In this document: positions 1 through 60,291 of the stretch, in pieces
Layout of the letters: each line of letters starts with the position of its first letter
Position numbering within the stretch: the stretch's first letter is position 1
Assembly: GCA_964443845.1 (NCBI GenBank)
Contig: CAYUFA010000004.1
Span: 2,706 to 62,996 of the forward strand
Length of the DNA stretch: 60,291 bases
Direction of reading: 5' to 3'
Source: an uncultured Ectothiorhodospiraceae bacterium
Lineage (GTDB): Bacteria > Pseudomonadota > Gammaproteobacteria > UBA9214
The notes under the pieces: generated by a model
The model's input: only the letters and a program-made list of their open reading frames with translations
The model's database searches: none
What the model was told of the DNA's origin: nothing
Position numbers and translations under genes: made by a program

Positions 1-163
1 TTTTCTGGGCGACCAGCAGGATCTTCTTGTCCTCCTGCATGGCGGTATCCAGCGCATTGATCGATTTCTCGCGCCCGACGAACAGTGGTATCACCATGTG
101 CGGGTACACCACAACGTCGCGTAACGGGAGTACCGGTATTGCGTTTGGAAGCTGCTCTGTCAT
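1..163 (-). CDS. lon: Lon protease, N-terminal part (runs off window start)
   Basis: Manual translation from ATG at 163: [38 protein letters not shown], the typical Lon N-terminus; follows clpX. Confidence 0.95.
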
Positions 164-286
164 GTGAATTTCCGTCCGTTAGTGTATGCACACTGGATGC
201 GGGCCGGCAGCGCTGCGTTCACCGGCAGCGGACCGATCACCGGGGCCATGCGGTGATGGCTGCTGCGGTCACATCCTATTGCCCGA

Positions 287-314
287 ATATGGGGTCCTGC
301 TGTCAAAGATCAAG
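287..314 (-). promoter_or_regulatory. sigma32 (RpoH) heat-shock promoter of lon
   Basis: Minus strand CTTGAT-N14-CCCCATAT vs consensus CTTGAA-N13/14-CCCCATNT, upstream of lon. Confidence 0.75.
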
Positions 315-410
315 CACGAATTGACAGTCAAATTTAAGGAAGCAAGGTTTGTACCAGATGCGCCAACACCGGCCACAAAAGATACTCTTTTGAAATCTAA
401 GGAAATATGC

Positions 411-1682
411 TTACTCGGAGGCGGCGATTGCCTCGGGAGCGTCAAAAATCATGTACGGTTTTGCACCACTGGCGATCACATTTTCATCGATCACCACTTT
501 TCTGACGTTATCCATCGAGGGCAAGTCGTACATCGTGTCCAGCAGCACCTGCTCCAGGATGGTACGCAACCCCCTGGCACCGGTCTTGCGCTGCATGGCC
601 TTGCGCGCCACGGCACGCAGGGCTTCTTCCCGGAACTCGATTTCACACCCTTCCATATCGAACAGTTTTTCGTACTGCTTGGTAAGTGCGTTTCTCGGTT
701 CGGTCAGGATCTGAACCAGCGCATCCTCGTCGAGTTCTTCCAGGGTCGCCACGACCGGCAGGCGTCCGACGAACTCGGGGATCAGGCCGTATTTGATGAG
801 GTCTTCCGGCTCGACATCGTACAGCACCTCTCCCAGGTTGAGCTTTTCGTCCTTGCTCTTGACCTCGGCAGAAAAGCCGATGCCGCCCTTTTCGGAACGG
901 CCCCGGATGATCTTGTCCAGCCCGGCAAAGGCACCGCCGACGATGAACAGGATGTTCGAGGTATTGACCTGGAGAAATTCCTGTTGCGGATGCTTGCGGC
1001 CGCCCTGCGGAGGCACGGAGGCAACCGTGCCCTCGATCAGCTTGAGCAATGCCTGCTGGACGCCTTCACCGGATACATCACGGGTAATCGAGGGGTTATC
1101 GGACTTCCTGGAAATCTTGTCGATTTCGTCGATGTACACGATGCCGGTTTGTGCCTTCTCGACATCATAATCGCACTTTTGCAACAGTTTCTGGATGATG
1201 TTCTCGACGTCCTCGCCGACGTAACCCGCTTCCGTCAGGGTGGTCGCATCCGCAATGGTGAACGGCACGTCCAGAAAACGCGCCAGGGTTTCCGCCAGCA
1301 ATGTCTTGCCGGAACCGGTGGGTCCGATCAGCAGGATATTGCTCTTGGAGAGCTCCACTTCGTTCTTTCCGGTACGTGCCTCGAGACGCTTGTAGTGGTT
1401 ATAGACGGCAACGGACAATACTTTCTTGGCGCGGTGCTGGCCAATGACGTACTCGTTGAGTACCTCATTGATTTCCTGGGGCTTGGGCAGTTTTTCGCTG
1501 CTGGATGCCGATTTTTCCTGCATTTCCTCGCGGATGATGTCGTTGCACAGCTCGACGCATTCGTCACACACGAAGACTGACGGACCAGCGATCAGTTTGC
1601 GGACCTCATGCTGGCTCTTGCCGCAGAAGGAACAGTAGAGCAGCTTGCCATCCTCACCCTTGCCGTTTCTGTCGTTGCTCAT
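411..1682 (-). CDS. clpX: ATP-dependent Clp protease ATP-binding subunit ClpX
   Basis: CSFCGK zinc finger, GPTGSGKT Walker A, RKHP and IGF loops. Confidence 0.99.
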
Positions 1683-1851
1683 TGGTAATTCCTCGCGGTT
1701 CTCGCTTGTCCAGCACCCACATTCTGATTTGTATCACTATTAGTTGATAGTGTTCAACTCCTTCGGCGTCAAAATCGGAATATTTATCGCAACAATTTCA
1801 GGGGATTCCGGATACCCGGCCGCCCCTTGCCGGACTATGTTGCGGCGCTGG

Positions 1852-2496
1852 CTAGTCGTTCCCGCGGCTCGCGGAACCACCCGGCCGGTGCTCCAGGATC
1901 CCGTCGATCAGGCCGTATTCCCTGGCGGCAACCGCCCCCATGAAATTGTCCCGATCGGTATCTTGCTGGATGCGCTCCAGCGACTGGCCGGTATGCCGCG
2001 CCAGAATTTCGTTCAGGCGTTCACGTACCTGCAGGATTTCACGGGCATGGATATCGATATCCGTGGCCTGCCCCTGGAAGCCGCCCAGTGGCTGGTGGAT
2101 CATGACGCGCGAGTGCGGCAGGCAATAGCGTTTGCCGGCGGCACCACCGGCCAGCAGCAACGCCCCCATGCTGGCCGCCTGGCCGATACACATGGTACTG
2201 ACATCGGCCTTGATGAACTGCATGGTGTCATAGATGGCCAGTCCCGAGGTCACCGCGCCCCCCGGAGAATTGATGTACAGGTGGATATCCTTGTCGGGGT
2301 TCTCGGACTCCAGAAACAGCAACTGCGCAACGATGACATTCGCCATGTAGTCCTCGACCGGGCCTACCATGAAAACGACTCGCTCCTTCAGCAGGCGCGA
2401 GTAGATGTCATAGGAACGCTCACCGCGCGCCGTTTGTTCGACCACGATGGGTACCAGATTCAACGCTCTAATTTCCTTCGCATTATTCATGGTCAT
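1852..2496 (-). CDS. clpP: Clp protease proteolytic subunit ClpP
   Basis: [29 protein letters not shown] motifs. Confidence 0.99.
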
Positions 2497-2504
2497 GTAT
2501 CGGA

Positions 2505-3809
2505 TCAGGGCTGCAAACCTTGAGTCCGCCTGGCTTCCTCGACGAGTTCATTGAAAGACATCGGCTGGTCCACCACCGTGATGCCGGCATGTTCGACAAT
2601 CCAGTCCACGACCTGTCCTTCGATCACGTTTGACTGCACGCCGTGCAGCATCTCCTGGTTGCCATAATACCACTGAATGACCTCCTCCGGCTTTTCATAC
2701 GATGCTGCAATGGTAGCCACGGTTTCCCGCACCTTGTCCTGGTCCAGCACGATGTGGTTGCGTTTGGCCACTTCGGATACGATCACGCCAAGCCTGACAC
2801 GCTTGTCTGCAACCGACTCAAGTTCCTCGGGGGCACGCTGTATGGCGCCGTCACCCTGCTGTTTTTTCAGCACCTCGACTTCATCCTTGACCAGCTGCTG
2901 CGGCACATCGACCGAATTGTGCTCGAGCAATGCGTCAAACACCTGCGCCTTCAGCCTGGATGAAAGCAGGCCCTTCAGCTCACGACGCAGGTTGTTGGTG
3001 ACTTCCTCGCGCAGACCCTGCATACCACCACCCGCGATTCCGAATGTATCCGCGAAGGCATCGTCGAGTGCCGGCAACGAAATTTCCGCAACAGAACGGA
3101 TTGCGACCTTGAATTCGGCCTCTTTCCCCGCCACCTCGACCGATGGATAGCCGGCCGGGAACGTGAGCGAGAACGTCCTGGTGTCGCCGGCAGCGAGTCC
3201 CGTCAGCTGTTCTTCAAATCCTGCGATCATGCTGCCGGAACCGAGCACCACCTGCATGTTGCTGGCCTGGTTGCCGGTAAACGGCGCGCCGTCGATCGTC
3301 GCCTCGTAATCCAGCGTCAGCTGGTCCCCGAGCTGTGCCTGCCGGTCCACCCGGTTCCACGTTGCACGCTGTTTCTGCAGGTTTTCCAGCATCGCATCGA
3401 CATCGGTAGCAGTGATTTCAACAACCGGTCGTGAAATGGAAAACCCGTAGTTGACGGGTGCGTTGAATTCCGGAAAGATCTCGAAAGTGGCCACATATTC
3501 CAGTGGCTTCCCCGGTGACGACGTCTCTGTCTCTATGCTCGGCGAGCCCGCCGGACGCAGGTTTTCACGCGTCATTGCCTCCTGCAAGGTCGAGTTCAGC
3601 ACCTGGTTGGCCACCTCAAGACGAACCTGGGCGCCATACTTCCTCTCCACCACCTTGAGAGGAATCTTGCCGGAACGAAATCCATCCATCCTTATCGTGC
3701 GCGCCATCGATTGCAGTCGTGCAACGACCTCCTGGTCGATCCGCTCCGCTGGCACCCGCACCCGCATCCGGCGGGCCAGCCCCCCGGCATTCTCCACTGA
3801 CACTTCCAT
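2505..3809 (-). CDS. tig: Trigger factor
   Basis: MEVSVE start, GFRSGKIP ribosome-binding motif, FKBP domain; tig-clpP-clpX-lon synteny. Confidence 0.97.
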
Positions 3810-3927
3810 TCCATCACCTCGTGCTTGAAAGAATCCGCAACTGTTCCAGCTCCGCAATCACCCTGGACATCCCTGCCCCGGGGGCCGGTCTGAACCTGTC
3901 CCGTCCTGCGGACGATCTTGTTGAAGT

Positions 3928-4012
<85 letters not shown>

Positions 4013-4380
4013 CCGGGCGGCCTGAGCCATAATATTCAGGCCATAATACCTAAATTCGACTTGTAATATAAAGAGTTATTTAGCCCGGCCGGGAACGGGC
4101 CCCGGCCCCACGGCCCGTCTGTACTCGTCCTCCGGCCCGGTATTACAATACCCCCCATCCTCGTCCCGCGGCGGTACAGGAGAGCCGGGCTGAGGGAAGG
4201 ATATCTGCCGGATCGGGCGCTGCAGCGAGGCTTCCTGCACGGCCTGCCAGAGTCTGGCGTGATCATGATTCAAGTACAAGTCAGGGATGATGTGCAACAC
4301 GGCATCGTCCGGACGTTCCCGGTCTGCCGACCGCAAGACACACTGCACTCGTGCTGACAGACAGCAGCAAAGGGGAAACA

Positions 4381-4662
4381 ATGCGCCGCAAAAACAGCAC
4401 TCAATGGTACCGATTGACCGATCGCCAGCTGTCCAGTCTCGCTGGCCAGGGCAACCATCCGGAAGCCATACCGGCCTGGGACCTGGCCCGGGCGATTCGC
4501 GAAATCGGGGGAGAACCCAGAGTCTACTATTCGGAAACCACGGGGTTTCGCGTCATCGACGAGCACGACATGGAAAAACAGCGACTGTCACTGGCACTGG
4601 AAATCAAGTCCAGACCGTTTCCAGGCTGGCCGCTGGGGCCTGCGCAAGTAACGTCCCCGTAG
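4381..4662 (+). CDS. Small hypothetical protein (93 aa) between tRNA genes
   Basis: AAGGGGA RBS before ATG 4381; protein-like composition; no recognised motif. Confidence 0.6.
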   Translation: MRRKNSTQWYRLTDRQLSSLAGQGNHPEAIPAWDLARAIREIGGEPRVYYSETTGFRVIDEHDMEKQRLSLALEIKSRPFPGWPLGPAQVTSP

Positions 4663-4958
4663 GCAGTCAGCCACGGTCTCCACCAGCGCGCGCCCTGCCG
4701 CAAGGCAGTGGCAGGGAACACTGCAACCTGCCGCCCTGCCTCCGCGCGCAATCAACCTTCGTACATAACCAGCGACATTCAGCGCCACCCGCAAACTTCG
4801 GCTGCCGGTCGGCGTGGGCACCACGGCCATGATCGGCCTGCCCCGCGCAACAGGCCGGGGATCACCCTGCCGAACCGCGGGAAAACACGGACGGACACGG
4901 CGTACAGCGGGACGTGCAGCAGGTAGCTGCCGTTGCCGGATCCGGTGACAGGAAGTGA

Positions 4959-5034
4959 TGGTGGGCCGTGAAGGAATCGAACCTTCAACCAATGGATTAA
5001 GAGTCCACTGCTCTGCCAATTGAGCTAACGGCCC
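4959..5034 (-). tRNA. tRNA-Lys(CTT)
   Basis: GGGCCGTTAGCTCAATTGGCAGAGC; anticodon arm GTGGA-CTCTTAA-TCCAT; CCA end. Confidence 0.96.
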
Positions 5035-5115
5035 GGAGCGGGCTGGTATTGGATCACAGCATGACAGGTGGTTCAAGCTTCCCCGGGCTGCCGTATACCT
5101 GCTGCGATCACTGAA

Positions 5116-5192
5116 TGGGGTGGACGATGGGACTCGAACCCACGACGACTGGAATCACAATCCAGGACTCTACCAACTGAGCTACGTCCACC
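5116..5192 (-). tRNA. tRNA-His(GTG)
   Basis: Anticodon arm CTGGA-TTGTGAT-TCCAG; encoded G-1; CCA end. Confidence 0.97.
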
Positions 5193-5207
5193 ATATCTCA
5201 CTTTCAC

Positions 5208-5284
5208 TGGCGCGCCCGGCAGGAATCGAACCTGCAACCGCCGGCTTAGAAGGCCGGTGCTCTATCCTGTTGAGCTACGGGCGC
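5208..5284 (-). tRNA. tRNA-Arg(TCT)
   Basis: Anticodon arm CCGGC-CTTCTAA-GCCGG; CCA end. Confidence 0.97.
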
Positions 5285-5329
5285 AAGTTCTGCACGAATC
5301 GGTTGCCGGACCCGCACCTTGCCGGGATT

Positions 5330-5406
5330 TGGTCGGGGTAGAGAGATTCGAACTCCCGACATCCTGCTCCCAAAGCAGGCGCGCTACCAGGCTGCGCTAT
5401 ACCCCG
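5330..5406 (-). tRNA. tRNA-Pro(TGG)
   Basis: CGGGGTATAGCGCAGCCTGGTAGCGC; anticodon arm CCTGC-TTTGGGA-GCAGG; CCA end. Confidence 0.97.
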
Positions 5407-5616
5407 TATGCCGAGCGAAACCGGACGGCACTGCTGAGCCTGCTGATGATACGTGGCCACCATTTAGCGGTCAACAAGCTGGCCGGCAACCCCGCGTGGG
5501 CGCGCCTGCACCACGATACGGATCGCCGGCGCACCGGCCGGGTCCGGTTTGCTTGTCCCTGCTTGCCGGCGCATGCGAGAATTTCCGGTCTGTATACGCA
5601 GCACGCAGCCATCTCC

Positions 5617-6471
5617 ATGACAGCAAAAATCATTGACGGCAAGGCGATTGCGGCCGGCATCCGCCAGTCCGTCCGCGCCAGAATCGACGCCCGCAGGCGT
5701 CGCAACCTGCGGATACCCGGTCTCGCCGTGGTCCTGGTCGGCACGGATCCGGCTTCGGAGATTTACGTGCGTAACAAACGCAGGGCCTGCGACGAGGCCG
5801 GCGTCATTTCGACCTCCCACGACCTGCCACATGAAACCAGCGAACAGGCGCTGCTGGACCTCATCGACCGGCTCAATGCAGATCCCGCAATCGACGGCAT
5901 TCTGGTGCAGTCCCCGCTGCCGGGACACATCGACGCGGACAAGGTTACGGAACGAATCGTGCCGGACAAGGATGTGGACGGATTTCACCCATACAATATC
6001 GGCCGGCTGGCGCTACGCCGCCCGTCATTGCGGTCGTGCACACCGCGCGGAATCATCACGCTGCTGGAACACACCGGTGAACCGTTTTACGGCCGCATGG
6101 CGGTGGTGGTCGGTGCATCGAACATTGTCGGGCGCCCCATGACCCTGGAACTCCTGCTTGCCGGCTGTACGGTAACCACCTGTCATCGCTTCACCCGCGA
6201 GCTCGCGACGCACGTCGGCAATGCGGATATTGTCATTGTCGCGGTCGGCAAGCCCGGGATCGTCCAGGGTGAATGGATCAGGCCGGGCGCCACGGTGGTC
6301 GATGTCGGGATCAACCGGCTGGCGGACGGGAGCATCGCGGGGGATATCGGTTTTGCCGCCGCCAGCGAACGTGCCGCCTGGATCACCCCGGTACCGGGCG
6401 GCGTGGGGCCCATGACGGTGGCAACACTGCTCGAAAACACCCTCTACGCGGCGGAATTCCTGCACGACTGA
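5617..6471 (+). CDS. folD: Methylenetetrahydrofolate dehydrogenase/cyclohydrolase
   Basis: MTAKIIDGK start, [18 protein letters not shown]; divergent from the tRNA cluster. Confidence 0.98.
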
Positions 6472-6538
6472 CTTGCAACCTGCCGCTGCATCCCGCACGC
6501 GAACCGCGTGGCTTCCGGACCAGGTACTGCAGCCCGGC

Positions 6539-7939
6539 TCAGGCACGTCGCCAGGAGGTCCCCGCGGCGGCATCCTCCAGGATGATGCCGTGTTGTTCCA
6601 GCTCTGCACGAATGCGGTCCGCTTCGGCCCAGTTCCTGCTGGCGCGTGCGCTGATCCGGCTGGCGATCTTGGCCTCGATTTCGCCGTCGGAGAGGATCTG
6701 CACCGCGCTGTCACCGCTAACGCTCGCGCGCAGGAATGCTTCCGGACTGGCCTGCAGCAGCCCTAGCACCGCGCCGGAGTTGCGCATGCATCCGGCCAGG
6801 CGCCTGGCGCGCTCCGGCTGGCTGTCCCGGCAGCGATTGATTTCCCGTGCCAGCTCGAACAGCACGGCCACGGCCTCCGGCGTATTGAAGTCGTCATCCA
6901 TGGCACGATGAAATTCGGCGTTGTAACGCTCCGTTTCCGGGTCATCCGCCTGCAGGGGCTCGATGTCGCGCAACGTGGTATAGAGACGGGCCAGTGCCGC
7001 CTTGCTGTTTTCGAGGTTCTCCCGGGAGTAATTGAGGGGGCTCCGGTAGTGGCTGGCAATGATGAAGAAGCGCACCTCCTCCGGACGGTAGTGCTTGAGT
7101 ATCTCCCGAACGGTAAAGAAATTCCCGAGCGACTTGGACATCTTTTCGTTGTCCACCCGTACAAAGCCGTTATGCATCCAGTAATTGACAAACGGCTTGC
7201 AGGTGGCGGCCTCCGACTGGGCAATTTCATTTTCGTGGTGTGGGAACTTGAGATCCATGCCGCCACCATGGATATCGAAATGTGCGCCCAGGTACCGTGT
7301 CGACATGGCGGAGCATTCGATATGCCAGCCGGGCCGGCCCGCTCCCCAGGGCGAATCCCAGCTCGGCTCACCGGGCTTGGCCTGCTTCCAGAGCACGAAA
7401 TCGAGCGGGTCGTTCTTGGATTCATCGACCTCGATACGGGCTCCCGCCTGCAGCTCTTCCAGGTTCCTGCCGGAAAGGCGACCATAGTGCTCGAACCGGC
7501 TCACATCGTAGTAGACGTCACCGTTACTGCCCTGATAGGCGTAACCGTTCGTGACCAGCGCACCGATCATGGCGATGATGTCCCGCATGGAACCGGTGGC
7601 TCTCGGTTCGATATCCGGACGGGCGATACCCAGGGCATCGGCGTCCTCGTTCATGATCGCGATGAAGCGCCCGGTGAGCGCCTGGATATCCTCGCCGTTT
7701 TCCTGCGCCCGCCGGATGATCTTGTCGTCGATATCCGTAATGTTGCGGACATAGGTGACGTCATAGCCGAGCGCACGCAGGTAGCGCACCACCACGTCAA
7801 AGACCACCATCACCCGTGCATGCCCGAGGTGACAGTAGTCATACACCGTCATACCGCACACATACATCCCGACTTTCCCGGCTTCGATCGGGACAAAGGT
7901 ATCTTTCTGATTGGTAAGGGTGTTGTAGATCTTCAACAT
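6539..7939 (-). CDS. cysS: Cysteine--tRNA ligase
   Basis: [35 protein letters not shown]. Confidence 0.99.
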
Positions 7940-8100
7940 CGACGGGTCCCTGTTCCCCGGCAGCGCGCCCGGGGCACCGGCAGTGACCGGCATCTGGCAC
8001 CTGCTGCAGGGAACACTGCCCGGTGCGCGGACAGCAGCTCTTGTAATGACCGGCAGAGCTTATATCATTGGCAAACCGAATAAAACAACCGGAGTTGGCC

Positions 8101-8700
8101 ATGGGAAAACCGCTTTTGCAGATCCTGGTGCTGGTTGCCGCGCTGTTACCGCTGACGGGCTTCCCGCAGGACAATCAACACAATCAGAAGGAAAAAGGCA
8201 TGGTCAAGGTCACGATGGACACCACCCAGGGCATCATCAGGCTGGAACTGGATCCCGACAAGGCACCACTCAGCGTGGCGAATTTCGTCGCATATGCGAA
8301 GTCGGGTTTCTACGACAACACGATTTTTCACCGCGTCATTCCCGGGTTCATGATCCAGGGTGGTGGCTACGATTCCGATACCAAACTGAAAAAGACCCGG
8401 CCGCCGATCAGGAACGAGGCGGACAACGGCCTGCAGAACCTGAAGGGAACGATCGCCATGGCGCGCACCAGCGATCCCGACTCCGCGACCTCGCAGTTCT
8501 TCATCAATGTTGCCGACAATCACTTCCTGGACCATAAGTCACCGACTCCACAGGGCTGGGGGTATGCCGTATTCGGCAAGGTGACCGCAGGCATGGATAC
8601 CGTCGAGAAGATCGAGCAGGTTCGCACCGGGTTCAACTTCGGCATGAAGGATATCCCGCTGCAGGAAGTCGTCATCCGCAAGGTGACCGTCGAGGAGTAG
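8101..8700 (+). CDS. Cyclophilin-type peptidyl-prolyl isomerase (PpiA/PpiB type); signal peptide if started at 8101, alternative ATG at 8200
   Basis: [36 protein letters not shown]; occupies the usual ppiB slot between cysS and lpxH. Confidence 0.93.
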
Positions 8701-8721
8701 TGCTCCCGGTTGCCTGACGGC

Positions 8722-9456
8722 ATGTCCCGCACCCTGTTCGTATCCGATCTGCACCTTGATCCCGAGCGCCCGGCAATAACCGCCCTGTTCCTCGCCCTCC
8801 TTGGGCGGGAGGCGGGTGCGGCCGCGGCCGTCTATATCCTCGGGGACCTGTTCGAGGCATGGATCGGCGACGATGACGACTCTCCCCCCGGCCCCGAAGT
8901 CTGCGCGGCGATACGTCAGTGCACTGCAGCCGGAACACCCGTCTACCTCATGCACGGCAACCGCGACTTCCTGCTGGGGAGGACCTTTGCCGAGCAATCG
9001 GGATGCACATTGCTGGAGGAACCCGCGCGGATCGACCTGTACGGCACCCCTGCCCTGCTCATGCATGGAGATATGCTCTGCACCGACGATACCGAATATC
9101 TGCAGTTCCGGGCACAGGTCAGGAGTGCTGCATGGCAGCAGGAAATGCTGGCACGACCGCTGGATGAGCGGCGCACGCTCGCCCGAGAAATGCGTGCAGC
9201 CAGCCGTGCGCAGAACAGCGGCAAGCCGGAGTCGATCATGGACGTCAACCCCGCGGCAGTGGATGAGGTCATGCGGCAGTACGCAACCCGCCTGCTGATC
9301 CACGGCCATACCCACCGCCCCGCCATCCATGAGTTCCTGCTTGACGGCAAACCGGCAAGACGGATCGTGCTGGGTGACTGGTATGAACAGGGCAGCGTTC
9401 TGGTGTGCACGCCCCGGGGCTGTTCGCTTCAGGGGCCGGCAGCGGTTCCTGCCTGA
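8722..9456 (+). CDS. lpxH: UDP-2,3-diacylglucosamine diphosphatase
   Basis: SDLHL, GDLFEAWIGDD, HGNRDF, IHGHTHRP, LGDW. Confidence 0.97.
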   Translation: MSRTLFVSDLHLDPERPAITALFLALLGREAGAAAAVYILGDLFEAWIGDDDDSPPGPEVCAAIRQCTAAGTPVYLMHGNRDFLLGRTFAEQSGCTLLEEPARIDLYGTPALLMHGDMLCTDDTEYLQFRAQVRSAAWQQEMLARPLDERRTLAREMRAASRAQNSGKPESIMDVNPAAVDEVMRQYATRLLIHGHTHRPAIHEFLLDGKPARRIVLGDWYEQGSVLVCTPRGCSLQGPAAVPA

Positions 9457-10190
9457 CCGCCCAGGCGCAGCACGTCGTAGTCCGCCGGCAGTTTGAACAG
9501 GGATGCCGCCACCGGCACGTTTTCGCGGTAGTCCAGCAATGTCCGGCGGTACCCGTCCGGGGCCCACTCCCTGATCGGCAGCCCCTGCTGGTACGGCAGC
9601 CCGCTACCGTACGCGTAGCGCAGCAGGTAACACGGGGTGCGGATGTCAGCCGGGAGCGTGTCGAGACGCACCTGCTGCCGGTGCCCGGACAGCACGGCAT
9701 ATTCCTGCAATGCGGCGGTCGCCGGTGCGAGCAACCCGGGCACCGAAATCACGTCATAACAGGTGTCGCCGTTGGCGCGGAACTGCAGGTGCAGGGGTTT
9801 CCTGCCGCCGACGAGCGGTGCCTGTGCGTCCTCCCGCCGGACGGTCGTCTGCCGGTAGGACCGCGGCGCTGCCTTGCCGTGTGCCACCGGCGCGAGTTCC
9901 AGGATCGTGCGTTCATCGTGACTGACGCTGTAGACGGTGTGACGACCCCGATCGAAGAGGATAAATCCCGAACCGGGATCGGCGTCATCGATACGCAGGA
10001 AGCGGTCGGTGATGGTATACCGCGCCGGGTAGGGATCCGACCCGGGTTCCTGCACGTCAAAACGGAGAACCGTTGCCGGTACGGTCCGGGTGTGACCGCG
10101 CTCTGGCGGCGCGGCATCGGGCAGCGCGGTCCCGGTCTGCAGGGCCGTCAGCACCAGGATCTGGAGCCCGATCGCCAGTGCCCGCTTCAT
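9429..10190 (-). CDS. Exported hypothetical protein, DUF4412-like
   Basis: Signal peptide; C-terminal SLFKLPADY motif typical of DUF4412-like proteins. Confidence 0.65.
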   Translation of the reverse strand: MKRALAIGLQILVLTALQTGTALPDAAPPERGHTRTVPATVLRFDVQEPGSDPYPARYTITDRFLRIDDADPGSGFILFDRGRHTVYSVSHDERTILELAPVAHGKAAPRSYRQTTVRREDAQAPLVGGRKPLHLQFRANGDTCYDVISVPGLLAPATAALQEYAVLSGHRQQVRLDTLPADIRTPCYLLRYAYGSGLPYQQGLPIREWAPDGYRRTLLDYRENVPVAASLFKLPADYDVLRLGGQAGTAAGP

Positions 10191-10993
10191 GCCTGCGTAC
10201 CGGCAAGCTGACTGAGCAGGTCCAGCTCATGCTGGGCAAAACCGGCCTGGCGGCGTGCCGGCAGATTGAGGGGCGGCCGGATACGCTGCATGCCGTAGGC
10301 GGCAAGCAGCTGCCCGAAGGTTTGTGCCGGATCGAGGCCGCGCTGTTCACAGAGGTATTCGAACCAGCGCGAACCGATCCGGACATGTCCGATTTCGTCG
10401 TCCAGAATCCGTCGCAGGACCCGCACACTGCCTGCATCGCCAACCGCTTCCAGCCGTCCCAGCATGCCCGGTGTAACGTCCAGTCCGCGCGCTTCGAGCA
10501 CGCGTGGCACCAGCGCCATGCGGACCAGCGGATCGTGCGCGGTCTTTTCCGCCATCTCCCACAGGCCGTCGTGCGCCGGGAAGTCACCGTACTCGTGCCC
10601 CGCCTCGCGCAGTCGTTCCACCAGCAGCGTGAAGTGACATGCCTCTTCGCCGGCCACCCGGCTCCAGTCCAGATAGTACTGCCCGGGCAGTCCCGGAAAC
10701 CGGCACACGGCATCCCATGCCAGGTTGATGGCATTGAATTCGATGTGTGCCAGAGCATGCAGGAATGCCGCGCGACCCATTGCGGTTGTCAGTCTGCGTT
10801 GCGCCAGCCGGGTGAAGTGCACCAGGCTGGGTTGCTCCGGGCGGCCCGGCGACTGCGTGCAGGCGCGCACTGGTGACGCAGCGCCGCTGCCCCGTTGCCG
10901 GAACAGCGCGGCGACTTCCCGGGTACAGGTAACCTTGCGGGCGGGATCACGTTCCTGCAGACAGCTGGCGGCCAGTTCGATCAGTTCATGCAT
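10187..10993 (-). CDS. Ferritin-like diiron protein (DUF455)
   Basis: HALAHIEFNAINLAWD, EEACHF, LEARGLD, DEIGHV motifs. Confidence 0.9.
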   Translation of the reverse strand: MHELIELAASCLQERDPARKVTCTREVAALFRQRGSGAASPVRACTQSPGRPEQPSLVHFTRLAQRRLTTAMGRAAFLHALAHIEFNAINLAWDAVCRFPGLPGQYYLDWSRVAGEEACHFTLLVERLREAGHEYGDFPAHDGLWEMAEKTAHDPLVRMALVPRVLEARGLDVTPGMLGRLEAVGDAGSVRVLRRILDDEIGHVRIGSRWFEYLCEQRGLDPAQTFGQLLAAYGMQRIRPPLNLPARRQAGFAQHELDLLSQLAGTQA

Positions 10994-12233
10994 TGCAGTT
11001 GCCCGTGGCAAGTTTCACACCTATGACCAGGTCGGTTACGTTGGTTCCGGTCGGGCCGGTCACCAGCAGGTCTCCGCTGGCTGCAAGACACCGCCTCGCG
11101 TCGGCCTGTTCCAGGCAGGCCCGGGCACCGACGCCGCGAGCCTGTGCACGGGCGACCGTGCCGCCATCGACGATGGCCCCCGCGGCCTGCGAGTTGCCAT
11201 CCTCGCCATCGCTGCCGGCCGCCAGCAACTCGATATCCCTGCGCCCGGACAGGCGCAGTGCCGCGCTTAGCGCAAGCTGCTGGTTACGGCCGCCCACCCC
11301 CGGGTGCCGGGGGAGCCGGACCGTGGTTTCGCCGCCCCAGAGATAAACACCCGGCTCCACGCCGGCCAGGAAATCCGCGATCCCCGCCCCGCACTGCCCG
11401 GCGTCACCGGCCAGCCCGGGATGCCGGACCCGCGCCGGGTAACCCAGGTCGCGGGCACACTGCGCCGCGGCCGCCAGCGCCATCTCCAGGGTCGCAACGA
11501 TCCGGTAGCTGACTTTGGCCGGCGCCGGAACCCGCTGCGTTTCCGGCTCCAGCAGGTCAGAAATCCATGCGGGCAGGTCCGGCATTGCCCGGGATCCGTC
11601 GCGTGGCGGAAACAGCAGGCCCGAGCCGATCACGGCAGGGTCGTCATCCGGCACATCGGACATCAGCAATACCCTTGCCGGCCGCCCCTGCAGGTAGTGT
11701 AACAACCCGCCCCCCTTGATCGCCGACAGTTGCCGTCTGACCCGGTTGATCGCCACGATATCCAGACCACTGCCCAGTAACCAGTGATTGACACGCTGCA
11801 GGTCTGCCAGGTTGCGCCCTGTGCGCAGCACCTCGACCAGGCTGGAACTGCCGCCCGAAACCAGGAACAGCACCTCCTGCTGCGGCGGACAGGCCTGGAG
11901 AAATGCCAGCAGCTGCCGGCCCGCTGCCAGGCTGCGCGCGTCCGGGAGTGGATGGCCACCCGCCAGGCAGAGCACGCCGGGCCTGCCACAAACGTGCGCA
12001 TGAAGCTGGGCCGCCTTGCTGATCAGCAAGGCACTAACCACGGCGGCGTCCGCGCCCTGGAGCGCACCTTCCAGCATGGATGCGGCTGCCTTCCCGAGCG
12101 CAACGACGGGCGCGCCGGACGAAAGCGGCTGTTCCCGCAATGCCCCGGCAACCCGGTCACTGCCGCGTACCGCAGCAAGCGCACTGTGGAAGATTTTCTC
12201 CAGATGCTGCCGGGCGGCCCGGGGCTCGCTCAT
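10986..12233 (-). CDS. Glycerate kinase / MOFRL family (DUF4147)
   Basis: GKAA, GHPLPD, SGGSSSL, GGETTV, GGRNQ, TGPTGTNVTD. Confidence 0.92.
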   Translation of the reverse strand: MSEPRAARQHLEKIFHSALAAVRGSDRVAGALREQPLSSGAPVVALGKAAASMLEGALQGADAAVVSALLISKAAQLHAHVCGRPGVLCLAGGHPLPDARSLAAGRQLLAFLQACPPQQEVLFLVSGGSSSLVEVLRTGRNLADLQRVNHWLLGSGLDIVAINRVRRQLSAIKGGGLLHYLQGRPARVLLMSDVPDDDPAVIGSGLLFPPRDGSRAMPDLPAWISDLLEPETQRVPAPAKVSYRIVATLEMALAAAAQCARDLGYPARVRHPGLAGDAGQCGAGIADFLAGVEPGVYLWGGETTVRLPRHPGVGGRNQQLALSAALRLSGRRDIELLAAGSDGEDGNSQAAGAIVDGGTVARAQARGVGARACLEQADARRCLAASGDLLVTGPTGTNVTDLVIGVKLATGNCNA

Positions 12234-12266
12234 GCGTGCGTTGTCCCGGTCGGCGGCAGCCCGGTC

Positions 12267-13454
12267 TCAGCCGCCGGCTGCCACCAGGCCACGCGCAAGA
12301 TCAGCCTGCAGGTCCCGCACCGATTCGAGGCCGACTGCGAGACGGATCAGGCCATCGGAGATGCCTGCCTCGGCGCGCTGTTCCGGTGTCAGACGACCGT
12401 GCGTGGTGGTGGCCGGATGGGTGATCGTGCTCTTGGCATCACCCAGGTTCGCCGTAATGGAGAAGATCCGGACCGCATCGATGAATTTCCATGCCTGCTC
12501 ATGACCGCCCTGCAGCTCAAACGAAAACACGGCACCAAAACCGCTCTGCTGGGTTCTGGCCAGTGCATGCCGGGGATGGGACGGCAGGCCGGGATGATAG
12601 ACCCTGGACACACCCGGCTGCGCCTCCAGCCAACGGGCCAGCTCCAGGGCGTTGGCGCAGTGCGCCTGCATGCGCAGGGACAGGGTTTCCAGACCCTTGA
12701 GGAATACCCAGGCGTTGAACGGACTCATGGAAGGGCCGGCCGTGCGCAGGAAACCGTAGACCTCCTTGCCGACATTCTCGCCATTCCCCACCACGGCGCC
12801 CCCGACACAGCGGCCCTGTCCGTCCAGGTACTTGGTCGCGGAATGGACCACGATATCCGCACCCAGCGCCAGCGGCAGCTGCAGGGCCGGGGTGCAGAAG
12901 CAGTTGTCCACGACCAGCAACGCATTGACGGAATGCGCCAGTTCCGCGAGTTGCCGGATGTCCGCCAGCTCGGTCAGGGGATTGGAGGGGGTTTCCAGGA
13001 AAAACAGCCGGGTCTGCGCACGTACGGCGCGCTGCCAGGCCGCGATGTCATCCAGCGCCACAAACGTGGTTTCGATCCCGAACCGCGCCAGGTACGTGCT
13101 GAACAGCACGGTCGTGGTACCGAAAATACTGCGCGATGACACGATGTGATCTCCAGCCTTGAGCAGTCCGGCACAGGTCGCCAGGATCGCCGCCATCCCC
13201 GAAGCAGTGGCAACGCAGGATTCGCCACCTTCCAGCGATGCGAGACGCTGCTCGAAGGTGCGTACGGTCGGATTGGTAAAGCGGGAATAGATGTTGCCGG
13301 GCACTGCCCCGGAGAAACGTGCAGCCGCCTCGGCTGCGGAGCCAAACACGTAGCTCGAGGTCGGGAAGATCGGTTCAGAATGTTCCCCCTCCGCACTGCG
13401 TTGCTGTCCGGCGCGCACCGCCCGCGTGGCAAATTCATACTCTTCAAATGACAT
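12267..13454 (-). CDS. metZ: O-succinylhomoserine sulfhydrylase
   Basis: YSRFTNPT, HSATKYLDGQGR PLP lysine, NLGDAKSTITHPATTTHGRL; downstream of purF. Confidence 0.96.
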   Translation of the reverse strand: MSFEEYEFATRAVRAGQQRSAEGEHSEPIFPTSSYVFGSAAEAAARFSGAVPGNIYSRFTNPTVRTFEQRLASLEGGESCVATASGMAAILATCAGLLKAGDHIVSSRSIFGTTTVLFSTYLARFGIETTFVALDDIAAWQRAVRAQTRLFFLETPSNPLTELADIRQLAELAHSVNALLVVDNCFCTPALQLPLALGADIVVHSATKYLDGQGRCVGGAVVGNGENVGKEVYGFLRTAGPSMSPFNAWVFLKGLETLSLRMQAHCANALELARWLEAQPGVSRVYHPGLPSHPRHALARTQQSGFGAVFSFELQGGHEQAWKFIDAVRIFSITANLGDAKSTITHPATTTHGRLTPEQRAEAGISDGLIRLAVGLESVRDLQADLARGLVAAGG

Positions 13455-13498
13455 CGTCGTCTCCTGTCCCACAGGCTGCTGTCAGATGGAGCGGGCAC

Positions 13499-13532
13499 AA
13501 AAAAACCCGCTTGCAGTTACGCGAAAGCAGGT
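13499..13532 (-). terminator. Intrinsic terminator in the metZ leader (likely riboswitch expression platform)
   Basis: Minus strand ACCTGCTT...AAGCGGGT hairpin followed by a T run. Confidence 0.7.
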
Positions 13533-13537
13533 GCCAT

Positions 13538-13588
13538 CGCTTTAGCTGCATTTATTACGCGCCCGCAAGCTGAATTCAAATCGGCGCT
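13538..13588 (-). ncRNA. SAM-II (SAM_alpha) riboswitch
   Basis: Minus strand GCGCCGATTTGAATTCAGCTTGCGGGCGCGTAATAAATGCAGCTAAAGCG matches the SAM-II pattern (P1, GATTT..TTGC, AAAT-GxAGCTAAA); upstream of a Met biosynthesis gene. Confidence 0.9.
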
Positions 13589-13598
13589 CTGGTCACAG

Positions 13599-13627
13599 AA
13601 TCTAGAGTAGAAAACCCGGGCTGTCAA
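13599..13627 (-). promoter_or_regulatory. sigma70 promoter of metZ
   Basis: TTGACA-N17-TAGATT immediately before the riboswitch. Confidence 0.8.
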
Positions 13628-13641
13628 GACGGTGCTGTGGA

Positions 13642-15153
13642 TCAGGCGGTATTGTGCAGGTCGATCACCTCGCCGTCCTCCTCGCGCCGGTCCTCCTTGG
13701 CCGCGTCGTTGCGTAACTGTTGCAGGCCGCTGAGGTATTCCACGTCCACGTTGCCGGTGATGTACTCGCCGGTAAAGACGGAGTTATCGAATCTCGCGAT
13801 TTCCGGGTTCCCCTTGCCGACGGCGCTGATGAGATCGTCCAGGTCCTGGAACAGCAGCCAGTCGGCTCCGATGGCCTTGCAAACCTCTTCCTCGCTGCAG
13901 CCCGCTGCGATCAGTTCCGTGCTGCTCGGCATGTCGATGCCGTACACGTTCTGGTAGCGCACGGGCGGGGCTGCGGAGGCGAAATACACCTTGTTCGCGC
14001 CGGCATCGCGGGCCATTTCGATGATCTGCGATGACGTGGTACCCCTGACGATCGAATCGTCGACCAGCAGCACGTTCTTGTCGCGGAATTCCAGGTCAAT
14101 TGCATTGAGCTTCTGGCGCACCGATTTCTTGCGCTGCTGCTGTCCCGGCATGATGAAGGTCCGGCCGATGTAACGGTTCTTGATGAACCCCTCACGGTAT
14201 TTCACGCCCAGATGGTTGGCCAGTTGCAGTGCGGAAGTCCGGCTCGTGTCCGGGATCGGAATCACCACGTCGATATCGTGGTCGGGCCATACCCGCTGGA
14301 TCTTTGCGGCCAGTTTCTCGCCCATGCGCAGGCGGGCCTTGTAGACAGAGATCCGGTCAATGATCGAGTCCGGTCGCGCCAGGTACACGTACTCGAAGAT
14401 ACACGGTGACAGGGACGGCTTTTCTGCGCACTGCTGATGGTAAATCCTGCCGTCGAGTGCGGCGAAGATCGCCTCCCCCGGGGCGACATCACCGAGCAGC
14501 TGGAATCCGAGCGCATCCAGTGCCACGCTTTCGGAGGCCATCATGTAATCCACGCCATCCGGCGTTTCGCGCTTGCCATAGACCAGCGGCCGGATGCCAT
14601 ACGGGTCACGGAACGCCACCACGCCGTAACCCGTGATCATGGCAACCGCGGCGTAGGCGCCCTCGCAGCGGCGGTGTACGCCGGCCACCGCGTTGAACAC
14701 ATGGCTGATGTCCATGCGCACTTCCGCGTGACGCTGCAGTTCGTGTGCGAAGACGTTCAGCAGCACCTCGGAATCGGAGTCCGTGTTGATCTGGCGCAGA
14801 TCCTCCTGGAACAGCTCCTCCTTGAGGCGGTTGGCGTTGGTTAGATTGCCGTTATGCGCGAGGCAGATTCCGTACGGTGAATTCACGTAGAACGGCTGCG
14901 CCTCGGCGGAACTCTCGCAGCCCGCGGTCGGGTAGCGAACGTGGCCGATGCCCATGTTGCCCAGCAGGCGGCGCATGTGACGGGTATGGAAAACATCGCG
15001 CACCAGGCCGTTATCCTTGCGCAGGTACATGCGCCGGCCGTCGCAGGTCATGATGCCGGCAGCGTCCTGGCCGCGATGTTGCAGCACCGTCAGCCCGTCA
15101 TAAATGGACTGGTTAACCAGGCTGTGTGCAACAAGGCCGATGATACCGCACAT
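13642..15153 (-). CDS. purF: Amidophosphoribosyltransferase
   Basis: [26 protein letters not shown]. Confidence 0.99.
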
Positions 15154-15186
15154 GACTGGGTGTCCGCCGCTGGCTCCCGGTCCGGA

Positions 15187-15684
15187 TCAGACGTAGCTGA
15201 TGTTCTGGGCGATTTCGTCCGGCAGGTAATTGCGCATCCAGAGCGCAAATTCCTGGAAGTAGCCCAGAAACTGTGAATCTTTCCACCATTGGTCGTGCGG
15301 GAAAGGCGTCAGTCCGGCGAGCAACACCAGAATGGCGACGATCACCCCGCCGCGCGCGACGCCAAATACTATGCCCAGCAACTTGTCGGTAGTACTCAGT
15401 CCGGTCTTCGAGACCAGCTTGCTGGCCAGATAATTCACCACGGTGCCCAGCAACAGAACGGCGACGAACAGCGCGGCGAAAGCGGTGATCTTGCGGGCGG
15501 ATACCAGCGTGATCCAGTGGCCCAGCCACTGGGACAACGGTTCGTAGAAGGTCATTGCCACCCACAGGGCCACCAGCCAGGTCGCCAGGGCCAGCGCTTC
15601 CTTGACGAAACCGCGGAACAGGCTGAGAACTGCGGAGAGTGCAATCAGTGCAATAATGACGATATCGATCCAGGCAATTTGCAT
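15187..15684 (-). CDS. cvpA: CvpA family membrane protein
   Basis: RGFVKEA, DKLLGIVFGVARG; cvpA-purF synteny. Confidence 0.95.
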   Translation of the reverse strand: MQIAWIDIVIIALIALSAVLSLFRGFVKEALALATWLVALWVAMTFYEPLSQWLGHWITLVSARKITAFAALFVAVLLLGTVVNYLASKLVSKTGLSTTDKLLGIVFGVARGGVIVAILVLLAGLTPFPHDQWWKDSQFLGYFQEFALWMRNYLPDEIAQNISYV

Positions 15685-15797
15685 ATCATCCTCACTCGAT
15701 GAGCTTGCTGGGCAACTGACTCGTGACGACCCGTTGCGGGCGCCGGCTCCAGACAGCCATTCTAGCAGCATACCGGCGCCGAGTCGCTATCGGTCAG

Positions 15798-16406
15798 CTA
15801 GCCACCGGCACCGATTTCGATCACGATACCGGTGGTTTTCAACTGCTTCCCGAGTTTGCGCAGCAGGGTCTCGGCGCGCGCGCGGTCGGGTTCGGGGCCG
15901 GCCAGCACCCGGTAGGTGCTGCCCTTGCCGGTGTCCGCCTTCTGTATCTGCACGGCAATCCGTGCCCTGGCAAGCGTGTCACGCAGGCTGGTGGCATTGG
16001 ACAGCTGTCCGAAGCTGCCGAGCTGGGCATACCAGCCCGGTGCCGGCGCGGCAGCCCGTGGGGGCGGGACACTGGCGCGTGCCGGGGCCGGTGCCGGCAC
16101 TGGGGCGGGCTCCGGCTGCGACGGCGCCTTGTCCGCCTGCTGCGGTGCCGCGGCCTGTGGCGGCGCTTGCACCGGCCGGGCTGCGGCCGGCGGCACAGCC
16201 GCCGTATCCTGCGTGGCAGGCTGATCGGTATCTGGAATCGGCAGATCCATCGAGGCGCGGTAGTCCAGTTCCGGGGGCGCCGGGATAGCGTGCGTGCGCG
16301 GCGCCCATTCGTCATCCGGGCCTTCCAGGATCACCGGGATAAAGATGACAGCCAGCGAGACCAGCACGATCGCGCCGACCAGTCGCTGTTTGAGTTGCTG
16401 TTCCAT
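15798..16406 (-). CDS. dedD: SPOR-domain cell division protein DedD
   Basis: LKQRLVGAIVLVSLAVIFIP, C-terminal SPOR (QLGSF, YRVLAGP). Confidence 0.9.
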   Translation of the reverse strand: MEQQLKQRLVGAIVLVSLAVIFIPVILEGPDDEWAPRTHAIPAPPELDYRASMDLPIPDTDQPATQDTAAVPPAAARPVQAPPQAAAPQQADKAPSQPEPAPVPAPAPARASVPPPRAAAPAPGWYAQLGSFGQLSNATSLRDTLARARIAVQIQKADTGKGSTYRVLAGPEPDRARAETLLRKLGKQLKTTGIVIEIGAGG

Positions 16407-16454
16407 AGTCACCTAGTGCGGATATCTGACAATCAGTGGTACTTCCGGCAGAAA

Positions 16455-17720
16455 CTATACCCGAGTTGCGAGCACCTCTGCCACGGTAGCGAAAGAGCCG
16501 CAAACCACGATGCGATCGGCATCCGTCGCGCGCTCCTGTGCAAAGCGGAAGGCATCCGCCGGACAGCGGAACAGGTGCGCGGAACCGGCAGCGGGACCGA
16601 TGCGTTGCTGCAGCTCGCGCGCGCTCATGCCGCGTTCCACCGGCAGGCCGGCCAGGCACCAGATATCCACGCAAGCGCTGATGGCTTGCGCAAAACCGGC
16701 AACGTCCTTGTCTTCCAGCATGCCCAGCACGAGCCAGGTGGTAGCGGAGGTTTTCCGCTGCCGCAACAACGCGGCCAGCCGGGTGGCCCCGTCCGGGTTA
16801 TGGGCCACGTCAACCAGCACCTCGGGCAACCCCGGCAGGACCTGCCCGCGTCCGGCCAGCGTCACCGCACGCAAGCCGTTGCGGATGTCGTCCGTATCCA
16901 GTGGCAGCCGGGGCAGCAGCCGTTCCACGACGGCCAGTACACCGGCGGCATTCTCCAGCTGGTGCGCTCCCTGCAGGCCGGGAGGTGGCAGGCCGGTCCA
17001 TTCCCGCGCCCTGCCCCGGAAGTTCCAGCACGCTCCGGAGCGCGTGGCAGTGAAACCACTGCCGGCTGCATACCAGTCCGCGCCGCTGGATTCGGCCGCC
17101 ACGCGCAGGCTTGCCGGTGGCGACGGGTCGGCACACACCGCGGGCCGGGCGGACCGGAAAATGCCGGCCTTCTCGCGTCCGATGGATTCACGATCGGCGC
17201 CCAGCCAGGCTACGTGATCGATGCCGATACGGGTCACCAGCGCCACGTCGGCATCTACGATATTGACGGCATCCAGCCGCCCACCCAGCCCGACTTCCAG
17301 AATGGCGATATGCGGCTGCACCTGCCGGATCACATACAGCGCGGCCAGCGTGCCGAATTCAAAGTAGGACAGGGAGATCCGCTCCCGGGCCGCGTCGATC
17401 GCCGCAAAGGCAGCACACAGACACGGATCGGAGCACTCCTGCCCGCCGATCCGGACGCGCTCGTTGTAACGCAGCAGGTGGGGCGAGGTATAGCAAACCG
17501 TGCGCCACCCGCCCGCCCGGTAGATGGACTCGAGCATCGCCACACTGGAACCCTTGCCATTGGTCCCCGCGACGACAATCGCCGGACAGGGCAACGGCAA
17601 CAGCCCCATCCGCTTTGCCACCTCCCTGACGCGCTCCAGGCCGAGGTCGATCTTCGAGGAATGCAGCGTTTCCTGCCATGCCAGCCAGTCGGCCAGGCGC
17701 TGAAAACGGGGGGCTTGCAT
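16455..17720 (-). CDS. folC: Dihydrofolate/folylpolyglutamate synthase
   Basis: VAGTNGKGS, YTSPHL, LEVGLGGRLDAVN, DVAHNP. Confidence 0.97.
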   Translation of the reverse strand: MQAPRFQRLADWLAWQETLHSSKIDLGLERVREVAKRMGLLPLPCPAIVVAGTNGKGSSVAMLESIYRAGGWRTVCYTSPHLLRYNERVRIGGQECSDPCLCAAFAAIDAARERISLSYFEFGTLAALYVIRQVQPHIAILEVGLGGRLDAVNIVDADVALVTRIGIDHVAWLGADRESIGREKAGIFRSARPAVCADPSPPASLRVAAESSGADWYAAGSGFTATRSGACWNFRGRAREWTGLPPPGLQGAHQLENAAGVLAVVERLLPRLPLDTDDIRNGLRAVTLAGRGQVLPGLPEVLVDVAHNPDGATRLAALLRQRKTSATTWLVLGMLEDKDVAGFAQAISACVDIWCLAGLPVERGMSARELQQRIGPAAGSAHLFRCPADAFRFAQERATDADRIVVCGSFATVAEVLATRV

Positions 17721-17757
17721 GGACAGCGGAAGTCCGCCGGGCACGGGCACGACGCGT

Positions 17758-18627
17758 TCAGCCAGCGGAGGCTTCCGGCTGCCGGGTCAGGATCGCCAGC
17801 AGGCTGGCCACGCGATCGCGCATCTCGCGGCGATCCATGATCATGTCGATGGCCCCGTGTTCCAGCAGGAACTCGCTGCGCTGGAAGCCGTCCGGCAGGG
17901 TTTCCCGCACGGTCTGCTCGATCACGCGGGGGCCGGCGAATCCGATCAGGGCGTGCGGCTCGGCGATGTTGATGTCACCGAGCATGGCGAAGCTGGCGGA
18001 CACGCCACCCATGGTCGGGTCCGTCAGTACGGAGATAAAGGGAATCCCGGCCTCGGAGAGACGCGCCAGTGCCGCGCTGGTCTTGGCCATCTGCATCAGC
18101 GAGAACAGGGCCTCCTGCATGCGCGCGCCACCGCTGGCGGAGAAACAGATCAGTGGACATTTTTCCTTCAGCGCATGATTGGCGGCACGCACGAAACGCT
18201 CGCCCACGACGGCCCCCATGGACCCACCCATAAAACGAAACTCGAAGGCGACCGCAACCACCGGCAGCTTGTGCAGGGTACCGCGCATCACGACCAGCGC
18301 ATCGGTTTCACCGGTTTCCTTCTGGGCTGCGGTCAGCCGGTCGCGGTACCGCCTGCTGTCCTTGAACTTGAGCACATCCACCGGCTCGATGTTCTTGCCG
18401 AGTTCCCCGGCGGAGCCTTCATCGAGAAACTGGTTGAGACGCAGCCTTGCCCCGATGCGCATGTGGTGGCTGCACTTCGGACAGACATCCAGGTTCCGTT
18501 CCAGCTCGGAGCGGTACAGCACTGCACTGCATCCGTCACACTTGACCCACAACCCCTCGGGTACGGTGCGCTTGTTCCCGCCGACGGTGCGGATCTTGGA
18601 CGGAACAAGTTTGCTGAACCAGCTCAT
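17758..18627 (-). CDS. accD: Acetyl-CoA carboxylase carboxyltransferase beta subunit
   Basis: PEGLWVKC zinc finger, [15 protein letters not shown]. Confidence 0.98.
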
Positions 18628-18669
18628 GGCCGCAATTGTACATCATCACACAGGGGTTGAAGTTCCATT

Positions 18670-19488
18670 TCAGGCTGGCGGGACAGCTGCATCCATCGCC
18701 CTGCGCATGTCGGCCAGGGTGCGGGCCAGGGCCGGCGCGATTTCTGCCGGCCTGTCGGCCAGTGCGGCCACCTGTCCCACCAGCGCACTGCCGACCACCA
18801 CGGCATCCGCCACGGCGGCAACCCGGGCGGCAGACTCGGCGTCGCGGATACCGAATCCGACCCCGACCGGCAGGCGGGTATGCCGGCGCAACTCTTCCAG
18901 CTTGTGGCTGACGTCTGCGACATCCAGGCGATTGGCACCGGTCACACCCTTGAACGAAACATAGTAGAGAAAGCCCGTGGCAAGCCCGCGGACCATGTCC
19001 ATACGTCGGGCATCGCTGGTCGGGGCCAGCAGGAAGATCATGTCCATGGCGTGCGCGTGCAGTGCCGTGGCCAGCCCGGCGGCCTCCTCGGGGGGCATGT
19101 CGACCGTGAGTACGCCATCCACGCCGGCTGCCTGCGCCGCAACGGCAAACGACTCGTATCCCCAGACCTCGATGGGATTCAGGTAGCCCATCAGGATGAC
19201 CGGCGTTGCCGTGTCGGACTCCCGGAAGGAGCGCACCATGTCCAGTACCCGGTGCAATGAAACATGGTGCCGGAGTGCACGCTCGCAGGCGGCCTGGATG
19301 ACCGGCCCGTCCGCCATGGGATCGGAAAACGGTACGCCGATTTCCAGCAGGTCGGCACCGGCGGCGACCAGCGCATGCAGCAGCGGCACGGTGACGGAAG
19401 GCTCCGGATCGCCCGCAGTGATGTAGGGGATCAGCGCCTTGCGCCGTGCCACGGCCAGTTGTTCGAAGCATCCTGCGATCCGGCTCAT
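18670..19488 (-). CDS. trpA: Tryptophan synthase alpha chain
   Basis: [26 protein letters not shown]. Confidence 0.98.
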
Positions 19489-20705
19489 ACCTCGATGCCC
19501 TCCAGTGCCGCGACGGTATGCACGTCCTTGTCACCACGCCCGGACAGGTTCACCACGATGATCCGGTCCTTGTCCATGTCCGCCGCGATCCGCACCGCGT
19601 GGGCGATAGCATGACTCGATTCCAGTGCCGGCATGATGCCCTCCACACGGGTAAGCTGGTGGAATGCCTGCATGGCCTCGCTGTCGGTAACGGCGCTGTA
19701 AAGCGCCCGGCCGCTGTCCTTCAGCCAGGCATGCTCCGGCCCCACGCCGGGATAATCCAGTCCGGCCGAGATGGAATGGGTCTCGATGATCTGGCCGTCC
19801 GAATCTTCCATCAGGTAGGTCCGGTTGCCGTGCAGCACACCCGGCCGGCCGGCCGTCAGCGGCGCGGCGTGCCGCCCCGTGGCGACACCGTCGCCTCCGC
19901 CCTCGATACCGTGCATGGCCACGCCGGGGTCACCGATAAAGGGATAAAACAGCCCGATGGCGTTCGAGCCGCCACCCACGCAGGCCACCAGCACATCCGG
20001 GAGCCGGTCCTCGGCCGCCAGGATCTGTGTGCGGGTCTCCCGTCCGATGACCGCCTGGAAGTCCCGTACCATCGCCGGGTACGGGTGGGGACCGGCCACC
20101 GTGCCGATGATGTAGAAGGTGTTGTCCACGTTGGTCACCCAGTCACGCAACGCTTCGTTGAGGGCATCTTTCAGGGTCTTTGATCCCGAGGTGACCGCCA
20201 CCACCCGTGCGCCGAGCAGGCGCATGCGATAGACGTTGATGGCCTGCCGGCGCATGTCCTCCTCACCCATGTAGACCACACATTCCATGCCCAGGCGAGC
20301 GGCCACCGTGGCCGAGGCGACGCCGTGCTGGCCGGCTCCGGTTTCGGCGATGATGCGCGTCTTGCCCATGCGTTTCGCCAGCAACGCCTGACCGACCGTG
20401 TTATTGATCTTGTGCGCGCCGGTGTGATTGAGGTCCTCGCGCTTGAGGTAGATACGTGCACCACCTACCTGCTGCGTGAGCCGTTCGGCGTAGTACAACG
20501 GTGACGGTCGCCCGACATAGTTCGCCAGATCGGCGTCCAGTTCGGCGAGAAAATCCACATCCCGGAGATACCGGTGGTAGGCGTCCGTCAGCTCCTCCAG
20601 CGGCGGCATCAGGGTTTCGGCCACGAAGCGTCCCCCGTAGACGCCGAAATGTCCGCTCTCGTCCGGCAGGTCTGCAGCGGCCGTGTCGTTACCAGTCTGT
20701 TTCAC
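19485..20705 (-). CDS. trpB: Tryptophan synthase beta chain
   Basis: [28 protein letters not shown]. Confidence 0.99.
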
Positions 20706-21319
20706 AACCCTCTCGCTCCTTTCATGAATGCCCTGATGCGGGCGGCGGACTTGATACCGGGTGCGGATTCCACGCCACTGCTGACATCGACTGCATAGGG
20801 ATGCACGCGCCGGATTGCGTCCGCCACGTTGTCCGGGGTCAGCCCGCCGGCCAGCACGACCGGCCGCCTGACGCCGGCCGGAATGATATCCCAGTCAAAT
20901 GTCCTGCCGCCGCCGCCATGCACGTCCGGCTGCCACCGGTCCAGCAGGAATCCGCTGGCGTCCGGGTAGTCTGCCATCCTGCGCAGGCACTGCGTGGCGG
21001 ATTCCATCGCAATCGACTTGATGAAAGGAACGCCGTACCGCACACAGTCAGCGTTCGCTTCATTGCCATGGAACTGCAACAGGCCAAGCGGCACGGCGGA
21101 CAGCACCTCCCGGACGGTGGCCTCGGCGGCATCGACGAACAGGCCGGTAGCGGTCACGAACGGCCCGAGGGCGGCAGCGATCCCGGCCGCCTGTCCGGGT
21201 TCGACGTAGCGCGGACTGCCCGGATAGAACACCAGGCCGATGGCATCCGCGCCGGCATCGACTGCCGCGGCCGCATCTTCCGGTCGGGTGATTCCGCAGA
21301 TTTTTACACGGGTTCGCAT
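20702..21319 (-). CDS. trpF: Phosphoribosylanthranilate isomerase
   Basis: [27 protein letters not shown]. Confidence 0.97.
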
Positions 21320-21324
21320 CCTGA

Positions 21325-21593
21325 CTAGAACCTGTCTCATCATTCCACGCGGCCGCGACCGTGGCGATTTTTGTTTCCGGCAAGGCGCGGCGAGCGCGGT
21401 GCAGCCATAGCTGCATGAGCGGGCCGCACCACCGCCAGGGGCAAAAATCGCCCGGTCCCAAAGGGTTGCGTCTGAAACCCGGTCCTGCTGCGTTGCCTCG
21501 CCTGCCCGTACATCACGCACTGTGCTGCGCGCTGCGCCGTGCAGGACCGGGCTTCAGCCAGCAACGCGGCTCACGCGGAATGATGAGACAGGT
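21325..21593. mobile_element. MITE-like / palindromic repeat element (non-autonomous, right end degenerate)
   Basis: 17-bp terminal inverted repeats ACCTGTCTCATCATTCC (21330-21346) / GGAATGATGAGACAGGT (21577-21593); CTAG at left flank; two internal long hairpins. Confidence 0.7.
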
Positions 21594-21670
21594 GCCGCGT
21601 GACCATCATATCGGTGGAAGGACGAATATACAAAATATCAACGGCCGGGCACCACTCGCGGTGCATGGCT

Positions 21671-22450
21671 TCAACCGTATACAGGCAACCAGCCGGTCGC
21701 CGGGATCTGGAAGGTAACTGGATATTCCACCCTGACCAGATACAGGCCGGCAGCCGGCGCATTGACTCCGGCCCGGGTGCGGTCTCTTGCGGCAAGCACC
21801 TCCTCCATCCAGCCTGGCGGGCGGTCCCCGACCCCGATGCTGATCAGCATGCCGGCGATGCAGCGCACCATGTGGTGAAGAAAGGCATTGGCCTCGACGT
21901 CGATGTACACCCAGTCACCCGAACGCGTCACGTCCAGCCGGTGGATGGTGCGGACCGGTGTCTTCGCCTGGCAGGCCGCCGCCCGCAACGAGGTGAAGTC
22001 GTGTTCACCGAGCAGGGCCGATGCCGCCGCCCGCATCACCTGCAGGTCCAGCGGCTGACGCACGTGGCAGACCAGGTGCCGCAGGATGGCCGGCGACGTT
22101 GTTGTGCTGCTGATGACATACCGGTAGTGGCGGCGCCGGGCACTGAACCGGGCATGGAAACCATCCGCTACCGGCCTTGCCCACTGGATGCGGATGTCGT
22201 GCGGCAGGTGGCTGTTGCCACCGCGCAACCAGCTGTCCGTGCCGCGTACTGCCCGGGTATCGAAATGCACCACCTGCCCGGTTGCGTGCACGCCGGTGTC
22301 GGTTCGGCCGGCACAGACCACTTCCACGGGAGCGTCGGCAACCCGGGCCAGCGCGGTTTCCATGCTGGCCTGTACGGTTCGGCCCGAGGACTGGCGTTGC
22401 CATCCGGAAAAACCGGACCCTTCGAATTCCACACCCAGGGCAAAGCGCAT
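21671..22450 (-). CDS. truA: tRNA pseudouridine(38-40) synthase
   Basis: GWQRQ, CAGRTDTGVHA, FHARFSA, AFLHHMVR. Confidence 0.98.
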   Translation of the reverse strand: MRFALGVEFEGSGFSGWQRQSSGRTVQASMETALARVADAPVEVVCAGRTDTGVHATGQVVHFDTRAVRGTDSWLRGGNSHLPHDIRIQWARPVADGFHARFSARRRHYRYVISSTTTSPAILRHLVCHVRQPLDLQVMRAAASALLGEHDFTSLRAAACQAKTPVRTIHRLDVTRSGDWVYIDVEANAFLHHMVRCIAGMLISIGVGDRPPGWMEEVLAARDRTRAGVNAPAAGLYLVRVEYPVTFQIPATGWLPVYG

Positions 22451-22608
22451 GTGTTCCGGCAGCGGTTGGATACAGGGATGGCCAGTATACCCTTGCAACC
22501 GGAGGCATCCGGCCAGCCGGGTACGCCCCGGGTTGCACACCGGAGTATGCAGCCGGAGCGGGCACAGGGTACCGGTGGCGGCACCGGCAGCCTGCGGTGC
22601 GACGGGGG

Positions 22609-24732
22609 TCAGGCCATTCTGGCGATAATGCGTTCGGCTTCCTGTTTCTGGTCGCTGTTGCCTTCCTCCATGACTTCATCGAGGATGTTACGGGCACTTT
22701 CCCGGTCATCCATGTCGATGTAGGCACGCGCCAGATCCAGTTTGGTGGTCACCTCGTCTTCCGTGGTGAGCACCCCTTCCTGCTCGTCTTCGATCTCGAT
22801 GGCATAGTCATCGAGGTTGAAATCCATGCCCTCCGGCAGGTCGCCGCTCGCCTGCACCTGGTCCTGCAGGCCGTCCACGCCGGTTGCGCTGCCGGTGGCC
22901 TGGTCCGGGGTGGCGGCATGAAACAGCTCGTTGCCGGGATCCAGCGCATAACCCATTTCGGCCACCTGCATCCAGCGCTCATCGTCTTCCGTGACCCCGT
23001 CGTGAAATTCACCGGCGGCCTGTACAAAGGCGGCCACATTGCCGGAGGCGTGGTATACCTCCAGCAACTTCAGACGCAGGTCGTCGTTGTCCGGATCCAG
23101 CTCGAGTGCCTTGTGCAACAGTTCCTCGGCCTGCTGGATGCGGCCATAGGCTATGTAGACATCCGCCTCCGTCAGCGGGTCGCTGTCGTGCCCGGGCACC
23201 GGTGCCTGCAGTTCCTCCTCCTGGTAGCGGGGCACGGTGACATCGAGACTGTCGAAGGCAGGAGCCGGTTCGCGGGAGTCACCCTGCTGCGCCATGCGAC
23301 TTTCCAGGGTCATGTCCTCATCAAAACCTTCCGGATTCCGTTTCCGGCTGATCAGCCGGAGCAGGACACCCAGCAGCAGCACCGCGATGGCTGCACCACC
23401 GGCCAGCAGCGGGTTGTTCACGATCTGCGCCATGACACCACGGGATTCCGCGGCGGGCCTGACCGACGCCGGCGTTACCGCGGCCGGTTTGGCCGCCGGC
23501 TGTGCCGCAGGCTTGCGGTCCTCGGGTGTCTGCTGTGCGGATTTCTGCTGCAACTGTGCCAGCGCGTTGTCCTTGAGTTCGAGCAGCCGTTTCATGGTAT
23601 TGACCTGCTGCTCCAGGTCCGAGACACGTGACTGCAGTTCTGCCGACTGGGCCTGGCTGGCTTCGGCGGCCTCCGTCGCGAGCGCCAGCTGCTGTTCGAG
23701 CTTGTCCCCCTGTGCGGATTTCTCATCCGGGTTTGGCGCATCCCCCGCAGCCGCCGCACTGTCCACATCCTTGCTTTCCGGTGCGACCAGCGTGAGGTGG
23801 GCAGCGGCGGGAGTGCTGGCCTGTGCCGGGCTGCCGGCCGTGTCCAACGGGGCCTGGTTGTCGGCTGCCGCCTGCTGACTGCCGGCACTGATCTCGGCCT
23901 GCCACTCCCGGTTCTGCCGGGTGGATTCCGCGGCGGCCTGCTGCGCGCTCATTGCGCGCATTTCGTCCACGCTGGGTACCCGCAGGGTCGCCCCGAGCTT
24001 CATGCGGTTGATGTTGCCGCCCATGAAGGCATCCGGGTTGGCGCGCAGCAGTGCCTGCATGACCTGCGGTACGCTCACACTCCCGTCCGGACGCAACTGT
24101 TGCGCGATGCTCCAGAGGGTGTCCGTGCGCCGGATGGGACCGATTTCGCGCGTGGCAGGAGCGGATTCACGGGTGGCGGCAGCAGGCGCAACCGGTGCCG
24201 ACGCAACAGCCGGAGCGGTGGCGACGGGTGCTGCGGCGACCGGTGGCAAAGTAACGGGTGTTTCGGTAAGCGGCCTGTCCGGCGCGCGGAGCGCAGCCTG
24301 CGTCCGCGCCGGTGCCGTGACCGGCGTCACGGCCGGCATGGTAACCGGGGGATCGACCAGTACCGTGTACTGCCGCAGCAGGTGCCCCTTGGGCCAATCG
24401 AGTTCCAGCATGAATTCCAGGTACGGTTCCCGGACCGGGTCCGTACTGGTTACCCGAACGATGGCATTGCCATCCGCTCCCTTCTCGACGTGAAACCGGA
24501 AATCCGAGAGGATCGGGGTCTTGGTCAGGCCGGCACGCTGATGCGCGGCCAGGGTGGCCACCGAGACCTTGATGTCCTTCAGGTCGGTACCCGCCGAGGA
24601 GGTCAGGTCGATTTCCGCCTGCATTGGCTGATTCAGCGCGGACTGCATCTCGATTTCGCCGAGCCCCATCGCCAGCACTCCTGGCGAAGAAAAAACCAGC
24701 AAAATCGATGGGATAGCCAATTTTCTGAACAT
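22609..24732 (-). CDS. fimV: Polar landmark protein FimV/HubP
   Basis: MGLGEIEMQSALNQP, LysM-like DTLWSIA, TM helix, EADVYIAYGR, C-terminal KLDLARAYIDM; asd-fimV-truA synteny. Confidence 0.95.
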   Translation of the reverse strand: MFRKLAIPSILLVFSSPGVLAMGLGEIEMQSALNQPMQAEIDLTSSAGTDLKDIKVSVATLAAHQRAGLTKTPILSDFRFHVEKGADGNAIVRVTSTDPVREPYLEFMLELDWPKGHLLRQYTVLVDPPVTMPAVTPVTAPARTQAALRAPDRPLTETPVTLPPVAAAPVATAPAVASAPVAPAAATRESAPATREIGPIRRTDTLWSIAQQLRPDGSVSVPQVMQALLRANPDAFMGGNINRMKLGATLRVPSVDEMRAMSAQQAAAESTRQNREWQAEISAGSQQAAADNQAPLDTAGSPAQASTPAAAHLTLVAPESKDVDSAAAAGDAPNPDEKSAQGDKLEQQLALATEAAEASQAQSAELQSRVSDLEQQVNTMKRLLELKDNALAQLQQKSAQQTPEDRKPAAQPAAKPAAVTPASVRPAAESRGVMAQIVNNPLLAGGAAIAVLLLGVLLRLISRKRNPEGFDEDMTLESRMAQQGDSREPAPAFDSLDVTVPRYQEEELQAPVPGHDSDPLTEADVYIAYGRIQQAEELLHKALELDPDNDDLRLKLLEVYHASGNVAAFVQAAGEFHDGVTEDDERWMQVAEMGYALDPGNELFHAATPDQATGSATGVDGLQDQVQASGDLPEGMDFNLDDYAIEIEDEQEGVLTTEDEVTTKLDLARAYIDMDDRESARNILDEVMEEGNSDQKQEAERIIARMA

Positions 24733-24813
24733 TCCAGAGTCCCCTGTAACGATGATTCAGTCCGAGACTACAGCAGCGCGCAGGCAAAGATCGGCATGGC
24801 GGCAGACTATAGC

Positions 24814-25836
24814 CTACAAATACTCCCTGACCAATAATTCCGCGATCTGAACGCTGTTCAGTGCTGCACCTTTGCGTACGTTGTCGGCAACAATCCACAG
24901 ATCCAAACCCCGCGGATGGGAAATATCTTCCCGGATCCGGCCAACGAACACCGGATCCTGCCCGGCGGCCTCGGTGACCGCGGTCGGATACCCGCCGTCC
25001 CGGCGCTCATCCAGGACGATAATCCCGGGCGCTGCCCCGAGCACGGCACGGGCACGCTCGACGGTCAGTTTGTCCCGGGTCTCGATATGGACCGCCTCGG
25101 AGTGCCCGTAAAACACCGGCACGCGCACGGCCGTGGGGTTCACCCGGATCGAGGCGTCACCCATGATCTTCCAGGTCTCCCAGACCATCTTCATCTCTTC
25201 CCTGGTGTAGCCATTATCCTGGAACACGTCGATCTGGGGCAGCACGTTGAAGGCGATCTGGCGCGGGTAGACGCCTGGCTTCACCTCCTTGCCGTTCAGC
25301 AGCGCCGCGGTCTGGCCGGCCAGTTCCTCGATGGCCTCCTTGCCGGTGCCGGACACGGCCTGGTAGGTACAGACGTTGACGCGCTCGATACCCGCCGCGT
25401 CATACAGCGGCTTCAGGGCCACCAGCATCTGGATGGTGGAACAGTTCGGATTGGCGATGATGCCGTGGCGCCGGTAGTCCGCGATCATGTGCGGGTTGAC
25501 CTCGGGCACGACCAGGGGAATCTCGTCGTGGTAGCGAAACTGCGAGGTGTTGTCGATGACCACGCAACCGGCCTGCGCGGCGATCGGTGCAAACTTCTCG
25601 GAAATCGAGGCACCCGCCGAGAACAGGCCGATACGGGTTTTCGAGAAGTCAAAGGTGGCCAGGTCCTGAACGGTCAGCTGCTTGCCACGAAAGGCGATCT
25701 TCTTGCCGGCCGAGCGTGCGCTCGCCAGTGGGTAGACATTGTTTACCGGAAAATCACGCTGCTCGAGAATCTCCAGCATGGTTTCGCCGACCGCGCCGGT
25801 TGCACCGACGACGGCTACATCATATTTCGCTGACAT
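24814..25836 (-). CDS. asd: Aspartate-semialdehyde dehydrogenase
   Basis: VVGATGAVG, ANPNCST, DNVRKGAALN. Confidence 0.98.
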   Translation of the reverse strand: MSAKYDVAVVGATGAVGETMLEILEQRDFPVNNVYPLASARSAGKKIAFRGKQLTVQDLATFDFSKTRIGLFSAGASISEKFAPIAAQAGCVVIDNTSQFRYHDEIPLVVPEVNPHMIADYRRHGIIANPNCSTIQMLVALKPLYDAAGIERVNVCTYQAVSGTGKEAIEELAGQTAALLNGKEVKPGVYPRQIAFNVLPQIDVFQDNGYTREEMKMVWETWKIMGDASIRVNPTAVRVPVFYGHSEAVHIETRDKLTVERARAVLGAAPGIIVLDERRDGGYPTAVTEAAGQDPVFVGRIREDISHPRGLDLWIVADNVRKGAALNSVQIAELLVREYL

Positions 25837-25877
25837 AGGTCCTGTTTACCTGTAGTTGAACCAACAAATCTGCTCAC

Positions 25878-26957
25878 TCAGTCACGCAACGCACGCACCA
25901 CGGCGTCGCCCATCGCGCGCGTGCCGACGGAACGTGTGCCGGCCGTTGCGATATCCGCCGTGCGCAGGCCGCTATCCAGCACCTTGCCCACGGCCTGCTC
26001 GATACGATCAGCCAGATCGCCGTGGTCGAGGCTGTAGCGCAGCAGCATGGCCACCGAGAGAATCGTCGCCAGTGGATTGGCGATATCCTTGCCGGCGATA
26101 TCCGGCGCCGATCCGTGGATCGGTTCATACATGCCACGGCCACGGCTGTCCAGCGAGGCGGAAGGCAGCATCCCGATGGAGCCGGTGAGCATGGCTGCGG
26201 CGTCCGAGAGGATATCGCCGAACATGTTGCCGGTCACCATGACATCGAACTGTCGCGGCGCGCGTACCAGTTGCATGGCCGCATTATCGACGTACATGTG
26301 CGACAGTTCCACGTCCGGGTATTCCGCGGCGATGCGGATCATGACCGAGCGCCACAACTCACTTACTTCCAGCACATTGGCCTTGTCCACCGAGCACAGG
26401 CGTCGCGCACGCTTGCGTGCGATCTCGAAGGCGGAGCGCCCGATCCGCTCGATTTCGGACTCGCTGTACACGAGAGTGTTATACCCTTCCCGCTGTCCAT
26501 CCTCCCGGGTACGTATGCCGCGCGGTTTCCCGAAGTAGATACCCCCGGTCAGTTCCCGGACGATCATGATGTCCAGTCCGCTGACCACGTCCGCCTTCAG
26601 GGTCGAGGCAGCGGCCAGTTGCGGATAGAGAATGGCCGGCCGCAGGTTGGAGAACAGCTGCAGTTCGGCGCGCAGCCCCAGCAGTCCCTGCTCGGGACGC
26701 AGCGCCCGTTCCAGACCCTCCCAGCGGGGACCACCGACGGCACCGAGCAACACGGCGTCGGCGGCGCGTGCCAGCGCCAGCGTGGACTCAGGTAACGGAT
26801 GCCCGTACGCCTCGTAGCCCGCCCCGCCGACCGGTGCCTGCTCCAGTTCCGCCGCGAACCCGTACTGCGAGCGCAGGACATCCAGGACCCTGCCCGCCTC
26901 GGCGACGATCTCCGGACCAATGCCATCGCCGGGCAGGATTGCTATTTTATGTGACAT
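25878..26957 (-). CDS. leuB: 3-isopropylmalate dehydrogenase
   Basis: [30 protein letters not shown]. Confidence 0.98.
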
Positions 26958-26974
26958 TTATAATGAGTTGTTAG

Positions 26975-27628
26975 TTATTTTTGAAGTAATTCATCAAATA
27001 ACCAGGGGGCAGCCTGGCGACGTCTGGTCTCGTAGTCCCGGATGGCGTCGGCATGCTGCAGCGTCAGACCGATGTCGTCCAGCCCGCGGATCAGGCAGTC
27101 CTTGCGAAACGCGTCGACCTCGAAATCCAGCACGCCGCCATCGGGGGTATGCAACTGCTGCGCTGGCAGGTCCACACGCAGCCGCACGCCCGGCGTCGCC
27201 GAGCTTGCGCGAAACAGCTGGTCCACCTGGTCCGCCGGCAGAATGACCGGCAGTACACCGTTCTTGAAACAGTTGTTGAAAAAAATGTCGGCGAAGCTGG
27301 GGGCAATGATGACCCGGAAACCGTAATCCAGCAGCGCCCACACGGCATGTTCCCGCGATGATCCGCAACCGAAGTTCTCGCGCGCCAGCAGGATGCGTGC
27401 GCCCTGGTAGTGCGGGTCATTGAGTACGAAATCCGGATTCAGGGGCCGCGTGCGGTTGTCCTGACCCGGTTCGCCGTGATCCAGGTAGCGCCATTCGTCG
27501 AACAGGTTGGGCCCGAAGCCACTGCGCTGGATCGATTTGAGAAACTGCTTGGGAATGATGGCATCGGTATCGACGTTGGCCCGGTCCAGCGGCATCGCGA
27601 TCCCTTCGATGACGGTCAGGGTATCCAT
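26975..27628 (-). CDS. leuD: 3-isopropylmalate dehydratase small subunit
   Basis: [24 protein letters not shown]. Confidence 0.98.
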
Positions 27629-27629
27629 G

Positions 27630-29042
27630 TCACTCTCCCCGTCCCGGCCGGACATCCGCGAAATGCCCGCGCAGTGCGGCTTCCGCGGCCATGGCCGGGC
27701 TGACCAGGTGGGTGCGTCCACCCTGCCCCTGGCGACCTTCGAAATTGCGGTTGGAGGTTGATGCGCAGCGCTCGCCCGGTTGCAGGCGGTCGGCATTCAT
27801 GGCCAGGCACATGGAGCAGCCGGGCTGCCGCCATTCAAAGCCGGCCGCGCGGAAAATCCTGTCCAGCCCTTCCGCCTCGGCCTGGCGCTTGACCAGCCCG
27901 GACCCCGGAACCACCAGGGCCTGCCTGATCCCGGGCGCCACCTTGCGACCGCGGATGACCGCGGCAGCGGCCCGCAGATCCTCGATGCGTGCATTGGTGC
28001 AGGAGCCGATGAACACGTGGTCCGGCCGGATATCGGTGATCGCCATACCGGGCCTGAGATCCATGTAGCGGAGCGCCTTGCGCATGCCCTCCCGGCGCAC
28101 GCTGTCCGGCTCCGCGTCCGGATCGGGCACCCGGCCATCGATCGACACGACCATTTCCGGGGAGGTACCCCAGGTCACCTGCGGAGCCAGCGCAGTGGCA
28201 TCCAGTTCGACGCTGACATCGAACTGCGCATCCGCGTCACTGTGCAGGTCCTGCCAGCTCTGCACGGCACGTTCCCACAAGGCACCGTGTGGTGCGTACG
28301 GGCGTGCCTGCAGATAACCGATGGTCGTATCATCCACCGCCACCATGCCGGCCCGGGCACCGGCCTCGATCGACATGTTGCACACCGTCATGCGACCTTC
28401 CATCGACAGGCCGCGTAGCGTCGAACCGGCGAACTCGATGGAGTAGCCGGTACCGCCGGCCGTGCCGATCCGGCCGATAATGGCCAGCACCACGTCCTTG
28501 GCCGTCACCCCCGGGGCAAGATTCCCTTGCACGCGCACCTGCATGGCGCGGGTCTTGCGCATGATCAGGCACTGGGTCGCAAGCACATGCTCGACGTCGG
28601 AGGTGCCGATGCCGAAGGCCAGTGCGCCAAAAGCCCCGTGGGTCGAGGTGTGGGAATCGCCGCACACGACGGTCATGCCCGGCAGGGTGGCCCCCTGTTC
28701 GGGGCCGATCACGTGCACGATCCCCTGGCGCGGGTCGTTCATGTGGAACTCGGTAATCCCGAGGCGGTGGCAGTTCCGGTCCAGGGTTTCCACCTGGATG
28801 CGCGAGACCGGATCGGCGATTCCGGCGGCACGGTCCGTGGTCGGGACATTGTGATCCGGTACCGCCAGGATGGAACCGGCACGCCACGGCCTGCGCCCGG
28901 CCAGGCGCAGGCCTTCGAAGGCCTGCGGGGAAGTCACCTCATGGACCAGGTGTCGATCGATATAGAGGAGCGCGGTACCGTCTTCTTCCCGGCGCACACA
29001 ATGGGCGTCCCAGAGCTTGTCGTAGAGGGTCCTGCCAGACAT
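27630..29042 (-). CDS. leuC: 3-isopropylmalate dehydratase large subunit
   Basis: [46 protein letters not shown]. Confidence 0.99.
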
Positions 29043-29115
29043 CACACCCGTCCGCTGTTGTTTCGCCTGCGCGATCAAGGAAACGACTGATTATATGGGC
29101 CACACCCTCCTCAAG

Positions 29116-30267
29116 TCATCCACTGTGCGCATTCCGGTTGCGCGGGCGGACACCGATCGCGACCACCAGCACGGCCAGCAGCGCGGTTACCGCAGCCAGC
29201 AGGAACATGGCCTGCGGACCCAGCCCGCGCCAGAGATAGCCGCTGGCAACACTGCCCAGCGCCCCGCCCGCACCAAAACTGAGGCTGCTGTAGAGTGCCT
29301 GCCCACGCCCCTGGTGGATCCCGGTAAACAGGGAATGGATCAGGAAGATCGCCACCGCGTGGTACAGACCGAAGCTGGCCCCATGCAGCGTCTGGGCCAG
29401 GATGACCACCGCGGGATGCTCCACCAGGCTGGCGATGAGCACCCAGCGCAGCGAGGTCAGCGCGACCGCAACCAGCAACAGCCGGTGCGGACGGTAGCGT
29501 GACAGCAGGCGCGGCATGAACAGGAACACCACGATCTCGGCCACGACCCCCAGCGCCCAGAGCTGACCGATCTGCGCCGTGTGGTAGCCGTACTGCTCCA
29601 GGTACAGGGTGTAGAAGGTGTAATACGGTCCATGGCTCGCCTGGACCAGGAAGCAGACCAGCAGCAGGGAGAACACCTCCGGGCGCTGCAACACGCGGCG
29701 TATCGGCTCCTGGTCGAGCGGCAGATGCCCCGCGGCAGACTCCGGCACCGTCAGGCTGCTCAGCCAGATCAGCAGAAACACCACGGCCAGGATAGCTGGC
29801 AGGCAGCCTGCCCCGTAACGATCCAGCACCGGCCCGAGAGACACGACCGCGAGTATGAAACCCACCGAACCCCACAGGCGGATGCCGCTGTAGCGGTGCG
29901 ATTCCTCACCGAGATGATTCATCGTGGTGGCCTCGAACTGGGGCAAGGCGGCGTTCCAGAAAAAACCGAAGGTGCTCATGACCAGCGCCAGCCACCAGAA
30001 TCCGCTGCCGAGAAACACGCCGCAGAAGGTGACCACGGCCAGCAGGGAAGCGAGGCGGATGATGGTCATCCGGTGCCCGGTGTGGTCGGCGAGCCAGCCC
30101 CATACATTCGGCGCCACGAGCTTGCTGGCCATGAGTATGGCAATCAGCTCGCCGATTTCGGCCACGCCCAGTCCGGCGGATTTCAGGTACAGGCTCCAGT
30201 AGGGAACCAGTACGCCGAGAGACACGAAATAGCAGAAGTAGAAGCCGGACAGGCGCCAGTAGATCAT
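29116..30267 (-). CDS. MFS transporter (MFS_1-like)
   Basis: About 12 hydrophobic segments, YSGIRLWGSVGF; coupled to aroC. Confidence 0.88.
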   Translation of the reverse strand: MIYWRLSGFYFCYFVSLGVLVPYWSLYLKSAGLGVAEIGELIAILMASKLVAPNVWGWLADHTGHRMTIIRLASLLAVVTFCGVFLGSGFWWLALVMSTFGFFWNAALPQFEATTMNHLGEESHRYSGIRLWGSVGFILAVVSLGPVLDRYGAGCLPAILAVVFLLIWLSSLTVPESAAGHLPLDQEPIRRVLQRPEVFSLLLVCFLVQASHGPYYTFYTLYLEQYGYHTAQIGQLWALGVVAEIVVFLFMPRLLSRYRPHRLLLVAVALTSLRWVLIASLVEHPAVVILAQTLHGASFGLYHAVAIFLIHSLFTGIHQGRGQALYSSLSFGAGGALGSVASGYLWRGLGPQAMFLLAAVTALLAVLVVAIGVRPRNRNAHSG

Positions 30268-30303
30268 GGCATCCGCACTGGCAGGGACCGGGGCCCCGCG
30301 GAA

Positions 30304-31407
30304 TCAGTCTGCGGCGGTGGCCGGCACCACCGGTGTGGCGGACGCAACGTCCTGGTTCTGGGCGCGGTGGCGCAATACATGGTCCATCAGGACGATCGCC
30401 AGCATGGCTTCCGCAATGGGAGTGGCACGGATACCGACACAGGGATCGTGGCGGCCGGTGGTGACGACCTCCACCGGGTCGCCCGCGACGTCGATGGTCC
30501 GACCCGGGATGCGGATGCTCGAAGTGGGCTTGAGCGCGATGCTGGCCACGATATCCTGTCCGCTGGAAATGCCACCCAGCACCCCTCCGGCGTGGTTGCC
30601 GAGAAATCCCCCCGGGGTGATTTCATCGCGGTGCTGCGTGCCCTTCTGTTCCACACAGGCAAAGCCGGCGCCGATTTCCACGCCCTTGACGGCGTTGATA
30701 CTCATCAGGGCATGCGCAATGTCGGCGTCCAGCCGGTCAAAGACCGGTTCGCCGAGCCCCGGCGGCACGCCGCTGGCCACCACGTTGATGCGGGCACCTA
30801 TGGAGTCACCCTCCTTGCGCAGCGCATCCATGTAGGCTTCCAGTTCCGTCACCCGGTCCGGGTCGGGCGCGAAAAACGGGTTTTCGCCAACGGCTGCCCA
30901 GTCCCGGAACGCCAGCCGGATCGGCCCGAGTTGCGCCAGGTAGCCGCGGATCCTGACCCCGTAACGTTGCTGCAGGTATTTCTTCGCAATGGCACCGGCA
31001 GCCACCCGCATGGCCGTCTCGCGCGCCGACGAGCGACCGCCGCCGCGATAATCCCGGACCCCGTATTTCTGCTGGTAAGTGTAATCCGCGTGACCGGGCC
31101 GGAAGCGATCGCGGATTTTCGAATAGTCCTGCGATTTCTGGTCCGTGTTGTGGATCAGCAGACCGATGGGCGTGCCGGTGGTGCGGCCCTCGAACACACC
31201 GGACAGGATCTGGACGGCATCGTCCTCGCGGCGCTGAGTGGTGTGGCGGGACTGTCCCGGCTTGCGGCGATCCAGGTCCTGCTGCAGGTCGGCCGCGCCG
31301 AGTTCCAGCCCCGGGGGACAACCGTCCACGATGCAACCAAGCGCCGGCCCGTGGCTCTCCCCAAAGCTGGTGACCGTAAACAGTTTCCCGAAGCTGTTTC
31401 CCGACAT
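30304..31407 (-). CDS. aroC: Chorismate synthase
   Basis: [27 protein letters not shown]. Confidence 0.99.
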
Positions 31408-31455
31408 CGCGGTATTGTACCGGGTCTGCCGGCAAGCGTCGCCCCCCGGCCAGGC

Positions 31456-31482
31456 TAAAGTTCAGCGCCAGGCGGCCGATAG
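31456..31482 (+). promoter_or_regulatory. sigma28 (FliA) promoter
   Basis: TAAA-N15-GCCGATAG vs consensus TAAA-N15-GCCGATAA; about 45 bp upstream of a small ORF with RBS. Confidence 0.8.
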
Positions 31483-31527
31483 TGCTCATGCAGTCAACTT
31501 CGCAATAACCAGTCTCAGGAGTGCGGC

Positions 31528-31728
31528 GTGGCAGAATCGAACGGACTAAAGAGATCGCAGATCGGCAATTTCCTCGGTCAACCGGTCTTTGAGACCTTTA
31601 CCTCGCGTAACATGACCTATGTATTCGACCGGGTCGCCCGCTACATCGACGGTGAATTTCCGCTCGAACAGCTCGACAAGGAAGAAGTACTGATACGTCC
31701 CGGCCTGATCTACCGCCCGGCCAAGTAA
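31528..31728 (+). CDS. Small hypothetical protein (66 aa), probable sigma28 target
   Basis: AGGAG RBS, GTG start, protein-like composition, sigma28 promoter upstream. Confidence 0.75.
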   Translation: MAESNGLKRSQIGNFLGQPVFETFTSRNMTYVFDRVARYIDGEFPLEQLDKEEVLIRPGLIYRPAK

Positions 31729-31744
31729 GCCGCCACCACCGGCA

Positions 31745-32062
31745 TCAGTCGGCAGGGATCTCCAGGCCCAGCCTGTGGGTCTCGTTGATCTGGTAGAGCA
31801 GACGGATACAGGGCAGCTCCTTTTCCGTCTGCTGCTTGACAATCCGCATCATCGGCAGGTCGTGCCGGTCAAACACGTAGCTTCCGTCCTTCATCGCGGC
31901 GCGCATGGCGCGCAGTTCCTTGAGCAGAGCGGCGATATAACCCGGCGTCTCGTCGATTTCGTCGATATCAAACCCGCGCGCCTCGATGATATCCTCGAGT
32001 TCGAAGATCGCCTGTCTGACCAGTTCGACGTATTGTTCAGCCGTTGCAGGTCGATTACCCAT
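31745..32062 (-). CDS. Hypothetical protein (105 aa)
   Basis: Directly downstream of prmB, helical protein-like composition ending INETHRLGL. Confidence 0.8.
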   Translation of the reverse strand: MGNRPATAEQYVELVRQAIFELEDIIEARGFDIDEIDETPGYIAALLKELRAMRAAMKDGSYVFDRHDLPMMRIVKQQTEKELPCIRLLYQINETHRLGLEIPAD

Positions 32063-32068
32063 CCCGAA

Positions 32069-33034
32069 TCATTCCACGTCGGATGCATGTGTCACGGTGC
32101 GCGTCTGCAGTGCCGCGGCAAACTGCGGCCCCCCGGCCAGCAACTGCTCACGCTCCAGCAGCAACACGCCCTCGCCCCCGTATTCGAAATCCAGCCACAG
32201 GAACGGCGCATCGGGAAACAGCCCGATCAACTGGTCCTGGGCGTGTCCCACTTCCACCACCAGTATGCCACGTTCCCGCAGGTGCACGGCAGCATCGGCC
32301 AGGATGCGCACCGCAACGTCCAGCCCGTCACAGCCTGCCACGAGTCCCTGCGCCGGCTCGTACCGGAACTCTGCCGCAAGACCCGCCATCTCACCCGCCG
32401 GAACGTAGGGTGGATTGGATACGATGATGTCGAACCGCTGCGTCCCGAGCGCCGCATACACGTCCGAGCGCAGCGGGGTCACGCGCCCGGCCAGATCATG
32501 CCGTTCGACATTGAGCGCGGCAACCTGCAGGGCGTCCGGCGCAATGTCGGTCAGAATGACTTCCGCATCCGGGAAATAATGCGCGCAGGCGATGCCGATG
32601 CAGCCGCTGCCGGTACACAGGTCCAGCACCCCGCGTACCGTGTCCGGGTCGATCCAGGGCTGGAACCGGTTTTCCACCAGTTCCGCCAGCGGAGAGCGGG
32701 GAATCAGGACCCGCTCATCGACGTAAAAGGGCATGCCCGCGAACCAGGCCTGGTGCGTCAGGTACGCCGCCGGCTTGCGTGTCCGGACCCGCAGTTCCAG
32801 CAGTTCCCTTGCCTGGCGCACCTGGTCGGACGTCAGCGCGCGGTCCAGCTCCCGGTCATCGATCCCGTAATCCAGGTCCAGCGCATGCAGCACCAGTGCC
32901 GCCGCCTCGTCCAGCGAGTTGTCCGTCCCGTGGGCAAAGACCAGTCCGGATCCGCCCAGCAGTTGTGCGCCACGGGCGATGAGCTCGCGGGCAGTCCCGG
33001 CGTCAGCCAGCAATGAACCGAGGTGTTCCGTCAT
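32069..33034 (-). CDS. prmB: Ribosomal protein uL3 N5-glutamine methyltransferase
   Basis: HGTDNSLDEA, VDERVLIPRSP, LDLCTGSGCI, SNPPY; near aroC. Confidence 0.96.
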   Translation of the reverse strand: MTEHLGSLLADAGTARELIARGAQLLGGSGLVFAHGTDNSLDEAAALVLHALDLDYGIDDRELDRALTSDQVRQARELLELRVRTRKPAAYLTHQAWFAGMPFYVDERVLIPRSPLAELVENRFQPWIDPDTVRGVLDLCTGSGCIGIACAHYFPDAEVILTDIAPDALQVAALNVERHDLAGRVTPLRSDVYAALGTQRFDIIVSNPPYVPAGEMAGLAAEFRYEPAQGLVAGCDGLDVAVRILADAAVHLRERGILVVEVGHAQDQLIGLFPDAPFLWLDFEYGGEGVLLLEREQLLAGGPQFAAALQTRTVTHASDVE

Positions 33035-33087
33035 GCGCGGCAGCTACCTGATGAATCACATGCGGCAGTGTGGAATAATGCCCGCCC

Positions 33088-33738
33088 ATGGAACCAGATT
33101 CGTCCCCCCGGCGATCCGTCCGCATCCTGCCGACGCTCATTATAGCTGCAATCGCCATCACTGCGGGTATCCTGGCAGCACGCTTCGTCCTGCATTCCTC
33201 ACCCCCCTCCGCTGGCATGACCTCGGTCCGCTTCCCGGTGGCCCGCGCCTTGCGGCCGTTCCATCTGGTGGATCAAGAGGGCAGGCCGTTCGACAACCAG
33301 TCCCTGAACGGTTACTGGTCATTTCTGTTTTTCGGGTATACCCATTGTCCGGATGTCTGCCCCACCACCCTGTCCGTGCTGGACAGCGTGGCGCAGAAGA
33401 TCAGCGATGCGACAACGCCGGCACACTTTGTGTTCATTAGCGTGGACCCCGGGCGTGACACCCCGCAACAACTGGCCCGCTTCGTTCACTACTTCAACAG
33501 GCAGTTCATCGGCGTGACCGGCAGCGACGCGGCAATCGACCAGCTGACGAAACAACTTGGCGTACTGCACAGCAAGGTCCCTGACAGCAAGGATCCGGAT
33601 AATTATCTGGTCAACCATTCGGCCAGCGTGTTCCTGATCGACCCGCACGGCAATTACCACGCCCTGTTCTCACCGCCACTGTCAGCCGACAGGATGGCGG
33701 CGCAGTATCAGCGCATGGTCCGGGATTTCCGCCAGTGA
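33088..33738 (+). CDS. SCO family copper chaperone
   Basis: N-terminal TM, FGYTHCPDVCP (CxxxC), SVDP, NHS. Confidence 0.93.
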   Translation: MEPDSSPRRSVRILPTLIIAAIAITAGILAARFVLHSSPPSAGMTSVRFPVARALRPFHLVDQEGRPFDNQSLNGYWSFLFFGYTHCPDVCPTTLSVLDSVAQKISDATTPAHFVFISVDPGRDTPQQLARFVHYFNRQFIGVTGSDAAIDQLTKQLGVLHSKVPDSKDPDNYLVNHSASVFLIDPHGNYHALFSPPLSADRMAAQYQRMVRDFRQ

Positions 33739-33859
33739 ATCTGTCCATGCACGCCCTGCTGAGATGCCTGCAGCCTGGGAATGGTGACTGCCTGCCGGTC
33801 CGTGCTGCGCTGCAGCGTGATCCCGGGAACGGCGTACAACCCTGATCAGGACCGTCGTC

Positions 33860-34765
33860 GTGACCGATGGCAATGCCAGCCTGACGGACTACCTCAAGTC
33901 ATGGCCATTGTACCTGCTGCCGCACCGGCTGCTGTCACGCAGCGTGCGCGCCGTCGCCCGCTGCCGGATCCGGCCCCTGAAGAATGTCCTCATGCGGGCC
34001 TTTATCCGGAAATTCGGCGTGGACCTCAGCGAGGCGCAGGAGCCGTCAATCTCCGGCTATCCGGATTTCAACAGCTTTTTCACCCGTGCGTTGCGTCCGG
34101 GAGTGCGGCCGCTCACGACCCTGCGACAGGCACTGGCGTGTCCGGTGGACGGTTTCGTCAGCCAGGCCGGCAACCTCGACCAGGACCGCCTTGTCCAGGC
34201 CAAGGGCCATGACTATTCCCTGCTCCGGCTGCTGGGTGGTAACGCACAGCGCGCCGCACCATTTACCAATGGCCGGTTTGCAACCCTGTACCTGTCACCA
34301 CGGGATTATCACCGGATCCACATGCCGGTCACCGGCCGCCTGCTGGAAACCATCTATATCCCGGGAAGACTGTTCAGCGTCGCCCCGCATACGACACGCA
34401 CCATTCCCGGGCTGTTCGCCCGCAACGAACGGCTGGTTTGCCTGTTCGACACGGCGACCGGGCCAATGGCCGTGGTGATGGTGGGAGCCATCTTCGTCTC
34501 CAGCATGGAAACCGTCTGGGGTGGCGTGGTGAATCCCGGACTTGCGGCATGCATCCGGCAACAGCGCCATGACCTGCCCGGCACGGCGGCGGTCGTTCTG
34601 GACCAGGGCGCGGAACTGGGCCGCTTCAACATGGGTTCGACCGTCATCCTGCTGTTCGGCCGGGATCGGGTCCGCTGGACGGACGATTTACGGCCGGGCA
34701 CGCCGGTCCGGACCGGACAGTTGCTGGGCTACACGCTGTCACCCGCCCGCGCGCCGCGCGGTTAA
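33860..34765 (+). CDS. psd: Phosphatidylserine decarboxylase proenzyme
   Basis: FNSFFTR, YLSPRDYHRIHMP, GRFNMGSTVIL self-cleavage motif. Confidence 0.96.
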   Translation: MTDGNASLTDYLKSWPLYLLPHRLLSRSVRAVARCRIRPLKNVLMRAFIRKFGVDLSEAQEPSISGYPDFNSFFTRALRPGVRPLTTLRQALACPVDGFVSQAGNLDQDRLVQAKGHDYSLLRLLGGNAQRAAPFTNGRFATLYLSPRDYHRIHMPVTGRLLETIYIPGRLFSVAPHTTRTIPGLFARNERLVCLFDTATGPMAVVMVGAIFVSSMETVWGGVVNPGLAACIRQQRHDLPGTAAVVLDQGAELGRFNMGSTVILLFGRDRVRWTDDLRPGTPVRTGQLLGYTLSPARAPRG

Positions 34766-34786
34766 CTTTCCGGGCCACCGCGCGTT
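34764..34786 (+). promoter_or_regulatory. Putative ECF-type autoregulatory promoter
   Basis: AAC-N16-CGTT upstream of the ECF sigma gene. Confidence 0.45.
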
Positions 34787-34938
34787 ATGGGTCCTTGAGA
34801 CGGCAGCAAACGGAAGCAGGCCACGCGAGGGTGTGCAATTCCGTTCTCTGCCCATAGATTATCCGGATTGCAGGTCGCCGGCGGCGAGCTGCGGCGGCAG
34901 GATACCGCGACGCGCTCGCGGCAACGAAAATGCCTTGT

Positions 34939-35676
34939 ATGGAAAGGACCTACGATATACTCGACCGCTCCGAATGGCTGCTGCCCCAGACCACCCGCGA
35001 GGCTGCCGGCCCCGGGTCCGAGCAGGAGCCGGCCGGTACGCTCCGCCCTGCCCTCATCGAACGGTTACCGGGAACCGCGTTGGACAAAGCAACCCGCAAT
35101 GACAAGGCGCTCGAGGCGTTTCTCGCCGGCCAGGAAACCCGGGCATTCTATATCGCCCAGGCCGCGCTCTGGGACCGCGAGGAAGCCCTGGACGTGGTCC
35201 AGGACAGCATGCTGCGGCTGGTGCAGTACTATCGGCACAAACCCGCCGCGGAATGGCCCGCCCTGTTTCGCACCGTCCTCAACAGCCGCATCAATGATGT
35301 GCGCAGGAAACGCATGCTGGAGAAGGCCGGGCACAAACTCGTTTCCCTGACCGGGCTGTTCCGGAATGCACAGGACCCGGATTCCGCCACCGCGGTATAC
35401 GAGCTGCCGGCCGGTGAACGGTCGGATGGCGTGACCACACCCGAATCGGGCTACCTCGCCGGGGAATTGCAGGTGCACATCGAGCGCGCACTGGAGGCAC
35501 TGTCCGAGCGCCAGCGGCAGGTCTTCATTCTCAGGGAATGGCGTGGTATGAGTATCAATGAAACTGCGGCGGTTCTCGGCTGCTCGGAAAACAGCATCAA
35601 GCAGCATCATTTCCGCGCATTGCGTGAACTGCGCAGGCAACTTGCAGAGGTATGGGACCATGAACGATCATCCTGA
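34939..35676 (+). CDS. ECF RNA polymerase sigma factor (start uncertain; TTG at 35080 also possible)
   Basis: Region 2 ALDVVQDSMLRL, region 4 LSERQRQVFILREW...ETAAVLGCSENSIK. Confidence 0.92.
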   Translation: MERTYDILDRSEWLLPQTTREAAGPGSEQEPAGTLRPALIERLPGTALDKATRNDKALEAFLAGQETRAFYIAQAALWDREEALDVVQDSMLRLVQYYRHKPAAEWPALFRTVLNSRINDVRRKRMLEKAGHKLVSLTGLFRNAQDPDSATAVYELPAGERSDGVTTPESGYLAGELQVHIERALEALSERQRQVFILREWRGMSINETAAVLGCSENSIKQHHFRALRELRRQLAEVWDHERSS

Positions 35677-36121
35677 CTCGGAGCAACTCGACATGCTGCG
35701 CGCCGGACTGCTGGATGATGCCCCGGACAGGAGGGCGCTGCTCGAACGGCATCTCGCCGGCTGCCGGACCTGCCGGGAACAGGCCGCGCCGTGGCAGAAA
35801 CTCGCCTCCCGGCTGGGCGCAACCCTGGAACCTGCCGGCTTGCCCGCGGACCTGCGCCGGGCACGGCAGTCCGCACTGACCACGGCAACCCGCCATACAC
35901 CACGGGCACTGGTCCCCTATGCCGCTGCCGCCGCCCTGCTGATCGCGGTCATTGTCGGGATCCTCGGCCTTCCGGCCGGCCCGTTGCATGCACCGCACAA
36001 GGCCACGCAGACGGCCCAGGCGGTTCCTGATACCTACGAAGACCTCGACTTCTACCTGTGGCTGGCCAACCAGGATGAGGGACATCCCGCAAAGGCCCGC
36101 ACCCGTCCGAACAGTACCTGA
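35660..36121 (+). CDS. Zinc-binding (ZAS) membrane anti-sigma factor
   Basis: HLAGCRTC (HxxxCxxC), one TM helix, EDLDFYLWL tail; overlaps sigma gene stop. Confidence 0.85.
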   Translation: MNDHPDSEQLDMLRAGLLDDAPDRRALLERHLAGCRTCREQAAPWQKLASRLGATLEPAGLPADLRRARQSALTTATRHTPRALVPYAAAAALLIAVIVGILGLPAGPLHAPHKATQTAQAVPDTYEDLDFYLWLANQDEGHPAKARTRPNST

Positions 36122-36123
36122 CG

Positions 36124-36444
36124 ATGAACGCAAGAACTTCCCTGCCGGTTCTTGTCCTGGTCGCGACACTGGTTGCAGCCGCGCTGCCCGCACTGGCGGG
36201 CGGCCAGCCATGGAACAGCCTCAGTCCGGAAGAACAGGCGGTCTTGCACAAACACCGCCGCGACTGGGCAAGTCTCCCGCCCGACCGGCAGTCGCGGCTC
36301 CTGACGGGTGCGAGAAAATACCTCGCGCTGCCGCAGAACAAGCGGAACGAGGTCCAGCAGAAGCGTGAGCAGTATGAACGGATGTCACCGGACGCGCGCC
36401 GGCGCTTGCGTGAGAAATACCGGGAGCAAAGGCGTTACCGCTAG
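36124..36444 (+). CDS. Exported DUF3106-like helical protein
   Basis: Signal peptide, repeats WNSLSPEEQ / WASLPPDRQ / MSPDARRRLRE; third gene of the ECF unit. Confidence 0.8.
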   Translation: MNARTSLPVLVLVATLVAAALPALAGGQPWNSLSPEEQAVLHKHRRDWASLPPDRQSRLLTGARKYLALPQNKRNEVQQKREQYERMSPDARRRLREKYREQRRYR

Positions 36445-36543
36445 CGACGGATGAGGGCCTCCGGGGCAGTGGATGTCGCCCGGTTACCGAGTCTGTTATG
36501 ATGCGCCCGCTTCCCACGATCGTACTCCAGGCCTGTCACCACC

Positions 36544-37341
36544 ATGCATCCCATGCTCACCATCGCGGTCCGCGCAGCGCGCAGTGCGGGCAATCTGATC
36601 ATCCGCAATCTCGACCGGGCCGGCAGCCTGCCGATCCAGACCAAGGAACGCAACGATTTCGTCACGGAAGTCGACCAGCAGGCGGAACGCGAGATCATCG
36701 GCATCCTGCACAAGGCGTATCCCGGACACGGGTTCCTGGCCGAGGAAAGCGGAGCACGGAGCGGTGACGAATTCGAGTGGGTCATCGATCCGCTCGACGG
36801 GACGACCAATTACCTGCACGGATTCCCCCACTTCGCGGTCTCGATCGCACTGCGTCACAAGGGCAGGCTCGAGCAGGCCGTGGTGTATAACCCGGTAAGC
36901 CAGGAGCTGTTTACGGCCTCCCGGGGCCGTGGTGCGTACCTCAACGAGCGGCGGATTCGCGTCAGCAGCCGTAAATCCCTGGAAGGCGCCCTGCTCGGTA
37001 CCGGATTCCCGTTCAAGTCGCAGCAGCACCTCGATGCCTACCTGGCAATGTTCCGCGCCCTGTTCCCGCAGACAGCCGGTATCCGGCGCCCGGGCTCGGC
37101 AGCGCTTGATCTCGCGTACCTCGCGGCCGGGCGTCTCGACGGCTTCTGGGAGGTCGGCCTCAACATCTGGGACATGGCGGCGGGAGTGCTGCTGATCCAG
37201 GAAGCCGGTGGAATCTCCAGTGACTTCATGGGCGGTCATGATTATCTCACCAGCGGCAACCTGGTATCCGGCAACCCGAAAGTCTTCGCCGAAATTCTCA
37301 AGGCGATTCGTCCCCACGTCACGCCGGAACTGGCCGGCTGA
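36544..37341 (+). CDS. suhB: Inositol monophosphatase / Nus factor SuhB
   Basis: MHPMLTIAVRAAR, WVIDPLDGTTN, WDMAAG. Confidence 0.97.
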   Translation: MHPMLTIAVRAARSAGNLIIRNLDRAGSLPIQTKERNDFVTEVDQQAEREIIGILHKAYPGHGFLAEESGARSGDEFEWVIDPLDGTTNYLHGFPHFAVSIALRHKGRLEQAVVYNPVSQELFTASRGRGAYLNERRIRVSSRKSLEGALLGTGFPFKSQQHLDAYLAMFRALFPQTAGIRRPGSAALDLAYLAAGRLDGFWEVGLNIWDMAAGVLLIQEAGGISSDFMGGHDYLTSGNLVSGNPKVFAEILKAIRPHVTPELAG

Positions 37342-37392
37342 ATCCGGTCGGCGTCCGGCACCTGCAGCGGCCGTTGCGGCGCGTCCCGCCGT

Positions 37393-37419
37393 TCAAGAAC
37401 CAGCGCCGCATGCCGATTC
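37393..37419 (+). promoter_or_regulatory. sigma28 (FliA) promoter
   Basis: TCAAG-N14-GCCGATTC, Pseudomonas-type sigma28 consensus; upstream of a small ORF. Confidence 0.65.
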
Positions 37420-37490
37420 CCGGGTTGTATGTTCGACCGGTCCCGTCACTGCGACAATGCCGTGGCCGGCGCTACCAGGGGAGATCATTG

Positions 37491-37706
37491 ATGACCAGGA
37501 CAGCGGGAAGCACGCGGATTCACGGCGCAGCACTGGAACTGATCATGCGCGATGTACTGCATGGAATGCGCCAGTTTACGGAAGATGCCTGTTCCGGCAG
37601 TTCTGCGGCCGGCATGGAGATCGATGCCGTCGAGGCACCCGGCAGCAGCGGACCCGCCGCAGGGGAAAATGTCATCCCCTTCGACAAGCACAGGAAATCC
37701 GCCTGA
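37491..37706 (+). CDS. Small hypothetical protein (71 aa), possible sigma28 target
   Basis: GGGGAG RBS, ATG 37491, ends NVIPFDKHRKSA. Confidence 0.6.
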   Translation: MTRTAGSTRIHGAALELIMRDVLHGMRQFTEDACSGSSAAGMEIDAVEAPGSSGPAAGENVIPFDKHRKSA

Positions 37707-37814
37707 GCGGACCAGCCGGCACCGGCGACATGGATTGCGTGGGCAGTTTCCCCCGGCCTGCGCAGCCGTCACGCCTCCCGACCGGCCAGGCGTGCATTGC
37801 CGGACGGTCCGGGG

Positions 37815-39677
37815 TCAGATCATCAGGCGCGCAACCCGCCGGCCACCGTAGACGAGGTTGATGACCGCCCGGGTACCCATGATGGCGGTGAACATCGAGG
37901 TGACGATACCGATTGCCAGCGTGACCGCAAATCCCTTGACCGGGCCGGTGCCGTAACCAAGCAGGACGATGGCAGCGATCAGCGTGGTGATATTGGCATC
38001 GGCAATGGTGGAAAACGCCTTTTCGTAACCGGCATGGATGCTCGCCTGCGGCGTGTTGCCGTTGCGCAGTTCCTCACGGATGCGCTCGAAGATCAGCACG
38101 TTCGCGTCCACCGCCATGCCGACCGTCAGCACGATACCGGCTATGCCCGGCATGGTCAGCGTGGCCTGCAGCATGGAGAGAATGGCCACGATTAATACCA
38201 GGTTCATTGCCAGTGCCAGGTCGGCCACCACGCCGAAGACGCGGTAGTAGACGACCATGAACACGAGCACGGCGATGAAACCGATGACCACGGATTCAAA
38301 TCCCCTTTCGATGTTGTCCTTGCCCAGGCTCGGGCCAACGGTGCGCTCCTCGATGATCCTGATGGGCGCCGCCAGGGCGCCGGAGCGCAGGACCAGCGCG
38401 AGCTCGTGTGCTTCCTTCGGACTGTCCAGGCCGGTCGTCTGGAAACGCTTGCTGAACACGTCACGAATCGTCGCCACGCTGACCACTTCCTCGACCTTGA
38501 CCGTCTTGGTGACGGGCTTGCCGTCCACCAGGGTGGTTTGATCGCGATTCTCGATAAACACCACCGCCATGGGTTTGCCAACGTTGTCCCTGGTGAAATT
38601 CAGCATGCTGCGGGCACCCTTGCCGTCCAGCGTCACCGAAACCATCGGACTGCCGGAGGACTGGTCGAACCCCGAGCGTGCATTGATGATCTGGTTGCCG
38701 GTTGCAATGACGGATTTTTTCAGCAGGATCGGTTTTCCGTTACGGTCGTAGTACAGGCGGGAGCCCGGCGGCACGAAGCCCTGCACCGCACGCTGTACGT
38801 CATGCTCGATGTCAACCGCCCGGTATTCCAGGGTTGCCGTGGCACCCAGAATCCGTTTTGCCTGGGCCGTGTCCTGCACGCCGGGCAGCTCCACGACGAT
38901 ACGGGACGTGCCCTGCTGCTGGATGACGGGTTCTGCCACGCCGAGCTCATTGACACGATTCCGCAAGGTGAGAATGTTCTGTTGCAGCGCAAAGTTCTGG
39001 ATGTCACGCAACTCCTTTTCCCCGGGACCGAAGGTCAGCTCGAACTTGCCGGGCTTGTCGACCGGCTTGATCGACATCTGCGGGAAATTGTCGTGCAGGA
39101 GATTCTGCGCACGGTCACGCAGTTCCGCACTGCCAAAGCCGATCAGTATGTTCTTGTCACCGGCGTGAAATAATGTGTAGCGCAACCTTTTCTCGCGCAG
39201 CAGCGTCCGGATATCGCTTGCATAGCCCTCGATTGCCTGCCTGACGGCAGCGGCCATGTCCACTTCCATGAGGAAGTGCACACCACCGCGCAGGTCAAGA
39301 CCCAGGTACATCGGCAGCGCGTTCAGGCTTTCCAGCCAGGGCGGTGTGGCCGGCGCCAGGTTGAAGGCCACCGTGTAACCGTTGCTGATGCTGGCCAGCG
39401 CACCCTTTATGTACTCGTCGGCCTTCATCTGGCTATCCGTGTCCGGAAACCGCACCAGCAGCTTGCCCGACTCGATGCCCATGGACTTCACCGTGATTCC
39501 GGCCTTTTTCAGCACGCCGGCAACGGTATTTTCGGTGGACTTGTCCACCTCCGCACCGCGCCCACCGGAAATCTGCAATGCCGGGTCCTCACCATAGATA
39601 TTTGGCAACGCATAGACGAAGCCGACGACCATGATGAGAATGATCAGCAGGTACTTCCAGGTGGCATAGCGGTTCAT
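37815..39677 (-). CDS. secD: Protein translocase subunit SecD
   Basis: LGLDLRGGVHFL, RVNELGVAEP, GMAVDANVLIFERIREE. Confidence 0.98.
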   Translation of the reverse strand: MNRYATWKYLLIILIMVVGFVYALPNIYGEDPALQISGGRGAEVDKSTENTVAGVLKKAGITVKSMGIESGKLLVRFPDTDSQMKADEYIKGALASISNGYTVAFNLAPATPPWLESLNALPMYLGLDLRGGVHFLMEVDMAAAVRQAIEGYASDIRTLLREKRLRYTLFHAGDKNILIGFGSAELRDRAQNLLHDNFPQMSIKPVDKPGKFELTFGPGEKELRDIQNFALQQNILTLRNRVNELGVAEPVIQQQGTSRIVVELPGVQDTAQAKRILGATATLEYRAVDIEHDVQRAVQGFVPPGSRLYYDRNGKPILLKKSVIATGNQIINARSGFDQSSGSPMVSVTLDGKGARSMLNFTRDNVGKPMAVVFIENRDQTTLVDGKPVTKTVKVEEVVSVATIRDVFSKRFQTTGLDSPKEAHELALVLRSGALAAPIRIIEERTVGPSLGKDNIERGFESVVIGFIAVLVFMVVYYRVFGVVADLALAMNLVLIVAILSMLQATLTMPGIAGIVLTVGMAVDANVLIFERIREELRNGNTPQASIHAGYEKAFSTIADANITTLIAAIVLLGYGTGPVKGFAVTLAIGIVTSMFTAIMGTRAVINLVYGGRRVARLMI

Positions 39678-39708
39678 CGTATATTCGGTTCCTGAGCAAG
39701 ACCGGGCA

Positions 39709-40038
39709 CTACAGACCCTTGATGGTTCCTTTCGGCATTACGTTGGATACGGCCTGGCGCTGTACCTTGACGGTCACCTGCTCGGCCACCTCCAGCTCGA
39801 TGAAATTGTCCCCGACCCGGGAGATCCGGCCGAGCAACCCGCCATTGGTCACCACCTCGTCGCCCTTGGCGAGGGCTTCCACCATCTGCTTGTGTTCCTT
39901 CGCCTTCTTGGTCTGGGGTCGGATCAGCAGAAAATAGAAGACCACGAAAATAACGACCAGCGGCAGAAAACTCAGCAACGGGTCCGCCTGACCCTGCTGC
40001 GGCGCCGCCGCCAGCGCATCGGAAATCAGAAAACTCAT
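39709..40038 (-). CDS. yajC: Preprotein translocase subunit YajC
   Basis: FYFLLIRPQ, KGDEVVTNGG, PKGTIK. Confidence 0.97.
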   Translation of the reverse strand: MSFLISDALAAAPQQGQADPLLSFLPLVVIFVVFYFLLIRPQTKKAKEHKQMVEALAKGDEVVTNGGLLGRISRVGDNFIELEVAEQVTVKVQRQAVSNVMPKGTIKGL

Positions 40039-40118
40039 GTCTTGCTCCTGGAATCAGATACGGGCCGCTGCCGTCCGCCTGGCAGCGCCCGTCCGTTATT
40101 GCCAATAAAACCTGTGCA

Positions 40119-42259
<2,141 letters not shown>

Positions 42260-42356
42260 GGCGCGCGGATAGTAGCACAGGCAGGCACGAAAGCCGCTTG
42301 CCGGCCGGAGTGGATGACTTATACTAGCAAACCCTGAAATTCCCGGACCGCACCCT

Positions 42357-42443
42357 GCCGAGGTGGTGAAACTGGTAGACGCACTGGACTCAAAATCCAG
42401 CGGGGGAAACTCCATGCGGGTTCGATTCCCGCCCTCGGCACCA
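42357..42443 (+). tRNA. tRNA-Leu(CAA)
   Basis: GCCGAGGTGGTGAAACTGGTAGAC; anticodon arm CTGGA-CTCAAAA-TCCAG; long variable arm; CCA end. Confidence 0.97.
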
Positions 42444-42453
42444 TTCCGGCCGG

Positions 42454-42957
42454 TCAGTGCGACGCCGGCACCATCAGGATCAGTAACAGGACGGCAGCCA
42501 GGGCAAACACCAGGTAGCGGATCCGGTCCGCTGCTGCCCGGGAACCGGCACGCGGGCGCGAACGTAGCGGGGCTGCCACGGGCAGCGCCCGGGCCTTGCG
42601 CCGGTCCGGCAGGACCCTGCGCTCCGCACCAGGGCACCGGCCACAGCCGGCACAGGCAACGCGGCGACGCTCGCCCCTGCGCTCGTCCGCAAGCATGCGG
42701 GCCTGGTGGTATGCGCGGCTGTCCGCCAGATTCGCAAACCGGACCATGACGGAGGGGACTATCCCGGGGACCTGTCCGGCCCGGACCCAGTCATGGCAGT
42801 CCGTACTGAGTTCGTCGTCGATCCGGATCCGCCCGAGCAGAATGTGCCGGGATACGGTCGCCCCGCTGAACGGCCCCCGCACCACCCCGTCTCGTCGCGC
42901 ATACCAGTCCCTGTCATGCAAAGTGGCTTGCCGGGATTCACCTGGTGTACGGGACAT
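42454..42957 (-). CDS. Hypothetical membrane-anchored protein (GYF_2/DUF4339-like N-terminus, ERR repeats, C-terminal TM)
   Basis: WYARRDGVVRGPFS...W pattern, DERRGERR/ERRxxxDRR, CAGCGRC, C-terminal hydrophobic helix; 11 bp after the fliA stop. Confidence 0.7.
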   Translation of the reverse strand: MSRTPGESRQATLHDRDWYARRDGVVRGPFSGATVSRHILLGRIRIDDELSTDCHDWVRAGQVPGIVPSVMVRFANLADSRAYHQARMLADERRGERRRVACAGCGRCPGAERRVLPDRRKARALPVAAPLRSRPRAGSRAAADRIRYLVFALAAVLLLILMVPASH

Positions 42958-42968
42958 AAAACTGCAGC

Positions 42969-43697
42969 TCAGTCGCTCAACCAGTCCCCCATGCGGGCAC
43001 GCAGGCGAATCAGCGCCTGTCCGTGAATCTGGCAGACCCGCGATTCACTCACACCGAGAATCTCGCCGATCTCGCGCAGATTCAGTTCCTCGTCGTAGTA
43101 CAGCGCCATCACCAGCCGTTCGCGTTCCGGCAGCCCCTTGATTTCCTCCGCCAGTCCCAGTCTGAAATCGGACTTCTGCAGCGTATCCAGCGGCTGATCG
43201 GCATGCTGGCCGGGCTCGGGAATCCCGTCCTCGCTCAGCATCCCCGGGTCTTCAAAACTGAAAATCCGGCAGCCGGTCGAGTCCTGCAGGATCTTGTGGT
43301 ATTCCTCCAGGCTCAGCTCCATTGCCGCGGCAACTTCCACGTCACGTGCATCACGTCCTTTCTCGTTCTCGATCCTGCGCACCGCTTCCGCCACTTCCCG
43401 GGCCTTGCGGTGTACAGAGCGCGGAGTCCAGTCGGTGCGGCGAATCTCGTCAAGCATGGCACCGCGGATGCGGATGCCGGCATAGGTTTCGAAACTGGCC
43501 CCCTGGTCCGGATCGAATTTCCGGGAAGCCTCAATGAGACCGATCATTCCTGCCTGAATGAGATCATCCGCCTGCACACTGGCCGGCAGGCGACTCATCA
43601 GGTGATACGCAATCCGTTTCACCAGGGGTTCGTGCAGGATGACCAGTTCGTTGCTGCAGGAAAAGTCCCGGGACGCCTTTGCAGTATTACCTTTCAT
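42969..43697 (-). CDS. fliA: RNA polymerase sigma28 FliA
   Basis: LVKRIAYHLMSRLPASVQADDLIQAG, FETYAGIRIRGAMLDEIR, DWTPRSVHRK, VSESRVCQIH. Confidence 0.96.
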   Translation of the reverse strand: MKGNTAKASRDFSCSNELVILHEPLVKRIAYHLMSRLPASVQADDLIQAGMIGLIEASRKFDPDQGASFETYAGIRIRGAMLDEIRRTDWTPRSVHRKAREVAEAVRRIENEKGRDARDVEVAAAMELSLEEYHKILQDSTGCRIFSFEDPGMLSEDGIPEPGQHADQPLDTLQKSDFRLGLAEEIKGLPERERLVMALYYDEELNLREIGEILGVSESRVCQIHGQALIRLRARMGDWLSD

Positions 43698-44581
43698 GAC
43701 CTCACCTCCTCGTTGATCTTGTCGTTCTGAAACATCCGTTCCACAAAAAACTCGAGATGGCCTCCCGCATGACCCGGGCGGGGCCATTTCATGACGCGGT
43801 CTGCCAGGTTGCGCAACGCCATTGCCGCACGGCTGCGCGGATATGCACTCAGGATGGTTTCGCCGGACCGGCCGGCCCTCAGCATGTGGTCGTCCAGCGG
43901 AATGAATCCACAACAGTTGAGAATCACATCGTGGTTGGTCGCGAAATGCTGCAACAGCCTGCCAAACACCCCGCTTGCCTCACCTGCCGAGGAAACCTGG
44001 CTGGGCAGGATACGAAAACGCGTAACACCATAGTCGTGCTGGAGGCTGGCGATCATGTGCACGACCGCAGCAACCGATTGCTCGTCCGGGCAGACCGTCA
44101 CGATGATCTCGCCTGCCGCCCTGCACAGGCTGGCAACGCACCCGCCGGTATCCCAGGCCGCATCGATCACCAGCGTATCGATACTGTCCTGCAGTGCGCT
44201 GAATACACGCACCATGCCTGCACATTCCAGAACATCGAGGGAGGCCAGCTGACGGGCACAGGAAGCAGCGGAAATCACCTGTATTCCATCCGGACCGGTC
44301 CGCATCACCTCCTGCAGGCTCCGGCTGCCGTCGAGCACGTCATGCAGGGAATCCACCGTGCCCGCTCCGAATCTGGCACTGGTGCAGGACGCACCCAGGT
44401 CGGCATCCAGCAGCAAGGGTGTGCGGCCCGACCGGCGCATGGCCTGTGCCAGATTCAGGGCAATACTGGTCGTGCCGGTGCCGGTGCTGCCACTGGTCAC
44501 GGCAATGACCTGTGCCGTGGGTCCCGGGATAACGGGATGTGCCTGCCCCCGATAATCCAGCTTGATGTCTGCTGCCCGCAT
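43694..44581 (-). CDS. fleN: FleN/FlhG-like MinD-family protein with degenerate P-loop
   Basis: VIAVTSG...ALNLA, LLDADLG, C-terminal GHLEFFVER helix as in FleN; stop overlaps fliA start; Walker A reads SGSTGTGTT. Confidence 0.8.
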   Translation of the reverse strand: MRAADIKLDYRGQAHPVIPGPTAQVIAVTSGSTGTGTTSIALNLAQAMRRSGRTPLLLDADLGASCTSARFGAGTVDSLHDVLDGSRSLQEVMRTGPDGIQVISAASCARQLASLDVLECAGMVRVFSALQDSIDTLVIDAAWDTGGCVASLCRAAGEIIVTVCPDEQSVAAVVHMIASLQHDYGVTRFRILPSQVSSAGEASGVFGRLLQHFATNHDVILNCCGFIPLDDHMLRAGRSGETILSAYPRSRAAMALRNLADRVMKWPRPGHAGGHLEFFVERMFQNDKINEEVRS

Positions 44582-44663
44582 AGTGACTTGTCTCTCCGGC
44601 GTGTCCACTCTGTTGGTCCCGGGGAATTCCGGCCTTTCTGACCCGGTGACCTGTGAGACAAAT

Positions 44664-44680
44664 AGCAACTTGTGTACCAA
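44664..44680 (-). promoter_or_regulatory. sigma54 -24/-12 promoter of fleN-fliA-orf operon
   Basis: Minus strand TTGGTACACAAGTTGCT, GG-N10-GC. Confidence 0.8.
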
Positions 44681-44718
44681 CCGAAGAAATCGCCCTGTTT
44701 TGGGGGCAAAAAAGCAAA

Positions 44719-44731
44719 TAACCAACTGAAA
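44719..44731 (-). promoter_or_regulatory. Possible IHF site between enhancer and sigma54 promoter
   Basis: TTTCAGTTGGTTA vs WATCARNNNNTTR (1 mismatch) in an AT-rich tract. Confidence 0.4.
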
Positions 44732-44778
44732 TATCAGCTAATATCAATTACCAGTATTGGTAGAACAGAAACGGGAGG

Positions 44779-44798
44779 TACGTCACATTTTTGACGTA
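44779..44798. promoter_or_regulatory. FleQ-binding box (enhancer)
   Basis: Palindrome TACGTCA-CATTTT-TGACGTA; core GTCAAAAATGTGAC resembles the Pseudomonas FleQ box GTCA-N6-TGAC; about 100 bp upstream of the sigma54 promoter. Confidence 0.7.
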
Positions 44799-44894
44799 TC
44801 GATGCGGGAACCGGGCTGGCCTGCCAGTTATCTGTCACAGAACCGGCCTGTTGAACCGGCTGGACCCGGGCAGACGAATCTGCAACGGGACTGG

Positions 44895-47153
44895 CTAGCG
44901 GGAATGGCGTCGCGTGGAAAGCATGTGGTTGAAACTGTCGTCCGGGAGGGGTTTGCTGATGTGAAATCCCTGCGCGGTGTCGCACCCCAGGCTGACCAGC
45001 AGGTTCCAGGCATTGCTGCTTTCCACCCCCTCCGCCACCACCTTGTAACCAAGGTTGTGGCCCAGGTCGATGATGGACCTGACGATGGCGATGTCCTGCT
45101 GGTCGAAGGCCACGTGGGTGATGAACGACCGGTCAATCTTGAGTGTGTGTATCGGCAATTTTTTCAGGTAGGAAAGCGAGGAATATCCGGTACCGAAATC
45201 ATCAATGGCAATAGTCACGCCCAGGTCACTCAGCCGAGACAAAACCTCCACGGCTCGGTCGGTATCCTGCATAAGGGTTGCCTCGGTGATTTCAATCTCC
45301 AGCAGGTCACCTTGCACCCCGGCCTCTTCCAGGGCAGCGCGGGTCCTGTCAGGCAGGCGTGGATTCTGGAATGATCGAGCGGACACATTCACCGAGACAC
45401 GGATTTCCAGCCCGCATTGCTGCCATTCCCTGCACTGGCGCAGGGCGGTCACCAGTACCCAGTTGGTAATCGGTGTCATCATCCCGAGCTGCTCGGCAAC
45501 CGGTATGATGCGGTTTGGCATGATGATGCCTTCGGAAGGATGCGCCCAGCGCAGCAATGCCTCGGCTCCGGTGATCCCTGACGTATGGAGATCCACCTGC
45601 GGCTGGTAATGCAGCTCGAATTCATTGTTTTCCAGAGCGGTGCGTAACTGGCCCGAATAGCGCACCTGCTGGATCGAACTGATATCGCTGACCGGGTCGA
45701 AGAACTGGCAGGGAAGTCCGTTACGCTTGGCACGATGCATGGCACTTTCTGCATTGGTCAACAGCGCATCTTCCGTCACCCCGTCCTCGGGAAAACAGGC
45801 GATCCCGAGCGTCAGGCTTACGCACAGCTGCTTGCCGCTGCAGGCAAACGGAATGTCAAAGCTGTCCAGTATCTTGGTAATAACGCGGTCGGTTGCTTCC
45901 TTTACGTTGCTGACAGGCTGCAGCAGGATTCCGAACTGATCGCCGCCCAGCCGCGCCAGCGAGTCCGATTCGCGCACCATGGACCCGAGGCGGACGGCGA
46001 TGTCCCGCAACAGGGCATCCCCGACCGCGATGCCCAGGGTGTCGTTGTACATCTTGAACTGGTTGATATCCAGCGATATCACCACCACCCTCGAGCCAGG
46101 CACCCGGCGTGATGCTGCCAGCGCATGGTTCAGGTGTTCGGTCCACAACGCCCGGTTGGGGAGCCCGGTCAGGCGGTCCGTGGTTGCCAGTTTCTGCAGC
46201 TGCAGCCGTTCGTTGATCTGGTGGTTTACATCCTCCAGCACACAGTGGACAGTGGAAATCTTTCCCAGCCGGTTTATGGAGGGGTGCATCGACAACCGGT
46301 ACCAGCGCAACTCGCCACCTGCCAGCGCCATGCGGGCCTCGGCATGGCCGGCACGCCCGCTTACCGCATCCTGCCAGCACGACAACAGCTGCTGGCGGTC
46401 TTCGGCGTGGACGGCATCGAGAACAGGAATCGGCGCCGTCAGCACGCCGTCATACAGGGTACGAAACGGGTAGTTTGCATAGCTGACCCGGTTATCCCGG
46501 ACATCGATACTCCACAGGTATTGCGGAATGCTGGACAGGATATCCTCGGATTCGGCCAGCCGCGCAGCAAGATGCGCGGACTCCTGGAGCATATTGAGGT
46601 GCATATCGCCCCAGAACGCTTCCAGGGTCACTCCGAGATCACGCAGCAAGATCCGCGTCAGGCAGTTCTCCAGCACCGACCCGTCCGCCGCAGGCAGTTC
46701 CTGACCCTGGAGTATGCGCTGCAGGTATTCCAGCAGGAGATTGTACGCACCGATAATCCAGGCGGGTTTGAATCCCTGCTGCCGGTAGGTCGCCCCCGCG
46801 TCCCGCAACGCGGATTCGTGGGTCGTACTGTCGCCTTCATTCAGGCTGACCAGCAACGACTGCAGGCAGGAGCGTGCAAACATGCCCACATCGCCGCCGT
46901 TGCGTTCAAAGTTGTAGAGGACCTCGGCGATGTCCGGATGGTCGAACAGGTAGTTGTAGAAAACCACCGCAAAACCTGCACTACACCCTGCCAGGACCTC
47001 GCGCTGTCGCTCCAGCGCCGCATGCTCCGTGGCAGTCAGGTTGAGGATGTAATTGTATTCCCGGAACAGGGGGTCTTTCTGGACGCCACCGTGCTCCTCA
47101 GCGGATGGACGCCCGCCAGCTGTCTCGCCCGACTCTCGATCGCTGTCTGTCAT
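44895..47153 (-). CDS. Globin(protoglobin-like)-PAS-GGDEF(degenerate)-EAL protein, probable c-di-GMP phosphodiesterase
   Basis: N-terminal FYNYL...GFKPAWIIGAY globin-sensor pattern; PAS (VHAEDR); DRLTGLPNR, GGDQF; intact EALLRW, DDFGTGYSS, AEGVE. Confidence 0.9.
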   Translation of the reverse strand: MTDSDRESGETAGGRPSAEEHGGVQKDPLFREYNYILNLTATEHAALERQREVLAGCSAGFAVVFYNYLFDHPDIAEVLYNFERNGGDVGMFARSCLQSLLVSLNEGDSTTHESALRDAGATYRQQGFKPAWIIGAYNLLLEYLQRILQGQELPAADGSVLENCLTRILLRDLGVTLEAFWGDMHLNMLQESAHLAARLAESEDILSSIPQYLWSIDVRDNRVSYANYPFRTLYDGVLTAPIPVLDAVHAEDRQQLLSCWQDAVSGRAGHAEARMALAGGELRWYRLSMHPSINRLGKISTVHCVLEDVNHQINERLQLQKLATTDRLTGLPNRALWTEHLNHALAASRRVPGSRVVVISLDINQFKMYNDTLGIAVGDALLRDIAVRLGSMVRESDSLARLGGDQFGILLQPVSNVKEATDRVITKILDSFDIPFACSGKQLCVSLTLGIACFPEDGVTEDALLTNAESAMHRAKRNGLPCQFFDPVSDISSIQQVRYSGQLRTALENNEFELHYQPQVDLHTSGITGAEALLRWAHPSEGIIMPNRIIPVAEQLGMMTPITNWVLVTALRQCREWQQCGLEIRVSVNVSARSFQNPRLPDRTRAALEEAGVQGDLLEIEITEATLMQDTDRAVEVLSRLSDLGVTIAIDDFGTGYSSLSYLKKLPIHTLKIDRSFITHVAFDQQDIAIVRSIIDLGHNLGYKVVAEGVESSNAWNLLVSLGCDTAQGFHISKPLPDDSFNHMLSTRRHSR

Positions 47154-47430
47154 CGTTGATACACGATTTGTTTATTATCGTGGCCACATTGCGTACAGGC
47201 CGCGTATTCATCTGCCCCCCGGCCATTCTCACCCGAAATGCCGGCGCATGACACGATCACTACAGGAACAGTCTGCTGCTGCACGGCCCCCCGTGACAGT
47301 ATTATTTCAGCATTATATTTTGTATGGAATCTAGCACAGCCCCGGCACCAAATAAAGTGTCCCGGCTGTCTGACGGCGCCAGCAACCCGGGCACCGCCCG
47401 ACGGTAAGGGCAGCGGAACCCGCCGTTGGA

Positions 47431-48855
47431 TCACTGCGGTCGCTGCATACCGTACTTGCGCAGTTTCTCGACCAGGGTGGTACGGCGCATGCCGAGCTTT
47501 CTGGCGGCATGGGCAACTACACCGCCGGAGTCCTCCAGGGCCTGCCGGATATAGTTGATTTCCAGGATGCTGAGGTGTTCCTTGAGGTTCATTCCGTTGC
47601 GTGGCAATCTCGGGCTGAGATCGCCGGGGATCGGCCGTGAACCGACCATCGCATCCACCAGACGATCGGCGTTTTCATCGTCCAGGCCGGCATGGAATTT
47701 TTCCGGCAAGTCGGTGGCTTCCACCACACCGTAGGGATGCAGTATCGCCAGGCGTTCGATCAGGTTCGCCAGTTCCCGTACGTTGCCGGGCCAGTGATAC
47801 TGGCACAGGGCATGGATCGCTCCCGGTGACAGGCGCACCGAACCCCGTTTTTCGTGCTCGATCCTGCGTACCAGCTCATTCACCAGCAGGGGAATGTCTT
47901 CCAGCCGGTCCGCGAGTGACGGCATTTCGATCGGAAATACGTTCAGGCGGTAGTACAGATCTTCGCGAAACGCTCCCTGTCGAATGGCCTCTTCCAGGTT
48001 TTTATGAGTGGCTGCAATTATGCGCACGTCCGTGGTGCGGGACTGGTTCGACCCGACCCGTTCGAAGGTACGCTCCTGCAGGACCCGCAGGATCTTGACC
48101 TGCATCTGCAGACTCATATCGCCGATCTCATCCAGAAACAGCGTGCCGCCCTCCGCCATTTCAAAACGGCCCTGCCGGTCGTTGATGGCCCCCGTGAAAG
48201 CGCCTTTCTGATGACCGAACAGTTCCGATTCGAGCAGGTCCGCGGGAATCGCGCCGCAGTTGACCGGTACGAAGGGACGCTCACGCCGGGACGAGTAATA
48301 GTGGAGATTGCGCGCCACTACTTCCTTCCCGGTACCGGACTCGCCCAGGATCAGCACATTTGCATCACTGTCGGCAACCTGCTCGATCAGTTTGCGGACT
48401 TGCTGGATGGCACGGCTGCTGCCCACGAGACTGCGGAACAGGTCGACGGGACGCTGATGACTGTTTTCGGTCCGGTGGTTTTCGATGAACACCTCGGCCT
48501 GATGCAGGGCGCTCGTCAGCTGGGCATAGTTTGGTGGAAGTTCAAGGCGCCCGAGAATACAGGAACCGGGGTCAATCCTCAGGGTTGGCTCGGCACCTTT
48601 TCTGGACAGCAGGTATACCGGCAACTGGTCATTCAGGTTGTGGATATCGCCGAGTGTGGTGGTCAGTTTCTGCTCCGAACCGCAATCACCGACCAGAACC
48701 GCCAGAAGATCGTCCTTGTCCTGCACCAGCGAGTGCCAGTCGTCCTGTCCATCCGTCTGCAGCACAGCGTAGTTGATGAACTTGAGGACGGCATTCAGTT
48801 CCTTGCTGATATCCGGACCGGTACCGACAATCAGAACCTTGGGTTCAGTATGCAT
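47431..48855 (-). CDS. fleQ: sigma54-dependent regulator FleQ/FlrA
   Basis: Non-phosphorylatable REC-like N-domain, [37 protein letters not shown]. Confidence 0.9.
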
Positions 48856-49177
48856 TCGAATATCCCGCTCGAATTCTGGTGACACGCCGGAGGATTATTA
48901 TAAAAACCGGACAAACTTGAAAGAATTATTTTCCCCCCTTCCCGTCATGGATGTTACCCAGCGAAATGCCGGATTGTCAAAAAACAGAAATGCGGAAAAT
49001 GCAGTGGCAAAGCGGCGGCTGCAAGCTGTATCTCAGGCAGATACGGGACCTGCAAACCAGCCGGATCAATGGCCTGCGTGAAGGCGCGCACCCGGCGCAT
49101 GGACCCGCTCGCGCAGCGGCGGGGGCAAGCTGCAGACCCGGCCTGTCGAGAATGTGCACAGCCACGCAAAAAACCCC

Positions 49178-49204
49178 TAAAAACCCTCCCGGGAAGGACG
49201 ATAG
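49178..49204 (+). promoter_or_regulatory. sigma28 (FliA) promoter of flgM-like gene
   Basis: TAAA-N15-GACGATAG. Confidence 0.65.
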
Positions 49205-49271
49205 AAGGAACGTAGGAAACAGCACAAGTCATCACCTGGCAACTGCTCTCACCCAGGAAGCATACCGGAAC

Positions 49272-49448
49272 ATGCAGCCAGACTATTTTGCTTACGATGC
49301 CCGCACACTGTCACGAATCAGGACACTGCGAGATCAAATCCATCGTGACGAGTACCCGCTGGACGCGATACAGGTTGCAACCAAGTTCGTTGCCCTGGAG
49401 CGGATTCTGTGCGCCGCTGCGGGGCTCCGCCACCGGACAGACGGATAG
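49272..49448 (+). CDS. flgM: Mini FlgM-like anti-sigma28 factor (58 aa)
   Basis: [26 protein letters not shown] matches the FlgM C-terminal sigma28-binding helices (ik.aI..g.Y.id...iA.k); sigma28 promoter and AGGA RBS upstream. Confidence 0.6.
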
Positions 49449-49491
49449 CACCCGACCCCTTGCGCGTGTAGAATGGGCAGCCAGTTTGTCC

Positions 49492-49567
49492 GGGGCCGTA
49501 GCTCAGCTGGGAGAGCGCTTCGTTCGCAATGAAGAGGTCGGGAGTTCGATCCTCCTCGGCTCCACCA
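49492..49567 (+). tRNA. tRNA-Ala(CGC)
   Basis: GGGGCCGTAGCTCAGCTGGGAGAGC; anticodon arm CTTCG-TTCGCAA-TGAAG; G3:U70; CCA end. Confidence 0.96.
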
Positions 49568-49589
49568 ACTCAAACGTTGTCCTGATCCT

Positions 49590-49666
49590 GCCCCGGTAGC
49601 TCAGCTGGATAGAGCGGGCGCCTCCTAAGCGCCAGGTCGGACGTTCAAATCGTCTCCGGGGCACCA
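49590..49666 (+). tRNA. tRNA-Arg(CCT)
   Basis: GCCCCGGTAGCTCAGCTGGATAGAGC; anticodon arm GGCGC-CTCCTAA-GCGCC; CCA end. Confidence 0.96.
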
Positions 49667-49830
49667 ACCACGCCAGGCCGCCGACGCGGCACCTGTATCT
49701 GGCAGGGCCGGTCTTGCGTCATGCCACCCCTTCCCGGGCAGCCGACTGTGCCCGGCTCCGGATCCTGGCATGCAGCAGGTTTCCCGACCGGCGTACCGGA
49801 ACGTCAAATTGCCGCCACCCGGATCGCTGC

Positions 49831-52017
49831 CTAAACCTTGCGCCGTGCCGAGATCACGTTGGGTAACTGGGCAATCCGGTACAACACCCGGCTGAGCTGG
49901 CCGATGTCTCCGATTTCCAGCGTCAGCTGCATGCGGGCAATTCCGTCGCGTTCGTCGGTCAAGGTGTTGACGCTGGTCAGATTGAGCTTTTCGTTGGCCA
50001 GCAAGGCAGTAATGTCACGCAGTAGTCCGGAGCGGTCGTACGCCTCCACCAGGATGTCCACGAGGTAACCGGAGTCCGCCTGCTCGCCCCAGTTCACCTC
50101 GATCAGCCGTCTTCGATCCTCGCCCTGCAGGCGCAGGATGTTGCCACAATCCTGCCGGTGGACGGTGACGCCCCGTCCCCGGGTGATATAGCCGATGATC
50201 GGGTCGTTCGGCACCGGCTTGCAGCATTTCGCAGTGGTTGTCAGCAGGTTGCCGACCCCCTGGATATTGAAAGCACCGTCGGCCCCGGAACGGCCCCTGC
50301 CGGCAGCGCGCGGCGTGCGCGGCCGTAACATCTCCTCACGCGGCACAAGGTCGGCAACCGCACCGGCCAACTGCCCGGCAGAGATGTCGCCGCTGCCCAG
50401 GCCGGCCAGCAGTTCCTCCACCTTGCGAAACCCCAGCCGCCCGGCAAGCCGTTCCACTGCCAGCCCGCTCACACCAAGCCGGTGCATTTCGCGGTCGAGG
50501 ATGCCACGGCCTGCAGCGATATTGTGCTCATAATCCTGGTGCCTGAACCAGGCCCGTACCCGGGAACGGGCCCGCGAGGTCACCAGATATCCCTGGTGTG
50601 AATTCAGCCAGTCCCGGCTTGGCCGGCCCTGTTTCGTGGTCAGCACCTCGACCTGCTCCCCGTTCTTCAGCTGGTAGGTGAGTGGCACAATGCGGCCGTC
50701 GACCTTCGCACCGCGGCAGCGATGGCCGATCTCGGTATGGACCGCATAGGCAAAATCCAGTGGCGTGGCACCCTGGGGCAGGTCGATGATCCTGCCCTGC
50801 GGTGTCAACACGTAGACCCGCTCCTGGAACGCCTCGGACTTGAAACGGTCGACAAAATCGTTGGCGCTGTGCTCCTCGTCATGCCATTCGAGCAGCTGTC
50901 TGAGCCAGGCGATTTTCTCCTCATAACCGGCGTCAAACTCCCCGCTCTCCTTGTAGCGCCAGTGTGCTGCCACGCCCAGTTCGGCATGGCGGTGCATATC
51001 GCGGGTTCTGATCTGCACCTCGAGCGTGCGGCCTTCCGGACCAATGACCGCCGTATGCAGGGACCGATACAGATTCTCCTTGGGGTTGGCGATGTAGTCA
51101 TCGAATTCCTTCGGGATGTGCCGCCACAGGCCATGCACCACGCCGAGTGCGGCATAACAGTCCTTTTCCGTGTCCACCAGGATGCGCACGGCGCGGGTAT
51201 CGAAAATCTGGTCAAAGTCCAGGCGCTTGCGCTGCATCTTGCGCCAGATGCTGTTGATGTGCTTGGGCCGGCCGCTCACCGAAGCGGCCACACCGGCCTT
51301 CATCAGCTGCTGTTGCAGCAGGGAAATGACCCGCTCGATGTAACGTTCGCGGTCCGCACGCTTTTCCGCCAGCTGGGCAGCCAGCGACTGGTAGGCTTCC
51401 GGTTCCAGATAGCGCAGGGCAAGGTCTTCCAGTTCCCACTTGATCTGCCAGATACCCAGGCGGTTGGCCAGCGGTGCATAGATGTCGAGCGTCTCCCGGG
51501 CAATCCGGCGCTGCCGTTCCGGGTCCAGGTGTTGCAGGGTCCGCATGTTATGCAGCCGGTCCGCCAGCTTGATCAGTACCACGCGCACGTCTTCCGCCAT
51601 CGCAAGCAGCAGCTTGCGCAGGCTCTCCGCCTGGGGATGGTTCCCCTTGTCCACCAGGCCGGCTTGCTGGTACTCGCCGATCTTTTCCATCTTGGTGACG
51701 CCATCGACCATGCGGCTGACTTCCTCGCCGTACTCGTCGCGGATGGCCTCCAGCGTGACATCGGTATCCTCGACGACATCGTGCAGGATTGCCGCCACCA
51801 GGGTTCTGGTGTCGAGATGGAGACTGTCGAGTATCTCGCTGACCGCCAGCGCGTGCAGATGGTAGGGTTCACCGGAGGCCCGCAACTGCCCCTGATGGGC
51901 CTTGAGCGCCGTTTGCCAGGCGCGTTGCAGTAACGCCCGCTCCGGTTCGGCACGGCCGGACAGCAGCGGCTGTATGTCTGTAACCGGCTGATTTTCCGAT
52001 TGGCCCGGGGAGTTCAT
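49831..52017 (-). CDS. relA: (p)ppGpp synthetase RelA-type long RSH
   Basis: APLANRLGIWQIKWELED, EFDDYIANPK (RelA-type EXDD), TGS, CCKP, C-terminal ACT. Confidence 0.92.
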   Translation of the reverse strand: MNSPGQSENQPVTDIQPLLSGRAEPERALLQRAWQTALKAHQGQLRASGEPYHLHALAVSEILDSLHLDTRTLVAAILHDVVEDTDVTLEAIRDEYGEEVSRMVDGVTKMEKIGEYQQAGLVDKGNHPQAESLRKLLLAMAEDVRVVLIKLADRLHNMRTLQHLDPERQRRIARETLDIYAPLANRLGIWQIKWELEDLALRYLEPEAYQSLAAQLAEKRADRERYIERVISLLQQQLMKAGVAASVSGRPKHINSIWRKMQRKRLDFDQIFDTRAVRILVDTEKDCYAALGVVHGLWRHIPKEFDDYIANPKENLYRSLHTAVIGPEGRTLEVQIRTRDMHRHAELGVAAHWRYKESGEFDAGYEEKIAWLRQLLEWHDEEHSANDFVDRFKSEAFQERVYVLTPQGRIIDLPQGATPLDFAYAVHTEIGHRCRGAKVDGRIVPLTYQLKNGEQVEVLTTKQGRPSRDWLNSHQGYLVTSRARSRVRAWFRHQDYEHNIAAGRGILDREMHRLGVSGLAVERLAGRLGFRKVEELLAGLGSGDISAGQLAGAVADLVPREEMLRPRTPRAAGRGRSGADGAFNIQGVGNLLTTTAKCCKPVPNDPIIGYITRGRGVTVHRQDCGNILRLQGEDRRRLIEVNWGEQADSGYLVDILVEAYDRSGLLRDITALLANEKLNLTSVNTLTDERDGIARMQLTLEIGDIGQLSRVLYRIAQLPNVISARRKV

Positions 52018-52452
52018 TCGCTTTGCCTGTCACATGGCCCGGGAACAAGGCCACCACAACCGCATTGTACCCGCCGTTCCTGACCTTGCAGCGTGTACGA
52101 ACAACCGACAACCACCGGTGTTCTGGCCAGGTGTTATAACGCTTTGTATTTGCAAGAAAGGAAGATGGATATCTCCGGAGCATGCCGGTGATTCCCTGTC
52201 GGGTTGTTTTGCATTTCGCTCACCTGTCCTCGGGGAATAGAGTCTATCCAACGGTTATGGTTCGATATCGGTGTCTTTTCCTGTCTGGATTTCAACACGG
52301 AGTTCGGCTCCAGCGGCAGCGGATATTTTTGGACATGGCTATGCGGGGATGCGTGCTTTGCGGGATGGGTGATCATTCCAGCTGTCGGAAGGCTCCTGGT
52401 CAAGCTATTCCAGCGCAACGCTCCCGGCCCCCGCTGCGGCCTGGTTTTCGGT

Positions 52453-52487
52453 TCCGGCCAGCTGGATCCGGCCAGCTGGATCCGGCC
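52453..52487. repeat. 14-bp tandem repeat (TCCGGCCAGCTGGA x2.5)
   Basis: Seen directly in the relA-dynamin intergenic region. Confidence 0.8.
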
Positions 52488-52551
52488 GGTGTAGGTACAG
52501 CGCAGCAAGGCGGCATAGCAGATCTATTCGCGTAATTACGCGTAATTAATG

Positions 52552-52579
52552 ATAAAGGCGGCTACATGGCCGCCTTTAT
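52552..52579 (-). terminator. Hairpin, probable terminator of the dynamin-like gene
   Basis: ATAAAGGCGGC-TACATG-GCCGCCTTTAT, 8 bp after the stop codon. Confidence 0.65.
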
Positions 52580-52587
52580 TGAGCCGC

Positions 52588-54108
52588 TTACCCGGGAGCA
52601 CGTTTCTCGGGGACGGCGCCGGCAGGCCCGTAGCGGTCCTGCACGTCCGGCTTCGGCGGCGCAACACTGCCGGGATGTTCACTCCTGGCCGCACCGGAAG
52701 GATTGGTAAAGCGGTCGTTCAGAATCTGTACGAAACGGTTGGCATCGGCGATCACGCGGTGCAGGCGATTCCGGTTCAGGCGATTCCAGCCCACCGGATG
52801 GCGCAAAAAGATACTGATCCATGGACGGGTATTGTGCAGGAACGCAAATTTCAGTCGCTCGGTCTCCATGCCTGGCGAGCGATCCCGCTCGATCATCCTG
52901 AGCAACCTGCGCGCGGCGAAGGCCCGGATCCGGAAATGCAACCAGCCAAACAGTGCGGTGCCGATCACAACCAGTCCCAGGTAGCCTGCCATCAGCCAGC
53001 CGGAACCCTGCCCTCCCGGATTGCCCGGGGCAAAGAACCGGCTGGCCAGTGCCAGTACCAGCACGAGCCCGACGGCAACCACGGCATCTCCCCACAGGAC
53101 GTGCCTGCGCCAGATCGTCCGGTACTCCGTGACCGCCGGTACGACCTTCTCCTCGATGTAATGGGAAAGTTTGTCCAGGGTCCCGGTAATCCGGTACGCT
53201 CGTTCCACGCTGACGCCCTGGATCCGCTGCTGGATATCCGCCAGATCGCGATCCCGCTTGGCCTCGTACCGCGCGCGGCGGGAATCGTCGGGAATCGCCA
53301 CGGCCACTTCCGGATTGTAGATGCAGTAAAAGCGCCCGGCGGTCAGCCCTTCCTGGGCCAGCGCCCGCTGCCAGGCCCCGACCACCTCTTCCGGGTTGTC
53401 GTCCCGCGCCGTCGTATCCATCTGGTTGAGTATGTACAGGAACTTGGTAGCGTCGGGGCGGCGGATGGTCTGGCCGACCAGGTGTCTGAGTGTATCCCGC
53501 ATGGCACCCGGCTCCGGATGGCGTGCATCGAAGAACACCAGCACCAGATCGGACAGGTCGATAATGTGATCCGTCAGGCGCAATGTTGCATCGCGCTGGG
53601 AATCGGCATCAAACCCGGGCGAATCGATGAGGATGCGCCCACTGAGCCGCTCGCACGGAATCGTCTTCAGTTGCAGGTAGGCATCGACCCTGCGTCCTTC
53701 CCCGCGGGCGACTTTCTCGATCTCTTCGCTGATCTGGTAAAACGGGAAACGGGGATCGGCGTCCAGGGCCGTCCCCGGCAATGCCTGCGCGTGCCGGCTG
53801 CTCCCGTAGCAGATCACGGTGAACTTGTCATCGACCGCCTGGTTGCCGGTCGACTGCAGTGTTTCGCCCAGGTAATGATTGATAAACGTGGACTTGCCGG
53901 CGGAAAACGTCCCCAGCACCGAGATCATCGGCCACCAGGAAATCTGCGTTGCAAAGGACTGTTCCGAATCCAGCAGCCCCATGGCGCGCCCGACCTGGTC
54001 AAGATGGCGGTAGCTATCCACCGCGGCAACCAGCACCGGGTTTTCCTGCTGCAGATGTTCCTCAAGACTGCGAAGACGTTGTTTGATGGCTTTTCCTGCG
54101 CCAGACAT
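52588..54108 (-). CDS. EHD/dynamin-like P-loop NTPase with two C-terminal TM helices
   Basis: G1 GTFSAGKS, G3 DSPG, G4 NQMD, LPGTALDADPRFPF loop similar to EHD PGNALVVDPxKPF; two hydrophobic helices. Confidence 0.85.
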   Translation of the reverse strand: MSGAGKAIKQRLRSLEEHLQQENPVLVAAVDSYRHLDQVGRAMGLLDSEQSFATQISWWPMISVLGTFSAGKSTFINHYLGETLQSTGNQAVDDKFTVICYGSSRHAQALPGTALDADPRFPFYQISEEIEKVARGEGRRVDAYLQLKTIPCERLSGRILIDSPGFDADSQRDATLRLTDHIIDLSDLVLVFFDARHPEPGAMRDTLRHLVGQTIRRPDATKFLYILNQMDTTARDDNPEEVVGAWQRALAQEGLTAGRFYCIYNPEVAVAIPDDSRRARYEAKRDRDLADIQQRIQGVSVERAYRITGTLDKLSHYIEEKVVPAVTEYRTIWRRHVLWGDAVVAVGLVLVLALASRFFAPGNPGGQGSGWLMAGYLGLVVIGTALFGWLHFRIRAFAARRLLRMIERDRSPGMETERLKFAFLHNTRPWISIFLRHPVGWNRLNRNRLHRVIADANRFVQILNDRFTNPSGAARSEHPGSVAPPKPDVQDRYGPAGAVPEKRAPG

Positions 54109-54207
54109 GGTTTTCTCCAGCCGCCATCCGTGGTTACCCGGGCACTGCCGCCTGCGGCTGACCGGCGGCGCCCGCGGAATGCCGGTCAGCCGGGAACGAT
54201 GTCCCGC

Positions 54208-54711
54208 TCAGAACGGGAACAGCCCGCTGGCCATATTCATCGGTCCGGTTGCATCATGGATGTTGTTTGTCATACGCCCCATGTCGTTCCGGATCTGGTA
54301 CATGGGGACCGACATGACGCCCACGGAATGATTGATACTGTCCATTTTTCCAAGCAGGTGGTTCATGTCGTGCGACCCCGCACCAACGTCATCGGCAATC
54401 GCGGAAAGATTGCCGGACATCCTGGCGACATTTCCGGTCACACTGGTCATGCTGTGGGACATGTCGTTCATCGAGATCACGACTGTTTCCATGCTGCGGG
54501 CCAGGCGGTTGACATCACCGGTTAACATATAGATCAGGTAGAACCCGTATGCCGCCAGGACGATGAACGCCAGCAGGGACGGGTACACCACCAGCTCCCA
54601 GCGCCGTGCACTGGCTTCAAAGGTACGGGCAAACTTGTCCATGCAGGAGGCCATGTCATTGGTAAACACCTCTTCCTTGCCCCCCATGGTTTTCTCCTGA
54701 TTTTCTTTCAT
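54208..54711 (-). CDS. Single-TM membrane protein with Met-rich heptad coiled coil
   Basis: ASARRWELVVYPSLLAFIVLAAYGFYLIY TM, then M/V-rich heptads. Confidence 0.85.
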   Translation of the reverse strand: MKENQEKTMGGKEEVFTNDMASCMDKFARTFEASARRWELVVYPSLLAFIVLAAYGFYLIYMLTGDVNRLARSMETVVISMNDMSHSMTSVTGNVARMSGNLSAIADDVGAGSHDMNHLLGKMDSINHSVGVMSVPMYQIRNDMGRMTNNIHDATGPMNMASGLFPF

Positions 54712-54806
54712 TTATGGACCCTCTCGATAAGACACAGAATCGATCACAGGGATTATATCCGGGCATACACACCCCGATGCCATAAACAAACAGCTACATT
54801 TCCGAA

Positions 54807-55415
54807 TCAGAAATCACCCTTGGCGCCACGATTCATGATATCCAGAATGACTTCCTTGACGTTGTTCGCCTCCTGATAGAGTTCCGGAGGCAGTGATTTC
54901 CCGCCATGAATCATCATGTCCATGTTCATCGTGTAGAGCCAGAGCTTTCCGGTCTTGTCCTCCACCACCGAGATCCTGCAGGGCAGATAGGCGGAATAGG
55001 CTGGGGAATAATCCACCATCTTCGCTCCCGTCGGCGGGTTGCAGAACATGTAGATCTTGAAATAGCGCTGCGGCTTTCCGGTCATCGCTTTCACCTGCTC
55101 TGACAGCGGCAGCTCGCCGACATTCTTGATATTGTGTTCGTTTGCCACAAAGCGCACGGTCTGTTCGACATCCGCCGCAGTGAGACCATCCGCCACCGGG
55201 ATCTTCCAGACCGTCGCCTCGGCAGCATTCCCGGTAGCGAGCAGGGTCTTGATCATGGTCATGTAGACTTCGGGCGCCTGCTTGTCGAACGATGACAAGT
55301 TCCCCAGATCGCGGAAATTCTGCATACCGAAACCAAACGTCAGCGACAGCCAGATGATACCGGCCACCAGAGCAAGGCCCAGCAGAGCGAATAAATTCCA
55401 GATGAGTCTGATCAT
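54807..55415 (-). CDS. DUF302 family protein, membrane-anchored/exported
   Basis: N-terminal hydrophobic helix; YMFCNP and AYLPCRISVVED motifs. Confidence 0.85.
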   Translation of the reverse strand: MIRLIWNLFALLGLALVAGIIWLSLTFGFGMQNFRDLGNLSSFDKQAPEVYMTMIKTLLATGNAAEATVWKIPVADGLTAADVEQTVRFVANEHNIKNVGELPLSEQVKAMTGKPQRYFKIYMFCNPPTGAKMVDYSPAYSAYLPCRISVVEDKTGKLWLYTMNMDMMIHGGKSLPPELYQEANNVKEVILDIMNRGAKGDF

Positions 55416-55444
55416 GATACTGTCTCCCCGTTAATCGGTCTGCA

Positions 55445-56572
55445 TCAAGGGGCGGGAGTGGATGCCGATGCTGCCTTGATCTTCTCTTCAAGGTCGCTTG
55501 CCTGTGTCCCTTTCAAACCGCGGATGACTTCCACCAGCTGCTCCGCCTCGGTGCTCATCCCCTGCTTCACCAGTCGCACGCCGGCTTCATAGTAGGCTGC
55601 GGATGCCTTGTCCCACTCACCCTGTGAGAAATACATGTTACCCAGTTCTCCGTACCAGTCCGGATTGTCGGGGTCCATGCTGATCAGGTCATTGTATTGC
55701 TTCTCCGCGGTTGCATAGTCCCGCAGCCAGTACGATTCACGCGCAGCTTCCAGCACCCGGTAGGCACTGGTCTGCGCGCCAGGCGCGCCTGCCTGGCCCG
55801 GTTCCTGAACCGGCGGCGGGGTTGCAGCAGGTTCCCGGTTCTCCATTTCCGGTTGCGCGGGCCGGGCACTCTCCGGGGTGGCTGCGGCGGTTTCCGGCGC
55901 TGCTGCGGGAGCGGCCGCCGGTGCCGCTTCCTGCGGGCCCGCGGGAACACCAGCCCCGGCAGCGGGTGGCGCGCCGGCGGGCGGCGTGCTGACACTGGTC
56001 GGTGGCGCAGACTCGGTCCCGGAGGGTGCTACGGCAGCGGCCTCCGGCGGTACTGCGGACGGCTCAGCCGGCATCTCCTGCGGTGCCGGTGCCGGTTGTT
56101 GCACCGGCGGCGGCTCCACTGCACCCGAGGTACCGGAGGCACCGGATTCATCCGTTGCCTGCGCGGGCGCTGCAGGCGCATTCATAGCCCCGGCAGCGGC
56201 TGCGCTTTCCTGACGCTCCGCCGTGCTGGCGGTCACCGGCGTCGGCCGGGTGGTGGTCTCTGCATTCCCGGCGCCGCTCCCTGCTGCAGTTGCCGGGCTC
56301 CCGGTCTCCGCTTCGGTCGTCACCACCGCCACACCGGGTTGCGGCATTCCTGCTGGCTCTTCGAGGACCATCGTGGACGAAGGGGCGGTGCTGGTGCTTG
56401 CGGGCGCGGCGGGTGCAGTTGCTGCCTCCTGTTTCCGCGCCGGTCCAGAAGCCAGAAAGTGAGGGAGTTTCAAACCCGGGAAGAGGTCTCCCCTGTAAAT
56501 CAGCCCGAGTGCCAACAGCGCAACCAGCGCCAGTGCAAAACCATGACTGAGTATACGCGCGAACAGGTTCAT
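55445..56572 (-). CDS. Membrane-anchored protein with long Ala/Pro/Glu linker and C-terminal TPR domain
   Basis: AGGAG RBS; N-terminal TM; TPR-like DPDNPDWYGELGNMYFSQGEWDKASAAY. Confidence 0.85.
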   Translation of the reverse strand: MNLFARILSHGFALALVALLALGLIYRGDLFPGLKLPHFLASGPARKQEAATAPAAPASTSTAPSSTMVLEEPAGMPQPGVAVVTTEAETGSPATAAGSGAGNAETTTRPTPVTASTAERQESAAAAGAMNAPAAPAQATDESGASGTSGAVEPPPVQQPAPAPQEMPAEPSAVPPEAAAVAPSGTESAPPTSVSTPPAGAPPAAGAGVPAGPQEAAPAAAPAAAPETAAATPESARPAQPEMENREPAATPPPVQEPGQAGAPGAQTSAYRVLEAARESYWLRDYATAEKQYNDLISMDPDNPDWYGELGNMYFSQGEWDKASAAYYEAGVRLVKQGMSTEAEQLVEVIRGLKGTQASDLEEKIKAASASTPAP

Positions 56573-56589
56573 CGTTCTTGCTCCTGAAA

Positions 56590-57252
56590 TTAGTTCAATT
56601 GCCCGACGACTTCCGGATAGAGTGCTGCAGCAAGCCCCCGGAACTCGTGCGCCGCCTTGCTGCGCGGCCACATTTCGAATACGGCCAGCCCTTCACTGAG
56701 TGAACGCCTGAAATTGGTCCGCATTTTAAGACACTGGGGCATGACCGTGTCGATGCCGGACAACATGCGCAGCGCCTCCTCCGTCTCCTGCGTCTCGCGG
56801 ATGGACTGGTTGGTATCCGCACGATTCACAAATGCCAGTGTTCTGTGTGCACCGTTGAGCCTGATCATTTCCAGATCCGGTCCGAGGATATGCAGGAATC
56901 TCTGGGTCGCCCAGACATCCGCCTGGCTGGGCGGTACCGGTATCAGGATCCGGTCTGCCGCAGCCATGGCCTCCTTCATGGCCGCCATGTTTGCAGCACC
57001 GACATCCACCAGCACTTCACATCCGGCGTGTGCGGTAAGCTGCTCGCCGAGTACCGCCCGTACCGAGTGGATTTCAAGGTCGGGCTTGTTACCGATCTCC
57101 CGGCGCAGCATTGCAAGATCACTGAAGGTACATTGCGGGTCAAGGTCATATCCGATGACCTTGCGCCCGTTACTTTCCAGCCACACGGCGAGATTGAATG
57201 CCACTGTGCTTTTACCGGAGCCACCCTTCAGATTTGCGATTACCGTGATCAT
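56590..57252 (-). CDS. Orphan ParA/MinD-family ATPase
   Basis: NLKGGSGKST deviant Walker A, DLDPQ, ADRILIPVPPS; no parB nearby. Confidence 0.92.
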   Translation of the reverse strand: MITVIANLKGGSGKSTVAFNLAVWLESNGRKVIGYDLDPQCTFSDLAMLRREIGNKPDLEIHSVRAVLGEQLTAHAGCEVLVDVGAANMAAMKEAMAAADRILIPVPPSQADVWATQRFLHILGPDLEMIRLNGAHRTLAFVNRADTNQSIRETQETEEALRMLSGIDTVMPQCLKMRTNFRRSLSEGLAVFEMWPRSKAAHEFRGLAAALYPEVVGQLN

Positions 57253-57314
57253 TTTGCCAGCTCTGCCCCCTCCTGCTGTGACTGTCGAAACGAGTCGCGA
57301 TCCGGCAGAAACCC

Positions 57315-58067
57315 TTACTTTTCAGGTTGTTGTGGAGCGGTGCGCTCGGTATAGCCCGCCGGCACGGAAAACAGGCTGTCCGGCTGCCTGCCCAGCTTGA
57401 TGTTGGTCAGGTTGCGCGTGAACCCGCCTGGCTGCTGTACGCGAATATTCATGTTCAGTACCGGATCATACCATTGCAGGGATGTCTGGCTCTGCCCGTC
57501 ACCGGAATGGCTGGTAATTTCCCATTTCTCGGTCTTGCGTCCGTTCACGACTTCCGTGCCCAGCATGCGCATCTCCATGGATGATCCGTCAGGCATCTGC
57601 TGGCGGATGGGAATCTTGCGCTGGTCGTCCAGCCAGAACACCAGGGCACCGGTCTGGCCGGCCCTGGTAATCTCCCATTTGTGTGTTTTTCTGCCGTCGA
57701 TGACCTCCGGACCGTCGTCCTTGCACACGAGATTCTGCATGTTTGCGCAGGGATTGTCATTGGCTGCCGGGGGCGGCTTCATCATGTCTGACCGTGCCGC
57801 CGCCCTGCGCATGAAAGATTTATCAGCCGGATTGATGATGATAGCCTGCTGCTTGTCCAGATCGATGATCTGGATGAACTGCTGGCCGTTCATTTCGAAA
57901 TCGGTTCGCATCCGGTCATGCCCCATGTACAGGTGTCCCTTGTGCTCACCATACTGGGGGTGAGACTCGACGGTATCCGCGCTGAATTCAGCTGCTGCAC
58001 GCGCACAAACCGGAATAACGAGGATTGCCAGTAACGCCCATGTAAGATTGATCAGATTGGTTCGCAT
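57315..58067 (-). CDS. Exported DUF4412-like protein with internal duplication
   Basis: Signal peptide, AEFSAD, duplicated GxEVxxGRKTxKWEIT, C-terminal PDSLFSVPAGY. Confidence 0.8.
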   Translation of the reverse strand: MRTNLINLTWALLAILVIPVCARAAAEFSADTVESHPQYGEHKGHLYMGHDRMRTDFEMNGQQFIQIIDLDKQQAIIINPADKSFMRRAAARSDMMKPPPAANDNPCANMQNLVCKDDGPEVIDGRKTHKWEITRAGQTGALVFWLDDQRKIPIRQQMPDGSSMEMRMLGTEVVNGRKTEKWEITSHSGDGQSQTSLQWYDPVLNMNIRVQQPGGFTRNLTNIKLGRQPDSLFSVPAGYTERTAPQQPEK

Positions 58068-58121
58068 GTCATGATCCGAGAATGTCGATTGTGTATATCA
58101 AGCCTGAGTAATCTGGTGAAT

Positions 58122-58155
58122 AAAAAAGAGTGAGCCGGCCAATGCCGGCTCACTC
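58122..58155 (-). terminator. Strong intrinsic terminator of the sulfur globule protein gene
   Basis: 12-bp perfect stem GAGTGAGCCGGC / GCCGGCTCACTC followed by a T run on the minus strand. Confidence 0.9.
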
Positions 58156-58164
58156 CATGCCGGT

Positions 58165-58548
58165 TTACTTACTGGCCGCCGGAGCTGCCGGTGCCGCTAC
58201 GGGTGGGGCCCCGTACGGGACGCCATACGGGCCACCACCATAAGGTCCGCCATAGCCGTAAGGCCCGCCGCCATAGCCATACGGACCATAGCCATAATAA
58301 CCATTTCCGTACCCGTAGCCACGCCCGTAGCCACGCCCGTAGCCATGACCATGACCCGAACCGCTAAAGTTCATGTTGAAGTCACCACTGCCATCGCCAT
58401 CGAACGGACCCCAGTCATTGCCCCAGCCATTACCCCAGTTGTTACCACCCCAGGGTCCCCAGCCACCCCAGGCATGTGCAGCCGAAAATGGTACTGCGAA
58501 AAGTCCGGCAATTGCAGCCGCACACAACGTTTTCCTTGCTTTGTTCAT
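58165..58548 (-). CDS. Sulfur globule envelope protein (SgpA/SgpB, CV1/CV2-like)
   Basis: Sec signal ending AHA-W, Trp/Gly-rich start, [18 protein letters not shown] and GPYGYG repeats, Ala/Pro tail, as in Allochromatium vinosum SgpA; GGAG RBS. Confidence 0.85.
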
Positions 58549-58982
58549 TTAACAATCTCCTGAAAGTGCGACCATTGAATATTCAGTCGCGGTAACTCCC
58601 TGATTTGAATTGAACCATGTACTTCAGGGATAAAGTAACACAGCATCGGCAACCCGGATTCGCCGGGGCAACCAATTCAGTAGCCATTCCGATCATTCGG
58701 AAAGGCACGGATCTGACACGGTCACAACAGGGCTTACCCGCTCAGTAACCACTGCCACTCTGCGCGAACGATATGTACCCCGGCCCGGACGCACCATGGC
58801 GACGGTGTTTTCCTTCCCGTCATCCACGTTCTGCCGGAACCGCAATGATCGCCGCAATCGCTGTACCAGGGCACGGGGCGCACAGCATGCAGCGTACCTG
58901 ATGGCCGGTGGCAGCAACGGCATGCTGGAATCTTCCGTGCCCGGAAGAATTTCCTGGCTGACGGGAACCGGCAGCATCCCGG

Positions 58983-59711
58983 TTACCAGGCATAGCCGGG
59001 TTCCATGAGTCCCGGGTATGCTCCGTCGTAACCGAACCAGGGAGCCGGTGCATAGCCATAGCCCGGGGCGCCCCAGGGAGGAGGTTCAGCCGGCTTCTGC
59101 CCTGCACTGGCGCCCTGGGAGTTCCCTGTGCTGTTGCCGCTGTATTCACCCCATGGCCGTTGCACATAGGTGGCCGGTGGCGCAACCGGGTATTGGTACG
59201 AATAGGGTTGCTGAGCGGGCGGCTGTACGGGTTGCTGTGGATATCCATAGGTCTGCTGGGGAACCTGTTGCAGGCGGTAAATCCGCGATTGCGGCGCAGG
59301 CACGTTCCATGGCGTGACCTGCTGCCCGGTTCCAGGGGCAGGATTCAGGTTGGTCGTCCCGCCGGTCTGGCCCGTGAAATATCCGTTTGCCGGCACCAGA
59401 ATCCAGTTTTGTGGAACGCCTGCGGATGGCTGCGCCGGGTTTGCCTGAAAACCGGCTGATGCCCCCCCCCATTGTCCGGTACCGGGCTGCCCGGGTTCCG
59501 GGGCGAACCTCAGCTGTGGCTGCTGGACCTTGGGGGACGGATACCAGTCAACCGCGACCGGGGGCGGATTCTTCTGGGTGGATGGCGCGGGTGCAGCCTG
59601 TTTCATGTCGTCCTCACTCGAGCCACACCCGTACAGGACGGAACATGCCAAAAAGATTATAAATACAGAAACCAGTCGTGTTGGAAGAAATGACCCTGAA
59701 TCCCGTTTCAT
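58983..59711 (-). CDS. Pro/Gln/Tyr/Gly-rich low-complexity lipoprotein
   Basis: Lipobox LYG-C; disordered P/Q/Y/W-rich body. Confidence 0.75.
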   Translation of the reverse strand: MKRDSGSFLPTRLVSVFIIFLACSVLYGCGSSEDDMKQAAPAPSTQKNPPPVAVDWYPSPKVQQPQLRFAPEPGQPGTGQWGGASAGFQANPAQPSAGVPQNWILVPANGYFTGQTGGTTNLNPAPGTGQQVTPWNVPAPQSRIYRLQQVPQQTYGYPQQPVQPPAQQPYSYQYPVAPPATYVQRPWGEYSGNSTGNSQGASAGQKPAEPPPWGAPGYGYAPAPWFGYDGAYPGLMEPGYAW

Positions 59712-59742
59712 GGTTCAAGGGAGCGGATCGGGAAACGCTGGA

Positions 59743-60291
59743 TCACCAGCCGTTTCCCGGATAGGGCGGACGCCCGTACATCCCCTCGTAAGCCGGTGGC
59801 GGCGGCACCTCCGGCTCTTCGTTACTGCGCTGCGGGTTGTAGTAGCCGGGCGGTGGAACCGCGTTTTGGGTACCGCGGTACCTCTGCTGGTAGTAGGGAT
59901 ACCTCGGCGCCGGGTAGTTACGCATCGGCGGAGGCGGGTATGCCCTGCCGTATCCATGCAGTGGTGGCTGATATTCCGGCGGCATTTGCCCGCTGCTTCC
60001 CGGGTGCGGCTCACCGTATTCCGTTTCCTCGCCTGCAGCAGGTGGTCCATAGGGCCGCGCGGTTTCCAGCGGTGACAGCTCCGTCTCAGCCGCAGCGGGA
60101 ATGCCGGCAGCCGGGGCATTCCCCGGAACGGATGTCGCAATCTCCGGTGCACCGGGTGCTTGCACGGATACAGGGGATTCGGCTGTCGCAGATGGTTCTA
60201 CCGGTGCCGGTGATTCCGCTGCTGCAACCGGTTTTTCCGGTGCCGGTGGTTCCTCCGCTGCAACCGGTGCTTCCGGTGCATATTGTTCCTG
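59743..60291 (-). CDS. Pro/Ala/Glu-rich then Pro/Tyr-rich protein, C-terminal part (starts beyond window end)
   Basis: Frame open to the window edge; 12-aa repeats APEAPVAAEEPP/APEKPVAAAESP/APVEPSATAESP; C-terminal EVPPPPAY. Confidence 0.7.
   Translation of the reverse strand, partial: QEQYAPEAPVAAEEPPAPEKPVAAAESPAPVEPSATAESPVSVQAPGAPEIATSVPGNAPAAGIPAAAETELSPLETARPYGPPAAGEETEYGEPHPGSSGQMPPEYQPPLHGYGRAYPPPPMRNYPAPRYPYYQQRYRGTQNAVPPPGYYNPQRSNEEPEVPPPPAYEGMYGRPPYPGNGW

Follow-up and report, generated by a model that had tools for sequence, protein, structure and literature searches.

Gene content and promoters of the locus

The window, by which we mean the whole 60,291-nucleotide stretch of DNA that was analysed, contains a compact block of regulatory genes at 42454-49448, bounded by tRNA-Leu (42357-42443) and tRNA-Ala/tRNA-Arg (49492-49666). 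The minus strand carries fleQ, a globin-fold/PAS/GGDQF/EAL gene, a fleN paralog (fleN2), fliA and a GYF-like gene, and a truncated flgM (mini-flgM) lies opposite, divergent from fleQ. All genes that the original prediction had placed between the tRNA loci were found there at their positions, and the absence of flagellar structural genes from the block was likewise confirmed, none being found anywhere on this contig, the window included. The features are as follows.

42454-42957, minus strand: GYF_2-like gene (GYF_2 22.3 bits, below the cut-off of 25.8)
42969-43697, minus strand: fliA, sigma28 (NF005413 306.6 bits, cut-off 201; TIGR02479 260.5 bits)
43694-44581, minus strand: fleN2, FleN/FlhG paralog (best solved relative FleN 5j1j, E 1.7e-56)
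44664-44679, minus strand: sigma54-type promoter TGGTACACAAGTTGCT before fleN2-fliA, one mismatch to TGGCAC-N5-TTGCW
44782-44795, minus strand: palindrome GTCAAAAATGTGAC, a FleQ-box-like candidate enhancer that precedes the sigma54 promoter by 116 nt
44895-47153, minus strand: sensor-globin-fold/PAS/degenerate GGDEF (GGDQF)/EAL protein (domain search: Protoglobin/PAS/GGDEF/EAL)
47431-48885, minus strand: fleQ, sigma54 enhancer-binding protein, sole FleQ-domain protein of the genome
49178-49204, plus strand: sigma28-type promoter TAAA-N15-GACGATAG, 65 nt upstream of mini-flgM, read from the sequence
49272-49448, plus strand: mini-flgM, 58 aa, candidate anti-sigma-28

A 94-aa open reading frame at 47150-47434, which matched no family and sits in the spacer between fleQ and the globin-fold gene, is probably not a gene.

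Regarding FleQ, a domain search detected PF06490 (54.6 bits), Sigma54_activat (256 bits) and HTH_8, and P. aeruginosa FleQ (8p53) aligned with the protein from end to end (E 1.3e-162), the GAFTGA, LFRS, KEVVARN and ExxxR stretches being conserved between the two. The true start of fleQ is probably the ATG at 48855. Searches of the genome returned the window copy alone above the cut-off for FleQ and also for FliA; within the genus, FleQ was present in 32 of 37 genomes and FliA in 35 of 37, including all 19 of high quality. The fliA gene appears to be translationally coupled to fleN2, its ATG overlapping the fleN2 stop codon (ATGA). An anti-activator role for FleN2 in this genome is doubtful, judging from its motifs, because both Walker A lysines are gone (SGSTGTGTTS versus SGKGGVGKTS in the canonical FleN encoded on contig C1, described below). 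FleN2 was monophyletic in the FleN tree, with a long stem. The GYF_2-like protein, which has an Arg-rich linker and a hydrophobic C-terminal segment (tail-anchored), is always encoded downstream of fliA, with synteny kept in 12/12 genus loci and 7/7 sister-genus loci.

The globin-fold protein is likely to be a c-di-GMP phosphodiesterase. The model of its N-terminal part (pLDDT 78) matched sensor globins, namely AfGcHK (5ohf, target-normalised TM-score 0.85), HemAT, BpeGReg and EcDosC, and its C-terminal part matched the DibA and DosP models in sequence, with an intact EAL motif. The EAL, DDFGTG and EGVE motifs were kept in every intact copy, and GGDQF, a BifA-type motif, was found by pattern in 8 of 12 orthologs. 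A sequence search among solved globins found none, and none of the NCBIfam equivalog cut-offs was reached. At the position that we presume, from a motif assumed to mark it, to be that of the proximal histidine, the window copy has Tyr, and among the 12 orthologs His occurs in five and Leu in five. Heme or oxygen sensing is unproven because this position is Tyr or Leu in 7/12 orthologs. The earlier description of a globin-coupled c-di-GMP enzyme holds for the fold and domains, whereas the GGDEF motif is degenerate and the presumed proximal His is replaced by Tyr.

The mini-FlgM protein consists only of the C-terminal sigma-binding region of FlgM, the N-terminal part of an ordinary FlgM being missing. 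The window copy alone scored 13.5 bits against PF04316, below the cut-off, and its orthologs matched in 11/11 cases (best E 4.7e-8). The frame is closed at 51-66 aa in relatives and was present in 11/11 genus loci and 6/6 sister-genus loci that span its region. A predicted complex of FliA with mini-FlgM scored 0.66, as against 0.05 for the best control, thereby passing a mark that is attained in 58 of 80 solved complexes and in 2 of 110 mismatched pairs. Agreement between runs extended to at least 77% of contacts, with a partner pLDDT of at least 71. The structure of a sigma28/FlgM complex has already been solved, and the result of the modelling may stem from likeness to it.

Promoter assignments in the present study are motif matches combined with conservation. 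The sigma54 promoter before fleN2 was kept in 12/12 genus loci (10 with the strict pattern and two near-variants) and in 7/7 sister-genus loci, and the palindrome was conserved in 11/12 genus loci and strictly in only 2/7 sister-genus loci. A genome scan for this box paired with a sigma54 promoter of at most one mismatch found just one pair, that before fleN2. The strict sigma28 pattern preceded mini-flgM in 6/11 genus loci, and a sigma28 match lay before this gene in 4/5 flagellum-less genomes scanned. Concerning the claim that the cis-wiring of the block is intact, the sigma54 promoter, palindrome and sigma28 promoter were recovered, whereas the proposed IHF site shows at most a weak, AT-rich similarity. 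The fleN2 promoter might be activated by a protein other than FleQ, the genome having at least 10 sigma54 activators.

The C1 flagellar cluster and the island in relatives

Elsewhere in this genome, a complete gene cluster for a polar flagellum is located on contig C1, at ~15-60 kb, comprising flgB-L, flgH, flgI, flgJ, flgA-flgM-flgN, pomA, motB, flhB, flhA, flhF, a canonical fleN, fliE-R, fliC, fliD, flagellin-associated genes and a second sigma54 activator. The fliC gene is preceded by the sigma28-type TAAAGTTC-N11-GACGCTAT, and flgB, flgA, fliL and flhF each have a sigma54 site with 0-1 mismatch in front of them. The cluster has its own fleN and flgM, without fleQ or fliA; the window copies are the only fleQ and fliA of the genome, and hence the sole such regulators of the complete C1 flagellum. 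The original prediction regarded the block as kept after flagellum loss or duplicated. Since the C1 set is complete and the window copies are single, this genome has kept its flagellum, and neither fleQ nor fliA arose here as a second copy; duplication applies only to fleN and flgM, which have extra paralogs. A full flagellar set with these genes as its sole regulators is what the original prediction had named as evidence against itself, and for this genome the prediction accordingly fails.

The block is a regulatory island common to the whole family, its synteny being kept in 12/12 genus loci and in 7/7 loci from five sister genera (six genera in all). FlhA, in contrast, is present in 19 of 54 family genomes (11 of 26 of high quality) and in 3/6 genera; within the genus it was found in 17 of 37 genomes, with rod proteins in the same 17. 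One explanation is a simple rearrangement, in which the regulators are ordinary flagellar ones that moved away from the structural genes and serve nothing else, and the absence of flagellar genes from relatives is an artefact of incomplete bins. The sole fleQ and fliA for a complete cluster in this genome fit this explanation, a clean deletion is not traceable from the flanks of the flagellar cluster, and most relatives are metagenome bins, which a 45-kb cluster can escape, many of them in 150-560 contigs and 61-90% complete. We nevertheless consider it improbable, given that nine genus genomes (>=90% complete, <=5% contaminated) keep FliA without FlhA, any of the six rod-family genes or canonical FleN. 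Such FlhA-less genomes include assemblies of 10-20 contigs (G023, G048 and G051), and G170, a sister-genus genome in one contig, has the island and lacks FlhA. In five flagellum-less genomes, the FlgM family was represented by the mini copy alone, in 4/5, and canonical FlgM was absent.

That the island might be a decaying relic without function in these relatives appears hardly credible. The Walker A motif of the window FleN2 is dead and dN/dS of fleN2 is raised to 0.22-0.25 in this genome's sublineage (0.08-0.15 elsewhere), and the GYF gene evolves fast (dN/dS 0.20-0.43), as would be expected of decay. However, the frames are open, promoters of both types (sigma54 and sigma28) are conserved, fliA has a dN/dS of 0.02-0.09, and values among the flagellum-less genomes lie at 0.04-0.19 (fliA 0.04-0.05, fleQ 0.05-0.07, the phosphodiesterase ~0.10, fleN2 0.11-0.15 and mini-flgM 0.14-0.19). 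The check for relaxed selection, therefore, showed purifying selection instead, and retention after flagellum loss, which does not describe this genome, agrees with the wider lineage, where an intact island under purifying selection occurs in genomes without FlhA, rod proteins or canonical FleN and FlgM.

A further explanation, which we regard as less probable than the reading developed below while giving it appreciable weight, is that of an ancestral island whose primary role is not flagellar. Some species would have acquired, or reacquired, the flagellar cluster by horizontal transfer, with a fleN1 and flgM of its own, and connected it to the resident cascade, so that repeated loss would not be needed. 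The presence of FlhA in a minority of family genomes is consistent with this, as are at least three changes of flagellar state on the island tree, the clustering of the C1-type FleN1 with outgroup FleN (support 0.945) and apart from FleN2, and the position of fliA behind flhF-fleN in 8/8 outgroup families and 0/5 flagellated genus loci. On the other hand, support for deep nodes in the FleN tree is low (0.57-0.67), this tree and the island tree are unrooted, no mobile-element signature was obtained, and the fleN-fliA pair resembles a piece of the canonical flhF-fleN-fliA cluster, which points to a flagellar origin. G014, a flagellated genome with two fliA copies that is nested in a flagellum-less clade, may be a mixed bin.

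Predicted sigma28 targets and a proposed cascade

In the five flagellum-less genomes, the sigma28 pattern gave 23 matches as against one in the control, and the genes behind these matches were pilG (5/5), mini-flgM (4/5), a cNMP protein (4/5), a secreted 133-aa protein (4/5) and a LuxR-type regulator (3/5). The near-consensus TAAAGTTT-N11-GNCGATAA occurred in exactly one copy in 42 of 54 family genomes, with no control matches, and in all 18 cases examined, this genome included, it lay ahead of a pilG-pilH-pilI-pilJ-chpA-like operon, at 138-219 nt from the pilG-like gene (12/12 loci measured). This operon encodes two response regulators, CheW, an MCP and a 2027-aa CheA (4 Hpt + REC), followed by CheW, and adjoins gshB; the JGI annotation of its homologs is PilG, and PilT and PilU were present in 5/5 genomes checked. 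The RNA data are contigs of one metatranscriptome and do not constitute proof of transcription. The promoter is conserved with or without flagellar genes, which also argues against displacement of the regulators as a full explanation. Type IV pili had been guessed at as a repurposed output, and the best-conserved sigma28 promoter does precede the pilG operon.

Considering these results, we lean towards the reading that the c-di-GMP, sigma54 and sigma28 cascade has pilus chemosensing as its conserved output and includes the flagellum as an optional regulon; flagellum-less relatives apparently keep the island for the control of type IV pilus signalling. In the proposed cascade, c-di-GMP-responsive FleQ would bind the upstream palindrome and, with sigma54, switch on fleN2-fliA(-gyf), and FleN2 may feed back on FleQ. 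The adjacent globin-fold GGDQF-EAL enzyme would lower c-di-GMP in response to gas, redox or another ligand and thus set FleQ activity. FliA would then transcribe the pilG-pilH-pilI-pilJ-chpA type IV pilus chemosensory operon, the LuxR-type regulator and a cNMP-binding/rhodanese protein, together with mini-flgM as negative feedback, and in flagellated members, this genome among them, also fliC and other late flagellar genes. Mini-FlgM could hold sigma28 regardless of export through the hook-basal body, a checkpoint that would be served by the canonical FlgM of the cluster.

Comparison with known systems

The proteins of the island are those of the four-tier polar hierarchy of Pseudomonas and Vibrio (FleQ/FlrA, FleN/FlhG, sigma54, FliA and FlgM), and, as in that hierarchy, fleN-fliA and flgM stand behind a sigma54 and a sigma28 promoter, respectively, and the genome has a flagellar cluster with both promoter types. 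In P. putida, fliA sits behind flhA-flhF-fleN (PMC6424431), unlike the island fliA. The present lineage further differs from Pseudomonas and Vibrio in having a separate regulator island, to which a phosphodiesterase, a GYF gene and additional copies of fleN and flgM (the latter truncated) belong, and in that this island persists without any flagellar genes.

The phosphodiesterase shares with globin-coupled sensors and GGDEF-EAL phosphodiesterases a modelled sensor-globin fold at the N terminus and a DibA/DosP-like C terminus, and departs from them in the lack of a sequence-level match to a solved globin, the Tyr at the presumed proximal His, and GGDQF in place of GGDEF. In Azotobacter, a globin-coupled c-di-GMP enzyme is reported to be functionally linked to FleQ.

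Regulators have also been retained in non-flagellated Legionella: L. oakridgensis keeps fliA and flgM, L. londiniensis has fleQ and fleN in addition, and L. longbeachae keeps fliA, fleN and fleR/S, and according to the review L. oakridgensis shows no clear virulence targets that depend on FliA (PMC5655016). The shared features are the loss of flagellar structural genes and the retention of sigma28, an anti-sigma factor and FleQ/FleN, which argues for non-flagellar targets. The present lineage is another one; its regulators lie side by side in a single island that also encodes a c-di-GMP enzyme, what is kept of FlgM is the mini form, found alongside canonical FlgM in flagellated members, and the pilG operon is predicted as a specific, conserved target.

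In Actinomycetota without flagella, such as Rubrobacter, WhiG with the c-di-GMP-armed RsiG controls type IV pilus genes and c-di-GMP enzymes (PMC13595943). Both systems tie a sigma28-family factor to c-di-GMP and type IV pili with no flagellum. RsiG binds c-di-GMP directly, whereas here c-di-GMP would act upstream via FleQ and sigma54; instead of RsiG, the island has an anti-sigma factor of the FlgM type, and the predicted target is the chemosensory pilG-chpA operon instead of pilus biosynthesis genes. Legionella and the actinobacterial WhiG represent precedents for the reading preferred here.

Island genes and the flagellum encoded elsewhere

The genes named in the original prediction were all found at 42454-49448, between tRNA-Leu(CAA) and a tRNA-Ala/tRNA-Arg pair, and the cis elements it described, namely, a sigma54-type site, a palindrome, and a sigma28-type site before mini-flgM, were also recovered. 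The six genes of this island and its elements are as follows:

42454-42957, minus strand: GYF_2-like protein with a hydrophobic C-terminal tail (GYF gene)
42969-43697, minus strand: fliA, exceeding both curated FliA cut-offs
43694-44581, minus strand: FleN-like gene (fleN2), the best solved relative of which is FleN
44679-44664: sigma54-type site TGGTACACAAGTTGCT, identified by sequence
116 nt upstream of the sigma54-type site: palindrome GTCAAAAATGTGAC
44895-47153, minus strand: Protoglobin/PAS/GGDEF/EAL protein of 752 aa, assigned by domain matches
46780-46790: Tyr124 of the 752-aa protein, candidate proximal-His residue
47431-48885, minus strand: fleQ (FleQ N-domain, sigma54 AAA+ domain, and HTH_8)
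49272-49448, plus strand: mini-flgM, a 58-aa FlgM-like ORF divergent from fleQ
65 nt before mini-flgM: sigma28-type site TAAA-N15-GACGATAG

Transcription on the minus strand runs from fleQ through the enzyme gene, fleN2, and fliA to the GYF gene, with the fliA ATG overlapping the fleN2 stop codon as ATGA. The palindrome resembles the FleQ-box consensus and is a candidate enhancer. The spacer between fleQ and the enzyme gene contains a sigma70-like stretch that is conserved only in part, and no promoter was assigned to it; a 94-aa ORF between these two genes matched no family and is probably spurious. The only hint of expression for the island came from a salt-marsh metatranscriptome (run X1), the contigs of which were identical to fleQ (48038-48878) and, over 44221-44371 and 44559-44703, to the 5' portion of fleN2. 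The occurrence of contigs in such a library is, however, no proof of transcription, and uncovered parts carry no meaning.

Regarding the two master regulators, FleQ of the window possesses an N-terminal FleQ domain (PF06490, 54.6 bits; cut-off, 22), a sigma54 AAA+ domain in which the GAFTGA loop is present (Sigma54_activat, 256 bits), and a C-terminal Fis-type HTH (HTH_8, 47.9 bits), and it aligned over its full length with P. aeruginosa FleQ (8p53, E 1.3e-162). A 17-residue stretch and NELVRR align with residues of P. aeruginosa FleQ and are candidates for c-di-GMP binding, the binding motifs of which we take to be LFRS, the post-Walker-A R/N, and ExxxR. FliA belongs to its family by both models (NF005413, 306.6 against 201; TIGR02479, 260.5 against 189.6). 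Neither a second FliA nor a second FleQ-domain protein above the cut-off was found in this genome.

The block was originally considered to be a flagellar cascade without flagellar genes that was kept after the loss of the flagellum or was duplicated and repurposed. This interpretation fails in the present genome (3.2 Mb in 205 contigs, 100% complete by markers) because a complete polar flagellar set surrounds FlhA on contig C1 at approximately 15-60 kb, and fleQ and fliA of the window are sole copies, which is the arrangement that had been named as evidence against it. The C1 cluster comprises the following:

FlhA, six rod/hook-family genes, and flagellin with FlgL
FlgJ, FlgI, FlgH, FliR, FliQ, FliP, FliN, FliM, FliI, and FliF
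PomA, a MotB-family protein, FlhF, canonical FleN (FleN1), and a second sigma54 activator
canonical 91-aa FlgM in flgA-flgM-flgN

Since this set is complete and no other FliA or FleQ was detected, this flagellum, although its genes lie elsewhere, has no master regulators other than fleQ and fliA of the window. The unusual feature is the layout, in which the regulators lie apart from the structural genes. In 8/8 other families examined in the class, fliA comes directly after flhA-flhF-fleN, and in this genus its usual position is taken by two other genes, one with a SPOR domain and one of HDOD-GGDEF type (5/5 flagellated loci). On C1:27527-34016 (L002, L003), 3' of flhF-fleN1, the first of these genes encodes a SPOR-domain protein that has Pro/Ala-rich repeats and the second an HDOD-GGDEF protein; pomA and motB come next, in an order common to four flagellated relatives.

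The promoters of the cluster are recognizable on C1: fliC carries TAAAGTTC-N11-GACGCTAT, and flgB, flgA, fliL, and flhF are preceded by sigma54 sites with 0-1 mismatch. Strict sigma28 regular expressions yielded few matches in this genome and missed fliC; starts taken from the longest frames were wrong, and the fliC promoter was read directly from the upstream sequence. The second sigma54 activator (C1:49723-51243; L004:3723-5243) adjoins fliE and has FlbD as its best NCBIfam match, well below the cut-off; no receiver domain was found in its first 175 or so residues and no adjoining sensor kinase gene was observed. Between this activator and fliD/fliC (C1:51816-56366, L004), behind a perfect sigma54 site at C1:51719, are two large genes of 695 and 809 aa; their products have methyltransferase-like and HAD-like domains and may modify flagellin.

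Distribution of the island and the flagellum among relatives

A search for the same module in relatives had been proposed, and the island was syntenic in 12/12 fetched loci of the genus and in 7/7 loci of five other genera of the family. Compared with the proteins of the window, those of the 12 genus loci were 81-93% identical for FliA, 73-81% for FleQ, 55-74% for the enzyme, 44-57% for FleN2, and 41-51% for the GYF protein. FliA was detected in 35 of the 37 genus genomes, the two misses being 72% and 81% complete, and in 19/19 high-quality genomes (at least 90% complete and at most 5% contaminated); FleQ was found in 32/37.

The flagellum is patchily distributed over the same genomes. FlhA was present in 17/37 genus genomes (10/19 of high quality), rod-family proteins in exactly the same 17, and matches at the level of canonical FleN1 in FlhA-positive genomes only. 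In the family set of 54 genomes, FlhA was found in 19 (11/26 of high quality), and the negative genomes include one assembled as a single contig. Stop codons break FlhA into 2-5 pieces in three low-contig assemblies (G007:C1:176113-178091, G017:C6:387335-389300, and G018:C10:186582-188547); since other long genes of these assemblies are also split, frameshift errors in long reads are as likely an explanation as pseudogenes. The tree of island genes requires the flagellar state to have changed at least three times. The sole flagellated member within a flagellum-less clade, G014, has two copies each of fliA and fleN2 (C14, C263) and may be a bin mixing two populations. Flanks of the flagellar cluster, traced in three flagellum-less and two flagellated relatives in search of a clean deletion, were not syntenic even in the flagellated ones.

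Between flagellum-less genomes, dN/dS was 0.04-0.05 for fliA and 0.05-0.07 for fleQ, the two genes for which this check had been suggested, approximately 0.10 for the enzyme, 0.11-0.15 for fleN2, and 0.14-0.19 for mini-flgM, with dS of approximately 1 being near saturation. In five flagellum-less genomes, the only FlgM-family match was the mini copy beside fleQ (4/5); the contig of the fifth ends inside the island.

Atypical components of the island

Mini-FlgM is 50-58 aa in length, with ORFs closed at 51-66 aa in relatives; canonical FlgM on C1 has approximately 91 aa. The window copy scored 13.5 bits with PF04316 against a cut-off of 25, and the model matched 11/11 orthologs (best E 4.7e-8); among the five flagellum-less genomes, the four detected copies all reached the cut-off, one of them only with in-frame neighbors. 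The gene was present in 11/11 genus loci and 6/6 sister-genus loci that span the region. Of the Pfam FlgM model, mini-FlgM covers the C-terminal two thirds alone (positions 18/20-55), and judging from its sequence, it appears to lack the N-terminal region for flagellar export. In Salmonella, the N-terminal region of FlgM serves export through the flagellar apparatus, and a short FlgM is known in Helicobacter. The predicted complex of FliA with mini-FlgM scored 0.66 against 0.05 for the best control, a mark reached by 58/80 solved complexes and 2/110 mismatched pairs; runs agreed on at least 77% of the modeled contacts, which involve mainly FliA residues 175-214, and the pLDDT of the partner was at least 71. 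This model supports sigma28 binding by mini-FlgM, and because a similar complex is already solved, the Aquifex sigma28/FlgM structure, it is evidence of likeness rather than proof of binding.

The FleN2 protein is homologous to FleN (5j1j and 8p53 as the best solved relatives, E 1e-55 to 1e-56) and its gene is paired with fliA. It is not adjacent to flhF, a place held by canonical FleN on C1, and FleN2 proteins form a separate clade with a long stem in the FleN tree, which is compatible with an origin by either duplication or transfer. The deviant Walker A of FleN/FlhG, KGGxGK[ST], reads SGSTGTGTTS in the window copy. Since both the signature and P-loop lysines are lost, this protein is FleN-derived, but probably no ATPase. 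Among 13 genus orthologs, nine have an intact KGGTGK[ST], and three more lack just the signature lysine. In the sublineage of the window copy, dN/dS of fleN2 is raised to 0.22-0.25, about twice that elsewhere. A search of genome contigs with FleN2 returned only Bacteroidales ParA-like matches.

With respect to the enzyme, Pfam Protoglobin matched marginally (25.5 against a cut-off of 25), and the AlphaFold model of the N-terminal domain (pLDDT 78.3, pTM 0.72) has a predicted sensor-globin fold, with AfGcHK as the top match (target-normalized TM-score 0.85), followed by HemAT, the Geobacter GCS, BpeGReg, and DosC. No solved relative of this domain was found by sequence, the best match (E 1.2) being an unrelated protein. 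The candidate proximal (F8) His position, which we assume to lie nine residues before the Trp of the conserved P-x-W motif without a residue-level structural alignment, is Tyr in the window copy and in L041, His in five orthologs, and Leu in five; at this assumed position, the window copy thus has no heme-ligating histidine. Heme binding may differ among species or be lost, with Tyr occurring in the window copy and its closest relative. A pattern search revealed GGDQF in place of GGDEF in 8/12 orthologs, a substitution by which the cyclase feature is not retained, and EAL, DDFGTG, KID, and EGVE are kept in 11/12, the exception being a frame-broken copy. Because GGDQF is degenerate and the EAL-domain motifs are intact, the sequence suggests that the window enzyme is more likely a phosphodiesterase than a cyclase. 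BifA is a precedent for GGDQF.

Candidate sigma28 targets and a proposed switch

In five flagellum-less genomes, the pattern TAAA-N15-GMCGATAA had 23 matches against 1 in the control, and these sites precede orthologous groups: a PilG-like response regulator (5/5), mini-flgM (4/5), a cNMP-binding/rhodanese protein (4/5), a secreted 133-aa protein (4/5), and a LuxR-type regulator (3/5). The LuxR-type and cNMP genes of the present genome also have sigma28-like sites. A tighter pattern, TAAAGTTT-N11-GNCGATAA, occurs exactly once in 27/37 genus genomes and 42/54 family genomes, with no control match in any. On the basis of these counts, we infer that FliA of the window recognizes TAAA-N15-GCCGATAA promoters.

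The tighter site is located 138-219 nt upstream of the PilG-like gene in 12/12 loci examined and also precedes this gene in the five flagellum-less genomes and in the present one, such that 18/18 cases agree. In the present genome, the operon encodes, in order, REC proteins of 151 and 121 aa, CheW, and a 679-aa MCP; next comes a CheA of 2027 aa, which combines four Hpt domains with HATPase, CheW, and REC, and then another CheW. The adjacent gshB is divergent. This is the order that we take, from P. aeruginosa, to be the Pil-Chp architecture (RR-RR-CheW-MCP-giant multi-Hpt CheA with REC, beside gshB). JGI annotation gives the name PilG to homologs that are 71-84% identical to the PilG-like protein, and PilT and PilU were present in 5/5 genomes checked. 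The suggestion in the original prediction that the cascade might serve, for example, type IV pili is favored by the conserved sigma28-type site before the pilG operon. The loss of the flagellum that it considered does not hold for this genome, which still has a full one.

Outside the family, a strong sigma28-like motif (at least 13/16 positions, each score being reached by at most 1/200 shuffles) lies within 350 nt upstream of pilG in approximately 6 of 29 other gammaproteobacterial families (L089-L117). The family of the window may therefore not be the only one in which FliA controls pilG, a hint that such control may be widespread and overlooked in Gammaproteobacteria. One pilG tally took in an unpublished genome, G075, on which no claim was built.

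Two further sites were noted. At 31456-31482 of the window, TAAAGTTC-N11-GCCGATAG forms a strong site of the sigma28 type. The two ORFs downstream of it, of 66 aa (31528-31728) and 413 aa (31775-33016), matched no family; SCO1/SenC and phosphatidylserine decarboxylase genes come next. On another contig, C75:185-5196 (L087), the gene after pilT and pilU encodes approximately 919 aa with a C-terminal EAL domain and has a sigma28-like TAAAGACC-N11-GCCGATAG at its 5' end; its product may be a FimX-like pilus regulator under FliA.

We infer the following mechanism as the most likely as a whole. FleQ with sigma54 would activate fleN2-fliA via the conserved promoter and palindrome; c-di-GMP, lowered by the adjoining sensor phosphodiesterase, would modulate FleQ, which would receive feedback from FleN2 where the ATPase site of the latter is intact. 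FliA would then drive mini-flgM, the pilG-chpA operon, and a few regulators, and in flagellated members also the late flagellar genes, with the export checkpoint being provided by canonical FlgM. More broadly, and as a tentative proposal that we consider somewhat less likely than its negation, the sigma54-to-sigma28 'flagellar' cascade of this family may at its core be a flagellum-independent switch of Pil-Chp type IV pilus chemosensing. The setting of this switch would depend on c-di-GMP and possibly on gas or redox state, its gate would be a non-exported mini-FlgM needing no hook-basal-body checkpoint, and the flagellum would be an accessory regulon gained and lost without touching the switch.

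The family represents a natural experiment, in which 54 species-level genomes have an identical island, approximately one third with flagellar genes and the rest without, and this will allow the flagellar roles of FleQ, FleN, FliA, and FlgM to be distinguished from their other roles. It also yields the testable claim that sigma28 drives the pilG-chpA pilus chemosensory operon, which, if true, would couple the control of swimming and twitching through one sigma factor and explain why sigma28 outlasts the flagellum. For biochemistry, the unusual parts are an FlgM cut to its sigma-binding half, a FleN paralog without the ATPase lysines in some species, and a sensor-globin fold in which the candidate heme-ligating position is His, Tyr, or Leu among orthologs.

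Our literature search, which included PMC7170775, found no report of paired FleN paralogs or a second FleN/FlhG paralog, and none of a sigma28 promoter before pilG or of sigma28-controlled type IV pili in Proteobacteria. According to a review, flagellum-less Legionella retain fliA and flgM, and one species also fleQ and fleN (PMC5655016). For WhiG in Rubrobacter and other Actinomycetota, a c-di-GMP-linked control of type IV pili by a factor of the sigma28 family has been described (PMC13595943). Lysobacter shows the opposite pattern to the island family, with structural flagellar genes being kept and fleQ lost (PMC9927559). Thus, a system of this kind is itself known, and what is new here is that the island is compact, is shared throughout the family, has extra paralogs, and comes with a concrete prediction of a target outside the flagellum.

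Follow-up and report, generated by a model that had tools for sequence, protein, structure and literature searches.

The closest described relatives of the locus analyzed here are the sulfur globule proteins SgpA to SgpD of Allochromatium vinosum. The sgpD product localizes to the globules and is described as having a signal peptide and prolines at regular intervals, and its gene adjoins that of a "hydrophobic/amphiphilic exporter" (PMC10386293). The gene after sgpD is reported in section 3.4 of that article as unresponsive to sulfide or thiosulfate (PMC10386293); if the two loci are assumed to be homologous, this speaks against a globule platform. The A. vinosum sgp genes are described as separate transcription units with no accessory machinery reported for them, whereas the sgp gene studied here lies inside a conserved multigene module. 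Other parts of this module recall tripartite RND systems (AcrAB-TolC and CusCBA) and lipid-moving RNDs (HpnN and MmpL), the ParA-type ATPases of McdAB, PpfA/ParC, ParF-ParG, and BcsQ of cellulose synthase, and the dynamin family, including EHD2/EHD4, BDLP, Campylobacter DLP1/2, IniA, LeoA, and the mitofusins.

The window, a 60,291-nucleotide stretch from an uncultured Ectothiorhodospiraceae bacterium, carries nine of the module's genes on its minus strand. The original prediction had described nine co-oriented genes and stated that no such system was known; an ORF check confirmed all nine at their positions, strand and family matches agreed, and our literature searches found no published description of the module. 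The predicted extent, by contrast, proved right for the nine genes and wrong in letting the cluster start at gene 1, which is truncated by the end of the window and an N run, and beyond which genes for an SCP2-fold protein, a membrane-fusion protein (MFP), and a 1,360-amino-acid (aa) RND pump continue upstream. Together, the nine genes make up the distal two thirds of a module that has about 12 genes and spans about 17 kb. A 658-aa plus-strand ORF (52549 to 54525) was dismissed as an antisense artifact of the dynamin-like gene. Metatranscriptome contigs at least 99% identical to the locus overlap parts of five module genes, which is weak evidence of expression because DNA carry-over is possible.

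The sulfur globule protein is encoded by gene 3 (58165 to 58548). It has a signal-like N terminus and scored 58.7 bits against the SGP profile PF17228 (cutoff, 26.7), which makes it an SgpA-type protein. The whole genome yielded seven PF17228 matches, six of them over the cutoff; six of the seven lie outside the module, an observation that counts against a globule platform. Directly 3′ of sgp is the strong terminator noticed earlier, an intrinsic-terminator-like hairpin on the minus strand (58156 to 58127) with a 13-bp stem, nine G-C pairs, and a T-run. It parts sgp from the downstream genes, again an observation that weighs against such a platform. Upstream of sgp are two genes for secreted low-complexity proteins without a match in Pfam or NCBIfam profile searches: gene 1 (59743 to 60291), the C-terminal part of a Pro/Tyr/Ala-rich protein whose start, with a signal peptide, was found further on in the contig past the N run, and gene 2 (58983 to 59711), encoding a lipoprotein-like Pro/Gln/Gly/Tyr-rich protein with homologues in three loci (L037, L039, and L040; cluster c42). 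As secreted, repetitive, Pro-rich neighbors they resemble SgpD, a comparison made with its published description, and, as at A. vinosum sgpD, an RND-type exporter gene lies alongside (PMC10386293). Gene 1 occupies the slot between the RND and DUF4412 genes, where other loci also have secreted low-complexity proteins; the slot holds one to four of them, SgpA-type proteins included, and elsewhere it is filled by other signal-peptide-bearing proteins rich in Pro, Arg, Tyr, and Gly. Both gene 1 and gene 2 encode Trp as the last residue, a feature shared by 16 of the 55 slot proteins versus 18 of 1,095 other ORFs.

The module centers on the transport set of RND, MFP, and SCP2-fold proteins, which was invisible to the first reading of the window, and RND and MFP are its most conserved members (81 loci). 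Like the known RND systems, this one pairs an ACR_tran permease with an RND_mfp adaptor. The permease matched only the superfamily model ACR_tran and fell under every NCBIfam subfamily cutoff. Assignment to the multidrug (HAE1) subfamily was rejected (RND_permease_2, 443.8 bits against a cutoff of 1,250; TIGR00915, 277.5 against 940), as was assignment to the heavy-metal CusA/CzcA subfamily (TIGR00914, 238.2 bits against 701). The MFP matches the CusB/HlyD barrel-sandwich domain. The set differs from the described tripartite and lipid-moving systems in several respects: the RND extends into a long, disordered tail on the cytoplasmic side, about 270 aa in length and with RRGIRLK at its end, the hairpin tip of the adaptor bears a conserved insertion, an SCP2-fold gene heads the operon, and no gene for an outer-membrane factor turned up in the conserved set. 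The first module gene had no match to sequence profiles; its AlphaFold model (pLDDT, 92.9) has an SCP2 fold, matching 2cx7 (TM, 0.78; E, 4e-7), with UbiJ-SCP2 also among the structural matches, and the protein may be a cytoplasmic carrier. Outward export is normal for RND pumps, and this, too, counts against a globule platform.

Gene 5 (56590 to 57252) encodes a small ParA/ParF-like ATPase with CbiA, AAA_31, and MipZ profiles over their cutoffs and a deviant Walker A motif, KGGSGKST, at residues 9 to 16, which conforms to the ParA/MinD signature KGGxxK[ST]. The motif is intact and the gene an orphan, as predicted, in that the module has no ParB- or ParG-like neighbor. It shares its small size, deviant Walker A, and lack of a centromere-binding partner with the ATPases of the ParA cargo systems named above. 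An equivalog assignment to partition ATPases of NF041546 was rejected (118.1 bits against a cutoff of 180, in a module with no ParB- or ParG-like gene), and so was McdAB carboxysome positioning, since the neighbors of gene 5 encode DUF4412 and TPR proteins and the conserved set has no carboxysome genes. ParA had been expected to find its partners in the tails of the TPR or coiled-coil proteins; instead, it co-varies with the C-terminal motif of the RND pump. The RRGIRLK tail and an in-module ParA occurred together in 36 loci, were both missing from 8 loci spanning at least three families, and were never discordant, and the motif is invariant at the end of the RND tail wherever the module has ParA. 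This strict co-occurrence points to the pump as the candidate ParA partner. ParA activators (ParB, ParG, and McdB) act through a short basic peptide within a disordered region, a description that the RND tail fits as well. With the RND C-terminal tail as the putative partner, and no McdB-like or ParG-like gene in the module, an inner-membrane transporter would be the ParA cargo, unlike in the known systems.

Four further genes encode an exported protein and three membrane-anchored ones. Gene 4 (57315 to 58067) has a signal-like N terminus and matched DUF4412 (PF14371, 39.6 bits; cutoff, 21.6); the 28 of 81 loci with a DUF4412 gene all have it between the low-complexity genes and ParA/TPR. Gene 6 (55445 to 56572), of a type found in 27 of 81 loci, combines an N-terminal inner-membrane anchor, a variable low-complexity linker rich in Pro and Ala, and, at the C terminus, a conserved TPR-like domain about 100 aa long (TPR_19, 29.1 bits; cutoff, 25). 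In architecture only, its anchor, long spacer, and small C-terminal binding domain resemble TonB/TolA-type envelope-spanning proteins, from which it differs in the TPR-like nature of that domain and in a module without ExbBD or TolQR genes. Gene 7 (54807 to 55415), with an N-terminal transmembrane (TM) segment or signal anchor, matched DUF302 (PF03625, 57.6 bits; cutoff, 23) and is a facultative member (18 of 81 loci). Gene 8 (54208 to 54711) encodes a membrane-anchored, Met-rich helical-repeat (coiled-coil) protein. It has a conserved ARRWE motif in juxtamembrane position and ends in Pro-Trp/Phe, and its repeats show no conservation of His. All its Pfam matches were below the cutoff, DUF948 being rejected at 21.9 bits against 37.2, and by its alignment (A2) it defines a protein family of its own. 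From charge rules only, the TPR, DUF302, and Met-rich proteins probably face the periplasm.

Gene 9 (52588 to 54108) belongs to the dynamin superfamily (Dynamin_N, PF00350, 54.6 bits; cutoff, 27), and the GxxxxGKS and DSPG motifs are invariant in 41 sequences. The G4 motif, usually N/TKxD, is NQxD throughout the same 41 sequences. Its closest solved relatives are EHD4 and EHD2, both by sequence (E, 2.6e-6) and by fold (E, 1.1e-11; TM, 0.61 to the target), and its AlphaFold model (pLDDT, 82.9) has a long helical hairpin spanning two hydrophobic segments, as anticipated in the original prediction of an EHD/dynamin-like NTPase with two TM helices. After the hairpin, the model has helices at residues 414 to 426 and 443 to 467 and then a disordered end; the C-terminal helix is predicted to be cytoplasmic. 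Thus, the protein shares with the dynamin-family proteins listed above a dynamin-type G domain followed by a helical domain, and with mitofusins and BDLP a membrane hairpin. It departs from the known EHD/dynamin proteins in being short (506 aa), in its true TM hairpin and G4 motif, and in giving no EH-domain match in Pfam, where EHD proteins have a C-terminal EH domain; its pairing is also with a Met-rich membrane protein and not with a second dynamin. Of the 400 class genomes, 83 have the NTPase gene, including 25 that lack the coiled-coil marker, and complete modules in two genomes (G106 and G071) gave no NTPase match with this query. It is frequent in the module and dispensable to it. This absence from complete modules and presence outside the module is a further observation that does not favor a globule platform.

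The gene order recurs as SCP2–MFP–RND–secreted low-complexity/Sgp–DUF4412–ParA–TM/TPR–(DUF302)–TM/Met-rich coiled coil–(EHD-like NTPase). Conserved in its entirety within the genus, it was found in 80 loci from metagenome-assembled genomes labeled Sedimenticola, Thiodiazotropha, Thiohalobacter, Thiogranum, Chromatiaceae, Thiohalomonadaceae, and an Escarpia symbiont, and it recurs in further families. The 80 loci show two arrangements, one colinear and one in which the NTPase gene is divergent. A second class has MFP–RND–low complexity–DUF4412–Sgp–ParA–coiled coil, in one case with a PF17228 member (64.9 bits) between DUF4412 and ParA; in Thiohalobacter-type loci, PF17228 members lie upstream of DUF4412. 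In 10 genomes from nine families, PF17228 genes inside the module were no more than 5 kb away from the NTPase gene, versus about 0.5 genomes expected by chance according to our estimate. In 28 genomes from 18 families, no more than 1 kb separates the coiled-coil gene from the dynamin-like gene, and the coiled-coil gene adjoins ParA where the NTPase gene is absent. The proposed linkage of sgp with the other cluster genes was therefore upheld, in an order shared by many families and two classes.

Occurrence was then profiled in one set of 400 evenly drawn class genomes, with a threshold of E < 1e-9 for the coiled-coil marker. The marker was present in 72 of about 400 genomes (400 or 401). Coiled coil and PF17228 co-occurred in 52, with 20 carrying the coiled coil only, 3 SGP only, and 325 neither (52 of 55 SGP-positive versus 20 of 345 SGP-negative genomes), and among dsrB-positive genomes the corresponding counts were 48, 18, 3, and 56, although such tables overstate independence because the genomes are related. 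By our reading, the marker is present in 33 of 34 SGP-positive families. dsrB was found in 66 of the 72 carriers, SGP or dsrB in 70, and in the second class all four coiled-coil carriers tested had dsrB. These data showed that the module is nearly restricted to dsr/sgp-carrying sulfur oxidizers and that gene 8 is its most sulfur-specific marker. The predicted tie to sulfur storage held for the coiled coil; the dynamin-like gene also occurs alone in genomes without detected dsrB, sgp, or coiled-coil genes, including non-sulfur genomes. The 18 dsrB-positive genomes with the marker and no PF17228 match count against a globule-specific reading, and the module could track lineage or lifestyle, that is, dsr-type sulfur oxidation, and not globules as such.

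On comparative grounds, a link between the module and sulfur globules appears well supported. We favor, with moderate confidence, the view that the module is an inner-membrane platform where periplasmic globules receive and keep their protein coat. The SCP2-like carrier would feed the RND–MFP pair, which would move a hydrophobic species into the periplasmic deposit and not pass it on to an outer-membrane channel. Binding of the coat or the sulfur surface would fall to DUF4412 and to the membrane-anchored TPR, DUF302, and Met-rich proteins, while ParA would dock on the pump at its basic C-terminal peptide and spread the sites over the nucleoid. In modules that have it, the EHD-like NTPase, anchored in the inner membrane through its hairpin, would act from the cytoplasmic side on the membrane wrapping the growing globule. 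The module may thereby both shape the membrane and space the globules.

It is also conceivable, though unlikely, that the module moves sulfur and does not build globules. The RND/MFP pair and SCP2-like carrier would then shuttle hydrophobic sulfur species or an organic carrier among membrane, globule, and cytoplasm, either to deposit them or to mobilize them toward the Dsr system; the remaining proteins would be accessory, and sgp genes would be adjacent because of a common regulon. Such traffic would suit the SCP2 fold of the first gene, the conservation of RND and MFP above all other members, the Met-rich surfaces on the MFP tip and coiled coil, and the company that the coiled-coil marker keeps with dsrB in 66 of 72 carriers, with paralogues about 7 kb from dsrB in three genomes (G124, G128, and G295). 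It leaves unexplained, however, why ParA, the EHD-like NTPase, and structural-looking secreted proteins belong to the unit; rhodanese, DsrE, and TusA domains were not seen among the scanned module genes, and RND pumps are not known as importers.

The module might instead serve envelope efflux or stress and have nothing to do with globules, for example as a Cu/Ag-type metal or hydrophobe exporter with Met-rich periplasmic partners, frequent in sulfur oxidizers through shared ancestry and habitat only. An RND with an MFP of the CusB/HlyD type would be expected of it, Met- and His-rich periplasmic repeats are reminiscent of metal-binding proteins, and the RND has a weak CusA/CzcA match (238 bits). 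That score is far under the cutoff of 701, however, and multidrug-type models score higher at 443.8; the coiled-coil repeats show no conserved His, and the conserved set shows no outer-membrane factor gene. With PF17228 genes embedded in the unit in two classes and the coiled-coil marker in just 20 of 345 SGP-negative genomes, we consider this explanation distinctly unlikely. Least probable of all, in our judgment, is that no joint function exists and that independent small units (sgp, the pump, a ParA of the partition type, and a dynamin-like/coiled-coil pair for membrane repair, in the manner of other bacterial dynamins) simply lie side by side. The terminator after sgp, the NTPase found alone elsewhere, and the absence of DUF302, TPR, DUF4412, or NTPase from some loci would all be expected in that case, but the order has outlasted rearrangement into two arrangements and the split of two classes, the co-variation of ParA with the RND tail joins two supposedly separate units, and the coiled coil has the NTPase gene as its neighbor in 18 families, or ParA where that gene is absent.

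Taken together, the cluster is conserved across sulfur-storing families and joins coat proteins, a pump, a ParA, and a putative remodeling enzyme, which makes it a strong candidate for the machinery that builds sulfur globules.

The nine minus-strand genes listed in the original prediction were all found at 52588-60291, and the terminator claimed after sgp, the gene of the sulfur globule protein (SGP), is present as well, with a 13-bp stem. Pfam searches identified an SgpA-type protein (PF17228, 58.7 bits) and supported an exported DUF4412 protein, a TM-anchored DUF302 protein, a ParA/MinD-type ATPase carrying KGGSGKST, a TM–linker–TPR protein, and a Dynamin_N protein. The two Pro/Tyr-rich proteins (58983-59711 and 59743-60291) had no family match, and for the Met-rich TM protein (54208-54711), hereafter the coiled-coil protein, all family matches fell below the cut-off. 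Members of the coiled-coil family retain a juxtamembrane ARRWE motif, a TM segment, Met-rich repeats in varying number, and a conserved C-terminus; judged by charge distribution, these Met-rich parts would be periplasmic, as would the TPR and DUF302 parts. Downstream of the nine-gene set lie spoT and housekeeping genes. A 658-aa open frame on the plus strand (52549-54525) runs antisense to the dynamin-like gene and was rejected as an artefact typical of G+C-rich DNA; it confounds simple ORF picking. The source genome also encodes a second, strong coiled-coil paralogue (G000:C136:1825-2448, 168.9 bits), which adjoins a radical-SAM-like gene and a gene for a 580-aa exported protein.

The window corresponds to G000:C4:2706-62996; the contig extends past it, and the module is larger than nine genes. 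Gene 1, the first of the two low-complexity genes, runs across a stretch of N to a signal-peptide-bearing start outside the window. The N run, either a gap in the assembly or bases that were withheld, is located at about 990-1100 of L028, our extract of this locus (G000:C4 about 62990-63100), inside a Pro/Ala-rich repeat, and therefore the length of gene 1 and its repeat number are not fixed by the sequence. Three genes on the same strand precede gene 1, encoding an RND permease, an RND adaptor (MFP), and a 131-aa protein. The permease (1360 aa) matches ACR_tran and scores below the cut-offs of all subfamilies. In classical pumps the adaptor contacts the outer-membrane channel through the tip of its alpha-hairpin; here, that tip has a conserved ~35-residue insertion with a GGMGxPNLFDQMFTRP-like sequence (residues about 120-160; L028:5725-6864, minus strand). 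The 131-aa protein had no family match by sequence, and its structural model (pLDDT 92.9) adopts an SCP2 fold, matching Thermus SCP2 (TM 0.78) and also UbiJ-SCP2. PDB sequence searches with the DUF4412, DUF302, and SCP2-like proteins gave nothing useful.

Gene order is fully kept within the genus. A scan for relatives of the dynamin-like protein, with one genome per species, yielded 554 stretches, the best 80 of which were analysed; these come from MAGs labelled Sedimenticola, Thiodiazotropha, Thiohalobacter, Thiogranum, Chromatiaceae, Thiohalomonadaceae, and Escarpia symbiont. For gene calling we trained a codon model on the source genome, and then clustered the predicted proteins. Among these 80 loci plus our own, many of which are cut by contig ends, the dynamin-like protein was present in 74/81, the RND permease in 45, the coiled-coil protein and the adaptor in 42 each, ParA in 38, DUF4412 in 28, TPR in 27, the SCP2-like protein in 26, and DUF302 in 18. 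The common order is SCP2–MFP–RND–variable genes–DUF4412–ParA–TPR–(DUF302)–coiled coil, with the dynamin-like gene either 3′ of the coiled-coil gene or divergent beside the SCP2-like gene. The module also occurs in a second class of the phylum, in 37 genomes of 13 families, where no TPR and no dynamin-like matches were found.

The variable slot between RND and DUF4412/ParA holds, in nearly every locus, between one and four genes whose products have signal-like N-termini and an extreme composition, rich in Pro, Arg, Tyr, Gly, and Gln. PF17228 members are among these proteins in our own genus, in loci of the Thiohalobacter type, and in the second class. A C-terminal Trp ends 16 of the 55 slot proteins versus 18 of 1095 other ORFs, and 36 of the 42 coiled-coil proteins end in Pro-Trp; this terminus may be read as a C-terminal signal, perhaps by the TPR domain. 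In the TPR protein, the linker changes in step with the composition of the local slot proteins and the C-terminal domain (~100 aa) is conserved. FRP-type motifs are common to the secreted proteins and the TPR linker of the same lineage (loci L052, L054, L061, and L072), as if linker and local coat proteins had their composition in common. The Thiohalobacter-type module further contains an opposite-strand gene between RND and sgp, the product of which (cluster c31; loci L059, L060, L066, L095, and L096) is conserved, 284-498 aa long, and unmatched in Pfam.

Phylogenetic profiles were compiled from 400 genomes of the class, at least 90% complete and spread evenly over about 213 families. The dynamin-like protein was detected in 83/400 genomes, PF17228 in 55/401, dsrB, a marker of dsr-type sulfur oxidation, in 125/400, and the coiled-coil family in 78/401, or 72 at E<1e-9; the cross-counts exclude the six coiled-coil matches weaker than this (E>1e-9), and one genome (G271) was unscored for the dynamin-like protein and dsrB. 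Coiled coil and SGP occurred together in 52 genomes, coiled coil only in 20, SGP only in 3, and neither in 325; within dsrB-positive genomes, the corresponding counts were 48, 18, 3, and 56. For the dynamin-like protein and SGP, both were found in 49 genomes, dynamin-like only in 34, SGP only in 6, and neither in 311. Fisher values for such counts overstate significance, because related genomes are not independent. As read from the tables, the coiled coil is present in 33 of 34 SGP-positive families; dsrB is present in 66 of the 72 coiled-coil carriers, and SGP in 4 of the remaining 6. Among the 25 dynamin-like carriers devoid of the coiled coil, 20 are also devoid of dsrB. Leaving out four unpublished genomes (G092, G170, G314, and G324) that are positive for the dynamin-like protein and negative for SGP, dsrB, and the coiled coil gave 79/396 for the dynamin-like protein, whose tallies are the only ones they enter, and the conclusions were unchanged. 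The coiled coil tracks sgp genes; the dynamin-like protein is also found alone in genomes negative for sgp and dsrB.

Physical linkage was found as well. In 28 genomes representing 18 families, the coiled-coil gene lies <1 kb from the dynamin-like gene, and in 2 further genomes it lies 7-10 kb away in divergent orientation. The dynamin-like gene has a PF17228 gene <5 kb away in 10 genomes from 9 families, versus ~0.5 genomes estimated by chance from about three sgp genes per 3-Mb genome. Coiled-coil paralogues adjoin sgp genes in four genomes (G296, G111, G344, and G157) and lie ~7 kb from dsrB in three others (G124:C25, G128:C122, and G295:C201), which suggests a wider linkage of this family to the dsr region.

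The RND permease ends in a low-complexity C-terminal tail of variable sequence, closed by an invariant RRGIRLK-type motif at or near the C-terminus. Among the 31 loci that contain RND and the downstream end of the module, 24 had both motif and ParA, 5 had neither, 2 had the motif with no called ParA, and none had ParA alone. The two exceptions (L039 and L074) are gene-calling misses, because tblastn finds ParA in both. In further families, motif and ParA were both present in G106, G071, G357, and G096 and both absent from G033, G190, and G327, and in the second class they were present in all 6 loci that include the RND 3′ end. In total, there were 36 cases of both, 8 of neither, and 0 discordant, the tail-less, ParA-less state being found in at least three families. 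ParB, ParG, and McdB act on ParA ATPases via disordered tails with a short basic peptide. From this analogy and the co-occurrence of motif and ParA, we infer that the pump is the likely partner of ParA, as its candidate cargo or regulator.

The EHD/dynamin-like identity proposed for the NTPase (52588-54108) held up, with EHD4 and EHD2 closest by sequence. Its AlphaFold model, built from a 41-sequence alignment (pLDDT 82.9), matched EHD4 best by fold, followed by bacterial dynamin-like proteins and mitofusins; unlike EHDs, the protein has no EH domain. ESM Atlas matches were only to 'dynamin family, Pseudomonadota'. The G4 nucleotide-specificity motif, usually N/TKxD, is NQxD in 41/41 homologues, and the nucleotide preference may be unusual.

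The stretch is present in salt-marsh metagenomes. Two metatranscriptome libraries yielded contigs, at least 99% identical to it, that overlap portions of the genes for the dynamin-like, coiled-coil, TPR, ParA/DUF4412, and Sgp proteins, although such contigs show neither level nor strand, may reflect DNA carry-over, and are uninformative for uncovered parts. Literature searches on sulfur globules combined with dynamin, ParA, DUF302, RND, DUF4412, TPR, or SCP2 turned up no account of the module. In the available sections of a Thiomargarita preprint, dynamin homologues are merely listed as candidates for vesicle formation. In those of a study on Allochromatium vinosum (PMC10386293), SgpD localises to globules, sgpD adjoins a gene for a hydrophobe/amphiphile exporter, the gene after sgpD does not respond to sulfide, and no globule assembly machinery is named.

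Taken together, the comparison gives good support to a link between the module and sulfur-globule biology, because gene order is shared across two classes, sgp genes are embedded in the module, and the phylogenetic profiles agree. We further infer a pump-centred platform for coat assembly that would be positioned by ParA and remodelled by the EHD-like NTPase. ParA would position the RND–MFP transporter by gripping the conserved RRGIRLK peptide in which the disordered tail of the pump ends, and the SCP2-like carrier would feed the pump. The remodelled adaptor tip would dock the pump onto the globule rather than onto an outer-membrane channel, and the pump would supply a deposit with hydrophobic sulfur or capping material, the coat proteins of this deposit being encoded within the module. 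The coat would be tethered by the membrane-anchored TPR and Met-rich proteins, and the EHD-like NTPase would give the membrane pocket its shape, a role that EHDs play at caveolae. That all these steps hold jointly, making the module machinery dedicated to building sulfur globules as bacterial organelles, we consider possible and rather doubtful.

The main rivals take the genes as unrelated neighbouring units, as a generic efflux or stress system, or as a means of sulfur trafficking. Separate units would be consistent with the behaviour of the dynamin-like gene, which was not found with this query in G106 or the complete genome G071, where the module is whole, and occurs alone in G205 and G149, where dsrB, sgp, and the coiled coil are absent; the order of the other components and the all-or-none pairing of ParA with the RND tail point the other way. 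The dynamin-like gene also has a different, glnD-linked context in 7 of the 81 loci and lies apart from the module in G033. A generic efflux or stress role would fit the RND–MFP pair itself, and sits less well with sgp genes in the slot and with the profile of the coiled coil. Sulfur trafficking would accord with the dsrB association and would leave the structural-looking secreted proteins, the EHD-like NTPase, and the ParA ATPase to be accounted for. Membership of the system in McdAB, of ParA in plasmid partition, and of the pump in CusCBA was rejected, each on defining features.

Sulfur globules play a central part in the sulfur cycle of sediments and of animal symbioses, and to our knowledge coat proteins are their sole known components. 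In purple sulfur bacteria they can account for a third of the dry weight (PMC10386293), and the available sections of the literature name no machinery for their nucleation, feeding, periplasmic holding, sizing, placing, or emptying. The module narrows the search to ~12 specific, conserved candidate genes and makes predictions that can be tested, for which the SgpD–mCherry reporter in A. vinosum could serve if this organism carries orthologues. If confirmed, an RND transporter as the cargo of a ParA ATPase and the link of a prokaryotic EHD-like NTPase with a storage compartment would both be new beyond sulfur bacteria as well. We know of no precedent for either, and our literature searches found none.
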